From: Callorhinchus milii
Lineage: Eukaryota
Direction: 5' to 3'
NCBI RefSeq assembly: GCF_018977255.1
Contig: NW_024704751.1
Coordinates: 5,704,001-5,768,000, forward strand
Length of the DNA stretch: 64,000 nt
Position 1 is the stretch's first letter, and each line of letters starts with the position of its first letter. The translations under genes were made by a program, and so were the position numbers. This document shows, one piece after another, positions 1-64,000 of the stretch. The notes beneath the pieces were generated by a model. That model worked only from the letters and a program-made list of their open reading frames with translations. It was not told the DNA's origin and did not search any database.

Positions 1-918
1 GGGGGGGGGGGAGATAAAAAAGGGACTTTATCGTAAAATCTTTATCCCCTTTCATGTCTGCATGCATAGCCAGAGACATTAACTTATGCCTTGTTAATGT
101 CATCCCGAATCCTGTTTTGACAAATGGCACTGACCCATTGAAAGAAAAGTACACAGTGGGTAAACTGCTCCAATGGTTATTGCAACGTCAATTAATGTCA
201 CTCCTAATATTGACATCAAATGGCTGATCCCACTCCTCCCTTGATCCCACGCAAACGTGGAATCAAAATCTAATAGTCGGGTCTTCAAATATTCCCCGGT
301 TTCTCTTTTATTTATTGCAAGTCCGAGAGGATCTAATTCCATCGGTGAGATTAAGTTAAGAATTCAATTTGAGCTGAGCATGGCAAGGCTCTCGGTAAGA
401 AATGACAAGTGCGATAAAAATGGACACAAACCAGGCGGTTCACATTCAAAGCGTTGTCACTGGGTCTGGTGGAACCCTCCCTCGCACCGTCGACAGACGA
501 GGAATCAAAGGTTTGCCTCGTTAACAATGATATTAAATCCTTGCATTTGATGACGTTTCACGCCCGGAGAACGCCTGGAAGTGCTTCGCGGGATTTGCTG
601 TGAAGCGCAGTGACGGTGCGTTCTTGCCTGCGGACGTGGCAGCCAATTTGCGCGCAGGAGTCTTTCTCCCCGCCCCCCACCCCCGCACAGCGCTGCGTTG
701 TGAGTTCAATGCCACCCCCCCGCCCCCACCCCCGACGTGGGGCCTTGCCCAAGATGAAAGGACAGAACTTCAGATCGATCCACTGCTTCGCATCCCCTGT
801 GTGTCATATCTCCTAACACCTGTAACTGTGCTGTAAACAGCTAGCTCGCATCAAGTGTCTTTCCCTCCGTGTGCACAACAGTACGTGACGCACGATAACT
901 TAACCGGCAGGTTTTGGT

Positions 919-1246
919 GTCAGCGTGGCTCAGTGGGGAGCATTCTCGCCTCCGAGTCAGAAGGTTGTGGGTTCAAACCCAACATCGGGATGTTTTTTGA
1001 GCTCGTATCGTCCAGCACGACACCTCAGTGCGGCGCTGAGGACTCGCTGCATTGCCAGAGGTCCCTCTGGCTGCCTGTTCCGGTGGACGTTACAAATCCC
1101 GCGGTGTCCTGGCTGGACAATTCCCCAGATAAAGCTGATCGTCCGCTTCAAGGGCAGTTTCTGGGACATTGACATGCGCAAATATTAAGCGTTCTGAGAC
1201 GTCGGGCAGACACAAGGAGGCGCCGTATCAAATGCAAGGATTGTTA
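919..1246 (+). mobile_element. DeuSINE-like element, internally deleted
   Basis: Same head GAGTCAGAAGGTTGTGGGTTCAA and tail ATCAAATGCAAGGATT. Confidence 0.8.
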
Positions 1247-2159
1247 CGCCGATGGCGGAATGCGAACATCAAATGCGTGGATTATCTTTGTTAAAACGAG
1301 ATGAAACAAAATGAACAAGTATGTGCAAGGTTTGGGGAAAAAAAATATCCCCAGGATATTTATATCTATTTACGAGCTGAAAGCAGAACTTTCCTTTCTT
1401 CCAGTACAAAAGGGGAGAATAACTGTGTACATGAAACGAAGAGATGTCTGTGCATGGATTCCTTTGAAAGGCTTGCTACTCAAACACCATTCAAAGCACC
1501 AAATGGGACGTGCCCCCAAGTTGAACCCGAACGAACGCAATCCGTGTGGTTTTCTTTTCCGAAAACGGTTCAAAAGATTTAACGTTGTTTACGTGCCAGG
1601 TGACGGACCGACACAGGTGCGCTTGCACTGCAGAATTTGTCGCTCGATCCATTGTGTCTGTGCCGTCTCTTTTAAGAGCAATCCTTTCAGTCCCATTTGC
1701 CTTTCCCCCACGCCCGGTGGAATTTCACGTAGCGTAGAAAAGGCGTAAGGTACCAGCTGAGACAAAGACTGACCTACAGCTGCCCATTGTCCGAGGACAC
1801 AACTAAATGAATAATAATAATAATAATCCTTGCATTTCATATAGCGCTTTTTCACATCTTCTAGACTTCTCATAGCGCTTTACAGAATAGTCTGTAAAGT
1901 GAATTGACTGTATATTTGTGGGCAAAAATTGCGCACTGCAGTTCCGACTTCAGCTCTGGGTACACTGTAGTTTTGGCCTCAAGCTCAACCATTGTGAGGC
2001 ACGAGAGAGGAAGGAGAAAGTAAACTCCGAATAATACTTTCGGATAAAAAGTCACACTAACAATAATAACCCTTGCATTTGATGTCAGGAAGACCGTCTC
2101 AAAGCGCTTCACAGGATTTGCTGCAAAGTGTCGTGACTGTGTATTTTGTAGGCGACCGC

Positions 2160-2370
2160 AGGACAAGAAGGCAAAGGTTCAAGGGCAATCTCAAGATAGA
2201 CACGAGGAAGTGTTTCTTTACCCAGAGGGTCATCAATGATTGGAACAGGATGGAGAGGGGGAAGTTACCGGGAAAGGTGGTTGAGGCCAGGACACTGGAC
2301 TCATCTAAGAAATTGTTTGCAATAGCGCAGGCATCCTGGAAGGATGAGATCAAATGGACCGAGGAGCCTT
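2160..2370 (+). mobile_element. CR1-type LINE 3' fragment
   Basis: Translates to RKCFFTQRVINDWN, a CR1 ORF2 C-terminal signature. Confidence 0.75.
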
Positions 2371-3059
2371 TCATCCAAACCTCCAGTGATCGTTTCTGCT
2401 TTGTGGTGACTTGCTAAAGATCACAGAGTGTTGAGGACCCTTTTAATGTCTCTCTGTGTAAGCAGCTGCTCGCTAATTGTAAAACGAACTCACGGACCAG
2501 AAGTGGTTTCCTGTGGATCGACGCTGCTTTTTAAATTGGTTCCAATTCAACGCGAATTCAGCAGAAACCCTTTCAAGACTTCAACAATAGCAAAGTACCA
2601 TCTACATGGGGCCGGATCGGATTACCTGCGTTCTCCGCGAACAAAAGGGGCAGTGAAAGGTGGAATGAACTCCGCCTCTGCAGTTCGGAAATGTTTTCAT
2701 CGCGGTCGTGCGTCAGCTGTTTTGACTTTTGTTCAATGCGACGCTTGTCGTTCGCACACCTAGGATGTTGCTATACACGTGATATTCACCACAGGAAGCC
2801 TCTACCCAAGTCACCGTAAACAAGTGTTACCTAATCTCCGCGGCCAACCCATCACTACAAACTACAGCTGCTCTGTAGCTAAGGTGACAGGTTTATAGGC
2901 ATTGACACACAGGCGATTCACACCAGCGATCCTCTGTGATTGCATGTGGATGAAGAAGGTCTTTTTGCCCATCAAGGTATCCAACTATTTTTTTTAATAT
3001 CAGTCTTGGCCTCAATTACCCTTGGAAGCCTGTTCTGTGGTTGCTGGATCCACTCAGAC

Positions 3060-3207
3060 TGAGGTGGATAGATATTTGTTAGGTCAGGGAATCAAGGGAT
3101 ACGGGGCAAAGGGCGGATAATTGGAGTTGAGGTACAGATCAGCCATGATCTAATAGAATGGCCGAACAGGCTGGAGGGGCTGAATGGCCTCCTCCTGTTC
3201 CCATGTT
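3060..3207 (+). mobile_element. CR1-type LINE 3' terminus
   Basis: GATCAGCCATGATC...GAGGGGCTGAATGGCCTCCTCCTGTTCC, a typical chondrichthyan CR1 tail. Confidence 0.8.
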
Positions 3208-3968
3208 CCAGCTGAGTTGTTAATACCTTTCCGGGTGAAGCAAACCTGTCTGTCTTGACATTGCCCTTTGCAACCACAAGCACAAGCTGCTGCTCTGATG
3301 ATTTGGGGTAACAAAATTTACAGCCACCCCCCCACCCCCACATAGCCGACCGACCGACCCATTGACTGATCGGCCGACCGCCTAACAAGTGCCAGAGAGT
3401 AGGTGAGAGAAGAGGGGCGATTCCGCCAGAGCTACAGAAAACTGACGGACGCGATGGGCACATTATTTATCCCGTTGTGCCACCTGCTGGATACTTTTGA
3501 AACCGCGCAAAATCTTTTTGGTTTTCTTTTAAAAAGACGGATTTTAAGGTTAGAATAATAATAAAACAATAAAACAACAGCAACAATCATAACAGTAACA
3601 ATCCTTGCCTCTGACACAGCGTCAAAGTCGAAAGGTCTCAAAGGGCTTCACCTTTTGTAGACGAAAGAGTCAGCCAACGCGCGAACAGCAAATATCCCAC
3701 AAACGGCCAAGAAAACACACACAGCGTCCTGTAAAAAAGGGTGTTAGCGGAGGCTGGACTCGATATGTCCTCTGACCCTGTGGCGGAGTGGGTCAGTGTG
3801 CTCTCGCAGGCACTTTCTCAAGGGAGGGGAGGGTTTGGGGAGATGTTAACCTTTATCAGTCCCTTTTGGACTGAGCCATTGCTGCCAAACCACTTTCATT
3901 GAACCCATAAGAAGCGTTTAATTATTCGTTTATTTTACAATCCACCCACACACAAAAAAAAGTCTCAC

Positions 3969-4061
3969 CTCTTCGATCATCTTGTCCTTCTCCTCCGAGA
4001 GCTGCTCGTCAGAAGATCCGCTTTTCACCATCTTTCTGAGACGGAAACAGTATTCCCGCAG
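3969..4061 (-). CDS. blmh: blmh exon 6
   Basis: LREYCFRLRKMVKSGSSDEQLSEEKDKMIEE. Confidence 0.93.
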
Positions 4062-7000
4062 CTGCAGATCAGAAAAAGGGGAGAGGTATCAAATGCAGGT
4101 ATTATTATTAGCAGTAATATTTTATTTATTAATCACCATGGAATACTTGTCCATTTCAGTCCGCACTAACATTAATAATAATCCTCGCATTTGATATCGG
4201 GCCTTACACGTCTTCGAGACGTCTCAAAGCGCTTCACACGATATACAGTGGATTGACGGTGTATTTTGTGAGCGGATTGCGGAAGCAACTTGCGCACAGC
4301 AGCGTCCCATGAACACCCACGGAGGAAGTGACCAATTTTATTTGACGGATTGTTGGCCAGGGCATCGGGAGAGAGAAACTCCCTTCCCCTTTCGAATAGC
4401 GCCTCGGGATCTTTCACGTCCACCTGAATAGGCAGACGGAACCCCGGCTTAATGTCTCATCCAAAGGACGGCACCTCCGACAACCAAACACCCCACCCCC
4501 AGTGCCACATTGGAACGACAGCTTAGACTATGTGATTCCAAGTCCCAGAGTGGGGCTTAAACCCACGACCTCAGACGCGAGAGCTACCACAGAGCCAGGC
4601 TGACACACATTAACAGCTCTGAAGTGCGCGTTTGCTCTCTTCCTTTCGGAAGCAGTTGATCAATATGGCTTTGATGGGGTTAAATTTCAAGCGTCATTTT
4701 AATTCGATAACCGGCTCTTACCTTGTGATTCAGAACGTCGTTCATGTGCCTGGAGGCCTCTGAACTGTGAGATTCAGGGAAGAGCTTTTTAGGGATGATT
4801 CCGTGTTTCTCTACAGAGTAAAAACAGATTGATTTCTTCTCGTATTTTTATTTAATAATATATATTTATATACACATACGCATTCTTGCGACCACTATCT
4901 CCCTTATTTGTTCGTGAAGCTGTCCCCGCTCGCTGCTGAGTGTATTTCTTCCGACCGAACGTTAAATCACAAAGTACAGTAATTTCTTTTTCTTTTGCAC
5001 ACTCAACACAGCAAGGGATGCTTAAGCTTAAGGTGAGCGTTCCCTGGTCGGCTAGGTGCACAATTCAGCTCTTTCCACCATCTTCTGTCTCTGACTGTGT
5101 CCCACTTTCAGAAGAGCAACCCTTTAGCTGGTCAGACTCCAGCATTTACCCCAACGCACCCTCTGAGGGGGCCCCAAGCCTTAGCTCCTGCCCACCTGCG
5201 CCTAATACTTTACAGAATTAGGTAAGCAAGATGCATCCCTCCAGGGAGAGAGAGCGCATTCCATTCCAACAATCCATCTCTGGAATTTCCATGCATAGAT
5301 GGGACGCATGGGATTCTCAGTTGGGTTTGGAGACTCTTAAGCAACTGAGATGGGTTTCCGCGCGTGTCAGACACACCGGCTTTGCTACAGCAACGTGAAC
5401 TGCCCTATTTCCTGCACTTGTCCCATGTGGACAGACTGAGTGAAACCGGGAACGAGGGCTAAGTTGTGGGTGTCCCCAAGCAACGGCGGGTTGAACAGAG
5501 CTCCGAGCACCAAGTCCAACCATCGCAGTGACTGCTCATTGCAGTATTTCCCGTAGGATCCTTACAGGGCTGCACAGAGACAGCACAGAACATAACAATA
5601 ACAATAATCCTTGAGTTTGATATAGCGCCTCATTACTTCATCGAGAAGCCTCAATTCACAGAGTATATTGTAAAGTGGATTGAGTGTGTACTTTGAGGGG
5701 GAAACTCCAATTACCAGCAGCGACATCCCCACAAACTGTCCTGGATTGAGTGATCAAGTTTAAAAAAATATATTTTTTTTAACTTAACCACTCGTACGAA
5801 GACAAAATCTTACCAATGAGGTTGACGAGCATCTCCCACTGCCCCCCGTCGTTGGCGGGATTTGTGAGCAGGAATTGTAGGAGTCTCCCATCGATCTGTT
5901 CTTCGTCTTCTCCGGTTCTCTTGGCAATCTTGGTAAACGTGTCCAGGAAGAAGTAACAGCGTTCAATCTGCGGCGGGAAATGGGGAGAGGAGGGGGGGGG
6001 GGAAAGGATGTGGGGGTGGGGGGGAGAAAGGATCAGGTTTGTTCATTCCATCACGGATGGATTTTTGCTCGTAAAGTAACGTTTAACATTTCTAACTCGA
6101 CCAAATGTGATGGGTGGGAAAATTAAACAATAATAATAATAACCCTTACGGTTGATGCAGCGCCTTTCACGTGGGGAGGACGTCTCGAGGAGCTTCGCGG
6201 GACAGACCGAAAAGTTTAGCGACCGCTCATTTTGTGGGCGAACGCGGCAGCCAATTTGCGCGCAGTAACGTCCCGCAAACAGCTGTGAACGATTTTATTT
6301 TGGGGCGGGCGGGAGGGAGAGTTGGGGAGGGGAGATTGTAACCAATAACAAATAACATACGTGTACTGCACCTGTCACTTCGGGATGCTTGGCTTTAAAG
6401 AAAGACTAGACGGTGAGCTTGAAGGCCTGACGTGAGGCTTGAACGCACACGCACGCACACGCGCACAGCAAATGTGCGACACAAACGTACCTTATCCCAG
6501 AAGAACAGGTAGGACGGGCTGAACTCGAATTCTTCGACGTTAAACTTCTTCATGACCGGCAGCCTCAGGATGTTCAGGCAGGAGAAGATCCAGCAGCGAC
6601 CTGAGGAGATCCGAGAGAGATTGTCGGTCGGGAACTGCTGTTCAGGTTAAATACCCGGCCCCTGTGGTCGCAACACAGAGCGGTGGGACCTGGATCTTTG
6701 CTTCCCTCTCCCTTGATTTTATTCCCACTTCGCTCTGTTCCCAAGGGACAGAAGGAGACTCTATCCCTCTATTAGTGTGAGGTGTGGAATACAGTCCTGA
6801 GATCCTTAAGTGCAGCACCTTTCACCTGAGGAGGTCACCTCGAAGCACTCCACTGGATTCGGTGTGAGGCGTAGTGACTGTGTGTTTTGTTAGGCCAACG
6901 TGGCAGCCAATTCTCGCCCAATATCGCCCCACAAACAGCCGCAAAGCCAATGACTGATTTTATCTCGGGGCGGGGGGGGAGGGGGGATTGTCGGCCAGGA

Positions 7001-10000
7001 CAAACGGGAGAGAAAAACTCCTTTCCTCTTTGCGGATGGTGCCACAGAGTCCTTTTAACGTCCTCCCGAACGGGGCACAGACGGGAGGGACCCCAGTTTG
7101 AAGTCTGATCAGAAAGTCCACGCTGCTGACAAAGCAGCCCACCCCCACACACACACACACACCCCCACCCCACACACCCCAACACAGAACTGGACTGTCA
7201 GCCTAGACAGCGAACTCAAAAGTCCTGACACCGTCCTTGAACAGGAACAGCGAATGCACGACACAGAGTACTGACGAGCCTTTGCCCTTCTTAGGTGACC
7301 ATCAACCCTGCTTTGCATTCCCAATATTTCCTGGAAAGGGGGGGGAGGCGAGGTCGGGGGTGGAGGGGGAAGAGAGAGGGGGGTAATTTTTATTTAAAAG
7401 ATAATCAGTTTTTCGAGGAAAACGGAATGGGTTTGTTACCTGTACTTTTCTGGTTGGTGATGGGCTTGCCTTCCGTGGGGATGACGTGTTGGAACACATG
7501 GCTGGTTTCCTGAATGACCGGTCTGTGGAGGTAAGCTTGCAGGAGGTTGCAGTTGGTGGCTACGTTCTGAGACAGAATGAAACTTGGCTCAGTTCTGAGG
7601 TTCTTGATGAAGCCCGCAGTCTTTTCTAGCGAAACGCCTGGGAGAGGGAGGGAAAGAGAGAGAGAGAGAGAGAGGACAATGTACTGCTGGTACTTTTGAC
7701 ACCATTTAATAATAATAATCATAATAACAATAAGAGTCCTTGCATTTGATACAGCGCCTTAACACGTCTTCGAGACGTCTCAAAGCGCTTCACGGACTGT
7801 ATATTTTGTGGGTGCAATAATAACAATAATAATGGAATTTAGCTGCTGTTTCTGATACTATTGTAGGTGAATTGTGCTAATAAGTGTAGGTTGCTGTGTG
7901 TAGTAGTAGCTGCCAGCAGTTACCCCAATGCACGTTCTGTGATATAATAATAATAATGATCCTTGCATTTAATATAGCGGTTTATCATGTAATTGTGACG
8001 TCTCAAAGTGCTTCACAGGATATACTGTAAAGTGAATTGGTATCGGCCTTTACATATATTCTGTGAAGCGCTTTGAGACGTCTCGAAGACTTGATAAGGC
8101 GCTATACCAAATGCAAAGATTATTATTGTATCAATATTGCCACCTCACCCTTCCTTCTCCCAACCCTCCCCCCATTCAGTGCCTGACGCCCGTCACTGTA
8201 AAGCGCTCCGAGATGTCACGCGATCTGAAGGGCGCTACGGTATATAAATAGCAAATTGTTGTTATTGTTAGGAGAAAATGTCTTGCAAGCTTTGACTAAG
8301 GGGGGGGAAACTTTCTGCTCCCCTCCCTCTCCCACCTCCCGCGCATTGAAATCAAAAACAACAGGCCAACGATCACCTTCCAACTGCTGGAAGTGCAGTA
8401 AGGTCGGTGAGAAATCATTCAGTCCCTCGTGCGGTATAATCCGCCTCCGCCTGAGGCGAGAGCACTCGCCTCGCGAGCGAGCGGACCCGTGTTCGATTCC
8501 CAGCCGGGAGAAAGGTTGGGCAAGTTTCCCTACTCCGCGCGTCTCTGTTCACCGAGCAGTGAGTAGGAACCCGGTTGTTAGTCGACTAACGGATCCCTTT
8601 TCCGGGGGTTATAATCCCATCAAAAAAAATAAATAATAATAATTTGGTCAATCAATCCACAACTGTTTGTGGGACGCCGCTTCGCCCACAAAACGTACAG
8701 TCAGTTCACTTTACAGCATATTCTGTTATTCTGTGAAGCGCTTCGAGACGTCTCGAGGACGTGATAAGGCGCTGTATCAAATGCAAGGATTATTATTATT
8801 ATTATTATTATTACTATCCGTCCTCAGCATCAGAATCAAACCGATAAGGTGCAAATGGGACCCGCAACAGTTGGTTTTGAAGCGCGCAATGGGGGTGGAG
8901 AGGAAGCGGGGGTCAATTATAGAAGGGTACGTGCGTGGTTACGGGGAGAGGGCGTCAAACAAACCCACCTGTAACCCTGCCTCTGAAATTAATAATAATA
9001 ATAATAATAATAATAATCCCTGCATTTGATATAGCGCAACATGACGGTCGTCGAGACGTCTCAAAAGCGCATCGGAGTGAATTGACTGTATATTTTTTTT
9101 TGGGGGGGGGGGGCAAATACACAGTCATCTTCAGGCCTTCAGAGTGACTCGGCTGTTGATAATGATGTGCAGAAAACCCTCCCTACTGCAGGCAGGCAAG
9201 AGGGCAGCAGCGATCTGCCTCCCTCTCACACGCGGTGGCCTTCACAGCAGGAGGACGTCTCAAAGCTCTTCGCAGGACACCGACTGGGCATTTTGGGGGC
9301 CGGTAAGAGGTGACCGATAGCCCAGTCAAAAAGATTCGCAGCAGACAAGACGTCGCTACTGCTGCTGCGGCAGGAGCCTGGTAGGATAACTTTGTGCGGG
9401 GGGCAGTCGTGGGGGGGGGGCGGCTTTTGGTAGATGATAATAATCCTTGCATTTGATATACAGCGCCTGATCGCGCCGCTGAGACGTCTCAAAGCGCTTC
9501 ACAGAGCACACTGTCCAGGGCATCGACTGCGTCTTCGGCGGGCGAAACGCGGCAGCCAATTTGCGCGCGGCCGAGTCCCACACGCAGCCGTGGATTGAGC
9601 GCCCCAAATCTCCTCTCGGGTTAGGGACTGTTACCCCCGGAAAAAGCGATGCGCCAATCGGCCAACAGCCGGGCTCCCGCATCCCGGCAGGGTTTAAAGG
9701 GGGAGAGGCGCGCGGGGCGAGGACCCTTACTTATAAGATCCACCGCGACGGCGACGGCGGCGGCGGCGGCGATGGGTTAAAGACAGGAGAGGAACGAGGA
9801 AGGTCAGACTTTGCGCAGAGCTATCTGCAAAGGTCCTCGAAAGTCCCCCTTTGATAAAAGGCTGGAAATAAGGAAACTGAAAGCACAGATGGGACACAGA
9901 CACACACACACACACACACACAAAAGAGTGCATTCAGCAGCATTGCCTTCTGAGAAGACAGAGTAGGTTAGGTCACAGGTACAGAGGTGGGGAGAGGGAG

Positions 10001-10062
10001 AAGGAGGAGAAGGAGGAGGAGGAGGTTAAAGGAGACCAAGGAAGCTTCTTACCCAATGCCAT
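3969..10062 (-). CDS. blmh: Bleomycin hydrolase (peptidase C1B), 5' part; coding exons 10053-10062, 7440-7637, 6491-6600, 5814-5967, 4722-4810, 3969-4061; remaining exons not found in the window
   Basis: Spliced GT-AG exons stay in frame: MALGVSLEKTAG...EGKPITNQKSTGRCWIFSCLN (catalytic Cys motif)...YLFFWDK/IERCYFFL...NPANDGGQWEML.../EKHGIIPKK...LNHK/LREYCFRLR...; exon sizes 198/110/154/89/93 fit the vertebrate BLMH structure as I recall it. Confidence 0.93.
4172..4605 (-). mobile_element. DeuSINE-like element in blmh intron 5
   Basis: Reverse complement of the head, core and tail motifs. Confidence 0.8.
4722..4810 (-). CDS. blmh: blmh exon 5
   Basis: EKHGIIPKKLFPESHSSEASRHMNDVLNHK. Confidence 0.95.
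5814..5967 (-). CDS. blmh: blmh exon 4
   Basis: IERCYFFLDTFTKIAKRTGEDEEQIDGRLLQFLLTNPANDGGQWEMLVNLI. Confidence 0.95.
6491..6600 (-). CDS. blmh: blmh exon 3 (catalytic Cys)
   Basis: GRCWIFSCLNILRLPVMKKFNVEEFEFSPSYLFFWDK. Confidence 0.95.
6830..7270 (-). mobile_element. Diverged DeuSINE-like element in blmh intron 2
   Basis: Reverse-complement core motifs GGCAGCCAATT, CCCACAAACAGC, GCCTAGAC. Confidence 0.7.
7440..7637 (-). CDS. blmh: blmh exon 2
   Basis: VSLEKTAGFIKNLRTEPSFILSQNVA...HVFQHVIPTEGKPITNQKST; AG/GT borders. Confidence 0.95.
8455..8815 (+). mobile_element. tRNA-headed SINE, subfamily with a GGGCAAGTTTCC...AGTAGGAACCCGGTTG body
   Basis: B box GTTCGATTCC; same body as the copies at 43140 (+) and 57935 (-); (TTA)n tail. 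Confidence 0.8.
10053..10062 (-). CDS. blmh: blmh candidate coding exon 1 (MAL-G)
   Basis: ATGGCATTGG|GTAAGA, phase-1 donor that joins exon 2 to give Gly. Confidence 0.65.
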
Positions 10063-11239
10063 CTTGTGAGTTCCCTGGAACTTCTCAGCAGGAGAACTGA
10101 TTGCAAACTTGGGATTAATTTTTTTTTGGGGGTTGTGTGTGTGGGGTGGGGGTGGGGGGGGATGGGGGGGGGGGGAGTGATCCTTCTCTCTCTCTCTCTC
10201 TCTCTTGGGCTCAGGAAGAAGGGATGGAAGAAAGGTCCTTTGCAATTGGGGGAATAAAGGAGAGACAGACAGACAGAGAGAGAGAGAGAGAGAAGCCGGA
10301 AACCGGAACTTCCACCCAAGCAATGGTGCAAAGGAGAGGAGAGATGCAATGGAGCAGTGTTGGCTTGAGGGAGCTCCAGACCTGCTTCCCCTCTCTTCTC
10401 CCTCTCTTGGGTGCCTCTTCCTCTCTGCTTCGAAGCCAAGAACACAGGCAAAGCTGTCAGCTTTCCTGCTGTATTAGACTCTCTTTTCTTTCTCTCTCTC
10501 TCTCTTGTTGTTCAAGAGGGAGGGAGGGAGGGAGGGAGGGAGGGAGGAGCATGCAAAGGGAGACAGGCAATGGACCCAGATATGATGCAACCACCAAGTG
10601 GGCAGTGCAGTGCAGTGCAACTGGCTTTCTCCAAGGCTCTCCCTGCGCTGCACGCCAGCCGCGGAGACCTCGTGCCCCATCCACGCTGATCTACGCCTAC
10701 GTGCTAAGGCTTTTTATTTTCTTAACCCCTTCTCTATCTCGCTCTCTCGCTCTCGCTCCTTTCTGATAATAATAATAATAATAATAATAATAATCCTCGC
10801 GGCCACCGGAAGGGTACGGATGCAAAACGATGGGCTGCGCGTTTACCACAGCGCCTCAAAGCGCTGCACGGAATGTGCCCTAAAGCGGATGAACTGCGTG
10901 TTTTTGCGGGGGGGGCGCAACGGGGGCGGCGAATCGCGCGCGGCAGTGTCCCACGAACGGTGTCGTGGATTGAGTGACCGACTTATTCATATTTGTTGTT
11001 GTTTTCTTTCTTGGACGTTCACGGTATCAGATGATCTCAAGCAGAAACTATTCGGTGAAGCGCTTTGAGACGTCGTGATGACGCGATAAGCCGCTATATC
11101 AAATGCAAGGATTATTAATATAACAAGAATCAAGTCTTCGCATTGCCTGTGACAATAATAATAATAATCCTTGCATTTGATATAGCGCTTTCCACGTGAT
11201 GAGAGAGAAGGGATTATCTCGAATGCAGGGATTATCATT

Positions 11240-11668
11240 ATTATTTCATTATTATTAATAATTCTTGCATTTGATAACAGCGACTTTTATGTCGGGAGGA
11301 CGTCTGGAAACGCTGCCCAAGATTTACTGTGAAGTGTAGTGACTGCGTACTTTGTGAGCGAGGGTGGCAGCCAACAGCAATGTCCCAGGTGTAGCCATGG
11401 AGTGAGTGGCTGATTCTTAATCTCGCCGATTGCTGGCCAGGACACCGAGAGAAACAGCTTTCCCTTTTTGAGCAGCCCTGAGGGATCTTTAAAGTCCACC
11501 TGGACAAGGAGACGGGATCTTTAACGCCTCACCTAAAGGACGGCAACTCTCAAATACTGGGTCGTGGTGTCAGCCAAGACTATATAAGTTCAAAGTCCTG
11601 ATACGGAGCTTGAACCAAGAACCTTCTGACGCAGATGCAGGAATGATACCAACTGACCCAGGCTGACA
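11240..11668 (-). mobile_element. DeuSINE-like element
   Basis: Reverse complement head AACCTTCTGAC, core and tail. Confidence 0.75.
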
Positions 11669-14600
11669 ACTTTACCATTGCCTGCCATGAAATTCCAATG
11701 TTCCTCGACAATTGGTTTACGGTGAGCCAACAGATAAGATGACTCAACTTCAAGGGCATGATATCTACAGCAAAGTCATGGTGAAACTTTGCTTTGTGCA
11801 AAAAAATACACTTGAGACGTGAAAGATAGGACACATTTGATTGAAAAGTAAGGAACAAGTTAAAAAGAAACTAAATTTTAGTGATAAAAGTGTAATGACC
11901 CGACATTAAACCGAGATCCAGTCTGTCTGTTCAAACATCCGAGGGCTAATTCAAAAGAGATGGGATTTTCTCCCAGGGTTCTGGCCAACAATACCCCAGA
12001 CATACATTCACGTCGTGGCTGTTTGCAGGATGTTGGTGTGCGCAAATTGCCTGCCATGTTCGCCTACAAAATATACAGTCAATCGCCCTGACGTGAAAGG
12101 CACTGTCATAAATGTAAAGGTTATTCTGTTTCATTGTTATTTTTCGGTGCTGTGAGACGTAAAGAGCTCTATATAACTCCCAAGTTGTTGAAACTCGAAC
12201 CAAGCAATTGTCAAGATGTCTCAGAGTGCTTCAACCTCTCGGCATTTTTAAGGGAGAAAAAAATTCAATGCCGTGACAACTTAAACGGTGAGGAGCGGAG
12301 AGAAGGATCTAACTAGAGGAACTCTGTCCTTTACAGAAGGGCAAGTGAATTGAGAAGCACATCGATAAAAATCCCATTAACACTGGAGCATACAGCAGTT
12401 CTGCTTAAGCACTTGTGTGTGAGAATCTATCAATGTTGTGTTTGTCCTCCTGCTCTTAAACAATAATGAAATGACAACGTATAAAGGGTTTTAGCTTTGT
12501 GGCACCATTACAGGTACAACGCTGTGAAGAAATCTTAGGAACAAAGTCCCTTGAACGAGCATACAAATCACTTTCACTTGAAGCCAATAACCAGTTCACT
12601 CCCCCTAGTATAACTTCCATAAAACATTCCAGATAGCGCCCCAAAGCTATTTATGAGACGGTGACTGTAAACTCCAGCTACGACCTACGAGAATGTATGT
12701 ATTGCAAATAGCAACTGAAGCTTCACCTACAAATTACCCAGTCGTTGGGCTACACTGTGATGTCCGCCTGACATGAGAGGTGCTGTACGAAATGTGGGCA
12801 TTTCGCCCACAAATATATACAGTCAATTTCACTTTACAGTCTATTCTGTGAAGCGCTTTGAGACGTCTAGAAGACGTGAAAAGCGCTATGCCAAATGCAA
12901 GAATTATTATTGTTATATGTAAGGATTATGATTATTATTATTATCATTGTGCATTACAGTTTAAATCACTCTCTTAATGGTTTTCGGTGATGACCAATAA
13001 CACTGACCACTCTTCTTGATATAACTGAGCTTCTTAAAATAGCTATTTTTTCGGAGGAGGTTGATATTTTGTTCGACAGAACGTTTTTGAACAGTCTTAT
13101 TAACAGTCTGAACTGCACGGAGGATTATAGGAACTATATTTATTTTACATTGCTGCATACTGATTATTATTGTTATAAGTAAGGACCTTGCATTTCCCGA
13201 TGGGCCCGCATTGTTTTTTGAGCAGAGATTGGATGTACTTCTCAAAGGTAGTGTTATGTAACGACCTTGAAGTTGGGTGCGTGTTAGCCAATTTTAGCTC
13301 GGGAGGGTTTGAGAGGTTGGTGGGGTCTACTTGGACCTGAGATGGCTCCAAGGTGACGTGCTCAGTGAGTCAACCCTATGTGGCAGTAGCCTCTCTCTCT
13401 CTCTCTCTCTCTTTCTCAGTTGCCCAGTTCCTGAGCCACGCAAGTCCTCAGTACTCCGAGGCACTGCTGACAGCAGCTCAGCCCAGTCTGGCTAATCGAC
13501 AGGACTTGGGGAAGGGGACATTGGGAGAAGCGATCCGAGATGCTGTACTGCGAGAAGGGGCCTATATAAATTCACATTGTTGTTGTCGAACACCACTCAC
13601 TTCATTCCCCCCCACTCCCACACACTAATTTTAACAATAACTAAAGTATTCACTTTAAAAAAAGAATTCTTAGCCAAGCAGGTAAAGTACTGTAGTTCTG
13701 AAACCAGTTTAGAAATTATTTTATTATTACATTCTTATTTGAAGTCAAACCACTGTCACAAGCAAATGATTTTGGTTTTGATCGGGGTGCAGGCTATTCA
13801 TGAAAACTTTGTAAAGGGCTGAGTTATTGGTAATTGGTATTCACTTTACAGTATATTCTGCGAAGCGCTTTGAGACGTCGCGAAGATACGATAAGGCGCT
13901 GCATCAAATGTAAGGATTATTATTATTTTAAATTAAAAAATTAATAACTCCCAAGAAATCTTAAAATGCTGATTTCCCCAAAGAAAAGTGATGGTGGCGA
14001 GTTTTGTTTGGTAAATCATTTCTTTCAGCTGTGTTAAGGCAGCAGAACAAGTTCAGATTTGCAATTTCAGTTAAAGACACTTGGAATTACACACAGAAGA
14101 TAATTAATGACTAGAACAGGTAACGAGAAAGCCAGGATCCTGGGACTCATTTAACAAGATTAAAGGAATTTATAAAGAAAAGGAACATCAAACAAAAACT
14201 GTGCTAATTATTTATCTTTTGCTATTTTTGCACTGATTACAAAAGTTATCTTTTCGTAATTGGTTTTGCCGTTAATCGCTGTAAGAGCTGGCCTCTGTGA
14301 GAAATTTGCTCTCAATTTTTTTCCCCCCACCGCCCTCTCCTCGGTTGGGAATTTCCATTCAGGAAGCTGTAGGTTTTGTTCGTTGCACTGCTCTGTAATC
14401 AGCAAAGGAAGAAAGAAATAAAGGTGGCCGCAAGTCCTCTTCTTCGATAAAGTGGGCACTGCTGTGAAGGACTTCAAAGAGTTTAACAACATAGGTGGTC
14501 CAACCTTTTGGCTGTTGAGGGTCACATTTAATTTTAAAATGGTTTGTGAGCTGGAAGAAACCATCCCCACCAGCCAGATGCAGCCCCCCCCACCCCACCC

Positions 14601-14902
14601 ATCCCTTCATGTAGGGTAACACCTCGGAGTGCTTCGCAGAGATGGGATTGGAATCTGAGCAAGGGAGAGGGGAGGGGAAAAGGCAGAGGGTGGTGGCCAT
14701 GGGCGTATTCAAAGAGGTAGGGATTGAGGCGTGACTTGGGCAGAAAGAGAGAGGGCGAGATGGAGAGCTGGAGGGAACCCCAGAGGTTAGGGGTGAGGAA
14801 CTCAAAGGCTCACCCACGAAGGGGATGAGTTAGGGGAGCAGAGGGAAAGGGTGGGAGCGATAAGGGGGTCCGAGGGATTGGGTGGATACTCACAGCGTGG
14901 CA

Positions 14903-14956
14903 TTACTGTATTTCAGACTCGGTAAATCTTCTGGAATGTGATTCGCCTTTGCAACA
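14903..14956 (-). CDS. tmigd1: tmigd1 cytoplasmic-tail exon (exon continues to a donor after 14894)
   Basis: TTCTCAG|TGT TGC...: CCKGESHSRRFTESEIQ*; GTGAGT donor 9 nt after the stop. Confidence 0.7.
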   Translation of the reverse strand, partial: CCKGESHSRRFTESEIQ

Positions 14957-17782
14957 CTGAGAAACAAAAGGAATAATTGCCATTTTACATGAAATATTGG
15001 AGGGTTTAATTAACGTCTCTGACTATTTAGAGCCTGGCCTGCAACTGCCAGTTTGGAGGCCAAAAACAACCCAAAGGCACTGTTTTCCACCATCCATCAT
15101 CGCCTGCTCCGTGCACCCACCCCCTCCCCAAACTGCATCCATCCTCCTGCATGTCCCTCGCGCTCTCCGTTTCACCATCAGTGGCTGAGCTTTCAGCCAC
15201 TACGCCCCCAAACTCTAGAACACTCTTCCTCTATCCCTCCGCCTTACCACTTCCTTCCCCATCTTCAGATCCCACCTGAAGACCTTCCTTTTCGACTGTG
15301 CCTACGGTCACCTCCCCCTAGCTCAGTGTTGGGCTCCCCCACTGTCAAGCGCTGTGGGGCGCTATCCTGCGTGAGGGGCGCTACAGACATGAAAGTTGTT
15401 ATTGTTGATGGTGTTGTTGAGTCATTCCAATCTCCGCCTTCTGGAGCTCTTACCTCAATGATTCGTTGTCTCCGGGAAGCAATTGCAAAGATGATGGTGA
15501 TCAAGACCACCACTGACCCAGCAATGATGGGTTCGATTGGGGCTGGAATCACTTTATCTGCCAAAGAAAGAGAGTCATTCAGTGGTTTCGGGCCTTCAGC
15601 GACTTACTTACATAATAATAATAATAATAATAATAACCCTTGCATTTGACATAACACCTTATCACATTGTTGAGGCATCTCAAAGCACTTCACAGGAATA
15701 TACTGTAAAGTGAATTGACTGTCTATCTTGTGGGCGAAAATATACAGTATAAACCAATATATTTACATTGGTTAACACAGCCCGTACAGCACTGAAACAG
15801 GCTAATCGGCCTAACTAGTGCCTGTGTTTGTACTCCACGTGAGTCTCTACCCACTCTTTATTCCCTCCTATATCTTTCCAATCCCTTCTCCCTACCTAAA
15901 GCAATACTGTATATATTGATAATAGAGCGCTGGGGTTCACCAGATTACCATCTCTGTTTGACACAGTATCCATATTAATCCCTTTGCACGTACTGTGTGT
16001 GTTCAGAAACACGCTTAATAATAATCCTTGCATTCGATACAGCACCTTATCACGTCTTCGAGACGTCTCAAAGCGCTTCACAGAATATACTGTAAAGTGA
16101 ATTGACTGCATGTTTCGTGGGCGATGTACTTCGGGATAGATTTGAGGCAGGGGAACAATCATTTTCCGCTTGCTTTAGTGCAACCTTTCTTCGCTGTGAG
16201 CTTGCGTTCTTCATACCTCTTACGAGCAGATAGAAGTCCAACGCTTTGCTGCCAAGGGGGGAAATGGCCACACAGCTGTACGTCCCGTTGTCCGTCTTCA
16301 GCAACATCTTTATGGACAGTCTGAAGAGATTGCTGTCCAAGTTCACGCTGTGTCGGCCGCTCTCCAACTTCAGGGTCCTGTTGTCTTTGTACCAGACCAT
16401 GATTGCTTGCGGGTTGGACTTGGCGTTGCAGGTAAACGTTCGGTCAGTTTCCTCAGATGCATCAACGTAGACATCACTGTCTGCGCTCAGAATAGGAGCA
16501 ACTGGAAGAGGGTCAGATTCACAATTTCAATCACTGTGCACCGATGAAACTTTGTTAAATCGACCATTATGCTGATGTACGGCCACACATTTTACCTGTA
16601 AATGGGAAATTGCTGAACATATGCACCTCTGTTTTTTGGGGATTAACCCGGGTGTCTGACACGTGCGGAAACCCATCACTGTGCTTCAGAGTATCCCAAC
16701 CAAACTGAGAATTCCATCCAGACCACCTATTTTGTATTCAGAAGTGAGACACGGAAACCATATACATGTGTGTAGTCTGGCTCCCTGAAGGGGCTCAGGA
16801 CTTTCAGATAAAATCGGGGGTGAGGGGGTAAGGGGAGGGAGGTGTCAATTCGTGGGGGCGCCAAGTCGGGCATTACTTTTAACATTTTGTCCAAAGACGG
16901 TAACGTTTTGGGAATTAACGTTTCAAGCAAAGGACAGATTCTCCGACAATGACAGTGAGGTCAAACTCCCGGCGTGGAGCTTGAACCCAGAACTTTCTGA
17001 TTCTGGGGGCGAGAGAGAGAGAGAGAATACCACCAGTCTCAGTTACTTACATAAGATATCCAGAGCCACGGTGCTGTTGATGTTTTGCTTCCTCTTGAGA
17101 CGACAGCTAAACACAATCTGGTCGTCCTCCTCTTTGAGTGGATCGATGCAGACTGTACTTGTGTTGACTTCATTCAGGGAGCTCAACCTGACCTGACTCC
17201 TCCCTCGAAACCAGACCAGCTTTTCACTCTGCGTATTATTGACAGCTTTGCATTGCAGTGAAATCGAATCGGATATGTTTCTGGTGAGTTTCTGGGGTCC
17301 GTTGATGTTGTTTATAGTGATGTACACACCTGAGGCAAGGAAGAACAGGGCTATTGATCGATCAGCCACAAATTCATTGTTTGGACATAGCTCAATAAAT
17401 ATTGGCACAGATACCTTCAACCCAGGTTAACACGCGCTCAAATGAAATGCGTGCCTTTGTCAATTGTCTGAAATCCAGTAACACTCGCATAAGTCTGATC
17501 TCTATAAATCGTCTAATCGCCTAAGTCGTACACTTGCCTAAGTCCCGTTGAATTTCCTATGACATATGCAAATTTGACATAACTCATACCCTTGCATAAG
17601 TCATATTAAATGTATGGTCCCAACTGATACGACTTACGCGAGGTTTACTGTGTAACATCATTGTGCTCTATGACAAAAGTTGCTTAAGATATAAAATCCA
17701 TACCTGCACACCCGTGAATAAAACACAACACCGCAATCAGACTCAGTCCAACAATAATATTCCAAACCCTCTCCAGGAACAT
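14903..17782 (-). CDS. tmigd1: Transmembrane and immunoglobulin domain-containing protein 1, 266 aa; coding exons 17704-17782, 17051-17329, 16217-16501, 15454-15557, 14903-14956
   Basis: Signal peptide, two Ig domains, TM helix and short tail joined in frame by GT-AG introns; same-strand neighbour of blmh, as in other vertebrates. Confidence 0.88.
15040..15418 (+). mobile_element. L2-type LINE 3' fragment in a tmigd1 intron
   Basis: GCTTTCAGCCACTACGCCCC..CTCT.GAAC, CTGAAGACC..CCTTTTCGAC, tail AAGCGCT...GGGGCGCTA and (GTT)n. Confidence 0.75.
15454..15557 (-). CDS. tmigd1: tmigd1 transmembrane exon
   Basis: DKVIPAPIEPIIAGSVVVLITIIFAIASRRQRIIE. Confidence 0.9.
16217..16501 (-). CDS. tmigd1: tmigd1 Ig domain 2 exon
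   Basis: FAPILS...TFTCNAKSNPQAIMVWYKD...TDNGTYSCVAISPLG; 285 nt, phase 1/1. Confidence 0.92.
17051..17329 (-). CDS. tmigd1: tmigd1 Ig domain 1 exon
   Basis: SISLQCKAVNNTQSEKLVWFRG...STVCIDPLKEEDDQIVFSCRL; 279 nt, phase 1/1. Confidence 0.92.
17476..17650. mobile_element. Tc1/mariner (Tigger/pogo-like) MITE, 175 bp
   Basis: Terminal inverted repeats CAGTAACACTCGCATAAGTC and revcomp CAGTAAACCTCGCGTAAGTC (17/20); internal repeats of (C)TAAGTC. Confidence 0.75.
17704..17782 (-). CDS. tmigd1: tmigd1 signal-peptide exon
   Basis: MFLERVWNIIVGLSLIAVLCFIHGCA-G|GTATG, phase 1. Confidence 0.85.
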
Positions 17783-17982
17783 GTTTAAGTGAATAAGCGA
17801 CAAATCTGTCCGATGAGCAATCAAAAAAGCTTTGGATTTTCCCCTATGGAAAGTCGGGAACAGAGGACAGACAGAAGAGATCTGTTCCCATAACGCAACA
17901 AGCCACGGTCTTGTGTCACCGCTGTTGCTGTCTCTTTTAATGCACGGCAACGCTTTGACATCAAGTGGTTCTGGATGAATTT

Positions 17983-18121
17983 TTTTATAGCCTCAGTAAA
18001 AATGTAATTAGAATTGCAGAGTTTTATATTTTTTTTATTTGCTTTATGGTTTTCAGGGGTTGGGAGAGAGACAGAGAGCGTAAATAAAAATTAACAGCAG
18101 AGTAAAGGGTGAGGTTTATGA
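17983..18121 (-). promoter_or_regulatory. Putative tmigd1 core promoter: TATA box with CDX-like motifs upstream
   Basis: TATAAAA on minus at 17983-17989, about 200 nt upstream of the ATG; TTTATGG (18043-18049) and TTTATGA (18115-18121). Confidence 0.5.
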
Positions 18122-19147
18122 CTTCTCAGGCAGTGCAATGACACCGCCCTGAAGGTGATTTGGATTTGGTTTCATCCCCCAAATTCCCAATCGGTCGCTG
18201 ATGGTGAGACCCTTTTCAGCTGAAAATTTAAGATCGCGCCAGAAACGTGTGAAAAATCAGTCTTGATCCGGAAGAGGGTTTTACACAGAAACAAGAACTC
18301 GCATTTACACAGCGCTCTTCGTGTCGGATAATGTCTCCCAGCTGTGGTGGCTGTTGGTCGGATGTCGAGGGTAGAAGGGGGTAGGGAAGGGTAGGGTAGG
18401 TGATTGTAGGTGCGGTTGATGAGGTAGGTTTTAAGGTGGGATTTAAGGAGCGATAGAGAGAGGGGGTGAGGTAGAGGGATATAGAGGCAGGGATTTCCAG
18501 AGGTGGGAGGCAGAGTGAATAAAGGCTCAGCCAGTTTCTATAAGGAACCAGAGAACTTTGAACAGCCCCAACGATTTGGTTTGTACAGTGCCCTAAAGCA
18601 GGCCATTCGGCCCATCGTGTGTGTGCTGGCTCTTTGAAAGAGTGATCCATTCAGTCCATTTCTACCCGTTTCTTTCAAATGACTCCTGTTTAGATATCTA
18701 TCTCATTTCCCTCTTGAAAGCTAATATGAATCCTGCCTCGACCATCCCTCCTGGCGCTCCGAGGTCCTAAGTTTGTCAGAATCGAAGAGTTTTCGCTTCG
18801 CCCACAAAATATACAGTCAATTCACTTTATAGTGTATTCTGTGAGACGTCTCGAAGACGTGAAAAGTGCTATATCAAATGCAAGGTGTATTATTATTATT
18901 ATTATGAGCAGTGGTGAAGAGTCTCCAGCTGCGGGAGGTGTAATTCGGGTCTGGAGTTTCCTAGTGATGTCTGTGCAGGCACGAACCGAAAGAAAGGAGT
19001 GGTCATTACTCTCTTGGCATCTCATGACAAATTGTCAACCATAGTCCAAAGTATGCACTAAAAGTTAAATATTGAACCAAACCCGACTATAGAAATGCAT
19101 CTATAAGCACCAGAGCTTTCTCACCGCAATAGAGAACGATAGCCAGT

Positions 19148-19362
19148 ATGTGGGTGCGGGGGGCTGGGGGATTTGGGGGGTGCTGGGGATGTGGGGGTGG
19201 GGGATGTGGGTGCAGGGGGTTGGGGGATGTGGTGGGGGTGGGGGATGTGGGTGCGGGAGGCTGGGGGAGGTGGGGGGGGGTTGGGGGATGTAGGGGCTGG
19301 GGGAGGTGGGGGGCGGTGAGGGATGTGGGTGCGGGAGGCTGGGGGAGGTGGGGGTGGGTGGG
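19148..19362 (+). repeat. G-rich degenerate tandem repeat (GGGGGATGTGGGTGCGGGAGGCT-like units)
   Basis: Many GGG-or-longer runs with short linkers. Confidence 0.85.
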
Positions 19363-19883
19363 GTAGGATTGTCGGCCGGGACAACAGGCGAAACTCCTTT
19401 TCTCTTAAAATCTCAAAGTATATCATCAAGTGGATTGACTGCTGCGTTTCGCCCACAAAACATACAGCCAATCCACTTTACGATACATCCTGCGAGGTGC
19501 TTTGAGACGTCTCAACGACATAACGCATCAAACGCATGGACTAATATTATTAGCATTATTATTATTAATCATAAAAGATCCTGCTTTCAGAGTTAAAACT
19601 GAAGCATTTGCCTTTAGCACTGAAGCAAAGGCTTAAGTCTTAACCCCAACAGGGCTGTAAACTACAACCAGTTTCCAGGTTGTAACACAAAATCCTTTTG
19701 AAAGTGCTCAGCAAAAGCTTTGTTATGCAGTCTCTTTGGTGATTGTGAGGAAGGCTCAGTAAATGTGATCCTTTCCCTGGTGGTGGTGCTGTTCGACAGA
19801 GGGATTTAAAGCACATTTCAGAGTGATCTCCACTTCCTACTTCGTCAGAATCTCTGCGACACATCTGCAGCTTTTGAAGGCTA

Positions 19884-20180
19884 ATGGACAGCCCTGGAGA
19901 TGCCAACCAATGCCAGACCCTGGAACAGAGGAAAGACGGGGGTGACAACCTTTACTATCAACTGCACCTGGTCAAAATGGCCCACCTGCCCGCAGACATC
20001 CACAGGTTCTGTGACCCTCGGTTGGATCACACCAGGAGGAAGCAGCTGGTGCAAGAGCTGAGGAACCTGCAGACACTGAGCTGCCAGAAACTGCAGATCC
20101 TCTTCTCCTTCTCGGTCCCCAGCCCCAAGGCGATTGCCTTCATCGCCAATTTGAAGCGACCCTTGGTTTCAGCCGGGGCT
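19884..20180 (+). CDS. Methyltransferase-like gene coding exon 1
   Basis: ATG preceded by an in-frame TGA; ends ...FSFSVPSPKAIAFIANLKRPLVSAGA|GTGAGT. Confidence 0.82.
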
Positions 20181-22089
20181 GTGAGTGCTGCGAGCAGCTA
20201 AACTAGGGGCTAGGGTTAGTGATGCAGGGGGAGTGGGGCTGGCAATAGGGCTGTGTGTCTGTGTGTGGGGGGGGGGCTTGCAATAGGTTCATGTGTGTGT
20301 TGGGGGCTTAGCAAGAGGTCTGTGTGTGTGTGTGTGTGTTGTGTGAGGGGGCTTGAAATAGGTTTGTGTATGTTGTGGGGACTTGCAATAGTTCTGTGTG
20401 TGTGTGTTGGGGGGGTGCTTGCAATAGGTCTGTGTGTGTGTTGTGGGGATGGGGGGGGGGTCTTGCAATAGGTCTGTGTGTATGTGTTCGTTGTGGAGGG
20501 GCTTGCAATAAGTCTGTGTGTGTTGGTGGGGCTTGCAATAGGTCTGTGTGTGTGTTGTGTATGGGGGGGGCTTGCAATAAGTCTGTGTGCGTGTGTTGTG
20601 ATGGGGGGGTCTTGCAATAGGTCTGTGTATGTGTTGTGATGGGGGGTCTTGCAATAGGTTTGTGTGTGTGTTGTGGTGGGGGCTTGCAATAAGTCTGTGT
20701 GTGTGTTGTGATGGGGGGGCTTGCAATAGGTCTGTGTGTGTGTTGTGGGGATGGGGGTGGGGTCTTGCAATAGGTCTGTGTGTATGTGTTTGTTGTGGAG
20801 GGGCTTGCAATAAGTCTGTGTGTGTTGGGGGGGCTTGCAATAGGTCTGTATGTGTGTGTTATGTATGGGGGGGGCTTGCAATAGGTTTGTGTGTGTGTGT
20901 TATGTATGGGGGGGGCTTGCAATAGGTTTGTGTGTGTGTGTTGTGTATGGGGTGGGGGGCTTGCAATAGGTTTGTGTGTGTGCGTGTTGCGGAGGGGCTT
21001 GCAATAAGTCTGTGTGTATGTTGTGTTGGTGGGGCTTGCAATAGGTCTGTGTGTCGTCTGAATCTCGTGCCCTTCATGCCAGATAGCCTTAACGTCTTGC
21101 TTGTCGATCTTCCCTTTTTGCAGGGAACTGGATACTGGGAGTACCTGCTGCAAAGCCGAGGAATAGATGTGGTGGTGTTCGATACCAATACAGTTTATCC
21201 ACCCGAAATGCGATACTTAGATATCCAGGTACGTAGCAAAATGTTAACACAACAGCAGTGACCAGGGCAACGATTTATGAATGAGTGAATAATAATAATG
21301 ATGATGATGATGATGATGATAATAATAATAAGCCTTGCATTTGATTTAGCGCCTTATCACGTCGTCGAGAACGTCTCAATAGGAGCCTCACAGAATAGAT
21401 TGTGAAGTGAATTGACTGCGCATCCTGTGGGCGAGTCGCGGCAGTCAATGGCAGTGATTGCGTGTGCTTGTGTGTTTGTTTATGTGTGAAGTTAATGCAG
21501 ACTTCATTTTTTTTAGAAGTCCTAAACAATGTGTGGATGCTAAAACATTTTTTTTTAATGGCTTTAGACCAGTGGGACTGAAATCCTGGAAACATTTGCT
21601 GACCGAGTGCTTTTATTGGCCTGGCCCGATGTGGATGGTAAGTGAGGGAGGGCTACTTCGCATTTATATAGCGCCTTTCGCCCGTGGTAGTGGCTTGGAG
21701 CGCTAAAAACTGCTAAGGTATTTTTTCTCTCTCTCTCTGCGTGTTGAAAAAGTTGAAGGAGTTTAACGAGCCCCATGTTTATTGCTGTGGTTTCAGAATC
21801 TTCCACCTTCTCTCTGGACTGCCTGAGCTGTTACCAGGGGGACACGGTGCTTCACGTGGGGGAGTTAATGGGGGAAACTCTGTCCGCTAATACGTGGGGG
21901 CAGTCATCGTCCCGTGCCTTTCAGCTGGCTCTGGCGGAGGACTTCTGCTGCGTCAGCAGAGTTCAGCTTCCAAACTGGCCGGGACACTTGGACTCTCTAA
22001 CCATGTGGAGAAGAAAGAGCGCTCAGCCAGTGGTGTGCGATGGAGCACATTTTCACTACGTCGACACCGACTGCAGAGAGTATTTGTGA
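19884..22089 (+). CDS. Uncharacterised class I SAM-dependent methyltransferase-like protein, 254 aa; coding exons 19884-20180, 21124-21228, 21568-21637, 21797-22089
   Basis: Four GT-AG exons splice in frame (phases 0,0,1); the exon 1/2 junction creates LVSAGA|GTGYW (motif I, GxGxG), followed by GIDVVVFD (acidic residue at the end of beta2), VLLLAWP, YQGDTVLHVGE and LPNWP..DSLTMW. Confidence 0.85.
20236..21055 (+). repeat. Minisatellite of about 22 units, 30-44 bp each, core G(n)CTTGCAATA(G/A)GTCTGTGTG, in coding intron 1 of the methyltransferase-like gene
   Basis: Cores counted by eye; linkers are (TG)n and G runs. Confidence 0.93.
21124..21228 (+). CDS. Methyltransferase-like gene exon 2
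   Basis: CCCTTTTTGCAG|GTGYWEYLLQSRGIDVVVFDTNTVYPPEMRYLDIQ|GTACGT. Confidence 0.87.
21568..21637 (+). CDS. Methyltransferase-like gene exon 3
   Basis: TTTAG|TSGTEILETFADRVLLLAWPDVD-G|GTAAGT. Confidence 0.85.
21797..22089 (+). CDS. Methyltransferase-like gene exon 4
   Basis: TTTCAG|ESSTFSLDCLSCYQGDTVLHVGE...WGQSSSRAFQLALAEDF...LPNWPGHLDSLTMWRRK...EYL*. Confidence 0.87.
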
Positions 22090-22470
22090 TGCGGGAAAGC
22101 CAGCCACTCATTGCCAGCTCTCTCTCTCTCTGTTTCTTGTGAGCAATATACCCATCAACCAGTGTCTGGTCTCTGAACTCCACACACTGACAGCCAGCTT
22201 CGATGTTCTGAACTCTCCACCCCCACCCCCCACCAACTCTCAACCCCCTGCTTTGACCACTCTTTCAGCCATCTTTCCTCACCATTGCTGAGTACTTTGA
22301 GACGTTCCTCCCGAGGTGAAAGGCGCTGTGTAAGTGTGAATCGTACAACCTGTAACCAATTGGGTGCAGCTGTAGGTGTTGGGCAGCCAAAGACCAAGGG
22401 CCAAGGCAGCCTTGGCACCAGAATGAGTGTGTACAAATGCGCTAAGACGAGAGGATCGATTTTAAGACCT

Positions 22471-22476
22471 TTTATT
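22471..22476 (-). terminator. cryba1 polyadenylation signal
   Basis: AATAAA on minus about 165 nt after the stop. Confidence 0.65.
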
Positions 22477-22639
22477 TCAAGATTTCAAGACCTCCGTCCA
22501 TTGAAGCGAGGTGTTAAATAGGGTCGCGGCACCACAGGTGAGAGATAGCAGATTCTGCAACAGTATGGAGTGCCGCGTATGACCGTAGGCTTTAACACCG
22601 GGGTCTTTCTGATGATCAGTCGTCTTGTTGGTGAAACGC

Positions 22640-22787
22640 TTATTGCTGAATGCGACGGAGGGACTGAATCTGGAAGGTCTGGGCGTGGGATCCCCATTCT
22701 CTCCAGTGCTTGTACTCTCCACCATGACGGTCACACTCCATGATGTACTGGAAGCCACGGTATCCTGGGTACTGGTAGCAAACCCAT
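22640..22787 (-). CDS. cryba1: cryba1 exon 6
   Basis: [48 protein letters not shown]. Confidence 0.95.
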
Positions 22788-24977
22788 CTGGGGTGAGGAA
22801 TGAGACAACTGTTTATGAGGCGAAATTGAAATTGCTGGTTTCAGACAGAAGCGATCAATTACTGTTACTGCACTAGTTTGATTCCCCACATATGGCTTTT
22901 GTTATGTTATAAGTCAAATTCCATAGGTTGAGGTTAATAACATTCTTCCTATCCTACCCACCGCCACCCCCTATCCCCCCACCAACCCCAACCAAGCGCC
23001 TCACCCCCAAAACCACCACCACCGATCTGGAAAATATAGAATCATAGAATCCTGCAGGACAGAAGGAGGCCATTTGGCCCATCATGCCTGTGCTGGCTCT
23101 TTGAAGGAACCAATTAGTCCCACTCCCCTGCTCTTTCCCCATAGCCTTGGAGTGTTTCTCCTTTTCAATTTTATACCCAATACCCCTTTTGAAAGTTATT
23201 ATTCAATCTGCTTCCACCACCCTTTCAGGCCGTGTCTTTCCAGATGATTGGATTCACTCCAAAGCTTTGCTCTTTGCACGATCCCTTGTGTTGATGACTT
23301 TGCCCAACTTACGCTCCAGCCTGAATCTTCATGGATCCAACCTCGTTGTTGCACCAGCCCATGGCTTGCAGAGAAGGATAATCGTCACACATCTCCCACT
23401 GCCTGCCGATGAAGTTCTCCTTCTCAAAAATAACGATTTTGGACTCCTTATGGTTCTGAAAGGGTGGGGGGGGGAGAGAAGAACCGATCAAAACGTTCGA
23501 ATTCTGTCCTCGTACAGAGTATGGCACCACACAACTCACATTAATCAGGCACCTTTCACAGCGGGAGAAAGTCTCCGTGACTTAGGTCTGAGTCCGCAAA
23601 AAAGCAGGTGAGAAAAGCACGAGAAATGCAGTTTGTGAATTATCATAGTTTAAATTCTCCCCCCTTTCCCCCCTTCCCCTCCCCCTCCCACCCGGCCATT
23701 GGCATAAGTTGTCCAGTGCTGGTCTTAAAATTACGTGTGAAGCTGACAGTGTCTCCCTGTGTTAGTGAAACTCACGGCAGAGCAGATGGGGCGGAAGGAC
23801 ATCATTCTCTCGGTGTGGTAAGCATTGCTGCCGCTCCAGGCGTCCCAGCGGGGGTACTCTCCTTTCTCCAGGATGAATTGTTGTCCACAGAAGCTGGAGT
23901 GCTCGTAACCGGCCCATCTACGATCGAGACCATTCAACCATTCAACCACAACAACAACAAATTACATTTGTAATGCGCCTTTCACATCAGGAGGACGTCC
24001 CAAGGCGCTGGACAGTCAGGGAATCGGAGCTACTACATCGCCTTGAAGGAATTTCTGCTCCGAGCACGGATTCCTACGCTAATTTTGAGAATCCCAGCTG
24101 GCGGGGAGCTATCTGCACTCCATTCCAGCCCATAGCTGACTCCCAAGTAAAGTGACCCTTTACTCAGGAGGCCATCTCAAAGCTCCTCACAAGATTTACG
24201 GTAAAGTGCAGCGACTGCATTTTTTGTGGGACCTAACGACTTGAATTATTATGGGGTGGGGGTCACTGAAAACATGCACTGTAGTACCGCAAAGGGGTCG
24301 TCAGTCCGTACAACTGTTGCCTCGTTAGAGTTGAAAATCTTTTAGAAAGTGACCTTTTTCCCCCCCCCCCCCCCAATAAAAGTTGCTAAAAACAGAATGG
24401 CTTCAAATTGGATAAAGCACCTCATCCAGTTCTGCCTGATGAGAAGTTCAAAGTCAATTTATATCACAATTGATTCGTAGAAAAATTACAAAGTTTTTTT
24501 TGGATGATATAATTTGTAAATGGATTTTGCTGTCTTTTTTTTAAAAAAAAGCACTTTGCTCATACCATCAATAAATCCAATGTATTTGGTTTTGCATAAA
24601 AGCCCAAACAAGTTTAATTAACAGGGTGAAATGGTCATGGCTGTTTCGAAGGAAAAGTTGTCGCAGAAGTGTTTTTTGTAAAGTGTAAAAGTTTTTTTTT
24701 TTGACTCACGCTCCACAGTCGATTTTGAGAGATCTGACATTGTCAAAACCACAGTCCATGATGTTCTTGCAGGACGTGGTGAATTCCATCCTCTTGCCCT
24801 GGAAGTTTTCTTGATCGTAAACGGTGATCTGCGGTAGAGATATTTTTCGTGAGATTTCAATGAAGATTAGGAATATATATATTAAAAAAAAATCTTAATT
24901 TCTGCCGCGGTTAGGGTGATACCTCTTCTCGTTGTATTTATTACCTTGTAAAGTCCGGCTGGGTTTGTCTGTGCCAT
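22640..24977 (-). CDS. cryba1: Beta-crystallin A1 (betaA3/A1 gene), 194 aa; coding exons 24945-24977, 24710-24828, 23776-23917, 23313-23455, 22640-22787
   Basis: Four Greek-key exons of 119/142/143/148 nt; MAQTNP start; ends [18 protein letters not shown]; divergent from myo18a as in mammals. Confidence 0.93.
23036..23235 (-). mobile_element. CR1-type LINE 3' terminus in cryba1 intron 5
   Basis: ATCATAGAATC...GAAGGAGGCCATTTGGCCC (revcomp of a CR1 tail). Confidence 0.75.
23313..23455 (-). CDS. cryba1: cryba1 exon 5
   Basis: [47 protein letters not shown]. Confidence 0.95.
23776..23917 (-). CDS. cryba1: cryba1 exon 4
   Basis: [47 protein letters not shown]. Confidence 0.95.
24710..24828 (-). 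CDS. cryba1: cryba1 exon 3
   Basis: [39 protein letters not shown]. Confidence 0.95.
24945..24977 (-). CDS. cryba1: cryba1 exon 2 coding part (exon begins at 25002)
   Basis: [11 protein letters not shown]|GTAAT. Confidence 0.9.
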
Positions 24978-25196
24978 GATTGCTGTTAATTATGTCCTTT
25001 TTCTGTTGGAGTGAACACATAAACATGAAATGTTGGCTCTCAAACAGCTCACAGTATCTGCCCAACTTTTGACACACAAAGTCTTATTACCGCACTTGGA
25101 AAACTTACTAAATACTGTGCGATCGCGTACGTTAAGCTGAATTGGCAATCATTTAAATTGAATTTAACGAAAACATTCAGCGAACACAGGTCTTAC

Positions 25197-25360
25197 CAGA
25201 GTTGAACTGTTCTGGGTGAGTTCCACACACTATTCTGTGAACAGTTCTGCTCAGTATATATAGGCAGCTTTTGAATGGAGAAAGTGGGAGAAGTGCCCAT
25301 TCTTTTGTTACTGTCTGATCCCATGGATCAGCTTTTACGCTATAGGCCCGAGCAAAAAGA
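25197..25360 (-). promoter_or_regulatory. cryba1 promoter and short non-coding exon 1 (about 25197-25230)
   Basis: TATATATA at 25255-25262; CTG|GTAAGA donor; Maf half-site-like TGCTCAG and TCAGCTTTT; SOX-like CTTTTGT. Confidence 0.7.
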
Positions 25361-25680
25361 GATTATAATCTGCACATCAGGTGTACGCATGAATAACCCT
25401 TCGGTTGAGGGAAAAAATGAGTAAGAGTGGAATAAAAATCTTGATACATTTTTTTTTGTTGAGGCAAAACTCATTTGGTTATTTTTGGTTTGTCTAAGGG
25501 TATTGGAAAGGACTCATTTTGGAATTTAGCTTTGAGTATTGTCACAGAACAGATAGAATCCTAAATCAAACCCACAAACCTAATTATCCATAGTGGATTC
25601 TATTCGATAAGACAATTGTGCTGTCTATTTGCAATGTTTGATTTTCAACCAGTTTGAAAATACTGATTATTGTATGTATG

Positions 25681-25711
<31 letters not shown>

Positions 25712-26889
25712 ATGTATATATTTTCCATTTGTAATACACTATCAGTGGATATGGTCATATTTTAAAGCATTGAGGTCCCTTCACTACTTTTATGCCAATT
25801 AAAAAAGATTTACATCTGATGTTTCTTAAGATATTTCTGTTTCCAGCAATATGAGTTACAAACCGATCGACTTACATGACGAAACAACGGGTGTTATTTT
25901 TCCACTGCTACCAATATTTTGCCTGTTTAAATCATTATTACGATTAAACTGGTTGCTGCATTCAACGATGAATACACAGTCTTTACGTTTCACAGTAAAA
26001 TCCCATGAAGCACATTGAGAAGTTTCGATGGTGTGGTAAGGAGGTGTATCATTGCAAGAATTATTTATTAGACAATGTGGTATTCGGAAATACTGTGAAA
26101 TGCAACTGTAGTTGTCATTATGATTGAAGGTGGAGTGGAGTAAACAGAGGCAAGAGATCTTTAACGCAAGACCATCATTGTGGATGAGGTAGCGTTATTC
26201 TATCTTCTCTGTTTCTCCTATCGTTCTGGCAGAGTTTTAAAAGATTGCACTGCAACAAAGGTGTTAGCTTGAAGTGTATGAGTTCCAAGTCCCGAAGTGG
26301 GGCTTAGATCCACAACCTTCTTAAAAAAAGCTAATATTTTATTATAATTCAATAAATTTGGAGTTGTCCTTGTGTGACAGGGATAGATGGAGTGTGAGAG
26401 GAATTCTGCAGTGCTCCTGTAATGAGATTTGTGTATACATAGCTGTCGCCATCAATCTAGCACAGCGGTCTGTAACACGATGGACAGGAATGACTCAGGA
26501 AATCACATTTAGATCATCTGTTTGGATTAGTTTTCCATTGCTAATCGTTGGGATTAAAGGCAATTTTGCAGCCAAAAAAAAACCATTGAAGTGGGAACTC
26601 AGTCAGGCTATCAAACAGGTGTAAGAGACTCAAAATGAAGGTCTGAGATAACGTGTTTTGCTTCAGGAAGAGACACACAACCTGAATGTTTCGGCATTTC
26701 AATGACTATATCAGCAGCTGAATCACAGTCACGCTCGTTCAATTGCTTGGTTATCCCAACTCATTGAATATAGAAACTGGTTCAATATAAGACATAAATA
26801 ATATTAAGTTGTAGGTTTGGTGTTTCGAACGTTGGATCTCAAGGAGCTTTTTTTTCGGGGAACCTTTTTGGGGCATTTATTCATTTAGG

Positions 26890-27200
26890 GCCTTGGCTTG
26901 CAGGGTTAACGGGGGCCGAGTGGGAAGAATCCCTCCCCCAGTGACCGATCAGTCTGCCCCTGCAAACCCTGACGATGAGCCAGGCAGGCTGGGCTGTCAT
27001 CAGTTAGTGCCCTGGCAAGCTGTGGAGCCGTCTGGCTCGGAAACTGAGAGACCGCCACAGAGGGTAGACTCGATTCCAACATTTCACGGCAAGTACGTCA
27101 CCTCACAGATGGCTCAGTTGCGAGGGGACCCCTTTTGCCAAAGGAGCGTAACCCCCAGTTGGTTGGTACGATAAGGGATTCTGCTGGCAAGTTCCTTTAA
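26890..27200 (+). mobile_element. GC-rich structured insertion, possibly derived from an RTE-type retroelement 5' UTR
   Basis: GC-rich island in an AT-rich intergenic region; GAGGGTAGACTCGATTCCAAC resembles a motif I recall from RTE 5' UTRs; long stems. Confidence 0.4.
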
Positions 27201-27569
27201 GCAGAAAACAAATAATTTAGAGGACATCGGTTTTGACTCCGTCCTCTACGAGCGGGAAAACGCACAGCGCAAATCATCTAAGATGTTTAAAGAGATCGTC
27301 TCCGCAGAGTTCCAACATATCACGTCTGCGAGACGTCTCAAAAAGCGCTTCGCGGAACGTACTGTACGTTTTGTGGGCGAAAGACGGCGGGCAGTTGTTG
27401 GGTACAGCAGGGTCCCGCAAACCGTGGATTTTTTTTGTTTTCTTGCTGGACCTGAAAATCTTTTCACCATGCTTTCAGCGCAAACAAAGCAAAAGCCATA
27501 CAGAGCTGTCTCCTGGCTCAGGCCTTTTGTTCCGGCAAGCTATTGTCTCTTCTATAAACGGACCTCTTT

Positions 27570-27820
27570 TTTTTTGCTGATCTGGGCGATGGTGCAAAGT
27601 TGAAACAAAGCTAATAGCTGATGTCAGTTACTGCTGTCTCAGTGCAATAGCTTTTTTTTTTGTCACTCATCCCGACGTGACCTAACATGGTTCAAAAAGG
27701 AAGGAAGTGGGGAGGGAGGTGAACGAACAAATTCAAGGGGACATATAAATAGGATGAGCTGAGGCTTCAACATCACTTTTCATATTTTCTCTTGTCTGAC
27801 TAAAGCTTGGGCTGTTTTAG
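27570..27820 (+). promoter_or_regulatory. crybb1-like lens promoter and non-coding exon 1 (ends at 27820)
   Basis: TATAAAT 27744-27750; MARE-like TGCTGTCTCAGTG 27632-27644; AT-flanked half-MARE TTTTTGCTGA; SOX-like AACAAAG 27604-27610; donor TAG|GTGAGA. Confidence 0.7.
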
Positions 27821-27976
27821 GTGAGAAACTGGAACGCTTCCAAAGCGACCGAATTCACCACTTTGACTGTGTGAAATGTTGTGTTGCGTATAGCAGGTGA
27901 ATGAAATGTTATTCGGGATCGATCAAAAGCCAAATGAACCGCTCCTGTCTTTATTATTGTTTCAGCAGTTGCCAAA

Positions 27977-28042
27977 ATGTCTCACAGTGGAACTCAGGGT
28001 AGCATTGGAAGCCATTCTGCTTCAGGTCTTCGCAGCAACCGG
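27977..28042 (+). CDS. crybb1l: crybb1-like exon 2 coding part
   Basis: [22 protein letters not shown]|GTAGGT. Confidence 0.85.
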
Positions 28043-31000
28043 GTAGGTAAACTCTGTGGACAATGTTGTTTAGTACTGTAAGGGGCAGGGAGCAGCTAAC
28101 AGCAGAGCAGCGGGTATATCAGCAGTAAGTGAAAGATCCTCTGTGCTATACTTCAGAGTGCAATCTTAGGTGGTTAGTCCCAGCTCTTTGGGACGTCCTC
28201 CCGACGTGAAAGGCGCTGTACAAATGTAATTTTGTACTGTATTGTATCAATCGAGTATATGTTTCGCATCCAATGCTGATGGTAATTTGGAAGCTGCTCG
28301 ATTGATTGCCCATTTCACTCACCTGATGTTTTTTTTCCTTTAGTTATTTGACTTGTGGTTTGTTGTGCTGTAACTTGCGCTGAATTTGCAGCATTGGTTT
28401 GTGCGAGTCAATAACTGGGAGGTGAACCCCAATTCGCAAAGTGCGTGAACTTTAATGTAGTGGCGAGGAACGTAGAGGGTTGAAGCTCGCTTGAGGGTCA
28501 CTCTGAACCGAGCCCCACGCAGACCAGTGATCGAAAGTCATACCTTTCTGGTCTGCGGGTCTCAGTACCAGATCGGGCAGCGACTGAGTCTCTGTTCAGC
28601 CGGGTGTGTGAGGCATGCGGAAACCAACCATCGTGCTTAAGGGTATCCAATCCAACCCAAGCTTCCATGCATCCCACCTGCACATGGAAACTCCAACTGA
28701 GTCATTGCAGAATTTTTGAGAGAACACATCGCATACGGTCTAGGATTCCGAATCATTGGCACGGAGCAGTAATAGCCTCCACGCTTTCCCGGTATCGCTT
28801 TCGCCCACAGAATACACAGTCAATTCACTTTATAATGATACTAACAATGATGATCCTTGCATTTGATGTAGCGCCTTATCACGTCGTCGAGACGCCTCAA
28901 AGCGCGTCACAGAATATACTGTAAAGTGAAGTATATTTTGTGGGCGGAACGCGACAGCAGCGTCCCACAAGTAGTCGTGGATTGAAGTGACCAATTTATT
29001 ATTCTTATTTTAATTGAAGGAGTTAATCATTTACAGACTTTACAGTAGTCTGTTCTGTGAAGCGCTTTGAGTCGTCTCGAAGACATGATAAGGGAGCTAT
29101 ATCAAATGCAATGATTATTTTATTATTATTATTTATTATTATTATTACGTATTATCGTGGCTGAGGTTGAATCCTTCCTCCTTTTGCGCTCAGATCATCA
29201 TCTACGAGTACGAGAACTTCCAGGGTCGCCGGGTGGACTTCAACTCGGAGTGCAAGAATATCTGTGACCGGGGATTTGAGAGAGTCGGGTCAATCCGGGT
29301 TGAATGTGGACCGTAAGTGCTCCTCTGTTTAATCCCCTGAGCGCTCATCTACGGTACGGCCACTTGCTTGTTCTTTTTTTTCCGACCTATTCCGTGGACA
29401 AACGAGTTAAGATGCAGTTTTTATTTTTAATCCGTGGTGGGGTCACCAGGACTCACATTGCGCTACTTGAAAAGAGACGAGAGCTTCTCCTGGGGTCCCG
29501 GCCAATAATTCCTCCACCCCACCCCCCAAACCCCAACCCCAAACCCTCCCCCCGCAAATCAGCTCTCTCACTTTGTGGCTGTTTGCGGGACATCGCTGTG
29601 AACGCAAATCGGCTGACATGTTCGCCTGTAAAATACACAGTCGCGACACTTTACAGTAAAATGGGAAGCGCTGTGAGATTCGTATATCACGTGAGAGGAT
29701 TGTTGTGATTATTATTAATCGTTCTTTTTAATGTGGGGAAAAAAAAGACGTAATCGCAGACAGAGGCCAAACCTTGATTCCATTGTGACTGTTTTGCTTT
29801 GCAGATGGGTGGCTTACGAGCAGCAGAACTTCAGTGGTGAGATGTTCATGCTGGAGAAGGGAGAATACCCTCGCTGGGACTCCTGGTCTAACAGCTATCG
29901 CACTGACCGTCTGATGTGTTTCCGCCCCGTCAAAATGGTAAACGGCAACCTAGGAACAGGAGGAGGCCATTCAGCCCACTGAGGCTGTTCCACCAGTCCA
30001 TTCGATTTCGGCCAGAATCCCAGTGCCATCGCTCTTTCTCCCTCAGCGATTAATTGCCAGTGACTTTCTGTCACCTTTTAAGACAGTGAAAATGTGGAAT
30101 GTGCTCAGTTTTTGCGTGAATATTGTGGGCTGAGGAAATTGTTGTTATTGTAAATACTGCATTGTCTTAAATGCCATTTAACGAACATAATTTATAATAC
30201 CCTCAATTATAGGATATTTATTAATGATAGTACATGACAGTACACTGGTATAATTATAGTATATTACAGTCTACTATAGTATAATCACTGTATATCCTGT
30301 GAAGCGCTTTGAGACGTCTCAATGACGTGATGACGAGCTGCATCAAATGCAAGGATTATTATTATTATTACAGGACGGCCAGGACCACAAGATTTGTCTG
30401 CACGAATGTGCCAACTTCGAAGGGAGAAAGATGGAGATCAGTGATGAGGACATCCCCAGTCTCTGGGCTTATGGTTTCCAGGACAGAGTTGCCAGCATTA
30501 AAGTAGCAGGAGGAACGTAAGTCACCTCGCTTTCCTCCCACAGGAGACTCGTAGAGAAAACGTACGGTCTTTTGTTTAGGGTTGCAAAGGGCAATTTCAA
30601 GGCAGACGCCAGGAAGTGTTTCTTTACACAAACAGGCAATTAACGCCTGGAACAAGTTACCATTTGGAGCACAGGTTGTCAGAATATTCACAGTGTATCC
30701 TGTGAAGCGCTTTGAGATGTCTCGAAGGCATGAATTAAGGCGCTGTATCAATGCAAGGGTTATTATTAATATTATCCTATATTCATATAGAAAGGATGGT
30801 TGAGGCCAGGATGTTGGGCAATGAAAGCAAACGAAGGGCCGAAGGGTCTTTTTCATCCGAACTGATCTTGCGATGCGCAGTTGTGCTAACCTGCCTGAGC
30901 TGAGATACTATCTGAACGCATGCTGGCTTCTCCATCAGCAACACATAAATCAGCTCTTTTGTTTTTGCATCCAGCAATGTTTCCATGTACGCAAGTGCGC

Positions 31001-31407
31001 GTGGCACCATGTACACAAGTGTGCGTGGCACTGTGCGCAAAGCCATACAGTTATAGCGAATCGTTATATTTTGTTCAGCGCTTAAAAAAAACACACGGGC
31101 AACATCGGGCCGTTGATCTGTGAATCAAGCGCTCGGGGATGCTACCCTGCCTGAGGGGCGCTGTATAAAATGTAAGCTGCCCCGCTTGTTCTTGTCGAAT
31201 AGCCTTGTGGTTGATGTATACTCACGCTTCTGTTTCTGCAGATGGGTCGGCTACGAGTACCCAGGTTACAGGGGATACCAGTATGTGTTGGAGTGCGGAA
31301 TGTACAAGCACTGGAACGAATGGGGCGCCCAACAGCCTTTGATCCAGTCCATGCGACGTGTGAAGGACCAGCAATGGTACAAACGAGGCTGCTTTGAGTT
31401 TAACTAA
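27977..31407 (+). CDS. crybb1l: Basic beta-crystallin, betaB1-like (crybb1l type), 208 aa; coding exons 27977-28042, 29194-29312, 29805-29937, 30374-30516, 31242-31407
   Basis: Greek-key exons of 119/133/143 nt typical of betaB genes; [19 protein letters not shown]; C-terminal arm [17 protein letters not shown]; short N-arm [15 protein letters not shown] like fish crybb1-like genes (recalled). Confidence 0.88.
28598..28695 (+). repeat. Dispersed repeat, homologous to 5281-5381 (-) and 16647-16720 (+)
   Basis: Shared CCGG.TGT.TGA..C..GCGGAAACC...TGCTT.AG.GT.TCC.A..CAAC motif order in three copies. Confidence 0.7.
29194..29312 (+). CDS. crybb1l: crybb1-like exon 3
   Basis: [40 protein letters not shown]. 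Confidence 0.95.
29805..29937 (+). CDS. crybb1l: crybb1-like exon 4
   Basis: [44 protein letters not shown]. Confidence 0.95.
30374..30516 (+). CDS. crybb1l: crybb1-like exon 5
   Basis: [48 protein letters not shown]. Confidence 0.95.
31242..31407 (+). CDS. crybb1l: crybb1-like exon 6
   Basis: [54 protein letters not shown]. Confidence 0.95.
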
Positions 31408-31697
31408 AGCATACAAACGCTCTCCGAGGCAGCCGCGGGAATAATTTTATTGTTCTTCATATCAGGTCCACAGAAATTCAAAGACATCTTTCTCATCAAC
31501 TTCATACAAATGCCCAGAGTTGTTCTACACCAACAGCTCCCATTTTTTTTAAAAAAAACTTTAACAATGTTAACATCTTTTAGCAGTTTCTGTTGCCGAT
31601 AACAGATATCGATTATCTCAAGAGCCCAAAGAAAGCGATATCACCTCGTTTTAAGTCTAGCAGCCTCTTGTGCTTCCCACCTCTCTCTTGCGCTCCC

Positions 31698-31733
<36 letters not shown>

Positions 31734-32013
31734 CCTCTTTCTCTGTCTCTCTCCCATCACCAGATAGGATTCTGAATGCTTACTGATGCTTTTGGATTTT
31801 GTGGCCCTGAAAATGAACAAAGCAAAGTGGAGAATGGGTGAGCCCAGCATCAACAGGCAAATCTTCGCTGTGTCTTTCTCAGGGATGCAGAACATCTTTA
31901 GCAAACCTCGCGCACACATACCACCGCATTCAGTTTTTTTTTCTCTCTCTCTCTCTTTCCTTTTCACTTCCATCGCATTTCAGTATTTGTAAACTCATGT
32001 CATTACTTTTACC

Positions 32014-32019
32014 AATAAA
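32014..32019 (+). terminator. Probable crybb1-like polyadenylation signal
   Basis: AATAAA about 600 nt after the stop, with a second AATAAA and GT-rich sequence downstream. Confidence 0.5.
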
Positions 32020-32194
32020 AGTAATCTCTGCTGTCTTACCAGAGATAATAAAAAATTGTAACCTCAGCAAGCTGGCTGCGTTCTCTTTTGAGTTGGTGTC
32101 GTGCCGAGTCTGTGGTCATCTATAAATCTGGTAGTTAATGGCATGCACCTCTTGTTTTCAGACTATTTGGAGACTCGTTCGTTGTTGTTGTTGT

Positions 32195-32265
32195 GGGTCG
32201 GTGGTTCAGTGGTAGAATTCACACCTGCTACACAGGAGCCCTGGGTTAGATTTGCAGCGAATGCA
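32195..32265 (+). pseudogene. Decayed tRNA-Gly(GCC) copy
   Basis: 71-nt ungapped match to vertebrate tRNA-Gly-GCC (GGTGGTTCAGTGGTAGAATTC...GGGTT.GATT...AATGCA); anticodon reads GCT, T-loop TTC changed to TTA, stems broken largely by CpG-type changes. Confidence 0.8.
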
Positions 32266-32334
32266 AAGTATTTAGACCCATGTGGTGTATAAACACCGGG
32301 CACGGACTACTTGGGCCGAATGGCCTGTTTCTTT

Positions 32335-32570
32335 TGTCCTCTCTGTTCCACCATCGGCAGCCGCGCTTTCAGCTACTACGCCCCGAAACTCTGGAACTCC
32401 CTGCCTCAATCCCTGCACCTTGCCCGTCTTCAGATCGCACCTGAGGACCTCACTGTGCCCAAGGTCACCTTCCTTCCCCAGCTTGTCAACAAGCTTTGCC
32501 ATTGTTAAACGATCCAGGACACTAACCCGTGTGAAGGGCGCTGTATAAGTGCAAGTTTGTTATTGTTGTT
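32335..32570 (+). mobile_element. L2-type LINE 3' fragment
   Basis: Translates to IGSRAFSYYAPKLWNSLP, an L2 ORF2 C-terminal signature. Confidence 0.8.
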
Positions 32571-33269
32571 TGTGTACTGTACAATCATGGAAACACTTAG
32601 TCGGCTGTTGGTGTTTCAGTTTCCCTAAGTTGACTGTTTTTTCTACGTTTTCAGTTCACATAACTGTGATGCTGAACTTATCCTTAACGTAGGAATAGAG
32701 TGACTCAGATGCTGTTTAGAGAATTCATTACTAGAATATTTCTCAGGTATTAATCCTAAATTACTAAAAAAAAGGAAACATTTGCTGGAATCCGGCCGCA
32801 ATCAAGTGATAATCATTGTTAAAAAAAAAGACAATTTAGCAGATGATTCCACTATTGACAAGGTACTAGAGAGATTGATCTCGGAGGTCACTGTTTGAGG
32901 ATGGCAGTAACAATGAATTGATTTCAGCCTTGATTTCTTTCCCTAAAATCCCACTTGAATATTCTACCAGGAATGATTCTGTTCGCCAGTTCACATGGTG
33001 CACTATAACATAATAATAATAATATTAATCCTTAGGTTTGGTACAGCACATTTCATGTCAGGAGGACATGCCAAAGAGCTACACAGGATATACTGTAAAG
33101 TGTAGTGACTTTATGTTTTGTAATGGCAAATGAGGAGACACAATTATGTTTCTAAACAACACTGATCATATCCCAATGAACCAGCTACTCTTTCTTCCTT
33201 ATCTTACTCTTCTTTTCCCCCTCCTTCCTCTTTGATTTTTTGAGATTTTTCTTTTACCTCCCAGTATGT

Positions 33270-33600
33270 GGAGTCCTGTAGCTCAGTGGTTAGAGCACTC
33301 GCTTTGCAAGTGAGAGACCTGAGTTCAATTCCAGGCAGAGGGTGAAACCTTGGGCAAGTTTCCTTACTCCACACAGAGCCTAATAATAATCCCTCCAAAA
33401 AAAACCCAAAAAACAATAATTAAAATTGGTCATTTTCAATCTACGACTGTTTGTGGGACATTGCTGTGCGCAATTGGCTGCCGTGTTCGCCCACAAATAT
33501 ACAGTCAATTCACTTTACAGTGTCTTCTGTGAAGCGCTTTGGGACGTCCTCCCGACGTGAAAAGCGCTATATCAAATGCAAGGATTATTATTATTATTAT
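33270..33600 (+). mobile_element. Full-length young tRNA-derived SINE (tRNA-Ala-like head, Deu-like core, L2-type tail with (TTA)n)
   Basis: A box TAGCTCAGTGG, B box GTTCAATTCC, core TTTGTGGGACATTGCTGTGCGCAATTGGCTGCC, tail GAAGCGCTTTGGGACGTCC...ATGCAAGGATTATTATT. Confidence 0.9.
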
Positions 33601-36600
33601 GTATATGTATGTACCTTGGCCAATACTCGTCCTTCGCTCAAATTGATCCCCTCAACAGTTCATATAAATCGGGCACTTACCTGCGTTTTACGGAACATCA
33701 GTGGTGAAGTCTCACCCACATGGTGTCCACAAAGTTCTGTTACTACCCCCCCACTCATAGTGCACTGACCGACAACCGAAACGTTCGGAAAAATGATGAT
33801 AATTGTACTTAGAAGTACTTAATTGTATTCAGTACAGGCGTGTAACAAGACTTTGGGGACACCTGTAGTGCGTTTGTCTGGATAAAAGCATTTGTGACAT
33901 TTTCAGAGTGGTTCTTTTCGTTGAGCGCTTTGAGACAGTTCGACTTGATAAGCTGCAATGTTAACCGCAAACGCTAGACTTATTTATTCTAGATCTTCGT
34001 CCTTATCTTTTCAAATGAAGCGTTTAAACCGGGGTTCCCGTCTGCCTGCGATTCCGGGGGACGTTATAGAAATTGCGGGCTGGTATTTGAAAGAGAAACG
34101 GGAGCGCGAGGAGGCTGGAAGAATGGCCAGGGATTCTTCCCGCTCAGCTCCTGTTAACTCCTCTGGAGCTCGCTCCCCAAATGCCTCCACCTCACGCGCT
34201 CTCTGTCTGGCTTTAAAAGCAGCTTCAAAACTTATCTCTTTCGCTACCCTCCCCCAACCTCACCACTCAGGGTTTGGCACAGTCACTGTGAACTGGAACG
34301 AGGAATGATGATGATAAGTATTTCATTGCGTTCAGTTAAAGCGCTCTGCGACGTTACCTCACGTGAAGGGCGCTATCTAAATGCAAGTCGTTGTTGTTGT
34401 AAAGCGGTCTGAATGGTTACCCTACATGACCCTGCAAATATACAGTCACGACACTTCACAGTAAATCCTGCGAAGCGCTTTTTAAATTGAGACCGTACGA
34501 TGACGTATTGAGGCGCTATATCAAATGCAAGGATTATTATTCTTATTGTGTAAAGGCAAATTGTTGTTGTTGTTGCATGAACTGACAAGCCAAATGGCCT
34601 TTCCTGGTTTCCTACACCTTAGCGCTCTTATTCAGTTAATCAAACAGCATTTTGAGCTTTGTAACTTACTAAGCAGGTTCCATTAAATTCAAGGATGTCG
34701 TACCTTAGTGCAATCCAAATGCCCTGCGCGAATGCTGTCATAATAATAATAATAATAATAATAATAATCATGCTTGCATTTATAATAATATAGCGTTTTA
34801 TCGCTTCTTGCAAATGTGGCTCGTTCCTGCTCTGTGTTGATCACCTCCAACGCAAGACTGTTCCATTCATGACCACAAGGTGTTGCTCTGTCCCTTCAGT
34901 CTTGCAGGACAACAGGTTTGGTCAAGGCGCAAGTTAAGCTGGAGCTCCCTGTGTGCAACCTTGCACCCATGAAGGGATCCATTCATGCAAATAAGAGTAA
35001 TAATCCTTGCATTTGATATAGCACCTCATCACGTCGGTGAGACTGTCTCAAAGCGCTTCACAGAGTGCATTGTAAAGTGGATTGAGTGGGTACTTTGTGG
35101 GCGAAACACAGCAGCCAATTGCGCACAGCAGTGTCCCACAAACAGTCGTGGATTGAGTGACCAAATTATTATTTTTTTTCTTACCGTGCGGATATCTAAC
35201 TCTGGCACTTGATCCTCGATTTCAACAATCAGCAGTCACCCAATAACACAGTCATACATCAACAACTAGATGGTCCAAACGACACTATCCATAGGCAGGG
35301 TATGTGAATGTACAGAAATAGTTAAGAGGAACTGTACTTCCTCTTAACTGTATTTCATCACAAGATATTAGATTATATGACTCAGTTACAATGCACATGA
35401 TTATAACGATGATCCACCCTTGCATTGGGCAGAGTGCCTTTCATGTCGGGAGGATGCCTCACAGAACCTTTTGTGAAGTGAAGTGCCTGTGTGTATTTGT
35501 GGGGGAACGATGTGATGGGACGCTATTTAATGTGCAAGGATTATAATTCTTATTATATAAACGCATGTTGCGGTTATTGACGTCAACTGACGTGAGCAAA
35601 CTTGCCAGGCCAAATGGCCTTTCCCTATTATTTAATTCTGAGGGCCCTTCCTAAAATAATCAAATTATGTTGGTAAGTAAGACAGGAAACTCTCAAGTTA
35701 AAACAATGTGCAACTCAACGACTGACGAACGCTTTCCAATTCCTAATCATGAATAGAGTGCTAATTAAATTATATTTTGCATTGATTTCAATCCCAAATT
35801 ACTCATGCCTACTTTTGTCGGCCAAATTTGTGTTGTTCCTAATGGCTTATTTGTTTGATAATGTTGCATTGGACGTTAGCCATCACCGGTTTTATTCACC
35901 GAAATTGCATACCCTATTGGAATAATTAACAGGGAGGAAAAAACAAAGAGGGTTTTCAGAATGAGCTGCCAGTGTCTGCAAAGTCAGGTCAGGAACAGCT
36001 TTAATAATTAATGTGGAAAACAACACAATTGTTCTCGAGGAATATAATTTCATATCAACCAACGCGCGCATGTTTTGATATTGGAAACCTTGCAAATGCT
36101 GCATTTCGCTTGCAAAACACACAGTCGCTATTTTCCAAGTAAATCCTGTGAAGCGCTTTGGAACTGTCCTCCCAATGTTAAAGCCCGATGTCAAACATTA
36201 GGATAGTGGTACTATTATTTTAATCGTGGGTTTGAATCAGCCCAATTAAACACCTTTAGAGTTAATTTAGTTTCTGGGTGTTTAACTCGCCAACAGCAAT
36301 ACTGGGTTGACGTGCATTCCTACCACTCTGCGTAATCCTTCCTTTCATCACAACAATTTAGACACACAATTAAAAGCCTAGATTGGCGGATTGCGGACAC
36401 GAATGTATCCACGGCAACCTGTGATAATTGTCGGACAAAAATTAATGTAACGCAGAAGAAGTGAGTTCGAAACGGAAATTGCAGCTGGTGACACACAAAT
36501 ATATTTACGCTGTTGTCTATGCTTAAGAGCTCTAGGACGCGACCCCACGTGAGGGGAACTATTTAAATACAAGTTGTTGTTGTCTATGCGTTGTAGTCAT

Positions 36601-39108
36601 ACCTATTTGTTATAACCACTTTTTGTGAAATACGATAAATCTGTTGGAAGATCTATTCGTAGGTCCTGTTGTAGCTAATGGCAGTCAATAACTTGCATGG
36701 TTTTGAGAGGAATGACACAAAACCACTATAGACATCATAGTGGATAGTAGTGGAGGTGAAATAAGAGGTTTATTTTTTACGTGTGTACAGCTATCAATCA
36801 CCTTCACATATATATACATACACACGTTTTTACAGAGAACGCAAAGTAGTTCTTTTTTGTCCCCTCTTTTGGCCCTGAGACAAAGTCAACCGAGTTGGAG
36901 ATGTAAAGATTAATTTATACGTTACAGGACAAATATTTCGCTGGTTTGATCAATCACATTGCGGTGACAACAAAGCGAGCTGAAAGGCTTGCCTTTTGCT
37001 CACGGGTGCGACCAGTATAGAGTGTTTTGCAACGCTCCAAAAAGGCCGGCCTTGCTGCTTTTTGGAAAAAAATTTCCAGCATATTCTTTGTGTTCAGCTG
37101 TGAATAGTTTGCGGAGAAGGTGTCTAATTGTACAATTCACCCTGGATTATCCGTCAACACCTTTTTGTCATATACAGTACAATGATAGCTTGTCATATAC
37201 AGTACTATGTGATGACAGCCCAATCTGTTCGTCCAAACCTCAACGTAACTAACATTGGGTCAAACAATGTCTCCAGCCCTGATGTTGCCATGATATTGGA
37301 GGAGGGACAGCAAAAATATTTTTTCTGTCATATTATTTCTCAACGAGGTGAGTATCTGCTGTTCAAGTGAACATTTTAGGACAACTAAGAGTTTGTAACT
37401 GCAGTCTCAAGTCTAGTCTTTCCTGTTTGCTGAATCTCACTGTTTTGCACGTAATGAGCGTCAATGAAGTTTTAGTAAAACTTTTTACTATGTGTCGTAC
37501 ACTGTGTGTAAGCTTTTCTAGTGTGACCCAAAATGCTGCAATAGAGGCTACACATATCAACCATTCAAATGGTCTGTGTGTATCTGTGTGCCCTTTTCAA
37601 GGCGTTATTATTATTATTATTAAATTATTATTAATCTTTACAATACGTTTGATTTATCTATTAGGTTGTTTAGAACTTTTGGGCTGATTAAAAATTAAAG
37701 CGTCAGTCAGACTTATATCAGTCAATTTGTTAAATATGTTGAATTCTATTCAGCTCTGGGTCATAACAGTCTATTAACATTCAAAACAGTATTAACATTT
37801 AACACAGCAATACAAATAATTTGCCATGATTGAACACTCACTGAGAAAAATCAAAATATTTGGAAAGAATAAATATCAATGCAGTGAGTGTATTCTTTAA
37901 AAAAAATGTTGTTTCAGAATTTTTTTTGACAACATTGAAATTATATAGTGATATAGTTCTGTATCTACTAGTTTTAATTCATGTTTTCCAATACTATTTC
38001 TTGGTAATCATATTAATAATCCTTGCATTTGATATAGCGCCTTATCAAGTTGTCGAGACGTTTCAAAGTGCTATGGTAAGATCACGTACAGGGGATTAAA
38101 TTTGTATTGTTATACAAGAGGCTGCTGAGGTTGGAGTTTCATTTTCAATCACATCAGTAAGGGTTTTAGGTGTTTAGAACACATGTGTATCTTTCACTTC
38201 TTTAGTTATTTCCTGCTTTGTTGGGAATATATTGTAAATATATTGTAAAGGGTATTGACTGTGTATTTTTTATCTGTACTAATTGTAGCTTTAATTTTTT
38301 TCGCTGCAAAAGGAAATTAGCTTCTGGGTAATGAAAGCGCTGTCGTCATTTTAATTATTTCAATCTCATAGTCTCAAAGCAAAACAATCCAATTTTATGT
38401 CCTTTGAAGCACTTTCAGATGTCCTTTCGAAATGAAAGGCACAATTTCATGACTGAACATTTAGATCAATTCGTCCTTCAGATGAGACATTTAAACCAAG
38501 GTCCCGTCTGTCTCTTCAGGTGGACTGTAAAGATCCTATGGTGCTATTCAAAAGGGAAAGGGAGTTTCTCTTTCTCCGGGTGTCCTGCCCAACAATTCCC
38601 TAAATAAAAAATTGGTCACTCACTGGTTATTTGTGGGACATTGCTGTGTGCAAACTGGCTGCCTCGTTTCGTCCACAAAATGCAGTCAATCCACTTTACA
38701 GTCTATAACCTGTGAGGCGCTCTGAGATGCCTCGACACCCTGATAAGACACTATATAAAATGCAAGGAATACTATTATTGTCTCAGTGCAGCATTTTGCC
38801 ACCAAATATGCCCTACCTCTACCTTGACCTTGGTCCATCTTTAACTTCCAATAGTAAACTCAACATTGTTGCAGACACTATAATCTCCTCCCGCCCCCCG
38901 TGTCGTATAGATTTTGCTCACAAAACATGCAGCCAAATCACTTTACAGTATATTCCGTGAAGCGCCTTGAGACGTCTCGAAGGCCGTGATAAGGCCTGTA
39001 TCAAACGCAAGGATTATTATTATTATTATATACAACACAATGTATTTTGTTGGCGCTGGGATCGGAATGACTCCTGCGTTTTCTTCTCCGTGGATCCACA
39101 GGTAAAAC

Positions 39109-40176
39109 ATGGGTGATTGGTCCTTGCTTGGCCGGCTTCTGACAGAGGTCCAGCACCATTCCACGGCGATCGGGAAGGTGTGGCTGACCATGTTGCTGAT
39201 TTTCCGCATCCTGCTGGTCACGTTGGTGGGGGACGCGGTGTACAGCGACGAGCAGTCCAAGTTCAAGTGCAACACCCTCCAGCCCGGTTGCAACAACGTC
39301 TGCTACGACACCTTTGCGCCCATCTCCCACCTCAGGTTCTGGGTCTTCCAGATCGTCCTGGTTTCCACCCCGTCCATCTTCTACATCGTGTACGTCCTGC
39401 ACAAAATAGCGATAGACGAGAAGAACGAAATCAAGAGGGGGTTTCCAGACACCTGCGTTCCTGACGAGCGTTTCCTCCCCGAAGACGAAGCCTTGAGCCA
39501 CAGGACGGACACCACGGATTCACTGGATACTCAATTGGAATTGCGAGACAGCGACTACGAGGAAGAACAAGTTCGAAGCCAAAAGGAGACCGATCCCACC
39601 CTGCTTTCCAATAAGGTGTTGACCATATATGTTGTACACGTCATGTTGAGATCCCTGATGGAGATAGCTTTTCTGCTGGGGCAGTACTACCTGTATGGGT
39701 TCACCGTACCTCATCTGTTTGTCTGCTGGACCTCACCTTGCCCAAACAAAGTGGACTGCTTTGTGTCCAGGGCCACCGAGAAGACCATCTTCTTGAACTT
39801 CATGTTCTACGTCAGCCTGGGCTGCCTCCTGCTGAACATCATAGAGCTTCACTACTTGGGTTGGGTGTACATTGCCCGTGTACTGTGCACCGCTTGCTCT
39901 CCCTGCTGTGAGAAGAAGAGGTACAAAGAAGCCGTGCGGCGGTACTCACAGCGCAACCCGCTCCTCTTGGAGCTAAAGGATTCGTTTCATGCCAATCTGA
40001 TGCTCAAGTCGTCCGCTCAGATGCTCCCGGAGAAGCACCCACCGAGCCCGGTGGCCATTTTATTCGAGTCCGGGTCGGCCGAGTGCACCAAGAAAATTCC
40101 CGAGGATAAGGAACGGACCCGGTCGAAACACGGAAATCTGAACAAGTCTGGGAAGAGCAAGAAAGTTTGGCTTTAA
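39109..40176 (+). CDS. cx39.2: Gap junction connexin, delta-type, most like the cx39.2 (gjd2-like/gjd5) group, 355 aa, single coding exon
   Basis: MGDWSLLGRLL..HST.IGKVWLT..LIFR; EL1 C-x6-C-x3-C, EL2 C-x4-C-x5-C, DCFVSRATEKTIF, four TM segments; splice acceptor CCACAG just before the ATG. The connexin call is certain; the subgroup is from recall. Confidence 0.9.
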   Translation: MGDWSLLGRLLTEVQHHSTAIGKVWLTMLLIFRILLVTLVGDAVYSDEQSKFKCNTLQPGCNNVCYDTFAPISHLRFWVFQIVLVSTPSIFYIVYVLHKIAIDEKNEIKRGFPDTCVPDERFLPEDEALSHRTDTTDSLDTQLELRDSDYEEEQVRSQKETDPTLLSNKVLTIYVVHVMLRSLMEIAFLLGQYYLYGFTVPHLFVCWTSPCPNKVDCFVSRATEKTIFLNFMFYVSLGCLLLNIIELHYLGWVYIARVLCTACSPCCEKKRYKEAVRRYSQRNPLLLELKDSFHANLMLKSSAQMLPEKHPPSPVAILFESGSAECTKKIPEDKERTRSKHGNLNKSGKSKKVWL

Positions 40177-40349
40177 AATGGAGAAAGCGCCATTTCTTGT
40201 AACGGATTCCGTTTAACTCTGAGTGTCGCGTGCACCGCAAATTGGAAGTTAGGAAAAGATCCTCGATGCAGAGAGAGGGTAGCTGCAGGAAACAAAATGA
40301 AATTTCCCCCCTATGTATCGCCTTCTTATGACACCTCCTTATTTAGGTG

Positions 40350-40735
40350 ACGGCCTGACTCAGTCAGCAGTGCTCTCACCTCGGAGTCAGACAATTGTGG
40401 GTTCAAGCCCCGGGGTCAGGACTTTGAACTCACGTAGTTTAGGCTGACCCTCCAGTACAGTGCTGGGGAGTGACCTGCATTGTCAGAGGTGCTATCTTCA
40501 TCTGAGACATTAAACCGAGGTCCAACTCTGTGCCTGTTCATGTAGACATTGAAGATCCCATGATCCCAAAAAGAGAAGGGTGTTTCTTCCAATATCTTGG
40601 CCAACAATCCCCTCAGATAAAAATGGTCTGTTTATGGGACATTGCTGTGCACAAATTGGCTGTTGCATTTGCCTACAGTGAAGCACTTTGAGATGTGAAA
40701 GACCCTATATCAAACGCAAGTATCATTATTATATT
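40350..40735 (+). mobile_element. DeuSINE-like element downstream of the connexin stop
   Basis: Head GAGTCAGACAATTGTGGGTTCAAG, core, tail. Confidence 0.8.
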
Positions 40736-43139
40736 ATTTATCCTTCTGAACCCTCAGAATCCTAACTAGCCACGTATTTAGACTTCTCCGTATTGGTAAG
40801 TACTCCAAGTTCTACCTCAAGACAGACACTACCTATTTGAGAGGTCGGAAGGCTTACAAGTTCCCATTATGCATGTTAATAATATAATGGTAATCCTTGC
40901 ATTTGATATAGCACCTTATCACGTTTTCGAGACTTCTCAAAGTGCTTCTATTGCATGAGTCTGGGTTGGGAAGCCTTTTCTCCCCTATTTCCTTCTGTTT
41001 TAGTTGATAGATGAGAAAAGGAACGGCGTCTTGTAAATCTTTCCCTTTGGAACGGGATCTAAAGACAAAGCAATTACTAATGGCATTCCTTAACAAGGAA
41101 ACAAGACACACCAACTCATGGGAATTTGCCAATGTGACCTACTCTCAGTAGAGTTCCTCTAGAGTTGGCTTGACGTATGTTTCTGCTTCCTTGTTAAGGA
41201 ATCCCAATGTGGAAAATGCTACATATTAGTTTCCGATATCAGCCAACAACTGACCTCAACACACCACCCTCCGCAATGAAATACCATTTACTTGTAACCT
41301 TAACTTACTGTTAGTGAGTGGCTTATCTCCGCTTTAAAATACTTTCTTCTCTCCTCTCTCTACTACTGTCTTGCTGTCTGTTTCTGGTGGTCCTCTTGAA
41401 CCTTCTATATTGATCTAAACACCTGACCAGTTCATAGGCACAGCTCATATGTTCTTTAAAACGTGATTAGATTCTGCACCGCGCCAACTAAGTTCGCATG
41501 AATTTTATTTCTGATGAAACCATTAAATGTATTTTTTGCTTGCTTTGCTTTGCAGGTTGCAACATTTCTTCCTTGTTCAGTCACTGTATTTTCTTGATGC
41601 TGTTCTTGCACATTTGCTTGTATGCACACTCATGGATGCGTTTAGAAGCGTATAGGCTACGAAGCTGGTCAGATACGACAGTTTGAACCATGATGGGGAA
41701 GAGCTCAGGGTGGGGCGCGGGGGTGGGAAATCCTGTAATACACAACAACTTGGTCTGGGATCGCTTGAAGCAATTAATAATAATAATAATCCTTGCATTT
41801 GATATAGCGCCTTATCACGTCTTCGAGACGTCTCAAAGCTCTTCACAGAATGTGTTGTAAAGCGGATTGACATGTATTTTGTGCAAATGACACAGGAGTG
41901 TCCCACAAACAGTTGTAGATTGAGTAACCATTTTTTTTTGAGGGATTATTACTCCCAGAAAGCGATCCGCCAATCGACTCGCTCTCTCTCCCCTCATTCA
42001 AGTTCTGTCTCAAATCGAAGCGTAGCTCTTTAACCACGCTTTCAATCAACATTTCCCACCCCGTCCAATTGAGCTCCCCCTCCCCCCCAGCTCAGGTGCT
42101 CATCCAGCAATGTCAAGAGCTTTGAGACGTCCTCCCGACGTGAAAGGTGCAGAGTAAATGTAAGTTGTATTGTATTGAATTGCTTCCATTGGCTTAGGAT
42201 TCAGTAACTCACTGTAACGGTGGCTGATATTAACCAGAATTTTTTGAGGATCTCATGAGCCAACATGAAGGTGATCTTGAAAACTGGCAGCACAAATCCC
42301 CTTGCCCCCCATGGGCAGAAAGCTGTTCTTCATTATCAGTAAGTTAATCCATGGTGTATTTTGACTGCTGACTTTGCTATGTAGCAAGTTCAGACTGGAC
42401 TTACTCCAATAGTTTGAATAGGTTAGGAGACAGACCGGCTAGATTTTGTTTTGATGGAAAAAAATATTCACAAAGTTATGGGGAAAAGGCAAGTAACTCG
42501 AATTCAATGGATTGCTCTTTCAAGGAGCAAGCACACACACAATCGCGATGCTACAAATGTCCTTACTATTTGCTTGTATATTTTTATGGTTCTACAATGT
42601 TTCGGTGCCAAAAATGAAAAGAATAAAGAGAAGGCTTGTTCAATGGGTAAAGACATTACAGGTGAAGTACAGGATCACACAGACTGGAACGTTAAATGGT
42701 TACAAATCCCGGGTTGTGCTGAATTAGCTGATATGAGCTGGGAGAGCAGTTGGGACTTCTGTTAGCCTCAGAAAATTAACCAGCTATCTCTACTTCTGAT
42801 CATTATCCAGTAATCTCTATTGGGAGGTACACGAGTAAATGTCCTCCACCATAACAGTATATCCTGTAAAGCGCTTTGAGACACCTCAACGATGTGATAA
42901 GGTGCCATATCAAGTGCACGGATTATTATTATTATTCTTGTGAGTAGCTGCTAACACTCGCTGTCAGGGCTCCCACATAAAGGATGGCCACTTTGATGAG
43001 ATACTGGAGAGATACTGGTTTATAATGGAACCATTGGTCCAGTCAAAGACAAAACCAAACCATATAAGGTCAAATGCCTCTAAGAGAGGAGAAAAGGGAA
43101 AAGGAATAAATTTGGAGAAGAAAAATAGCCCTAGGGCCC

Positions 43140-43437
43140 GGCGAAACCTTAGGCAAGTTTCCTTACCCTTCACGCCTCTGTTTACCTTGCAGTAAGTAGA
43201 AACCCGGTTGTTTGACGATTGGCGGATCGCTTTCCGGGGTAATAAATTCTCAAAAAAAAAATTGGGTTATTGAACTCATGACTGGTTGTGGGACACTGCT
43301 GTGCTTAATTGGCTGCCGTGTTTCACCCGCAAAAATACAGTCATCCACTTTACAATATATTTTGTAACGCTTTTTGAGATGTCTCAACAACGTGATGAGG
43401 CGCTATATCAAATGCAAGGATTATTATTATTATTATA
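43140..43437 (+). mobile_element. 5'-truncated SINE (8455-type body)
   Basis: GGCAAGTTTCC...AACCCGGTTG...tail (TTA)n. Confidence 0.8.
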
Positions 43438-44269
43438 ATTTTCATTATTATTAGAGCTTGGATAATTTCAATCCAGTTCCCAGAGAACAGGAGTCCAGAG
43501 TAATTCTGATGATAATTCATCAGTGCTTTTGGTCTCTCAGTCAGTTATGCCATTATAATGATGGATAATGTGAGAGTTGAAAAAGTACTTTGGGATTAAC
43601 GGAAGCAGAGGAATGATACTCTGCATCTGGCTATGATATGTGTGATGGCTGAGCTATGGCTGTGTTAGGTTGTGGGTGGCAAACCTGAAGAAGTGTTTTT
43701 TTCATTCCTTAGCATCAACATCCTCTCTCTCGATGAGCACACAATCACCAAACGAATACAGCTTAGAATAGTTTTGCCTATTATCTCTTATCATTGCCAA
43801 GGTTGTCAGCTTGGCTTTGTAATTTTCAATGTCACCAAGTTGTCCGGTTAGGTTTGCAGTTTGAGCTACGCAAGATCAGAGAGGAAGGTAAGGCAGGATT
43901 TTTGAAGTGTTAGGCTATTTATATACACATATATATATTAAACTCAATTGCATGAGCCATCTGCATTCTCTGTTGCTGCATGCTGTATTTTTGAAGCCTG
44001 TGCTCTTTAAACACTTTATCCACTCAATAAAATTTACTTGTAGTCACACTTGAACCATACAGTTTTAATCTTCATGCTTAATCTGCTTTTATGATATGAT
44101 ATAAAAATAAACAATATTGATACAATTGTGGGCTGTCTGTATTATTAACAGCAAGACAGAATTATTATTATATTATTTACAACAGGGTAAAAGTGCAAAG
44201 GTAAGCCAGTATTTTGTGCGCTCACTGTGCGTGTTCTTTATAAAAATGCAAGGATTATTGTGTTCAAGA

Positions 44270-44645
44270 CCCACTTTGAGACTTTGAGCTCACAGTGCAT
44301 GGAAGGCTGCATTGTCGGAGTGGCCGTTCTTCAAACGGAACATTAAATCAAGGTTCAGGCTTCCTGTTCAGGTGGACATAAAAGATCCTGTGGCATTATT
44401 CGAAGATACAATGGAGTTTCTCTCAGTGTCCTGGGCAACAATTGTCCCAGTTAATATTAATCAGTCACTTCATGGTTGTTTGTGGGACATCGTGTTGTGC
44501 AAATTGGCTGAAGCCCTTTGAGACATCCTCCCAATGAGAAAAGCAGCTATATTTTTGTCCACAAAATATACACTTCTGTGAAGTACTTCTAGACGTCCCG
44601 AAGATGTGATAAGGTGCTGTATCAAATGCAAAGATTATATTATTA
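44270..44645 (+). mobile_element. DeuSINE-like element
   Basis: Core GTTCAGGTGGACATAAAAGATCC and tail. Confidence 0.75.
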
Positions 44646-47600
44646 TCACCATGGATACAATTTTCCAGTAGTAAGTGAAAAGTTTTTGTTTTCCAGTTCA
44701 CTTTTCTCCTCTTCAGGTTTCTCTGGACCGTATATCATTCTTTATTAAAGTGGACGTTAGAATCCACAGACTCTCCCAATATTTCATCATGTAAGCAGGC
44801 ATTAGGAAATACACAGGAGTGTTGCTTCACCCTGAGGTGTAATTCTTCCCTGATGACACAGTTGAGATTGTGAATTCTACATTGCGGGGAACCACAGGCA
44901 TCTGTCCGTCTGCCAAAGAATTTTCATTTTATTTATTTTAACGTCAGGAAGATTAAAGTTAGATTTAAACTTTCTGCTCTGGACACTGGGAGATAGGGAT
45001 CGGCACTGAGATGTCTCATCAAGATTCCCAGTCGACCTATTGAAAGTTGAGCATCACCTGACTTGACAAGCAGAAGGTTGTGGGTTTAAATCTCAGCACT
45101 ATCAGACAGGTCTGGGCTGCTGCAATATACGCCTGAAGGGTGAACAGCTGTCATTCTCATCTTAACTTGTTGCAAGGACAGAACAGTAAGTTTATATCGC
45201 AGAATGCCGCAAACCATGGGGAAGAAATTGCTCATCTCGCTAAGTGCAGGAGATGACTTCTCCATCATTCGAGCACACCTTGAACACAGCTTCGCTTAGC
45301 GGCCTGAGGCATTTCACTCGCGCATGATGTATGCTCGACTGCGTTCACCTACAAAACACACAGTCACTACGCTTTACAGTGCATATTCCTGTGAAGCTCT
45401 TTGAGGCTGCGCGTTTACACGAAACAAGCTTCATCAAAGGCAAGGTGTATTATTACTTTTATTTTTATTTTACAGTTCAATATTATTCTTTTAATTAAAG
45501 AAAGGAAAAATCACGCAGTTTATTATTTATCAATCAATCAGTCAATCAATCAATCATACAAAGATAATTCATTGACCTAATTTGTTCTGATTTCACTGAT
45601 TTGTGATATAATAATTACTACATCCACTTGTGTTGGTACAAATGTATGTTTGTGCAATATATCAAGTAACAACCTACAACGTACATGATTATATTTCACT
45701 AGAGGGCATTATTTCGCTCCTATATTCAGTCCAACAAACTACTTAACTAAGAGTTTGGTTCAGTCCCTTCCTTATTGTACAGTAGATCACCTGTATTGAA
45801 AGGTAAATTCAGTATATTTTGTAGGCAACCTGCAGTAGGGAACAAGGGAGTGAGTTCCAGACATTAAGGGGCGTAGAATTGGAAAGTTGATGAGCTGGAT
45901 CTTACAACACACTAATAACATTCCTGCACCATTGCACATTTTTTTTCCAATGTACTTCCTTTTTCTTTGCACAAATCTCCCCCCAAGGCTCTTCCTAGCT
46001 TCTGTTGCTGCACGAATTTATGAAGTCATCCTACGCATCGTGTCCTGTCTCGGAACCTGGGCAGGGAATATACTTTCCAACTAAGATCCTTGCAGATTTT
46101 TTCATCGGCCGTGACAAACTCTTGTTGGACCTGTTTGGGGGAACATGCTTTTTGAGTGTGTTACATGACGCACCAAGGCTGTGTAATCCACAGCTGGTTC
46201 AACATTGGAAGCTTTAATCAGGTTGTTAAGATTGTACAAAACCTTCCAGTGACGCAAATTGTTAGCCAATACTTGAATGTTAACTTCAACACTGTTGCGA
46301 TTACCTACAAAATACACTATACTGTCTCTGCACTTTGCGTATAACCTGTGAAGCGCTTTGAAGCGGTCTCTTGACATGAAAGGCCCTATACTAAATGCAA
46401 GGATTATTTGTATTTATTTATTGGTTTGTTTGCTTGTCCTGGAGGAATTTCAGGCAGTAACACTATGCAGTTAAATTGCTGACACAGGGGAGTGTGAAGC
46501 ACTTTAACGTTCTTTGTGGGTATATCTATATGTTTGTGTACCTTGTCTTGTTGAAGGGAGGGTGGGGGGGGTTGAGTCAAAACAAGAACCAATAGCTGCC
46601 CTAAATCTAACTGATTGCTCACATGAACTCACCAAATTTTGCATTCTGTGTGAATTAGTCAGAGATAATCACAGGCACGGTCAAAGAGGTAGGTTTCAAG
46701 ATAGGATTTGAAGGTGGATAAAGAGGAGGTGAGGCAGAGAACTCAAGAGGTTAGGGCAGTCATTCTGCAGCATTCCAGAAGGTGAACGAACAATGAATGC
46801 AGACACAGACTTTTCAAATAGATTCATGCAATCTTTTAACATCAGCCTGAAGCAAGCAAAATCTCAGTTTAAGAATGCAACACTCCTTAATACGTCTAGG
46901 CACTGCAGGGCAGGTCTTGACTGCGGGTTTAAGCACTGTTAGCCTAGGCTATAAACTCAGAGTCCCAAAGTAGGGCTTGAAACGCACAACTTTCTGATTC
47001 GGAGATGCGAACACCATCTGCTGAGCCAAACAGACTGGACGCCCGCTAGTAATACCTCTCGGTGCTGAGCATTTCGTGTGAATCAGCTGAGGTGTTTCCA
47101 ATGCATGACAAATCATATGATTGTTCTAATTACACTAGGGCCCTCCTGCATGGATACATCAATAATGTGTGTATTCAGGGAGTGCCTCTTAATTACCCAA
47201 ACGTGGCATACACAGTGGCAGAGATTCACTTGGCTGTGGCTGGTGAGCCATCTCCTCACGAGGCTTCGTTTTAACACCGTCCAACACCATAATTCTTCTT
47301 GGTTCTACAGCGGAGGGTCGGGTCAAACCGACAGCCTTCTGACCCCGTAGCAAGGCTGCAACCAACAGAGCCAAGCTGTCAACACACAATAATTTACTGT
47401 TCCAACGGCACTGCGGACTTCACCTCACCTGTGCATGGCATAGCGTGTGTGTGTGTGTGTGTGTGTAAGGGATCCTCCCTTACACACACACATGCTATAA
47501 AGCTAGGGATCCTCCCTAGCTTTATAGCGCGAGAGAGGCAGCCAAGGGTTGTATTTGCGACAGATAGTCGCTTGGCACCTGTCGGGTGGCCGTTTCTCTC

Positions 47601-48149
47601 AACAATGCAACGCTCCGCCAGCAAGTGGAATCTGTTCCAAGGGAATGATAATAACAATAAGGATCCTGGCACTTGATATAATGCCTTGCCATATAATAAT
47701 AATAATAATAATGATAATAATCCTTGCAATTGACGCAGCGCCTTATCGCATCGTTGAGTATGACTCAAAGCCCTTCACGGAATATACTGCAAAGCGAATT
47801 GACTGTTTATTATTATGTGTGCGAATCGTGTGGTCCAGGCGTCTCACGAGGCTTCACGGGCCTGTACCCCAGAGCGGCTTTGCTTGTGTGTTTTGTGGGC
47901 GAAACGTATTTTCCCACGAAATGCATTTCAGTTGTGAAACAAAATTTTTTTTGGGGGGGGCGGTGGGTGGGGGGGGGGGGCGGGAGGGGCGCGGACATTT
48001 CCACAACAACAACAACAACCAAAAAGTACATAAGTAACAAAAACAATGAGAATAATTGCTCCAAAGCTGTGCCCTGTTATTTTGTGCCCTGTGTCTGTCT
48101 GTCTGTCTGTGTGTGTGTGTATGTGAGTGAGTGCAGTGTTTATTGGGTG

Positions 48150-48770
48150 GAGGGAGCGTCTCGCAGTTTGGAGGCGAAGGTGAGCAGCGGCCCCGCCCCT
48201 GGTGCCGTGGGCGGGTTGGAGCGGGTGACCGACGCTCCCTTGGCTTGGCTCTCGCGCACGCGCACCTCTCTCTCACTCTCTCTCTCTCTCTGTCACCCTG
48301 ACCGCGCGCGCACGCACGGACCTACGCACGCACGCACGCAGGCACGCACGCAGGCAGGCAGTCCTCGCCCCGCCCACACCCCCACACACACACACACACA
48401 CACACACACGCCCTCCCTCGCGACGGCGCTCGAGCCGCGGCGGCGGCGGCGACGGCGGCGCAGGCGCAGAGCAGCGCCATTTTAACGGCCGCTCGGCGCT
48501 GCCCGTCGCCGGGTGAGGGAGCGCGCGAGTGCGAGCGACGCAGTCAGTGTGAGGAGGGAGAGCAGAGCATCATCATCGCCATCACCACCACCAACCATCA
48601 CTCTGTGTCAGTGTGTGTGTGTGTGTCTGGATGAGAGGAGGAGGAGGAGGAGAGGTGGTGGCGGCGGCGGCGGAGAAGAAGAAGAGGAGGAGAGAGAGAG
48701 AGAGAGAAAGGAGGAGGAGGTGAGTCTCGACTGTTCCCATCTGACAGACCGCCGCGTTTTTTTTTCTCTC
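48150..48770 (+). promoter_or_regulatory. CpG-island promoter and probable non-coding exon 1 of myo18a (donor after 48719)
   Basis: Dense CpG, (GGC)n, GC boxes, NRF1-like GCGCACGCGCA, YY1-like CGCCATTTT near 48475, GAG|GTGAGT donor. Confidence 0.7.
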
Positions 48771-48825
48771 TCTCTTCTTTTTTTTTGGCATTTAATTTCC
48801 TCTCTTGTTGCTGACATGTGTTTGA

Positions 48826-48858
<33 letters not shown>

Positions 48859-50449
48859 CTATGTATCATCAATAACAACGGCGGCGGTAACGTGTGGAAA
48901 TAATAAAGCTGTCAATCCGACTCCCACCATCACCGAGAGACAGAGCTCGAGGGTTAATTAACATTCCTGAGTGACACACACACACACACAGGTTTTTTTT
49001 GTTTGTGTGCCGAGGTCTTTCGTTGTTTTATCGCTCTGTGTGTGTGTGGGGGGGGGGTGAGGGGGTAGTAGACTGGGTGGGGGGTGTCGACCACCACCAC
49101 TGACCACCCCAGAGAGAGAGAGAGAGATTGAGATTCATTTACATTCCTGAGTCGGTGACACACACACACACATATATACATACACACACATATATATACA
49201 CACACACACATATACACACACGCACACGTTTGTGCTGAGCAACTGGGAGAGAAGGAAGGGGGGGGTGTGGGGGAGAGGAAGGGAGGGAAGAGGGAGGAAC
49301 AGACAGGAGGAGCGGGGATATATATTTTTTTAAAAAAATGATATATAATATATATATATATTATGTAATAATTGTACAGGAGGAATTTTCTTTTCCACCC
49401 ACTCCACTCCACTCCCTCCCTTCAGAAAAGTCCAGGGAAGCAGCAGGCAAGACAAGGCGTGTGTGTGTGTGTGTGTGTGTGTGGAGAGAGAGAGAGAGAG
49501 AAAGGCAGTGCAGGAATGGCTGCTCCATAGGGTTTGACAAAGGATCATATTTTTACTCCCCCCCCCCCCTCCCTCTCTCTCTCTCCCTCTCTCTTTGCTC
49601 TCTCTCTCTCTCTCTCTCTCTTGCTCTGTTACCGCAAGCTCTCTCTTCCACTGTGTCAGTTCGGTGAGTCGGGATTCACAGGCCAGTTGTTGTTGTTGTA
49701 CCAACGAGAGCTCCGTCTGGCCCTGTCGGGCCAGCTGGGGAGCAAACGAGGTAAAGATAAAAGAGCTGTACTGTACTGTACAGTGCGACGACTTGCCTCT
49801 TTAACTTAAATAAAAAGGCGCAGCAGGCAAGGGCACTGCAGTAGCTTCAATCCTGGGAAACAACCCTGTTTATGTCAAAGCTGCCCCCCTCACCCCCCAG
49901 CTTTTTTTTTCAATTTAGAGTTAAAATGCTCGGTTGTTACTTGTGCGCTGCTGTGAAACCCAAATGGCAAATTGTGTGCATTGAAAACTGGGAAGTAACG
50001 TGCAAATCTATTGTTTCAAAAGCACCCACTGCTTTCGAACAAGATGATGATGCTCTCTCTCTCTCTCTCCACAACAAGTATCGTTTCACCAGAACACAAA
50101 AAGAGTATTATTTTGCTCTGCTCCTTTGCCCCTCAGAAATTAAACCTCATCCATTGCCTCAGAGTAGGCTTTGTACTGTTGTGAAAATATTGACAGTTGA
50201 GGATAGTATCTTATTTTTCAGTATTTACCTATTGTAATTCATATTCAGTTGTCGTATGTGTTTTACCAAAGTTGTTATAACAATTTTACAACTCAGCCAA
50301 CTTACTATAGGTGCTCCATGGGTTATATGATGTGTAAAAATATTTAATCTAATCAGCAAGGGGGTATTCATCTAGAGGGTTTGATTGTCCTTAAGTTCCT
50401 GCAGTATGTTCATTAAATAAATAGTGCAGAACTGACCAGTAAGATGAGT

Positions 50450-50889
50450 GTCAGCCTGGCTCAATAGTAGCACTCTCCCCTTGTAAGTCAGAAGGTTGTG
50501 GGTTCAAGCCCCATATCAGGACTTGGAAACATATAGTCTAAGATGACACTCAAATGCAGTGCGGTGGGTGAGTTGCGTTGTTGCAGGTGCTGTCTTTTGG
50601 ATGAGACGTTAAACCGATGTCCCGTTTGCCTGTTCGGGGACGTTAGAGATCCCATGACACTATTTGAAAAGAGAAGGGAGTTTCTCCTGGGTGTCCTGGC
50701 CAACAATCCCCCAAATAAAATTGGCCACTCAACCCAGGGCTGTTTGTGGGACATTGCTGTGTGCAAACTGTCTGCAAGGTTTTGCCCAGAAAATACACAG
50801 TCAATTCCTTTTACGGTATATCTTGATGAAGCACTTTGAAGATGTCTTGATGATATGATAAAGCGCGATATCAAATGCACTATTATTAT
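50450..50889 (+). mobile_element. Full-length DeuSINE/SacSINE1-like element
   Basis: Head GGCTCAATAGTAGCACTCTC...GTCAGAAGGTTGTGGGTTCAAG; Deu core GGATGAGACGTTAAACCG...GATCCCATG...CCTGGCCAACAAT; L2 tail. Confidence 0.85.
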
Positions 50890-51707
50890 GAGTATTGCTC
50901 AGCATTGTTGTTCAAAAAGTTTTTCCTCCAATAATTAATAGCTGACATTTGAAATCTACTTGTGGTATCCGTATTTTTAAAAAAATTAGCTAAAATTGAG
51001 CATAATTTCACATTTTTGTCAAATAGTATTAATTTTAAGTAGATTTTTTTTTAGTGTGATGGCAGTTACCCCAAAACTATGCTACAAAACCTCAATTTCC
51101 ATTAAAAAGTGCATTTCTTAAAATGCTGACTGTTCGATGGATCAGTTTATTGCCAATGTGAGTGCTTTTTCAATTTAAAACATTTGTTTATCCAGACAGA
51201 AAAATAACTTGTATCATAGAATGTGCCATTCTTATAAAATTACCAATTATTCTTATTGAAGATATTTGATATTGATTTGTATATAAAATTAGTGATTACT
51301 GATAACTTTTGAAGGTGAAAGAATTTGAGATGATCTGAAGACGTGAAGTGGCTGTCACATGGAGGGAAGTTCAAATACTGGATTAACTTGTTTTTCAACA
51401 GCATTCCTGACTGGAATGCTACTTTGCCAGGATATAGAACATTTCTGGTCTTTCAAGTCAAGCTCATAGTATCTTTAGGAGAAATCTGTAGTTATTTTTT
51501 TCTCTCTAAATATCAATGGACAGGGAATAGCAAATATTACTGCTAATAGCAAATATACAGCTGAAGCACGTAAAATGCTATAAAGCATCGACATTTGCAT
51601 GTTTTATATAAAGAAATGCATCTGTTTTGCTTGGTTGTGCTTTCATTAGATTTGTGCACATTTCTGAGCAAGGTACCTTTTGGTACTGCATTGAATTTAA
51701 TTTTAAA

Positions 51708-52016
51708 AATCCTTGCATTTGATATAGCGCTTTTCACGTCGGGAGGACGTCCCAAAGCGCTTCACAGAACACACTGTAAAGTGAATTGACTGTATATTTG
51801 TGGGCGAATGCGGCAGCCAATTGCGCACAGCAATGTCCCACAAACAGTCGTAGATTGAAAATGACCAATTTGTTATTGTGTTTGGTTTTGGAGGGATTAT
51901 TATTAGGCTCTGTGTGGAGTAAGGAAACTTGCCCAAGGTTTCGCCCTCTGCCTGGAATTGAACTCAGGTCTCTCACTTGCAAAGCGAGTGCTCTAACCAC
52001 TGAGCTACAGGACTCC
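51708..52016 (-). mobile_element. Near-identical copy of the SINE at 33270, inverted
   Basis: Same head, core and tail; both copies give the same spurious ORF MGKFPYSTQSLIIIPPK. Confidence 0.9.
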
Positions 52017-52777
52017 AATTTGTGTCATGTCTCCATGCTCTTTTATTCTCAATCATTTATCTATATATAGCCTTGTGTATATTGTAATGTAAGTGGTACT
52101 AATTGGGCTAGAATCATTAATTGTGAGGGTGAAACTCAGGCAGTTTATTAATATCTATTCAATTCAATTTCATGACCTTGAACATCGCTCTGGATTTTGT
52201 GCATAAATACATGTAGGTGAAATCTGTAGAGCTTGTTTTTTATTTTTATGATAGGAACAGGTAATGTGTGGTTGATATTTCAAACTCTACTACGTTTCTC
52301 ATATTTGTTTTCTTTTAGGGGTTGCAAGTTCATAATTTTCTAGTATTTCTGTATTTCAGCCTAATTGTAACTTTGGATAGAAAACTCTTGGGAAAGTAGA
52401 GTATTGAAGTTCTTTAATAACACTTTTATTTTGATTTATCAGAACCACTGTGGTGTTAGAATGTGAAAATGATTTAATGTTTGCAAACATGTTGTGTCAT
52501 AGAAACTTTGTAATTCATCAGAATCTGAAAGATACAAGTTACCCTAATAAGTACAATTGTATTTTCCTTCTCAGATACATTTACTAATGTAATTGTAACA
52601 CTTGACAATGTTACAGTATGTCAAAGGAAATTGACTCATCCAACAGTCTATATCCAATCTACACATGTACAATTTAATGTAGTGATACATAATATAATAT
52701 AATTTATCTTGTGCCTTTCATGCTGAGAGAACCTGCACATCTGCTTGCTATGTGTAAGAATTGTAAGCATAGCAGGT

Positions 52778-53030
52778 TACAACAACAACAGCAAGATTTC
52801 ATTTATAGAGCGTCTTTCACGTCGGGAGGACGTCCCAAGGCGCTGGACAGTTGGGTCAGGACCCGAGCATTGGGGAAATGGTGAGGGTGAGGGAAGGGAG
52901 GGAGTGAGGGGGGGGGGTAGAGAGTCGAGAGGAGAGCTGAAGGCACGGTCAAAGAGAAAGGTCTTGAGACCGGCCTTGAAGGAGGAAAGGGAGGAAGCAA
53001 GGCGAAGGCACTGGGGGATAGAGTTCCAGG
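52778..53030 (-). mobile_element. L2-type LINE 3' end
   Basis: WNSIPQCLRLASSLSSFKAGLKTFLFDRAF; tail shares the SINE 3' stem-loop. Confidence 0.85.
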
Positions 53031-53849
53031 TTAGTCTTTTCTTTGAGTGTAAGGTTCCTGATTGAAATAGTTTCCAGTGAGTTACCAGTAAGCATGAATC
53101 TATAGTATAAATCTGGCCATAATTTGACACCAGCTACTAGTTTTGTGAAGGAGATGCTACAAAAATGGCTGGGATGCAAAAGCGTTACATTGGCAGAATA
53201 GTAAGTGGTTTTCTGCAGATGAAGTTGAGCAGTTTAGGGATCCTTGCCCTAATGTGATATCTTGTACTTGACCTACCCTTCAAATGGTTAATAGTAATAC
53301 TGTACCAGGTGCTCAAACTATCCATTCTCTCACCTGAATACGTCACCTGATTTTTAATTGTGTGTAGATTGGCATGTTAAACAGGATATTGAGAAACAGA
53401 CTTGCAGTGGGAGTTCATTCCTCTGAGCAGTTTCATAGAATTTTATGACACAGAAAGCGACCAATTGGCCCATCAAGTCTGGACTTGTCTTTTCAACCAC
53501 ATGAGCCACCTAATCTCATACTGTTTCCTGCATACTCCGATAACCTTTAATATTTCTCTATTTCAAACATCTATCCCATTCCTTTCAAAATAAGTTATGA
53601 ACTCACCAAACTGTTAGTGGCAAAGAATTCTATGCTCCAAATGCCTTCATATGCAAATATGTTTTTTCTAACAACCCTTTTAATTCCTTTTGTAATCAAT
53701 CTTAAACGTGTGTTCTCTTTACTGACTCTGACCAGTGGCAAATCATGTCATATGTTAAATAAATGTTATCACCTCACTCAAATGTAGATGCAGTGCAACA
53801 GGTAGTGTCTGTTGGCAATTTTGAATTAACAGTATATAATTGTAGTAAT

Positions 53850-54130
53850 TATAATAATGATCCTTGCATCTGATATCGTCACATCATTCAGATGTTTCAA
53901 AGCACTTCACAGTATATACTGTAAAGTGGAGTGACTGTGTTGTATAGGCAAAATGCGGCAGCCAGTTGCGCACAGTCATGTCCCACAAGAGGCCCTGCAG
54001 TAAATGACCAATTTTATTTGGGGGATTGTTGGCTAGGAAACCGGGAGAAACTCTTCTCTTTTCGAATAGTGCCATGAGATCTTTAACATGAACAGGGAGA
54101 TGGGACCTCAGGTTTGCGTTTCATATGAGA
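53850..54130 (-). mobile_element. DeuSINE-like fragment in myo18a intron 1
   Basis: Reverse complement core and tail. Confidence 0.75.
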
Positions 54131-54379
54131 ACTGGTCTTAGAAGATCTCTTAGAAGATTCCTCTAGTTAAAACATATCTAGTTAAGCTTACGTTATAGAT
54201 GTAGTGTATTTTATTGTAACTATTATTCTGTTTTAATTTCAGGCACAGAATATATTTGGTCATAACTATTTAAGAAGGAAAGTGACCTGCATTTGGCAAG
54301 ACTGACTTCAGCTGAACTGTTTGAAAATCCTTTCTTTATAGAATTTTTTTAATATCTTGCACAAAGATCAACATTCAAA

Positions 54380-55378
54380 ATGTTTAACTTAATGAAGAAA
54401 GAAAAGAAGGAGAAGAAAGATAAGAAGGAAAAGCGGGAGAAAATGTCTCAAGCTGAATTAAAGAGTCTTGAGGAAGTTGGTCTGCGGCGAGGACTTTTTA
54501 ATTTGAATAGATCCTCAAAGAGGGACTCAAAGACCAAACTGGAAATTTCAGCCCCCATTCCGATAAAAGTCGCAAGCAGTTCCGATCTCAATCTTACTGA
54601 TATTGATTCAGACAGTATTAGTAATCGAGGAAGCATGATTTACGATTCTGAGCAACTGAGTACTGCCAGTTCCAGTGATGACCTCAAAGTGGATGATGGT
54701 AGTTTGAAGGGGTCAGTGCTTCAGCGAGCAGCCTTGTTTGGCTCTCTTGCAAAGCAAAATTCTGTCCAATTAGTAAAGAGGTTTTCTTTCTCACAAAAAA
54801 GTCGAGATGAAACGCCATCAGAAATGTCAACGCCGTCAGAAAATTCTGCAACACCTTCACCACAGATCGAGATGCAAAACGATGCTCTGCTTCTTCAGTA
54901 CTTGCAAGAAAAAACAAAAAATCCATCCTTGATGGCAACTCCCGCCAATGTTCCAATTCCAGAAGTTGTAGATAAAACCTTTGTAGCTGATCTCCGCTTG
55001 CCTCCTGTAGTTCCACCTCAGCCCACAGAACCCAGAGAGCTTGTGTTGCAGAGAAGAAATACGGGAGATTTTGGCTTCTCTTTGCGGAGAACGACCATGC
55101 TGGACAAAGGACCCGATGGGCATGTTTACCGCAGGGTGGTACACTTTGCTGAGCCTGGAGCTGGTACTAAAGATCTGGCATTGGGACTAGTGCCTGGGGA
55201 CAGGCTGGTGGAGATAAATGGTAGGAATGTTGAGAACAAATCACGGGATGAGATAGTTGAGATGATTCGCCAATCAGGAGATACTGTAAGGTTGAAAGTG
55301 CAACCGATCCTTGAATTGAGTGAACTCAGTCGATCCTGGTTGAGAAATAGTGAAGGATTTCGCAAAGATGCGTTTGAT
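54380..55378 (+). CDS. myo18a: Unconventional myosin XVIIIA, first coding exon (KE-rich region and PDZ domain; exon starts at 54243); the gene continues beyond the window
   Basis: [13 protein letters not shown]...[14 protein letters not shown]...[20 protein letters not shown]...[28 protein letters not shown]...[14 protein letters not shown]; GAT|GTAAGT after exactly 999 nt. Confidence 0.96.
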
Positions 55379-57934
55379 GTAAGTATGAATCGTTTTAATA
55401 TTTAACTGTCATTCTATTCCTCTTTCAGGTTTGAATCTGGGGCTGTAAATATCTAGGGAATTATCTTCAGAACTTACCAAGTATCTGCATTATCTCACAA
55501 ATATTTGTTACAAAGCAGAGCTTAATTTTCTTAAGCAAGTTTCTTATTCAATAATTGCATAGTTTTGTCATTGCTATTAGAGTTTTCTTAAATAGATCCT
55601 GAGGAATGCATTGCATGTGGTTCTGTGCTTACAAGTCTTTATGATGTCAGTGATATTGTTCCTGCAGCTGTTTACTTCTGCTAAAAAAACTCATTTTTAT
55701 TTTATGTTCTGATTCCAGTTTTGATATTGTCTTGAAAGATAACAGTACTTTATTTTTGGAGCAAATTAATGCAAATTTAGGTTACTGGACGACCAGCTAC
55801 CATTGCTACTAGTTTTTCCAAATATCAAGATCTGGATGAAGTACATCAATAGAACATTGTTTTGGAAATTTGGTTATCACTAGTATTACATTAACTGTTG
55901 ATATACCTTGTTTGCCACTTTGAAGAAAGAGCTGCAACAGCAGGCTTCTATGTTGTACTGTGTCATTTGATTAAAGCCATATTAAAACAAAGTCTTGATA
56001 GGATATAAGTAGATGAAAAAGACACTGTTTCAGGCTTTTTGTATTTGTCTTATGATGCATGTGTGTGTGAAACATCGCATTAGTGTTTGCTTTTGTGTTA
56101 TTTTGTAACCACAATGAAGTATAATTGTTAGTTATCCATTCAGAAAGATGATTCTTTCACTGTGTAATTTTTGTCATTGTTGACTTTAATGACAAGATAG
56201 ATGTTACAAAATATGTTTTCAGAACTGTTCTCTTTTGATGATGCAGTAGGAGTCCCATGCAATATTCATCTATGCGAACATTAAATCTATGCTTAGTATC
56301 TTATTATTGTGTAGAGGTTAACAATTACACAACCGAAACCTTGAATAGCAGCGAGCAACAAAAACTTGCACTTATATAGTACCCTTTCACATTAGGAATA
56401 CAACTCAAACTCCTTCATGAAATTTACTGTGAATTGTTGTGACTGCATTTCACAGCAATACCCCACAAATGTTTTTTGACCAATTTAACTCGGGTTTTGT
56501 TGACTTTTTTTGAATATTGCCATGGGATATTTATCATACAAAACAGGCAGGTAGAACTTCAATTTAACATCTCATCCAAAGGATAGACCTCAACACCCTT
56601 GAGTATTGTATTTGAGTGTCGGCCTCGTGAGTGCTACCAGCTGAGTCATCATAAACAGCATTTTTTCTCTTTCAGATTTTTCGAATTGCATGTATAGAAT
56701 TGTCTTTTTGTGCACAAACTAATAGTTGAGGAGTTGGGGGGAGAATAAAGAAAGCATTGCATGCATAAATGTTATTGCCACATAGGAATCCTTTAAAATT
56801 GTAGTAAATAACCACCATATTCTGCACATACTCTCTACCATATGGTACTGATACGATTTGAATTCCTGTGGTTGAAGTGACGTCCATTGTTCTCATTTAC
56901 AGATTTAGTTTTCAGCAGATGGGTCTTATTTAATCCCAAATTTCCCAAATTGTCCATTCCTGTAAACTGACTACAATCAGGATGGTAGATACTGCATGCC
57001 GATTGCAAATATTGTTATTTGTTAATGAAAAGCAGACCCATGCTGTTTACTGTTTGTGCATTTCGCCCGAGAAATTAGGTATACAGGGTTGTTTAAGCAA
57101 ATTGCACTATGCTTATAAAATGTTACAGAGTAGATTAAAAGAAGTAGACTCCCAACATATAATTGTGGAAGAATTAAAATAGCCTTGGGGAGTGCGAGTC
57201 AAGGGATTTGAAATCCTCAGCCCAGTTCTGTGAAATGTAGCATAGTAATTTTTGGCTTATGTGTTTCTTCGTGCTATTTTTGGACACATTATTAAATGCA
57301 GGTGGTTTTCTGAGTTGACCTTACAAAATATATCCTTAGTTGTCAGAAATAGAGAAATGCAGGCAAGACAATCCATGTTTTCATAAGATCTTAAGCATAA
57401 ACAAAGCACAAGGTTAATAAATGCCTTGCTGACTGTATTTGGGCTTCCAGAAAAAAAATTAGAAGCTATTTCATGTAAATTCTTGAGCTACTGACTTTAA
57501 AGAAGTTTTCATTGGGACATCTGAATCTCCTGTCCTTGTATGAGTTGTATTTAATAGTGAATTTCAATAGCCTTGGCAGTCATATCTATCTGACTTCTTT
57601 ATTTATTTGTGTAGAATGTATTTTGTCTCCTATCTCTGCTTTTCCGATTTGCTCCTTTCTCAGCTTCAAGCTACTAAGCTTTGCTGGGCTACAATTTTGC
57701 AGGTGTTGGGTGCCTTTCAATACATCACCCAGGTGAGCCTAGATATTCTATTGGCAAGCTATTTGACTGAAGATCATCACAGCCAAGCCAGATTTCATCT
57801 TCTCTCAACTAGTAAGCACTAGGAAACCGGACTGATGTTTGCTACCTAGTCCACTTTTTAGTATCCCTATACTTACCCTGGCTGAGCTGTCAGGCAGTAC
57901 TGGCTTGGATGCACTCTGAAAACTCCTGTGCAAA

Positions 57935-58298
57935 TAATAATATATATAATCCTTCTATTTGATATAGGGCCTTATTACATTGTTGAAATATCTTAAAGTG
58001 TTTCACAGAATATAGTGTAAAATGGATTGACTGTGTAATTTGTGGACAAAACTTGCACAGCAGTGTCCCACAAACAGTGACTTGGATTGATGGATTGAGT
58101 GACCAAATTTTTTTTTGAAGAAATTATTACCCCTGTAGAAAAGATCTGGCAATTGGCTAACAACAGGTTTCCTACTTACTGCTAGTTAAACAGAGGTGTG
58201 TGGAGAAGGGAAACTTGCCTAAGGTTTTGTCCTGCTGGGAATCGAACCCAGGTCCTCTGCTTGTGAGACAAGTGCTCTAACCATTACGCTACAGGGCT
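57935..58298 (-). mobile_element. Full-length older tRNA-headed SINE (8455-type body)
   Basis: Revcomp head TAGCGTAATGGTTAGAGCAC...GGGTTCGATTCC, body and tail. Confidence 0.8.
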
Positions 58299-58349
58299 AT
58301 ACATGCATGTTTTGTATCTATGAAATCAGGACTGTGGCCATAAGTGGCA

Positions 58350-58754
58350 GGTGGCTAAGGTTAGAGGGGTCTCTGGATCAGAAAGTTGTGGGTTCAAGTC
58401 ATTGATTGTGACCTTTTGAGCTCCTAGTTTAAATTAAAACTCCATTGCAGTGTTGGGGGAGTGCCTGGTTCTTAGAGGCGCTGTGTTTCAAATATGAAAT
58501 TCAACCAAGGTTCCATCTTCCTGCACAAATAAATATTAAAGAACCCATGACACTATCTGAGAAGAGTTTCTCCCAGTGTCCTGACCAACAAATCTTCCAC
58601 TCAAAGTGGTTGGTCACTTCCTGGCTGTAGCTTTGTGCAAAGTTAGCTGCCGCATTCATCTATAATACATAGTAATGGTGCTTAACATTAAATACTGAGA
58701 ATTGTTTTGACACGTTTCAATGCAATAAGGCAAATGTCAAAATGCAAGGATTAT
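58350..58754 (+). mobile_element. Old DeuSINE-like element, head-to-head with the previous SINE
   Basis: TCAGAAAGTTGTGGGTTCAAG head, decayed core, AATGCAAGGATT tail. Confidence 0.7.
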
Positions 58755-61319
58755 GCTTAAGTTATGCATATTGAATCAGAGAAGCTAAAAATCGAACTGC
58801 CTTTGCCTTTTTTAATACAAATTTGTACAAAGAGGATGTGGGTTTGCCTCTGTGGTTTGGGGTAATGAAATCTGTACTTTTTATGTTTAGAGCTGACTGC
58901 CCCTTCAGATTCAGATGTGGTTTTTAGATCTCTTTTTGTGGCCTCTTTAAAGCCTTTATATTGCATCATATAATTCCAATGAATAATTTCTGTGGGCTTT
59001 GTTTCTTATTTGTAGAACAGCAGTAGATTTTTTTTAGCGCATATGTATGTTTGTGCATCAGTACAGTTTTATCAGTTTTAACAATAAATTGTCTTTTCTA
59101 TGTGCATATTTTAGCTTCCAGTAGTTCAGAACAGTAATGAAGGGTAGGATGGTACACTGAGATATATTAAGAGTTCAATATACTGTACTAAAACAAAAAT
59201 ATTGTATAATTGGTGTACAACTTTTAGAATAACTGATACTTGAGAACTTTAATTAACGAGTTTACGGTGACATTATTTTTAGTAAATTTGATGAAAACTT
59301 GGAAAATAGTCTGAATATTGAGTCTTTACTGTGCAGTAATTCAAAATGTTTTTTTTGATAGCATGACAATTTGAGTGCCTTGGCAATAATTCTTGCATTT
59401 GGTATTGTACGTATAATGTTAAACATCTCAAAGGTCTGTAAAATGTAGTGACTGTGGATTTTGTAGGTGAACTTGGCAGCCAATTTGTGCACAGTAATGC
59501 GCTTCAGTTTAATGTCCCATTTAAAAGGATGGTATCTCTGACGATGCAGGGCTCACCCAGTAGATTGTGATTAAATTTTTCCAAAAAGAATCCCACCATT
59601 TCAAAGTAAAATGCTTTTTTGTGCTTTTCACGATAGGATTGTTTCTGCAATGAAATAAAGTTAATATATTTTCCATCTTGGGAATCCATTTTCAACATCA
59701 AAAACTCCCTGGTCAAATATAGCGGATAAAGAGCCTGTAGCTGACAATGAGACCAAAAGTTGACAAATGTTTTTTTTCCCAGCACAGTGGTGAATGTACC
59801 AAATGCTGTGGTACTGAAACTATTGCATTTGAGCGTTATTTAGGAAATCGTGTCACAGGAACATGGACTTGTAGTTGGCTCCTCAAACCAACAACTGAAA
59901 AATGGCAATTTGAATAACTATAGTAGTAACAGTGTTGCTTTATTATAACTTTAATAGTTAAACAAAATGAAGACAATGACAGGTCACGCTAAAAATGGTA
60001 ATGTTTCATAATATAAATTCCAAATTGTGTACCATAATTGTAGTTTCAAATAAGTTCTTAAGAGCAGAGTTATTTCTCTTATTTTTGGAAGTGATCTCAT
60101 GCAAACAGGAAATACAGAGGCCAGCGTGTGCTGAGGCAAGTGAATGGCTTCCTGACCTTCGCTGGTTCCAGAGCTGTGCAGTATTTGTTCCTGCTGTGTG
60201 TATGGAGCTTCCCAGTGTTAGCTGTTCAGCTGTTTTTGAAGGCTTTAAATCCGGGGAGTGTGACTCTGTGTGTGTGGGGGGGGGGGGGGGGGGTAGTTGA
60301 GTTAGAATATGATCAAGTGATTTTTTAAAAAATATTTGCTCAGATTTTGTTTGTATAAGATTATCAGGTTAACGTTTCAGCCATATTTGAATTTTTGAAT
60401 TTGCAGTCGGGCTGACAATTCAGTACAGTGCTACAGGAGCACTGGGTTGTTGAAGGTGCTGTGGCACAATTGAAAAGAGTTTCTCCTGGTGTCCTGGCAA
60501 CAATCTCCCACATAAAATTGATCATTCGCTTTGTGATTGTTTATGGAATATTGCTATGAATAATTTAGCTGCTGCATAAGAATTACATAGTCAACTTTAC
60601 AGTAAAATCCTGTGAAGAGCTTTGAGTCATCTTCGCAAAGTGAAGTGCAAGGATTGTATTGCAAAAGAGGTATGGAACTAAATGGGAAATACATTGGAAA
60701 AGTTATTTTATTAACAAATTTATTCAAATTGATTACCTTACTTTGATTACTAACCCCATTTAGTGAAGGTAAAATCATCTCCCTTTCCCGAATAAGACTA
60801 GACTTGGCTTGTAACATTGAAGTGCTCAAGTTTAATTTTCAATAATGGACAATTGGATTCCTGTCTTTATATTTTTAAACCTGTGATCAAATCCCAGCCA
60901 TGACAAATGTTTCAAATACATTTGTTTAGATGGATTTAAAGACCTCACAATGTGTAAAATCATACCTATGGTCAGCCAATGTGAAGTGAAGTTGCGGATA
61001 GTTATGAACAAAAACTTGTATTTATGTAGTGCACTTCATGCAAGCAGCATCTTGGAGCTCTTAACAGCAGCATGGGTGGGGAGGTGACCAATCGCACAGT
61101 CAAAGAGGAATTCTTTCAGTTGTGATTTGATGACTACTTTTCTGGATGAAATAATGCTGAATTACAGAAAAACAGCAATGGGGAAAAGAGAGTTGTATGC
61201 AAGGAGGGAATCTTTGACAAATTAAATTTTTGTAGATTTATTGCCTTTTTATGGGGATGAGCAATATTTTAGGTGAGATTTCCAATGTGGACATTTGCAT
61301 ATAGCAACTAAACTCCATT

Positions 61320-61735
61320 CCCCGATTACCCCAGTCCTTGCCAGACTGCACTGACTGCCTGTCCCAGAGAGGATCGATTTCAAGATCCTTACCCTTGTCT
61401 TCAAATCCCTCCACTCTTCTGCACCCCCCTACCTCTCTGATCTCCTCTCTCCTCACAACAGTGCCCATTGCCTTCGTTCCACCAGGTCTGGCCTCCTCCG
61501 AGTCCTCCGCTCCACCCTCGGCGGCCATGTCTTCAGCCACGACGCTCCGAGGCTCTGGAACTCCCTTCCTCACTCCCTTTGCCTCACTCACTCTCTCGTC
61601 TGAAGACCTTTTCGACTCCGCCTTTGGTCACCTTCCTTCCCCTCCCCCTGGCTCTGCCCTGGGATCCGTTATTGTGAAATGCTCTGAGACGCTGTTCGGC
61701 GTGGAGGGCACTATATAAATCCAAGTTGTTGTTGT
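61320..61735 (+). mobile_element. L2-type LINE 3' fragment
   Basis: Decayed LHWLP..RIDFKIL-like and AP.LWNSLP-like segments, tail GGCACTATATAAAT...GTTGTTG. Confidence 0.75.
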
Positions 61736-64000
61736 AGTTGAGGTTTGCTCCGTGCATGTGATGTGGTAACTTTTATTAATGTGCACAATTGGCTGCTGCG
61801 TTTTTGTCCACAAGATATACAGTCAATTACATATATAGTATATTCTGTGAAGTGCTTTGAGATATCTCAAAGATATGATAAGGCGCTATATCAAATGCGA
61901 ATATTATTATGGTGAAACATATTGTTAATAGACTTTGGAGATTTTACATTATGCAATCCAATTTATGAAGGTGACACATTTTAATGGATTAGAAATGTCT
62001 GCTCCTGGATAATGTGAATCAAAGTGGTGTTAAACTTGACACAATTGAAGAATACAGGAATGTCTCTAATCCTGTTTCCAGAAAGTTTTTATTTCCTCTC
62101 AATGTAATGAATTTGATACAAAATATGTTTCTGCATATTGATATTTCTCCAATTGATTGCTTTTCAAACAGACAGCTGGGTTGACATGTGAATGTCAAAA
62201 TCAATAAGTTGCTATTTCTGACAGTTGACGCGATTGGGAGTACGGACATATTGATGATGACAACTGCGGAAACCTATTGATGTCAGTGAGCTCTTTTGTG
62301 ATATATATATTTTTTTTTTTTTGCACAAATGGGCTGGTGGGATTATCAGAGCATCCTGCCAAAACATTCGATCATTTACCAATCTGCATGTTTGACAGCA
62401 ATGCTAAAGTGAACACTAAATTAACTTGTGTTTTACATGGTGTATTATAGAGAAACTTAGACTGATAGTGGTTTTGTTGCAGATTTGCATGTCATTACTC
62501 TTTATGAAATTTATTTCTAATACGGCTTTTATATTTGCTTTGTTAGAATCCATTGTGGGATTTGTAGAAAGAAGGATCAGCTAAATATTTCATGTTGATT
62601 GCATTGTTTTGCAGTACTGAAATCTAGGTCCAAGTTCAATATTTTATATAAACAGTAGCAATAACACAGCTGTGATCCATTCTGGCTATGAACTCTTTGC
62701 CTTTTTCATTGCCAATGTCAATGAACGCTTCTGTATTAAAATAGGATAGTTGCATACAGAGATGTGATGCTGCTGTTTGCTTCAGAACCCTAACAGAGCA
62801 TTAGAGGTTGGAGTAGAGAAGGTCATGGGGAGTTATCCACCAGGGCATAGTCATTTAGCTGAATATTTTCTCATGACATACTCTCCCATTGCAACTTGAG
62901 GAAAAATGTCAAACATTCAAAAATGTGCAGGCGTTTCCCCTGGGTTTTATTTCTGGTTCCGACAAGCCAATTTAATCATTATTTAAAACAATACCTTTGA
63001 TTTTTAAAAGATAAATTTGAGATTAATTTGCAGAGTGTGCTTCTTCATAGCTGTGTTTTCAATGTCTATAATATTTAGATTTTGTGCCTAACCCAATCTT
63101 TATTTTACTTCTCTCTGTGCGATTCTGGTTCACTTTCTCCCAGCCTTCTCCCATTTGCCTTTTCTCTGTGTGACCCAACAATGTAAACAGTTCTAACTTT
63201 GTTTTATGGTTTGGTCATCGCTGGTATGTTCTCTTTCTTGGGCCTGCTTTGCTTTTCTCCCCAGCATCTTTGTATTCTTGTTCCACCACGATTCTGTTTC
63301 ATAGAAGTTGACGCAGATTTACGTGCATGCTTTTTGCATTGCTGCTTTATGTAATGCTGCTCTTTTACTTTATGTTGATACCCACTGCAATATTCTTTGA
63401 ATGATTTTTTCATATCCTGTTCTATGAGAAAAGTTTATGTAATGGTTAAAATATTGAAGCTTGCATCTGTGGTGATAAAGTATGTTCTGGCAGATAGCAG
63501 ATGTTGCTTTGGTTTATAAATCTTTTATTGACTGATAAAAGTTGTCTAGTTCATTGGAGATAATTTGTCAGCACATGATTGCAAGGCAGCGGCATACAAT
63601 TTATTTTGTCTTTTAAATGGCATGAAAACTAATATAAATGCTATTTTTCAGAAAAAAACTGCTTGAGTTTTGTGAATAATCTAATTCCAACAACATTATA
63701 ATATTTGATATTCCATCTTTCATGTCGGGAGGACGTATCATTGTAAGAGATGACAAGTTATATCATTCCATTGTTTCTGTTTACCTTTAGCAATCTCAAA
63801 AGGCCAGAAAAAAATGCTTAAGTGAAGAAATGTAATGATTGTCGTGATTGTGAAATGGTTGATGAGTGATGTGTGAGCTTATTTTGCACTTTTAAACTAA
63901 TGACTTAGCTAATAATAGCTAGCATGTAAAGTTAAAGAATGGAATTGGCACAGAAGAAACTAATCTGTCAATTGAACTAACGTACAACAGGATATGGAAC

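What the first reader, a model, noticed from the sequence alone, without database searches (positions are those of the whole stretch)
19884..22089. Orphan spliced SAM-dependent methyltransferase-like gene between tmigd1 and cryba1
Seen: four exons with canonical splice sites give an intact 254-aa protein that the ORF track shows only as unrelated fragments. The GxGxG SAM-binding motif (VSAGA|GTGYW) forms only after splicing across a 943-nt intron that is mostly minisatellite. Knowledge: motif I plus an acidic residue ending beta2 (DVVVFD) is the class I Rossmann MTase signature. The full motif set (FSVPSPKAIAFI, GAGTGYW, LLLAWP, Y.GD.V.HVGE, WG.S...FQ..L...F, LP.WP..D.L..W.R) does not match any named mammalian MTase I know; from memory it resembles hypothetical proteins of protists, fungi and bacteria. 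Inference: either an ancient enzyme lost in mammals or a horizontally acquired, intronised gene, with unknown substrate.
Basis: partly seen in the sequence, partly recalled or inferred. Interest (0 to 1): 0.85.

Follow-up and report, generated by a model that had tools for sequence, protein, structure and literature searches.

The report
Expressed uncharacterised methyltransferase-fold gene, not orphan
This is a real, spliced and transcribed four-exon gene for a small methyltransferase-shaped protein of unknown substrate, belonging to an old animal gene family that sharks, lungfish and amphibians kept but that was not found in mammals.

Summary
Exons 19884-20180, 21124-21228, 21568-21637 and 21797-22089 (+) have GT..AG introns and code for 99+35+23+1+96 = 254 aa. 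Intron 1 (943 nt) is 85% minisatellite and splits the GxG|xG motif. Contigs of three cDNA-like runs carry all three predicted joints; a genomic-like run has none.

The gene is not an orphan. Each exon matches, in order and at the same borders, 'uncharacterized protein LOC...' entries of sharks, rays, coelacanth, lungfish, amphibians, amphioxus, hemichordates, corals, Trichoplax and choanoflagellates. More distant relatives occur in oomycetes, diatoms, actinobacteria and archaeal or jumbo phages. The tree follows the species tree, and the exon-2 borders are shared with a coral. This supports vertical descent, not recent horizontal transfer. No amniote or teleost appears among the named hits.

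No Pfam model reaches its threshold. A confident model of a shark orthologue (pLDDT 92.5) has a class I SAM-methyltransferase fold. The substrate is unknown.

In Callorhinchus, RefSeq merges exons 2-3 into a beta-crystallin model.

The joined window protein was never built or searched.

The parts
19800..19883 (+). 5' untranslated part of exon 1 (minimum extent)
   Evidence: Spliced contigs of runs X3, X2 and X1 begin at 19800, 19811 and 19848. An in-frame TGA lies at 19875, before the ATG at 19884.
19884..20180 (+). Exon 1 coding part: 99 aa, N-terminal helical region up to the first half of motif I (VSAGA)
   Evidence: Translation. It is 59-66% identical to residues 1-100 of shark orthologues. 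The joint 20180/21124 is present in X1-X3.
20181..21123 (+). Intron 1: 943 nt, GT..AG, phase 0. The minisatellite at 20257-21054 makes up 85% of it.
21124..21228 (+). Exon 2: 35 aa, second half of motif I (GTGYW), helix A, and beta2 ending in the invariant Asp (VVVFD)
   Evidence: Translation. It is 76% identical to shark orthologues. The same 35-aa unit is skipped in predicted X2 isoforms of a shark, a ray, a horn shark, a newt, a toad and a coral.
21229..21567 (+). Intron 2: 339 nt, GT..AG. It contains a high-copy repeat and a microsatellite.
   Evidence: The joint is reported as 21226/21566 (cut +2) in X1-X3. Splice sites are shown. Summed contig depth runs into the thousands at 21264-21471.
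21568..21637 (+). Exon 3: 23 codons plus 1 nt, holding beta4 and the invariant WPD (LLLAWPDVD)
   Evidence: Translation. It is 78% identical to orthologues. Invariant P155 and D156 are kept.
21638..21796 (+). Intron 3: 159 nt, GT..AG, phase 1
   Evidence: The joint is reported as 21636/21796 (cut +1) in X1-X3. Splice sites are shown.
21797..22089 (+). Exon 4 coding part: 2 nt plus 96 codons plus TGA. It holds the HVGE, WGQS, FQxxL, LPNWPG and DSLTMWRR motifs, that is beta5 to beta7 plus a small C-terminal hairpin.
   Evidence: Translation. It is 77-82% identical to shark and ray orthologues. The phmmer best E is 5e-41. All 12 invariant family residues that fall in this exon are kept.
22090..22700 (+). 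3' untranslated region (minimum). The contigs run on beyond the laid stretch, so the true 3' end is not determined.
   Evidence: X1-X3 contigs are continuous from 21796 to 22700, with 186-388 further letters beyond. No plus-strand AATAAA or ATTAAA lies between 22090 and 24374. The stretch overlaps the last exon of a minus-strand crystallin gene, so the contigs may merge two convergent transcripts.

Best explanation
This is a genuine, transcribed, vertically inherited single-copy gene of a cartilaginous fish; the window matches Callorhinchus milii. It encodes a soluble protein of about 254 aa with a class I (Rossmann-type) S-adenosylmethionine-dependent methyltransferase fold.

Shown: the four exons are spliced exactly as predicted. 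Each exon is orthologous to 'uncharacterized protein' genes of other non-amniote vertebrates and of invertebrates. A confident structure model of the nearest full-length orthologue superposes on solved SAM methyltransferases.

Inferred mechanism:
- The N-terminal ~90 residues form a helical cap.
- The strand ending in GAGTG-YW (motif I, split by intron 1) and the invariant Asp at the end of beta2 bind the methionine and ribose parts of SAM.
- The methyl acceptor sits in a pocket lined by family-invariant residues at the C-terminal ends of beta4 (W-P-D156), of beta5 (H178-x-G-E181) and of the following loop (W192-G193).
- Asp, His and Glu at these positions point to general-base or metal-assisted methyl transfer, as in catechol-O-methyltransferase-type enzymes. 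The acceptor is most likely a small molecule. It is unknown.

The family has no Pfam model and no characterised member. It appears to have been lost in amniotes and ray-finned fishes.
For: Gene and expression:
- Per-exon translations and splice sites are clean.
- Contigs of X1, X2 and X3 (one study) each carry the joints 20180/21124, 21228/21568 and 21637/21797.
- X5 has none of these joints, and its contigs run from exons into introns (19600-20234, 20966-21282, 21388-22371). The joined form is therefore not present as DNA in that run.

Orthology:
- Exon 4 alone gives 360 clusters at E<=1e-3, 71 at <=1e-10 and 6 at <=1e-30.
- The per-exon BLASTP borders fall at residues 100/101, 135/136 and 158/160 of the shark proteins.
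- 62 hits with a frog query and 133 with the family profile are all named 'uncharacterized' or 'hypothetical', or carry automatic methyltransferase names.
- The window's pieces keep 17 of 17 invariant and 21 of 22 near-invariant family residues.

Vertical descent:
- In the tree of 35 rows, vertebrates are supported at 99/99, chondrichthyans plus the window's exon 4 at 100/98, amphibians at 95/97, and holozoans against oomycetes at 97/94.
- A 35-aa exon-2 unit is missing from predicted isoforms in 6 of 7 pairs examined, including a coral.

Fold:
- The AlphaFold2 model of shark P0179, made with a 36-row alignment, has pLDDT 92.5 and pTM 0.90.
- Foldseek gives 394 PDB hits at E<=1e-3. The top hits are SAM methyltransferases (TcaB9/KijD1, E 2e-6).
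- VIA-align against 48,161 chains gives top-50 Z scores of 9.4-11.2. 33 of the 50 titles say methyltransferase or methylase, and no title names another fold.
- In the second look, COMT entries fill the first 10 rows (Z 12.1, rmsd 3.2, 167 residues aligned, model residues 11-233).

Sequence:
- Sub-threshold Methyltransf_23 matches at motif I occur in 13 of 36 members.
- The best PDB profile hit aligns motif I and beta2 with methyltransferase 2avn (E 0.061).

Within-species variants in coding sequence: two are synonymous, and one is Leu>Phe, which gives the residue the orthologues commonly carry at that position.
Against: - No curated model is reached. 0 of 36 members reach a Pfam gathering score, NCBIfam gives nothing for the eukaryotic members, and the PDB sequence profile gives no hit below E 0.06.
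- The fold match is a plateau of many methyltransferase families within about 1 Z unit, so no subfamily or substrate can be assigned.
- The structure is that of an orthologue. By rule, the window's joined product was not modelled.
- I had no access to model coordinates. The placement of D156, H178 and E181 near the methyl donor is inferred from their position after beta4 and beta5, not measured.
- The bacterial and viral relatives lack these three residues, so they may do something else.
- The window's product has Thr at a Pro that is at least 90% conserved (P139).
- The runs are only guessed to be RNA, and all three come from one study.
- No dN/dS could be computed.
- SAM binding and catalysis are untested.
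Confidence: 0.72

Rival explanations
1. It folds like a methyltransferase but no longer transfers methyl groups. It could be a pseudoenzyme, a SAM sensor, or an enzyme of another SAM-dependent or SAM-independent reaction.
For: No curated methyltransferase model is reached. The top structural rows include CbiT 'decarboxylase' entries. The helix usually found between beta2 and beta3 is replaced by a loop in the model.
Against: The three motif I glycines are at least 90% conserved and the beta2 Asp is invariant across 36 members from choanoflagellates to amphibians. Such conservation is expected if the cofactor site is in use. Further invariant polar residues lie where class I enzymes place catalytic residues.
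Confidence: 0.17
2. The exons are really 5' exons of the downstream beta-crystallin gene, as the RefSeq models have it, and the stand-alone 254-aa product is minor or an artefact.
For: RefSeq models of Callorhinchus (P0233, P0241), Carcharodon, Rhincodon, Cetorhinus, Amblyraja, S. torazame and Narcine join exons 1-3 or 2-3 to crystallin exons. P0233 maps at 93-100% identity to 21076-21231, 21568-21636 and 27959-31404 of the window.
Against: Contigs of three runs join exon 3 to exon 4 and run on into the 3' UTR. Exon 4 is the best-conserved part of the family. Stand-alone orthologues exist in animals from corals to frogs. The chimera would end the fold after beta4. The laid stretch ended at 22700, so a read-through joint could not have been seen.
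Confidence: 0.05
3. A horizontally acquired gene (bacterial, viral or protist donor) that later gained introns.
For: Distant relatives occur in actinobacterial MAGs and Nocardia, in haloarchaeal viruses and in a jumbo coliphage. The ESM Atlas lists a bacterial/phage cluster at 0.96.
Against: The tree is congruent with animal phylogeny, and bacterial-like rows sit on a 1.9-substitution branch outside all eukaryotes. Exon-2 borders are shared between vertebrates and a coral. The gene sits in a region with SERT about 25 kb before the window (an unchecked note) and with crystallin neighbours that are also present in the shark and ray models.
Confidence: 0.03
4. A decaying pseudogene that happens to keep an open frame.
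For: It is absent as a stand-alone protein from the listed hits for this species. It has one substitution at a near-invariant Pro.
Against: The frame is intact over 254 codons. 17 of 17 invariant residues are kept. Exon 4 is 77-82% identical to sharks and rays. All splice sites are canonical. Spliced transcripts are present.
Confidence: 0.03

Closest known systems
'Uncharacterized protein LOC...' orthologues of non-amniote vertebrates and invertebrates, e.g. Scyliorhinus canicula LOC119974936, Pristiophorus japonicus UPI00398EDB9C, Latimeria LOC102352863, Xenopus tropicalis LOC100495598, Nematostella LOC116603372
   Same: Same length (about 250-260 aa), same exon borders, same invariant residues, and 59-82% identity per exon to the sharks.
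   Different: Nothing of substance; this is the same gene. In Callorhinchus it was not found as a stand-alone entry. Exons 2-3 appear only inside a 'beta-crystallin B3 isoform X1' model.
Class I SAM-dependent methyltransferases; structurally nearest are catechol O-methyltransferase (1jr4 and other COMT entries), precorrin-6y methyltransferase 3e05, MeT1 6g80 and TcaB9/KijD1
   Same: Rossmann-type sheet with a helical N-terminal cap. GxGxG follows beta1 and an acidic residue ends beta2. Z scores are 11-12 over 155-175 residues.
   Different: Identity is 10-15%. No Pfam methyltransferase model reaches its threshold, and no Methyltransf_3 hit was seen at all. There is a loop instead of a helix between beta2 and beta3. 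The family has its own invariant set: YW after motif I, WPD, HxGE, WG and LPxWP. COMT leads other families by under 1 Z unit, which counts as a tie.
PHROG family phrog_19090 (unknown function): Natrialba virus PhiCh1 ORF83, Halobacterium virus phiH1_425, Halogranum virus HGTV-1 gp67, Escherichia phage Goslar gp111
   Same: A significant profile match covers motif I to the C-terminus in 6 of 6 family members tested (E 5e-11 to 4e-22). The same N-terminal 'YAFAI..AL' element and the GAGTGYW / D / WP motifs are seen in the bacterial-like P0218. In tblastn against phages, P0218 finds these viral proteins at 28-41% identity.
   Different: The viral proteins are about 190-225 aa. The bacterial-like P0218 and P0219 lack the eukaryotic D156, H178 and E181 and carry a Cys-rich insert; the viral proteins themselves were not aligned. 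The viral genes sit next to DNA cytosine methyltransferase genes in PhiCh1 and phiH1 (PMC6210493 table, passages seen). No function is known.

Membership tests
Class I SAM-dependent methyltransferase superfamily | Rossmann-like alpha/beta fold (sheet order 3-2-1-4-5-7-6) that superposes on solved members | tested here: met
   Tested on the shark orthologue P0179, not on the window's joined product. The model has pLDDT 92.5. Foldseek gives 394 hits at E<=1e-3, with methyltransferases on top. VIA-align gives Z 9.4-12.1. Strand order itself was not inspected, because no coordinates were available.
Class I SAM-dependent methyltransferase superfamily | Motif I, a glycine-rich loop (GxGxG) after beta1 | tested here: met
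   The window has VSAGA|GTGYW across the exon 1/2 border. G99, G101 and G103 are at least 90% conserved in 36 members and are kept in the window.
Class I SAM-dependent methyltransferase superfamily | Acidic residue at the C-terminal end of beta2 (ribose hydroxyl contact) | tested here: met
   D120 is invariant in 36 members. Strand 116-120 of the model ends on it. The window has VVVFD in exon 2.
Class I SAM-dependent methyltransferase superfamily | Match to a curated methyltransferase sequence model at its threshold | tested here: not met
   The window's exons give 0 hits in Pfam and NCBIfam. 0 of 36 family members reach a gathering score. 13 of 36 have a sub-threshold Methyltransf_23 match (best E 0.0088).
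Class I SAM-dependent methyltransferase superfamily | Binds SAM and transfers its methyl group | not testable with these tools
   This needs purified protein.
Catechol-O-methyltransferase-like, cation-dependent O-methyltransferases | Closest structural neighbours, clearly above other methyltransferase families | tested here: inconclusive
   COMT entries take ranks 1-10 in the second look (Z up to 12.1), but the next family is at Z 11.4. In the representative search the COMT fusion 7ud6 ties at 10.8 with several other families.
Catechol-O-methyltransferase-like, cation-dependent O-methyltransferases | Sequence membership (Pfam Methyltransf_3; the family name is recalled) | tested here: not met
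   No such family appears among the matches at E<=0.1 for any of the 36 members.
Catechol-O-methyltransferase-like, cation-dependent O-methyltransferases | Metal-binding acidic or amide residues after beta4 and beta5 (Asp/Asp/Asn in COMT, recalled) | tested here: inconclusive
   Invariant D156 follows beta4, and H178 and E181 lie at the end of beta5. The spatial arrangement could not be checked without coordinates.
phrog_19090 / bacterial-viral relatives | Significant match to the family profile | tested here: met
   6 of 6 members tested match, with E 5.5e-11 to 3.9e-22 over profile positions about 33-191 of 191. The window's own exons were not scanned against PHROGs.
Taxonomically restricted ('orphan') or horizontally acquired gene | No homologues in related lineages, or a phylogeny that conflicts with the species tree | tested here: not met
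   Orthologues were found in at least 9 animal groups. The tree is congruent with the species tree. Intron positions are shared.

The most novel reading that the evidence does not exclude
The eukaryotic branch of this family is a distinct, so far undescribed type of methyltransferase. Its invariant Asp-His-Glu set (D156/H178/E181), absent from the bacterial and viral relatives, would form a metal or general-base site for methylating a small molecule. It has been kept from choanoflagellates through corals, amphioxus, sharks, lungfish and amphibians, that is in water-living or water-breeding lineages, and lost independently in amniotes and ray-finned fishes. That pattern would point to a metabolite or xenobiotic tied to that way of life. 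In cartilaginous fishes its first exons may also feed a read-through transcript into the neighbouring lens crystallin gene.
Probability: 0.2. Interest if true: 0.6.

Novelty: new member of a known kind. Interest (0 to 1): 0.4.

Why it matters
The finding corrects an annotation. In the elephant shark the gene seems to exist in the databases only as two exons merged into a crystallin model, while transcript contigs show a stand-alone four-exon mRNA.

More broadly, it flags a well-conserved methyltransferase-fold family that has no Pfam model, no characterised member and no paper found. Xenopus and axolotl carry it, so a knock-out and a biochemical substrate screen are directly feasible.

The patchy retention (non-amniote sarcopterygians and chondrichthyans yes; amniotes and teleosts not found) makes it a clean case for studying gene loss at the water-to-land transition. 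It is not a new kind of system, and such uncharacterised conserved families are not rare.

Tried and rejected
Steps that led nowhere:
- Pfam and NCBIfam on the four exon translations gave nothing.
- Pfam on ten long homologues, looking for informative fusions, gave only SET+Rubisco-LSMT in one metagenomic protein, SDE2+SPRY in another, and sub-threshold Methyltransf_23 in two. These are single cases, possibly merged gene models, so no conclusion was drawn.
- The PDB sequence profile had a best E of 0.061.
- Bacterial gene neighbourhoods were inconsistent. In Nocardia L011 the neighbours are an AAA_21 ATPase and a GntR regulator. In Ilumatobacteraceae L003 they are a GPR1/FUN34/YaaH-family protein and an epimerase. 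No functional clue came from this.
- Rfam on 19000-25000 gave no family.
- A poly(A) signal scan found no plus-strand AATAAA or ATTAAA between 22090 and 24374, so the 3' end is left open.
- Paper searches for six LOC identifiers, six accessions or phrog_19090, six locus tags and 'lost in amniotes'+methyltransferase+coelacanth found 0 papers. The only exception is PMC6210493, whose table lists the viral homologue as uncharacterised (passages seen).
- Of the earlier findings of this scan, one note on SERT upstream was used for synteny only. Two crystallin notes on other pieces were not used.

Not done:
- The exon-2-skipped isoform and the crystallin read-through were not seen in the laid contigs. 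Contigs drop rare forms and the laid stretch ended at 22700, so this is no evidence of absence.

Tree rows: I used 34 proteins chosen because a source names their organism (plus two bacterial-like metagenome proteins as outgroup) and the window's exon 4 alone. All unnamed metagenome hits and all isoform or chimeric rows were left out.
Full report
**1. The observation**

- Exon 1 (19884-20180) gives 99 aa ending in VSAGA.
- Exon 2 (21124-21228) gives 35 aa beginning GTGYW.
- Exon 3 (21568-21637) gives 23 codons plus one base.
- Exon 4 (21797-22089) gives two bases, 96 codons and TGA.

The count is 99+35+23+1+96 = 254 residues. The introns are 943, 339 and 159 nt. Their donors are GTGAGT, GTACGT and GTAAGT, and each has an AG acceptor after a pyrimidine tract. 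An in-frame TGA at 19875 precedes the ATG. There is no N in the region.

Tandem Repeats Finder reports one array at 20257-21054 (periods about 30-41, with a higher-order period of 302). It makes up 85% of intron 1. The ORF list shows the gene only as separate ORFs.

I did not build, search or fold the joined protein.

**2. Expression**

The look-up of sequencing runs found eight holders of 21100-22300, all from one organism. Three (X1-X3, one study) are guessed to be RNA and hold 0.40-0.54 of the sampled words. By my arithmetic the exons plus 3' UTR make up about 0.57 of that stretch.

I laid the runs on 19600-22700. Each of X1, X2 and X3 has one contig carrying the joints 20180/21124, 21226/21566 (cut +2, that is 21228/21568) and 21636/21796 (cut +1, that is 21637/21797). 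All are GT..AG.

X5 has none of these joints, and its contigs cross exon-intron borders (19600-20234, 20966-21282, 21388-22371). So X5 behaves as genomic DNA, and the joined form is not a DNA retrocopy in it.

The spliced contigs start at 19800-19848 and run past 22700. The caveats are that the RNA label is a guess, that the three runs are one study, and that contigs give no strand or level.

Three differences fall in coding sequence. 21615 A>C is present in all four runs and changes Leu to Phe, the residue the orthologues commonly carry at that position. 21888 and 22056 are synonymous.

**3. Relatives**

A phmmer search with exon 4 alone (96 aa) against 1.84 billion representatives gave 360 proteins at E<=1e-3, 71 at <=1e-10 and 6 at <=1e-30. 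The full-length hit P0002 (256 aa) is an 'uncharacterized protein' of the frog Rhinophrynus.

With P0002 as query, 62 proteins were found. With a 36-row family alignment as query, 133 were found, of which 120 were listed.

Named rows cover these groups:
- frogs, a caecilian and salamanders;
- Latimeria and Protopterus;
- sharks and rays (Pristiophorus, Chiloscyllium, Scyliorhinus, Heterodontus, Hemiscyllium, Rhinoraja);
- Saccoglossus and Ptychodera;
- Branchiostoma;
- corals, Nematostella and Trichoplax;
- choanoflagellates;
- more distantly, oomycetes and diatoms.

All are 'uncharacterized' or 'hypothetical', or carry automatic 'methyltransferase' names from UniRef. No amniote, teleost, lamprey, tunicate, echinoderm, protostome, fungus or plant name was among the listed rows. 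This is absence from a word-seeded search, not proof of loss.

Per-exon BLASTP of the window against these proteins gives 59-66% identity for exon 1, 76% for exon 2, 78% for exon 3 and 77-82% for exon 4 against chondrichthyans. The borders fall at residues 100/101, 135/136 and 158/160 of the shark proteins.

The window's pieces keep 17 of 17 invariant and 21 of 22 near-invariant family residues. The exception is Thr for P139.

**4. Which genome, and its annotation**

A member of a crystallin cluster, 'beta-crystallin B3 isoform X1 [Callorhinchus milii]' (P0233, XP_007898975.2), maps to the window at 93-100% identity. It covers 21076-21231 (the tail of intron 1 plus exon 2), 21568-21636 (exon 3), and crystallin exons at 27959-28045, 29191-29313, 29806-29937, 30386-30517 and 31243-31404.

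I therefore take the window for Callorhinchus milii or a very close relative. That RefSeq model is a chimera of this gene with the downstream crystallin.

Equivalent chimeras, which use exons 1-3 where I checked (Carcharodon and Amblyraja), are predicted in Carcharodon, Rhincodon, Cetorhinus, Amblyraja, S. torazame and Narcine. No stand-alone Callorhinchus protein appeared among the hits. That is the only sense in which the gene is 'orphan'.

**5. Descent**

I built a maximum-likelihood tree of 34 named proteins plus the window's exon 4. The support values are:
- vertebrates 99/99;
- chondrichthyans with the window 100/98;
- amphibians 95/97;
- hemichordates, amphioxus and choanoflagellates each monophyletic;
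- all holozoans against oomycetes 97/94.

The bacterial-like outgroup sits on a branch of 1.9 substitutions per site. Relations among the animal phyla are unresolved, and the choanoflagellate branches are long.

In 6 of 7 isoform pairs, the predicted short isoform lacks exactly the 35 residues that correspond to exon 2. The pairs are three chondrichthyans, a newt, a toad and the coral Stylophora against Pocillopora. So the two introns flanking exon 2, including the one that splits GxG|xG, appear to predate the cnidarian-bilaterian split. The seventh pair (Ranitomeya) lacks a different 17 aa.

This supports vertical inheritance. It speaks against recent horizontal acquisition with later intron gain.

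**6. What the protein is**

No Pfam or NCBIfam model is reached by the exons or by full-length relatives. 13 of 36 members give sub-threshold Methyltransf_23 matches confined to motif I and beta2 (best E 0.0088, against a cut-off of 27 bits).

A profile search of PDB sequences gives at best E 0.061. That hit also aligns motif I and beta2, with methyltransferase 2avn.

AlphaFold2 on the shark orthologue P0179 with the 36-row alignment gives pLDDT 92.5 and pTM 0.90. The model has five N-terminal helices, then strands at 95-98, 116-120, 149-153, 175-180, 208-215 and 225-231 with helices between them, and a short C-terminal hairpin.

The structure searches gave these results:
- Foldseek against the PDB returns 394 hits at E<=1e-3. 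All those I read in the first 49 ranks are SAM methyltransferases, except 3fpg (MtNAS), whose title names no methyltransferase. The best are TcaB9 and KijD1 (E 2e-6, TM 0.41 on the query).
- VIA-align against 48,161 representatives gives 204 chains at Z>=8 and top-50 Z scores of 9.4-11.2. 33 of the 50 titles say methyltransferase or methylase. The rest are gene symbols, CbiT or unnamed proteins.
- The second look at Foldseek's 1000 best puts catechol O-methyltransferase entries in the first ten ranks (Z 12.1, rmsd 3.2, 167 aligned, model 11-233, so the N-terminal helices are included). The next family is at 11.4, which counts as a tie.

So the fold is established for the family. No subfamily is established.

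**7. Mechanism (inference)**

These family-invariant residues sit at the places where class I enzymes bind SAM and their substrate:
- G99-x-G101-x-G103-Y104-W105 after beta1;
- D120 at the end of beta2;
- W154-P155-D156 after beta4;
- H178-x-G180-E181 at the end of beta5;
- W192-G193 in the next loop;
- LPxWP and D224 before beta7.

The bacterial-like relatives keep the SAM-side motifs but not D156, H178 or E181. I read the eukaryotic protein as an active SAM methyltransferase whose Asp/His/Glu set acts as a base or a metal site, most likely on a small molecule. I could not inspect coordinates, so this placement is by secondary-structure position only. The comparison with COMT's metal ligands is recalled, not tested.

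**8. Distant relatives**

All six family members tested match PHROG phrog_19090 (unknown function) at E 5e-11 to 4e-22.

In tblastn against phages, the bacterial-like P0218 finds 12 records. These are HGTV-1 gp67, PhiCh1 ORF83 and phiH1_425, coliphage Goslar gp111 and one uncultured phage, some of them present as duplicate records.

In PhiCh1 the gene directly follows a putative N4-cytosine DNA methyltransferase and lies near a C5 one. The phiH1 paper's table lists it as uncharacterised (PMC6210493, passages seen).

A genome scan found 12 bacterial loci, mostly actinobacterial MAGs and Nocardia. Their neighbours are not consistent. The ESM Atlas gave oomycete clusters and a bacterial/phage cluster as nearest neighbours. 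These are leads only.

**9. Surroundings**

Three beta/gamma-crystallin exons lie on the minus strand directly downstream, at about 24831-24688, 23916-23785 and 22786-22643. An exon for the third motif was not found. The C-terminus resembles betaA1/A3-crystallin as I recall it. A minus-strand AATAAA lies at 22471-22476.

This gene is convergent with the methyltransferase-like gene and overlaps the stretch that the spliced contigs cover.

Upstream, an Ig-domain exon lies on the minus strand at 17046-17420. That fits tmigd1 but does not prove it.

**10. Verdict**

The gene is real, expressed and methyltransferase-fold, with no characterised counterpart, and it is ancient and not found in mammals. 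It is neither an orphan nor horizontally acquired.

It is a new member (and, for this species, an annotation fix) of an already predicted but unstudied family within a well-known superfamily.

I found no paper on the family.

Noticed in passing
window 21076-21636 with 27959-31404 (+): RefSeq 'beta-crystallin B3 isoform X1' of Callorhinchus is a chimera. It joins an ATG in the tail of intron 1, exon 2 and exon 3 of this gene to the five coding exons of the downstream beta-crystallin. Similar chimeras are predicted in at least six other cartilaginous fishes; the two I mapped onto the window (Carcharodon, Amblyraja) use exons 1-3. Whether this is a real read-through transcript or a modelling artefact is open.
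   Followed up: partly
window 22643-24831 (-): A second beta/gamma-crystallin gene lies convergent to and overlapping the 3' UTR stretch of the methyltransferase-like gene. Exons for Greek-key motifs 1, 2 and 4 were found; motif 3 was not found by tblastn. A minus-strand AATAAA lies at 22471-22476. Its C-terminus looks like betaA1/A3-crystallin (recalled).
   Followed up: partly
window 21615: The reference has A (Leu, LLLAWPD), but contigs of all four runs have C (Phe, LFLAWPD), the residue the orthologues commonly carry. This is a private allele or an assembly error.
   Followed up: yes
window 21577-21579: The window's product has Thr where at least 90% of 36 family members have Pro (P139, in the 'GGPE' turn after beta3). 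No variant was reported there in the runs.
   Followed up: partly
window 21264-21471 and 22304-22407: Summed contig depth jumps to hundreds or thousands here, with many short contigs ending at 21337-21370 and 21388-21418. These are interspersed high-copy repeats in intron 2 and in the 3' UTR.
   Followed up: no
window 19863: One X3 contig fits only from 19863 onward and carries 93 unrelated letters before it. There is no AG directly upstream. It may be an alternative 5' exon or a chimeric contig.
   Followed up: no
window 17046-17420 (-): An ORF with an immunoglobulin domain (Pfam ig, E 2e-5).
   Followed up: partly
L001 3905-4480 (Natrialba virus PhiCh1 ORF83): The viral relative overlaps the stop of a putative N4-cytosine DNA methyltransferase gene and lies two genes from a C5-cytosine methyltransferase. 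The order is the same in phiH1. This hints at a nucleic-acid modification module for the viral branch.
   Followed up: partly
P0058 (metagenome protein, 810 aa): A family domain sits at the C-terminus behind a SET domain and a Rubisco-LSMT substrate-binding domain. It may be a fusion with a protein lysine methyltransferase or a merged gene model.
   Followed up: no
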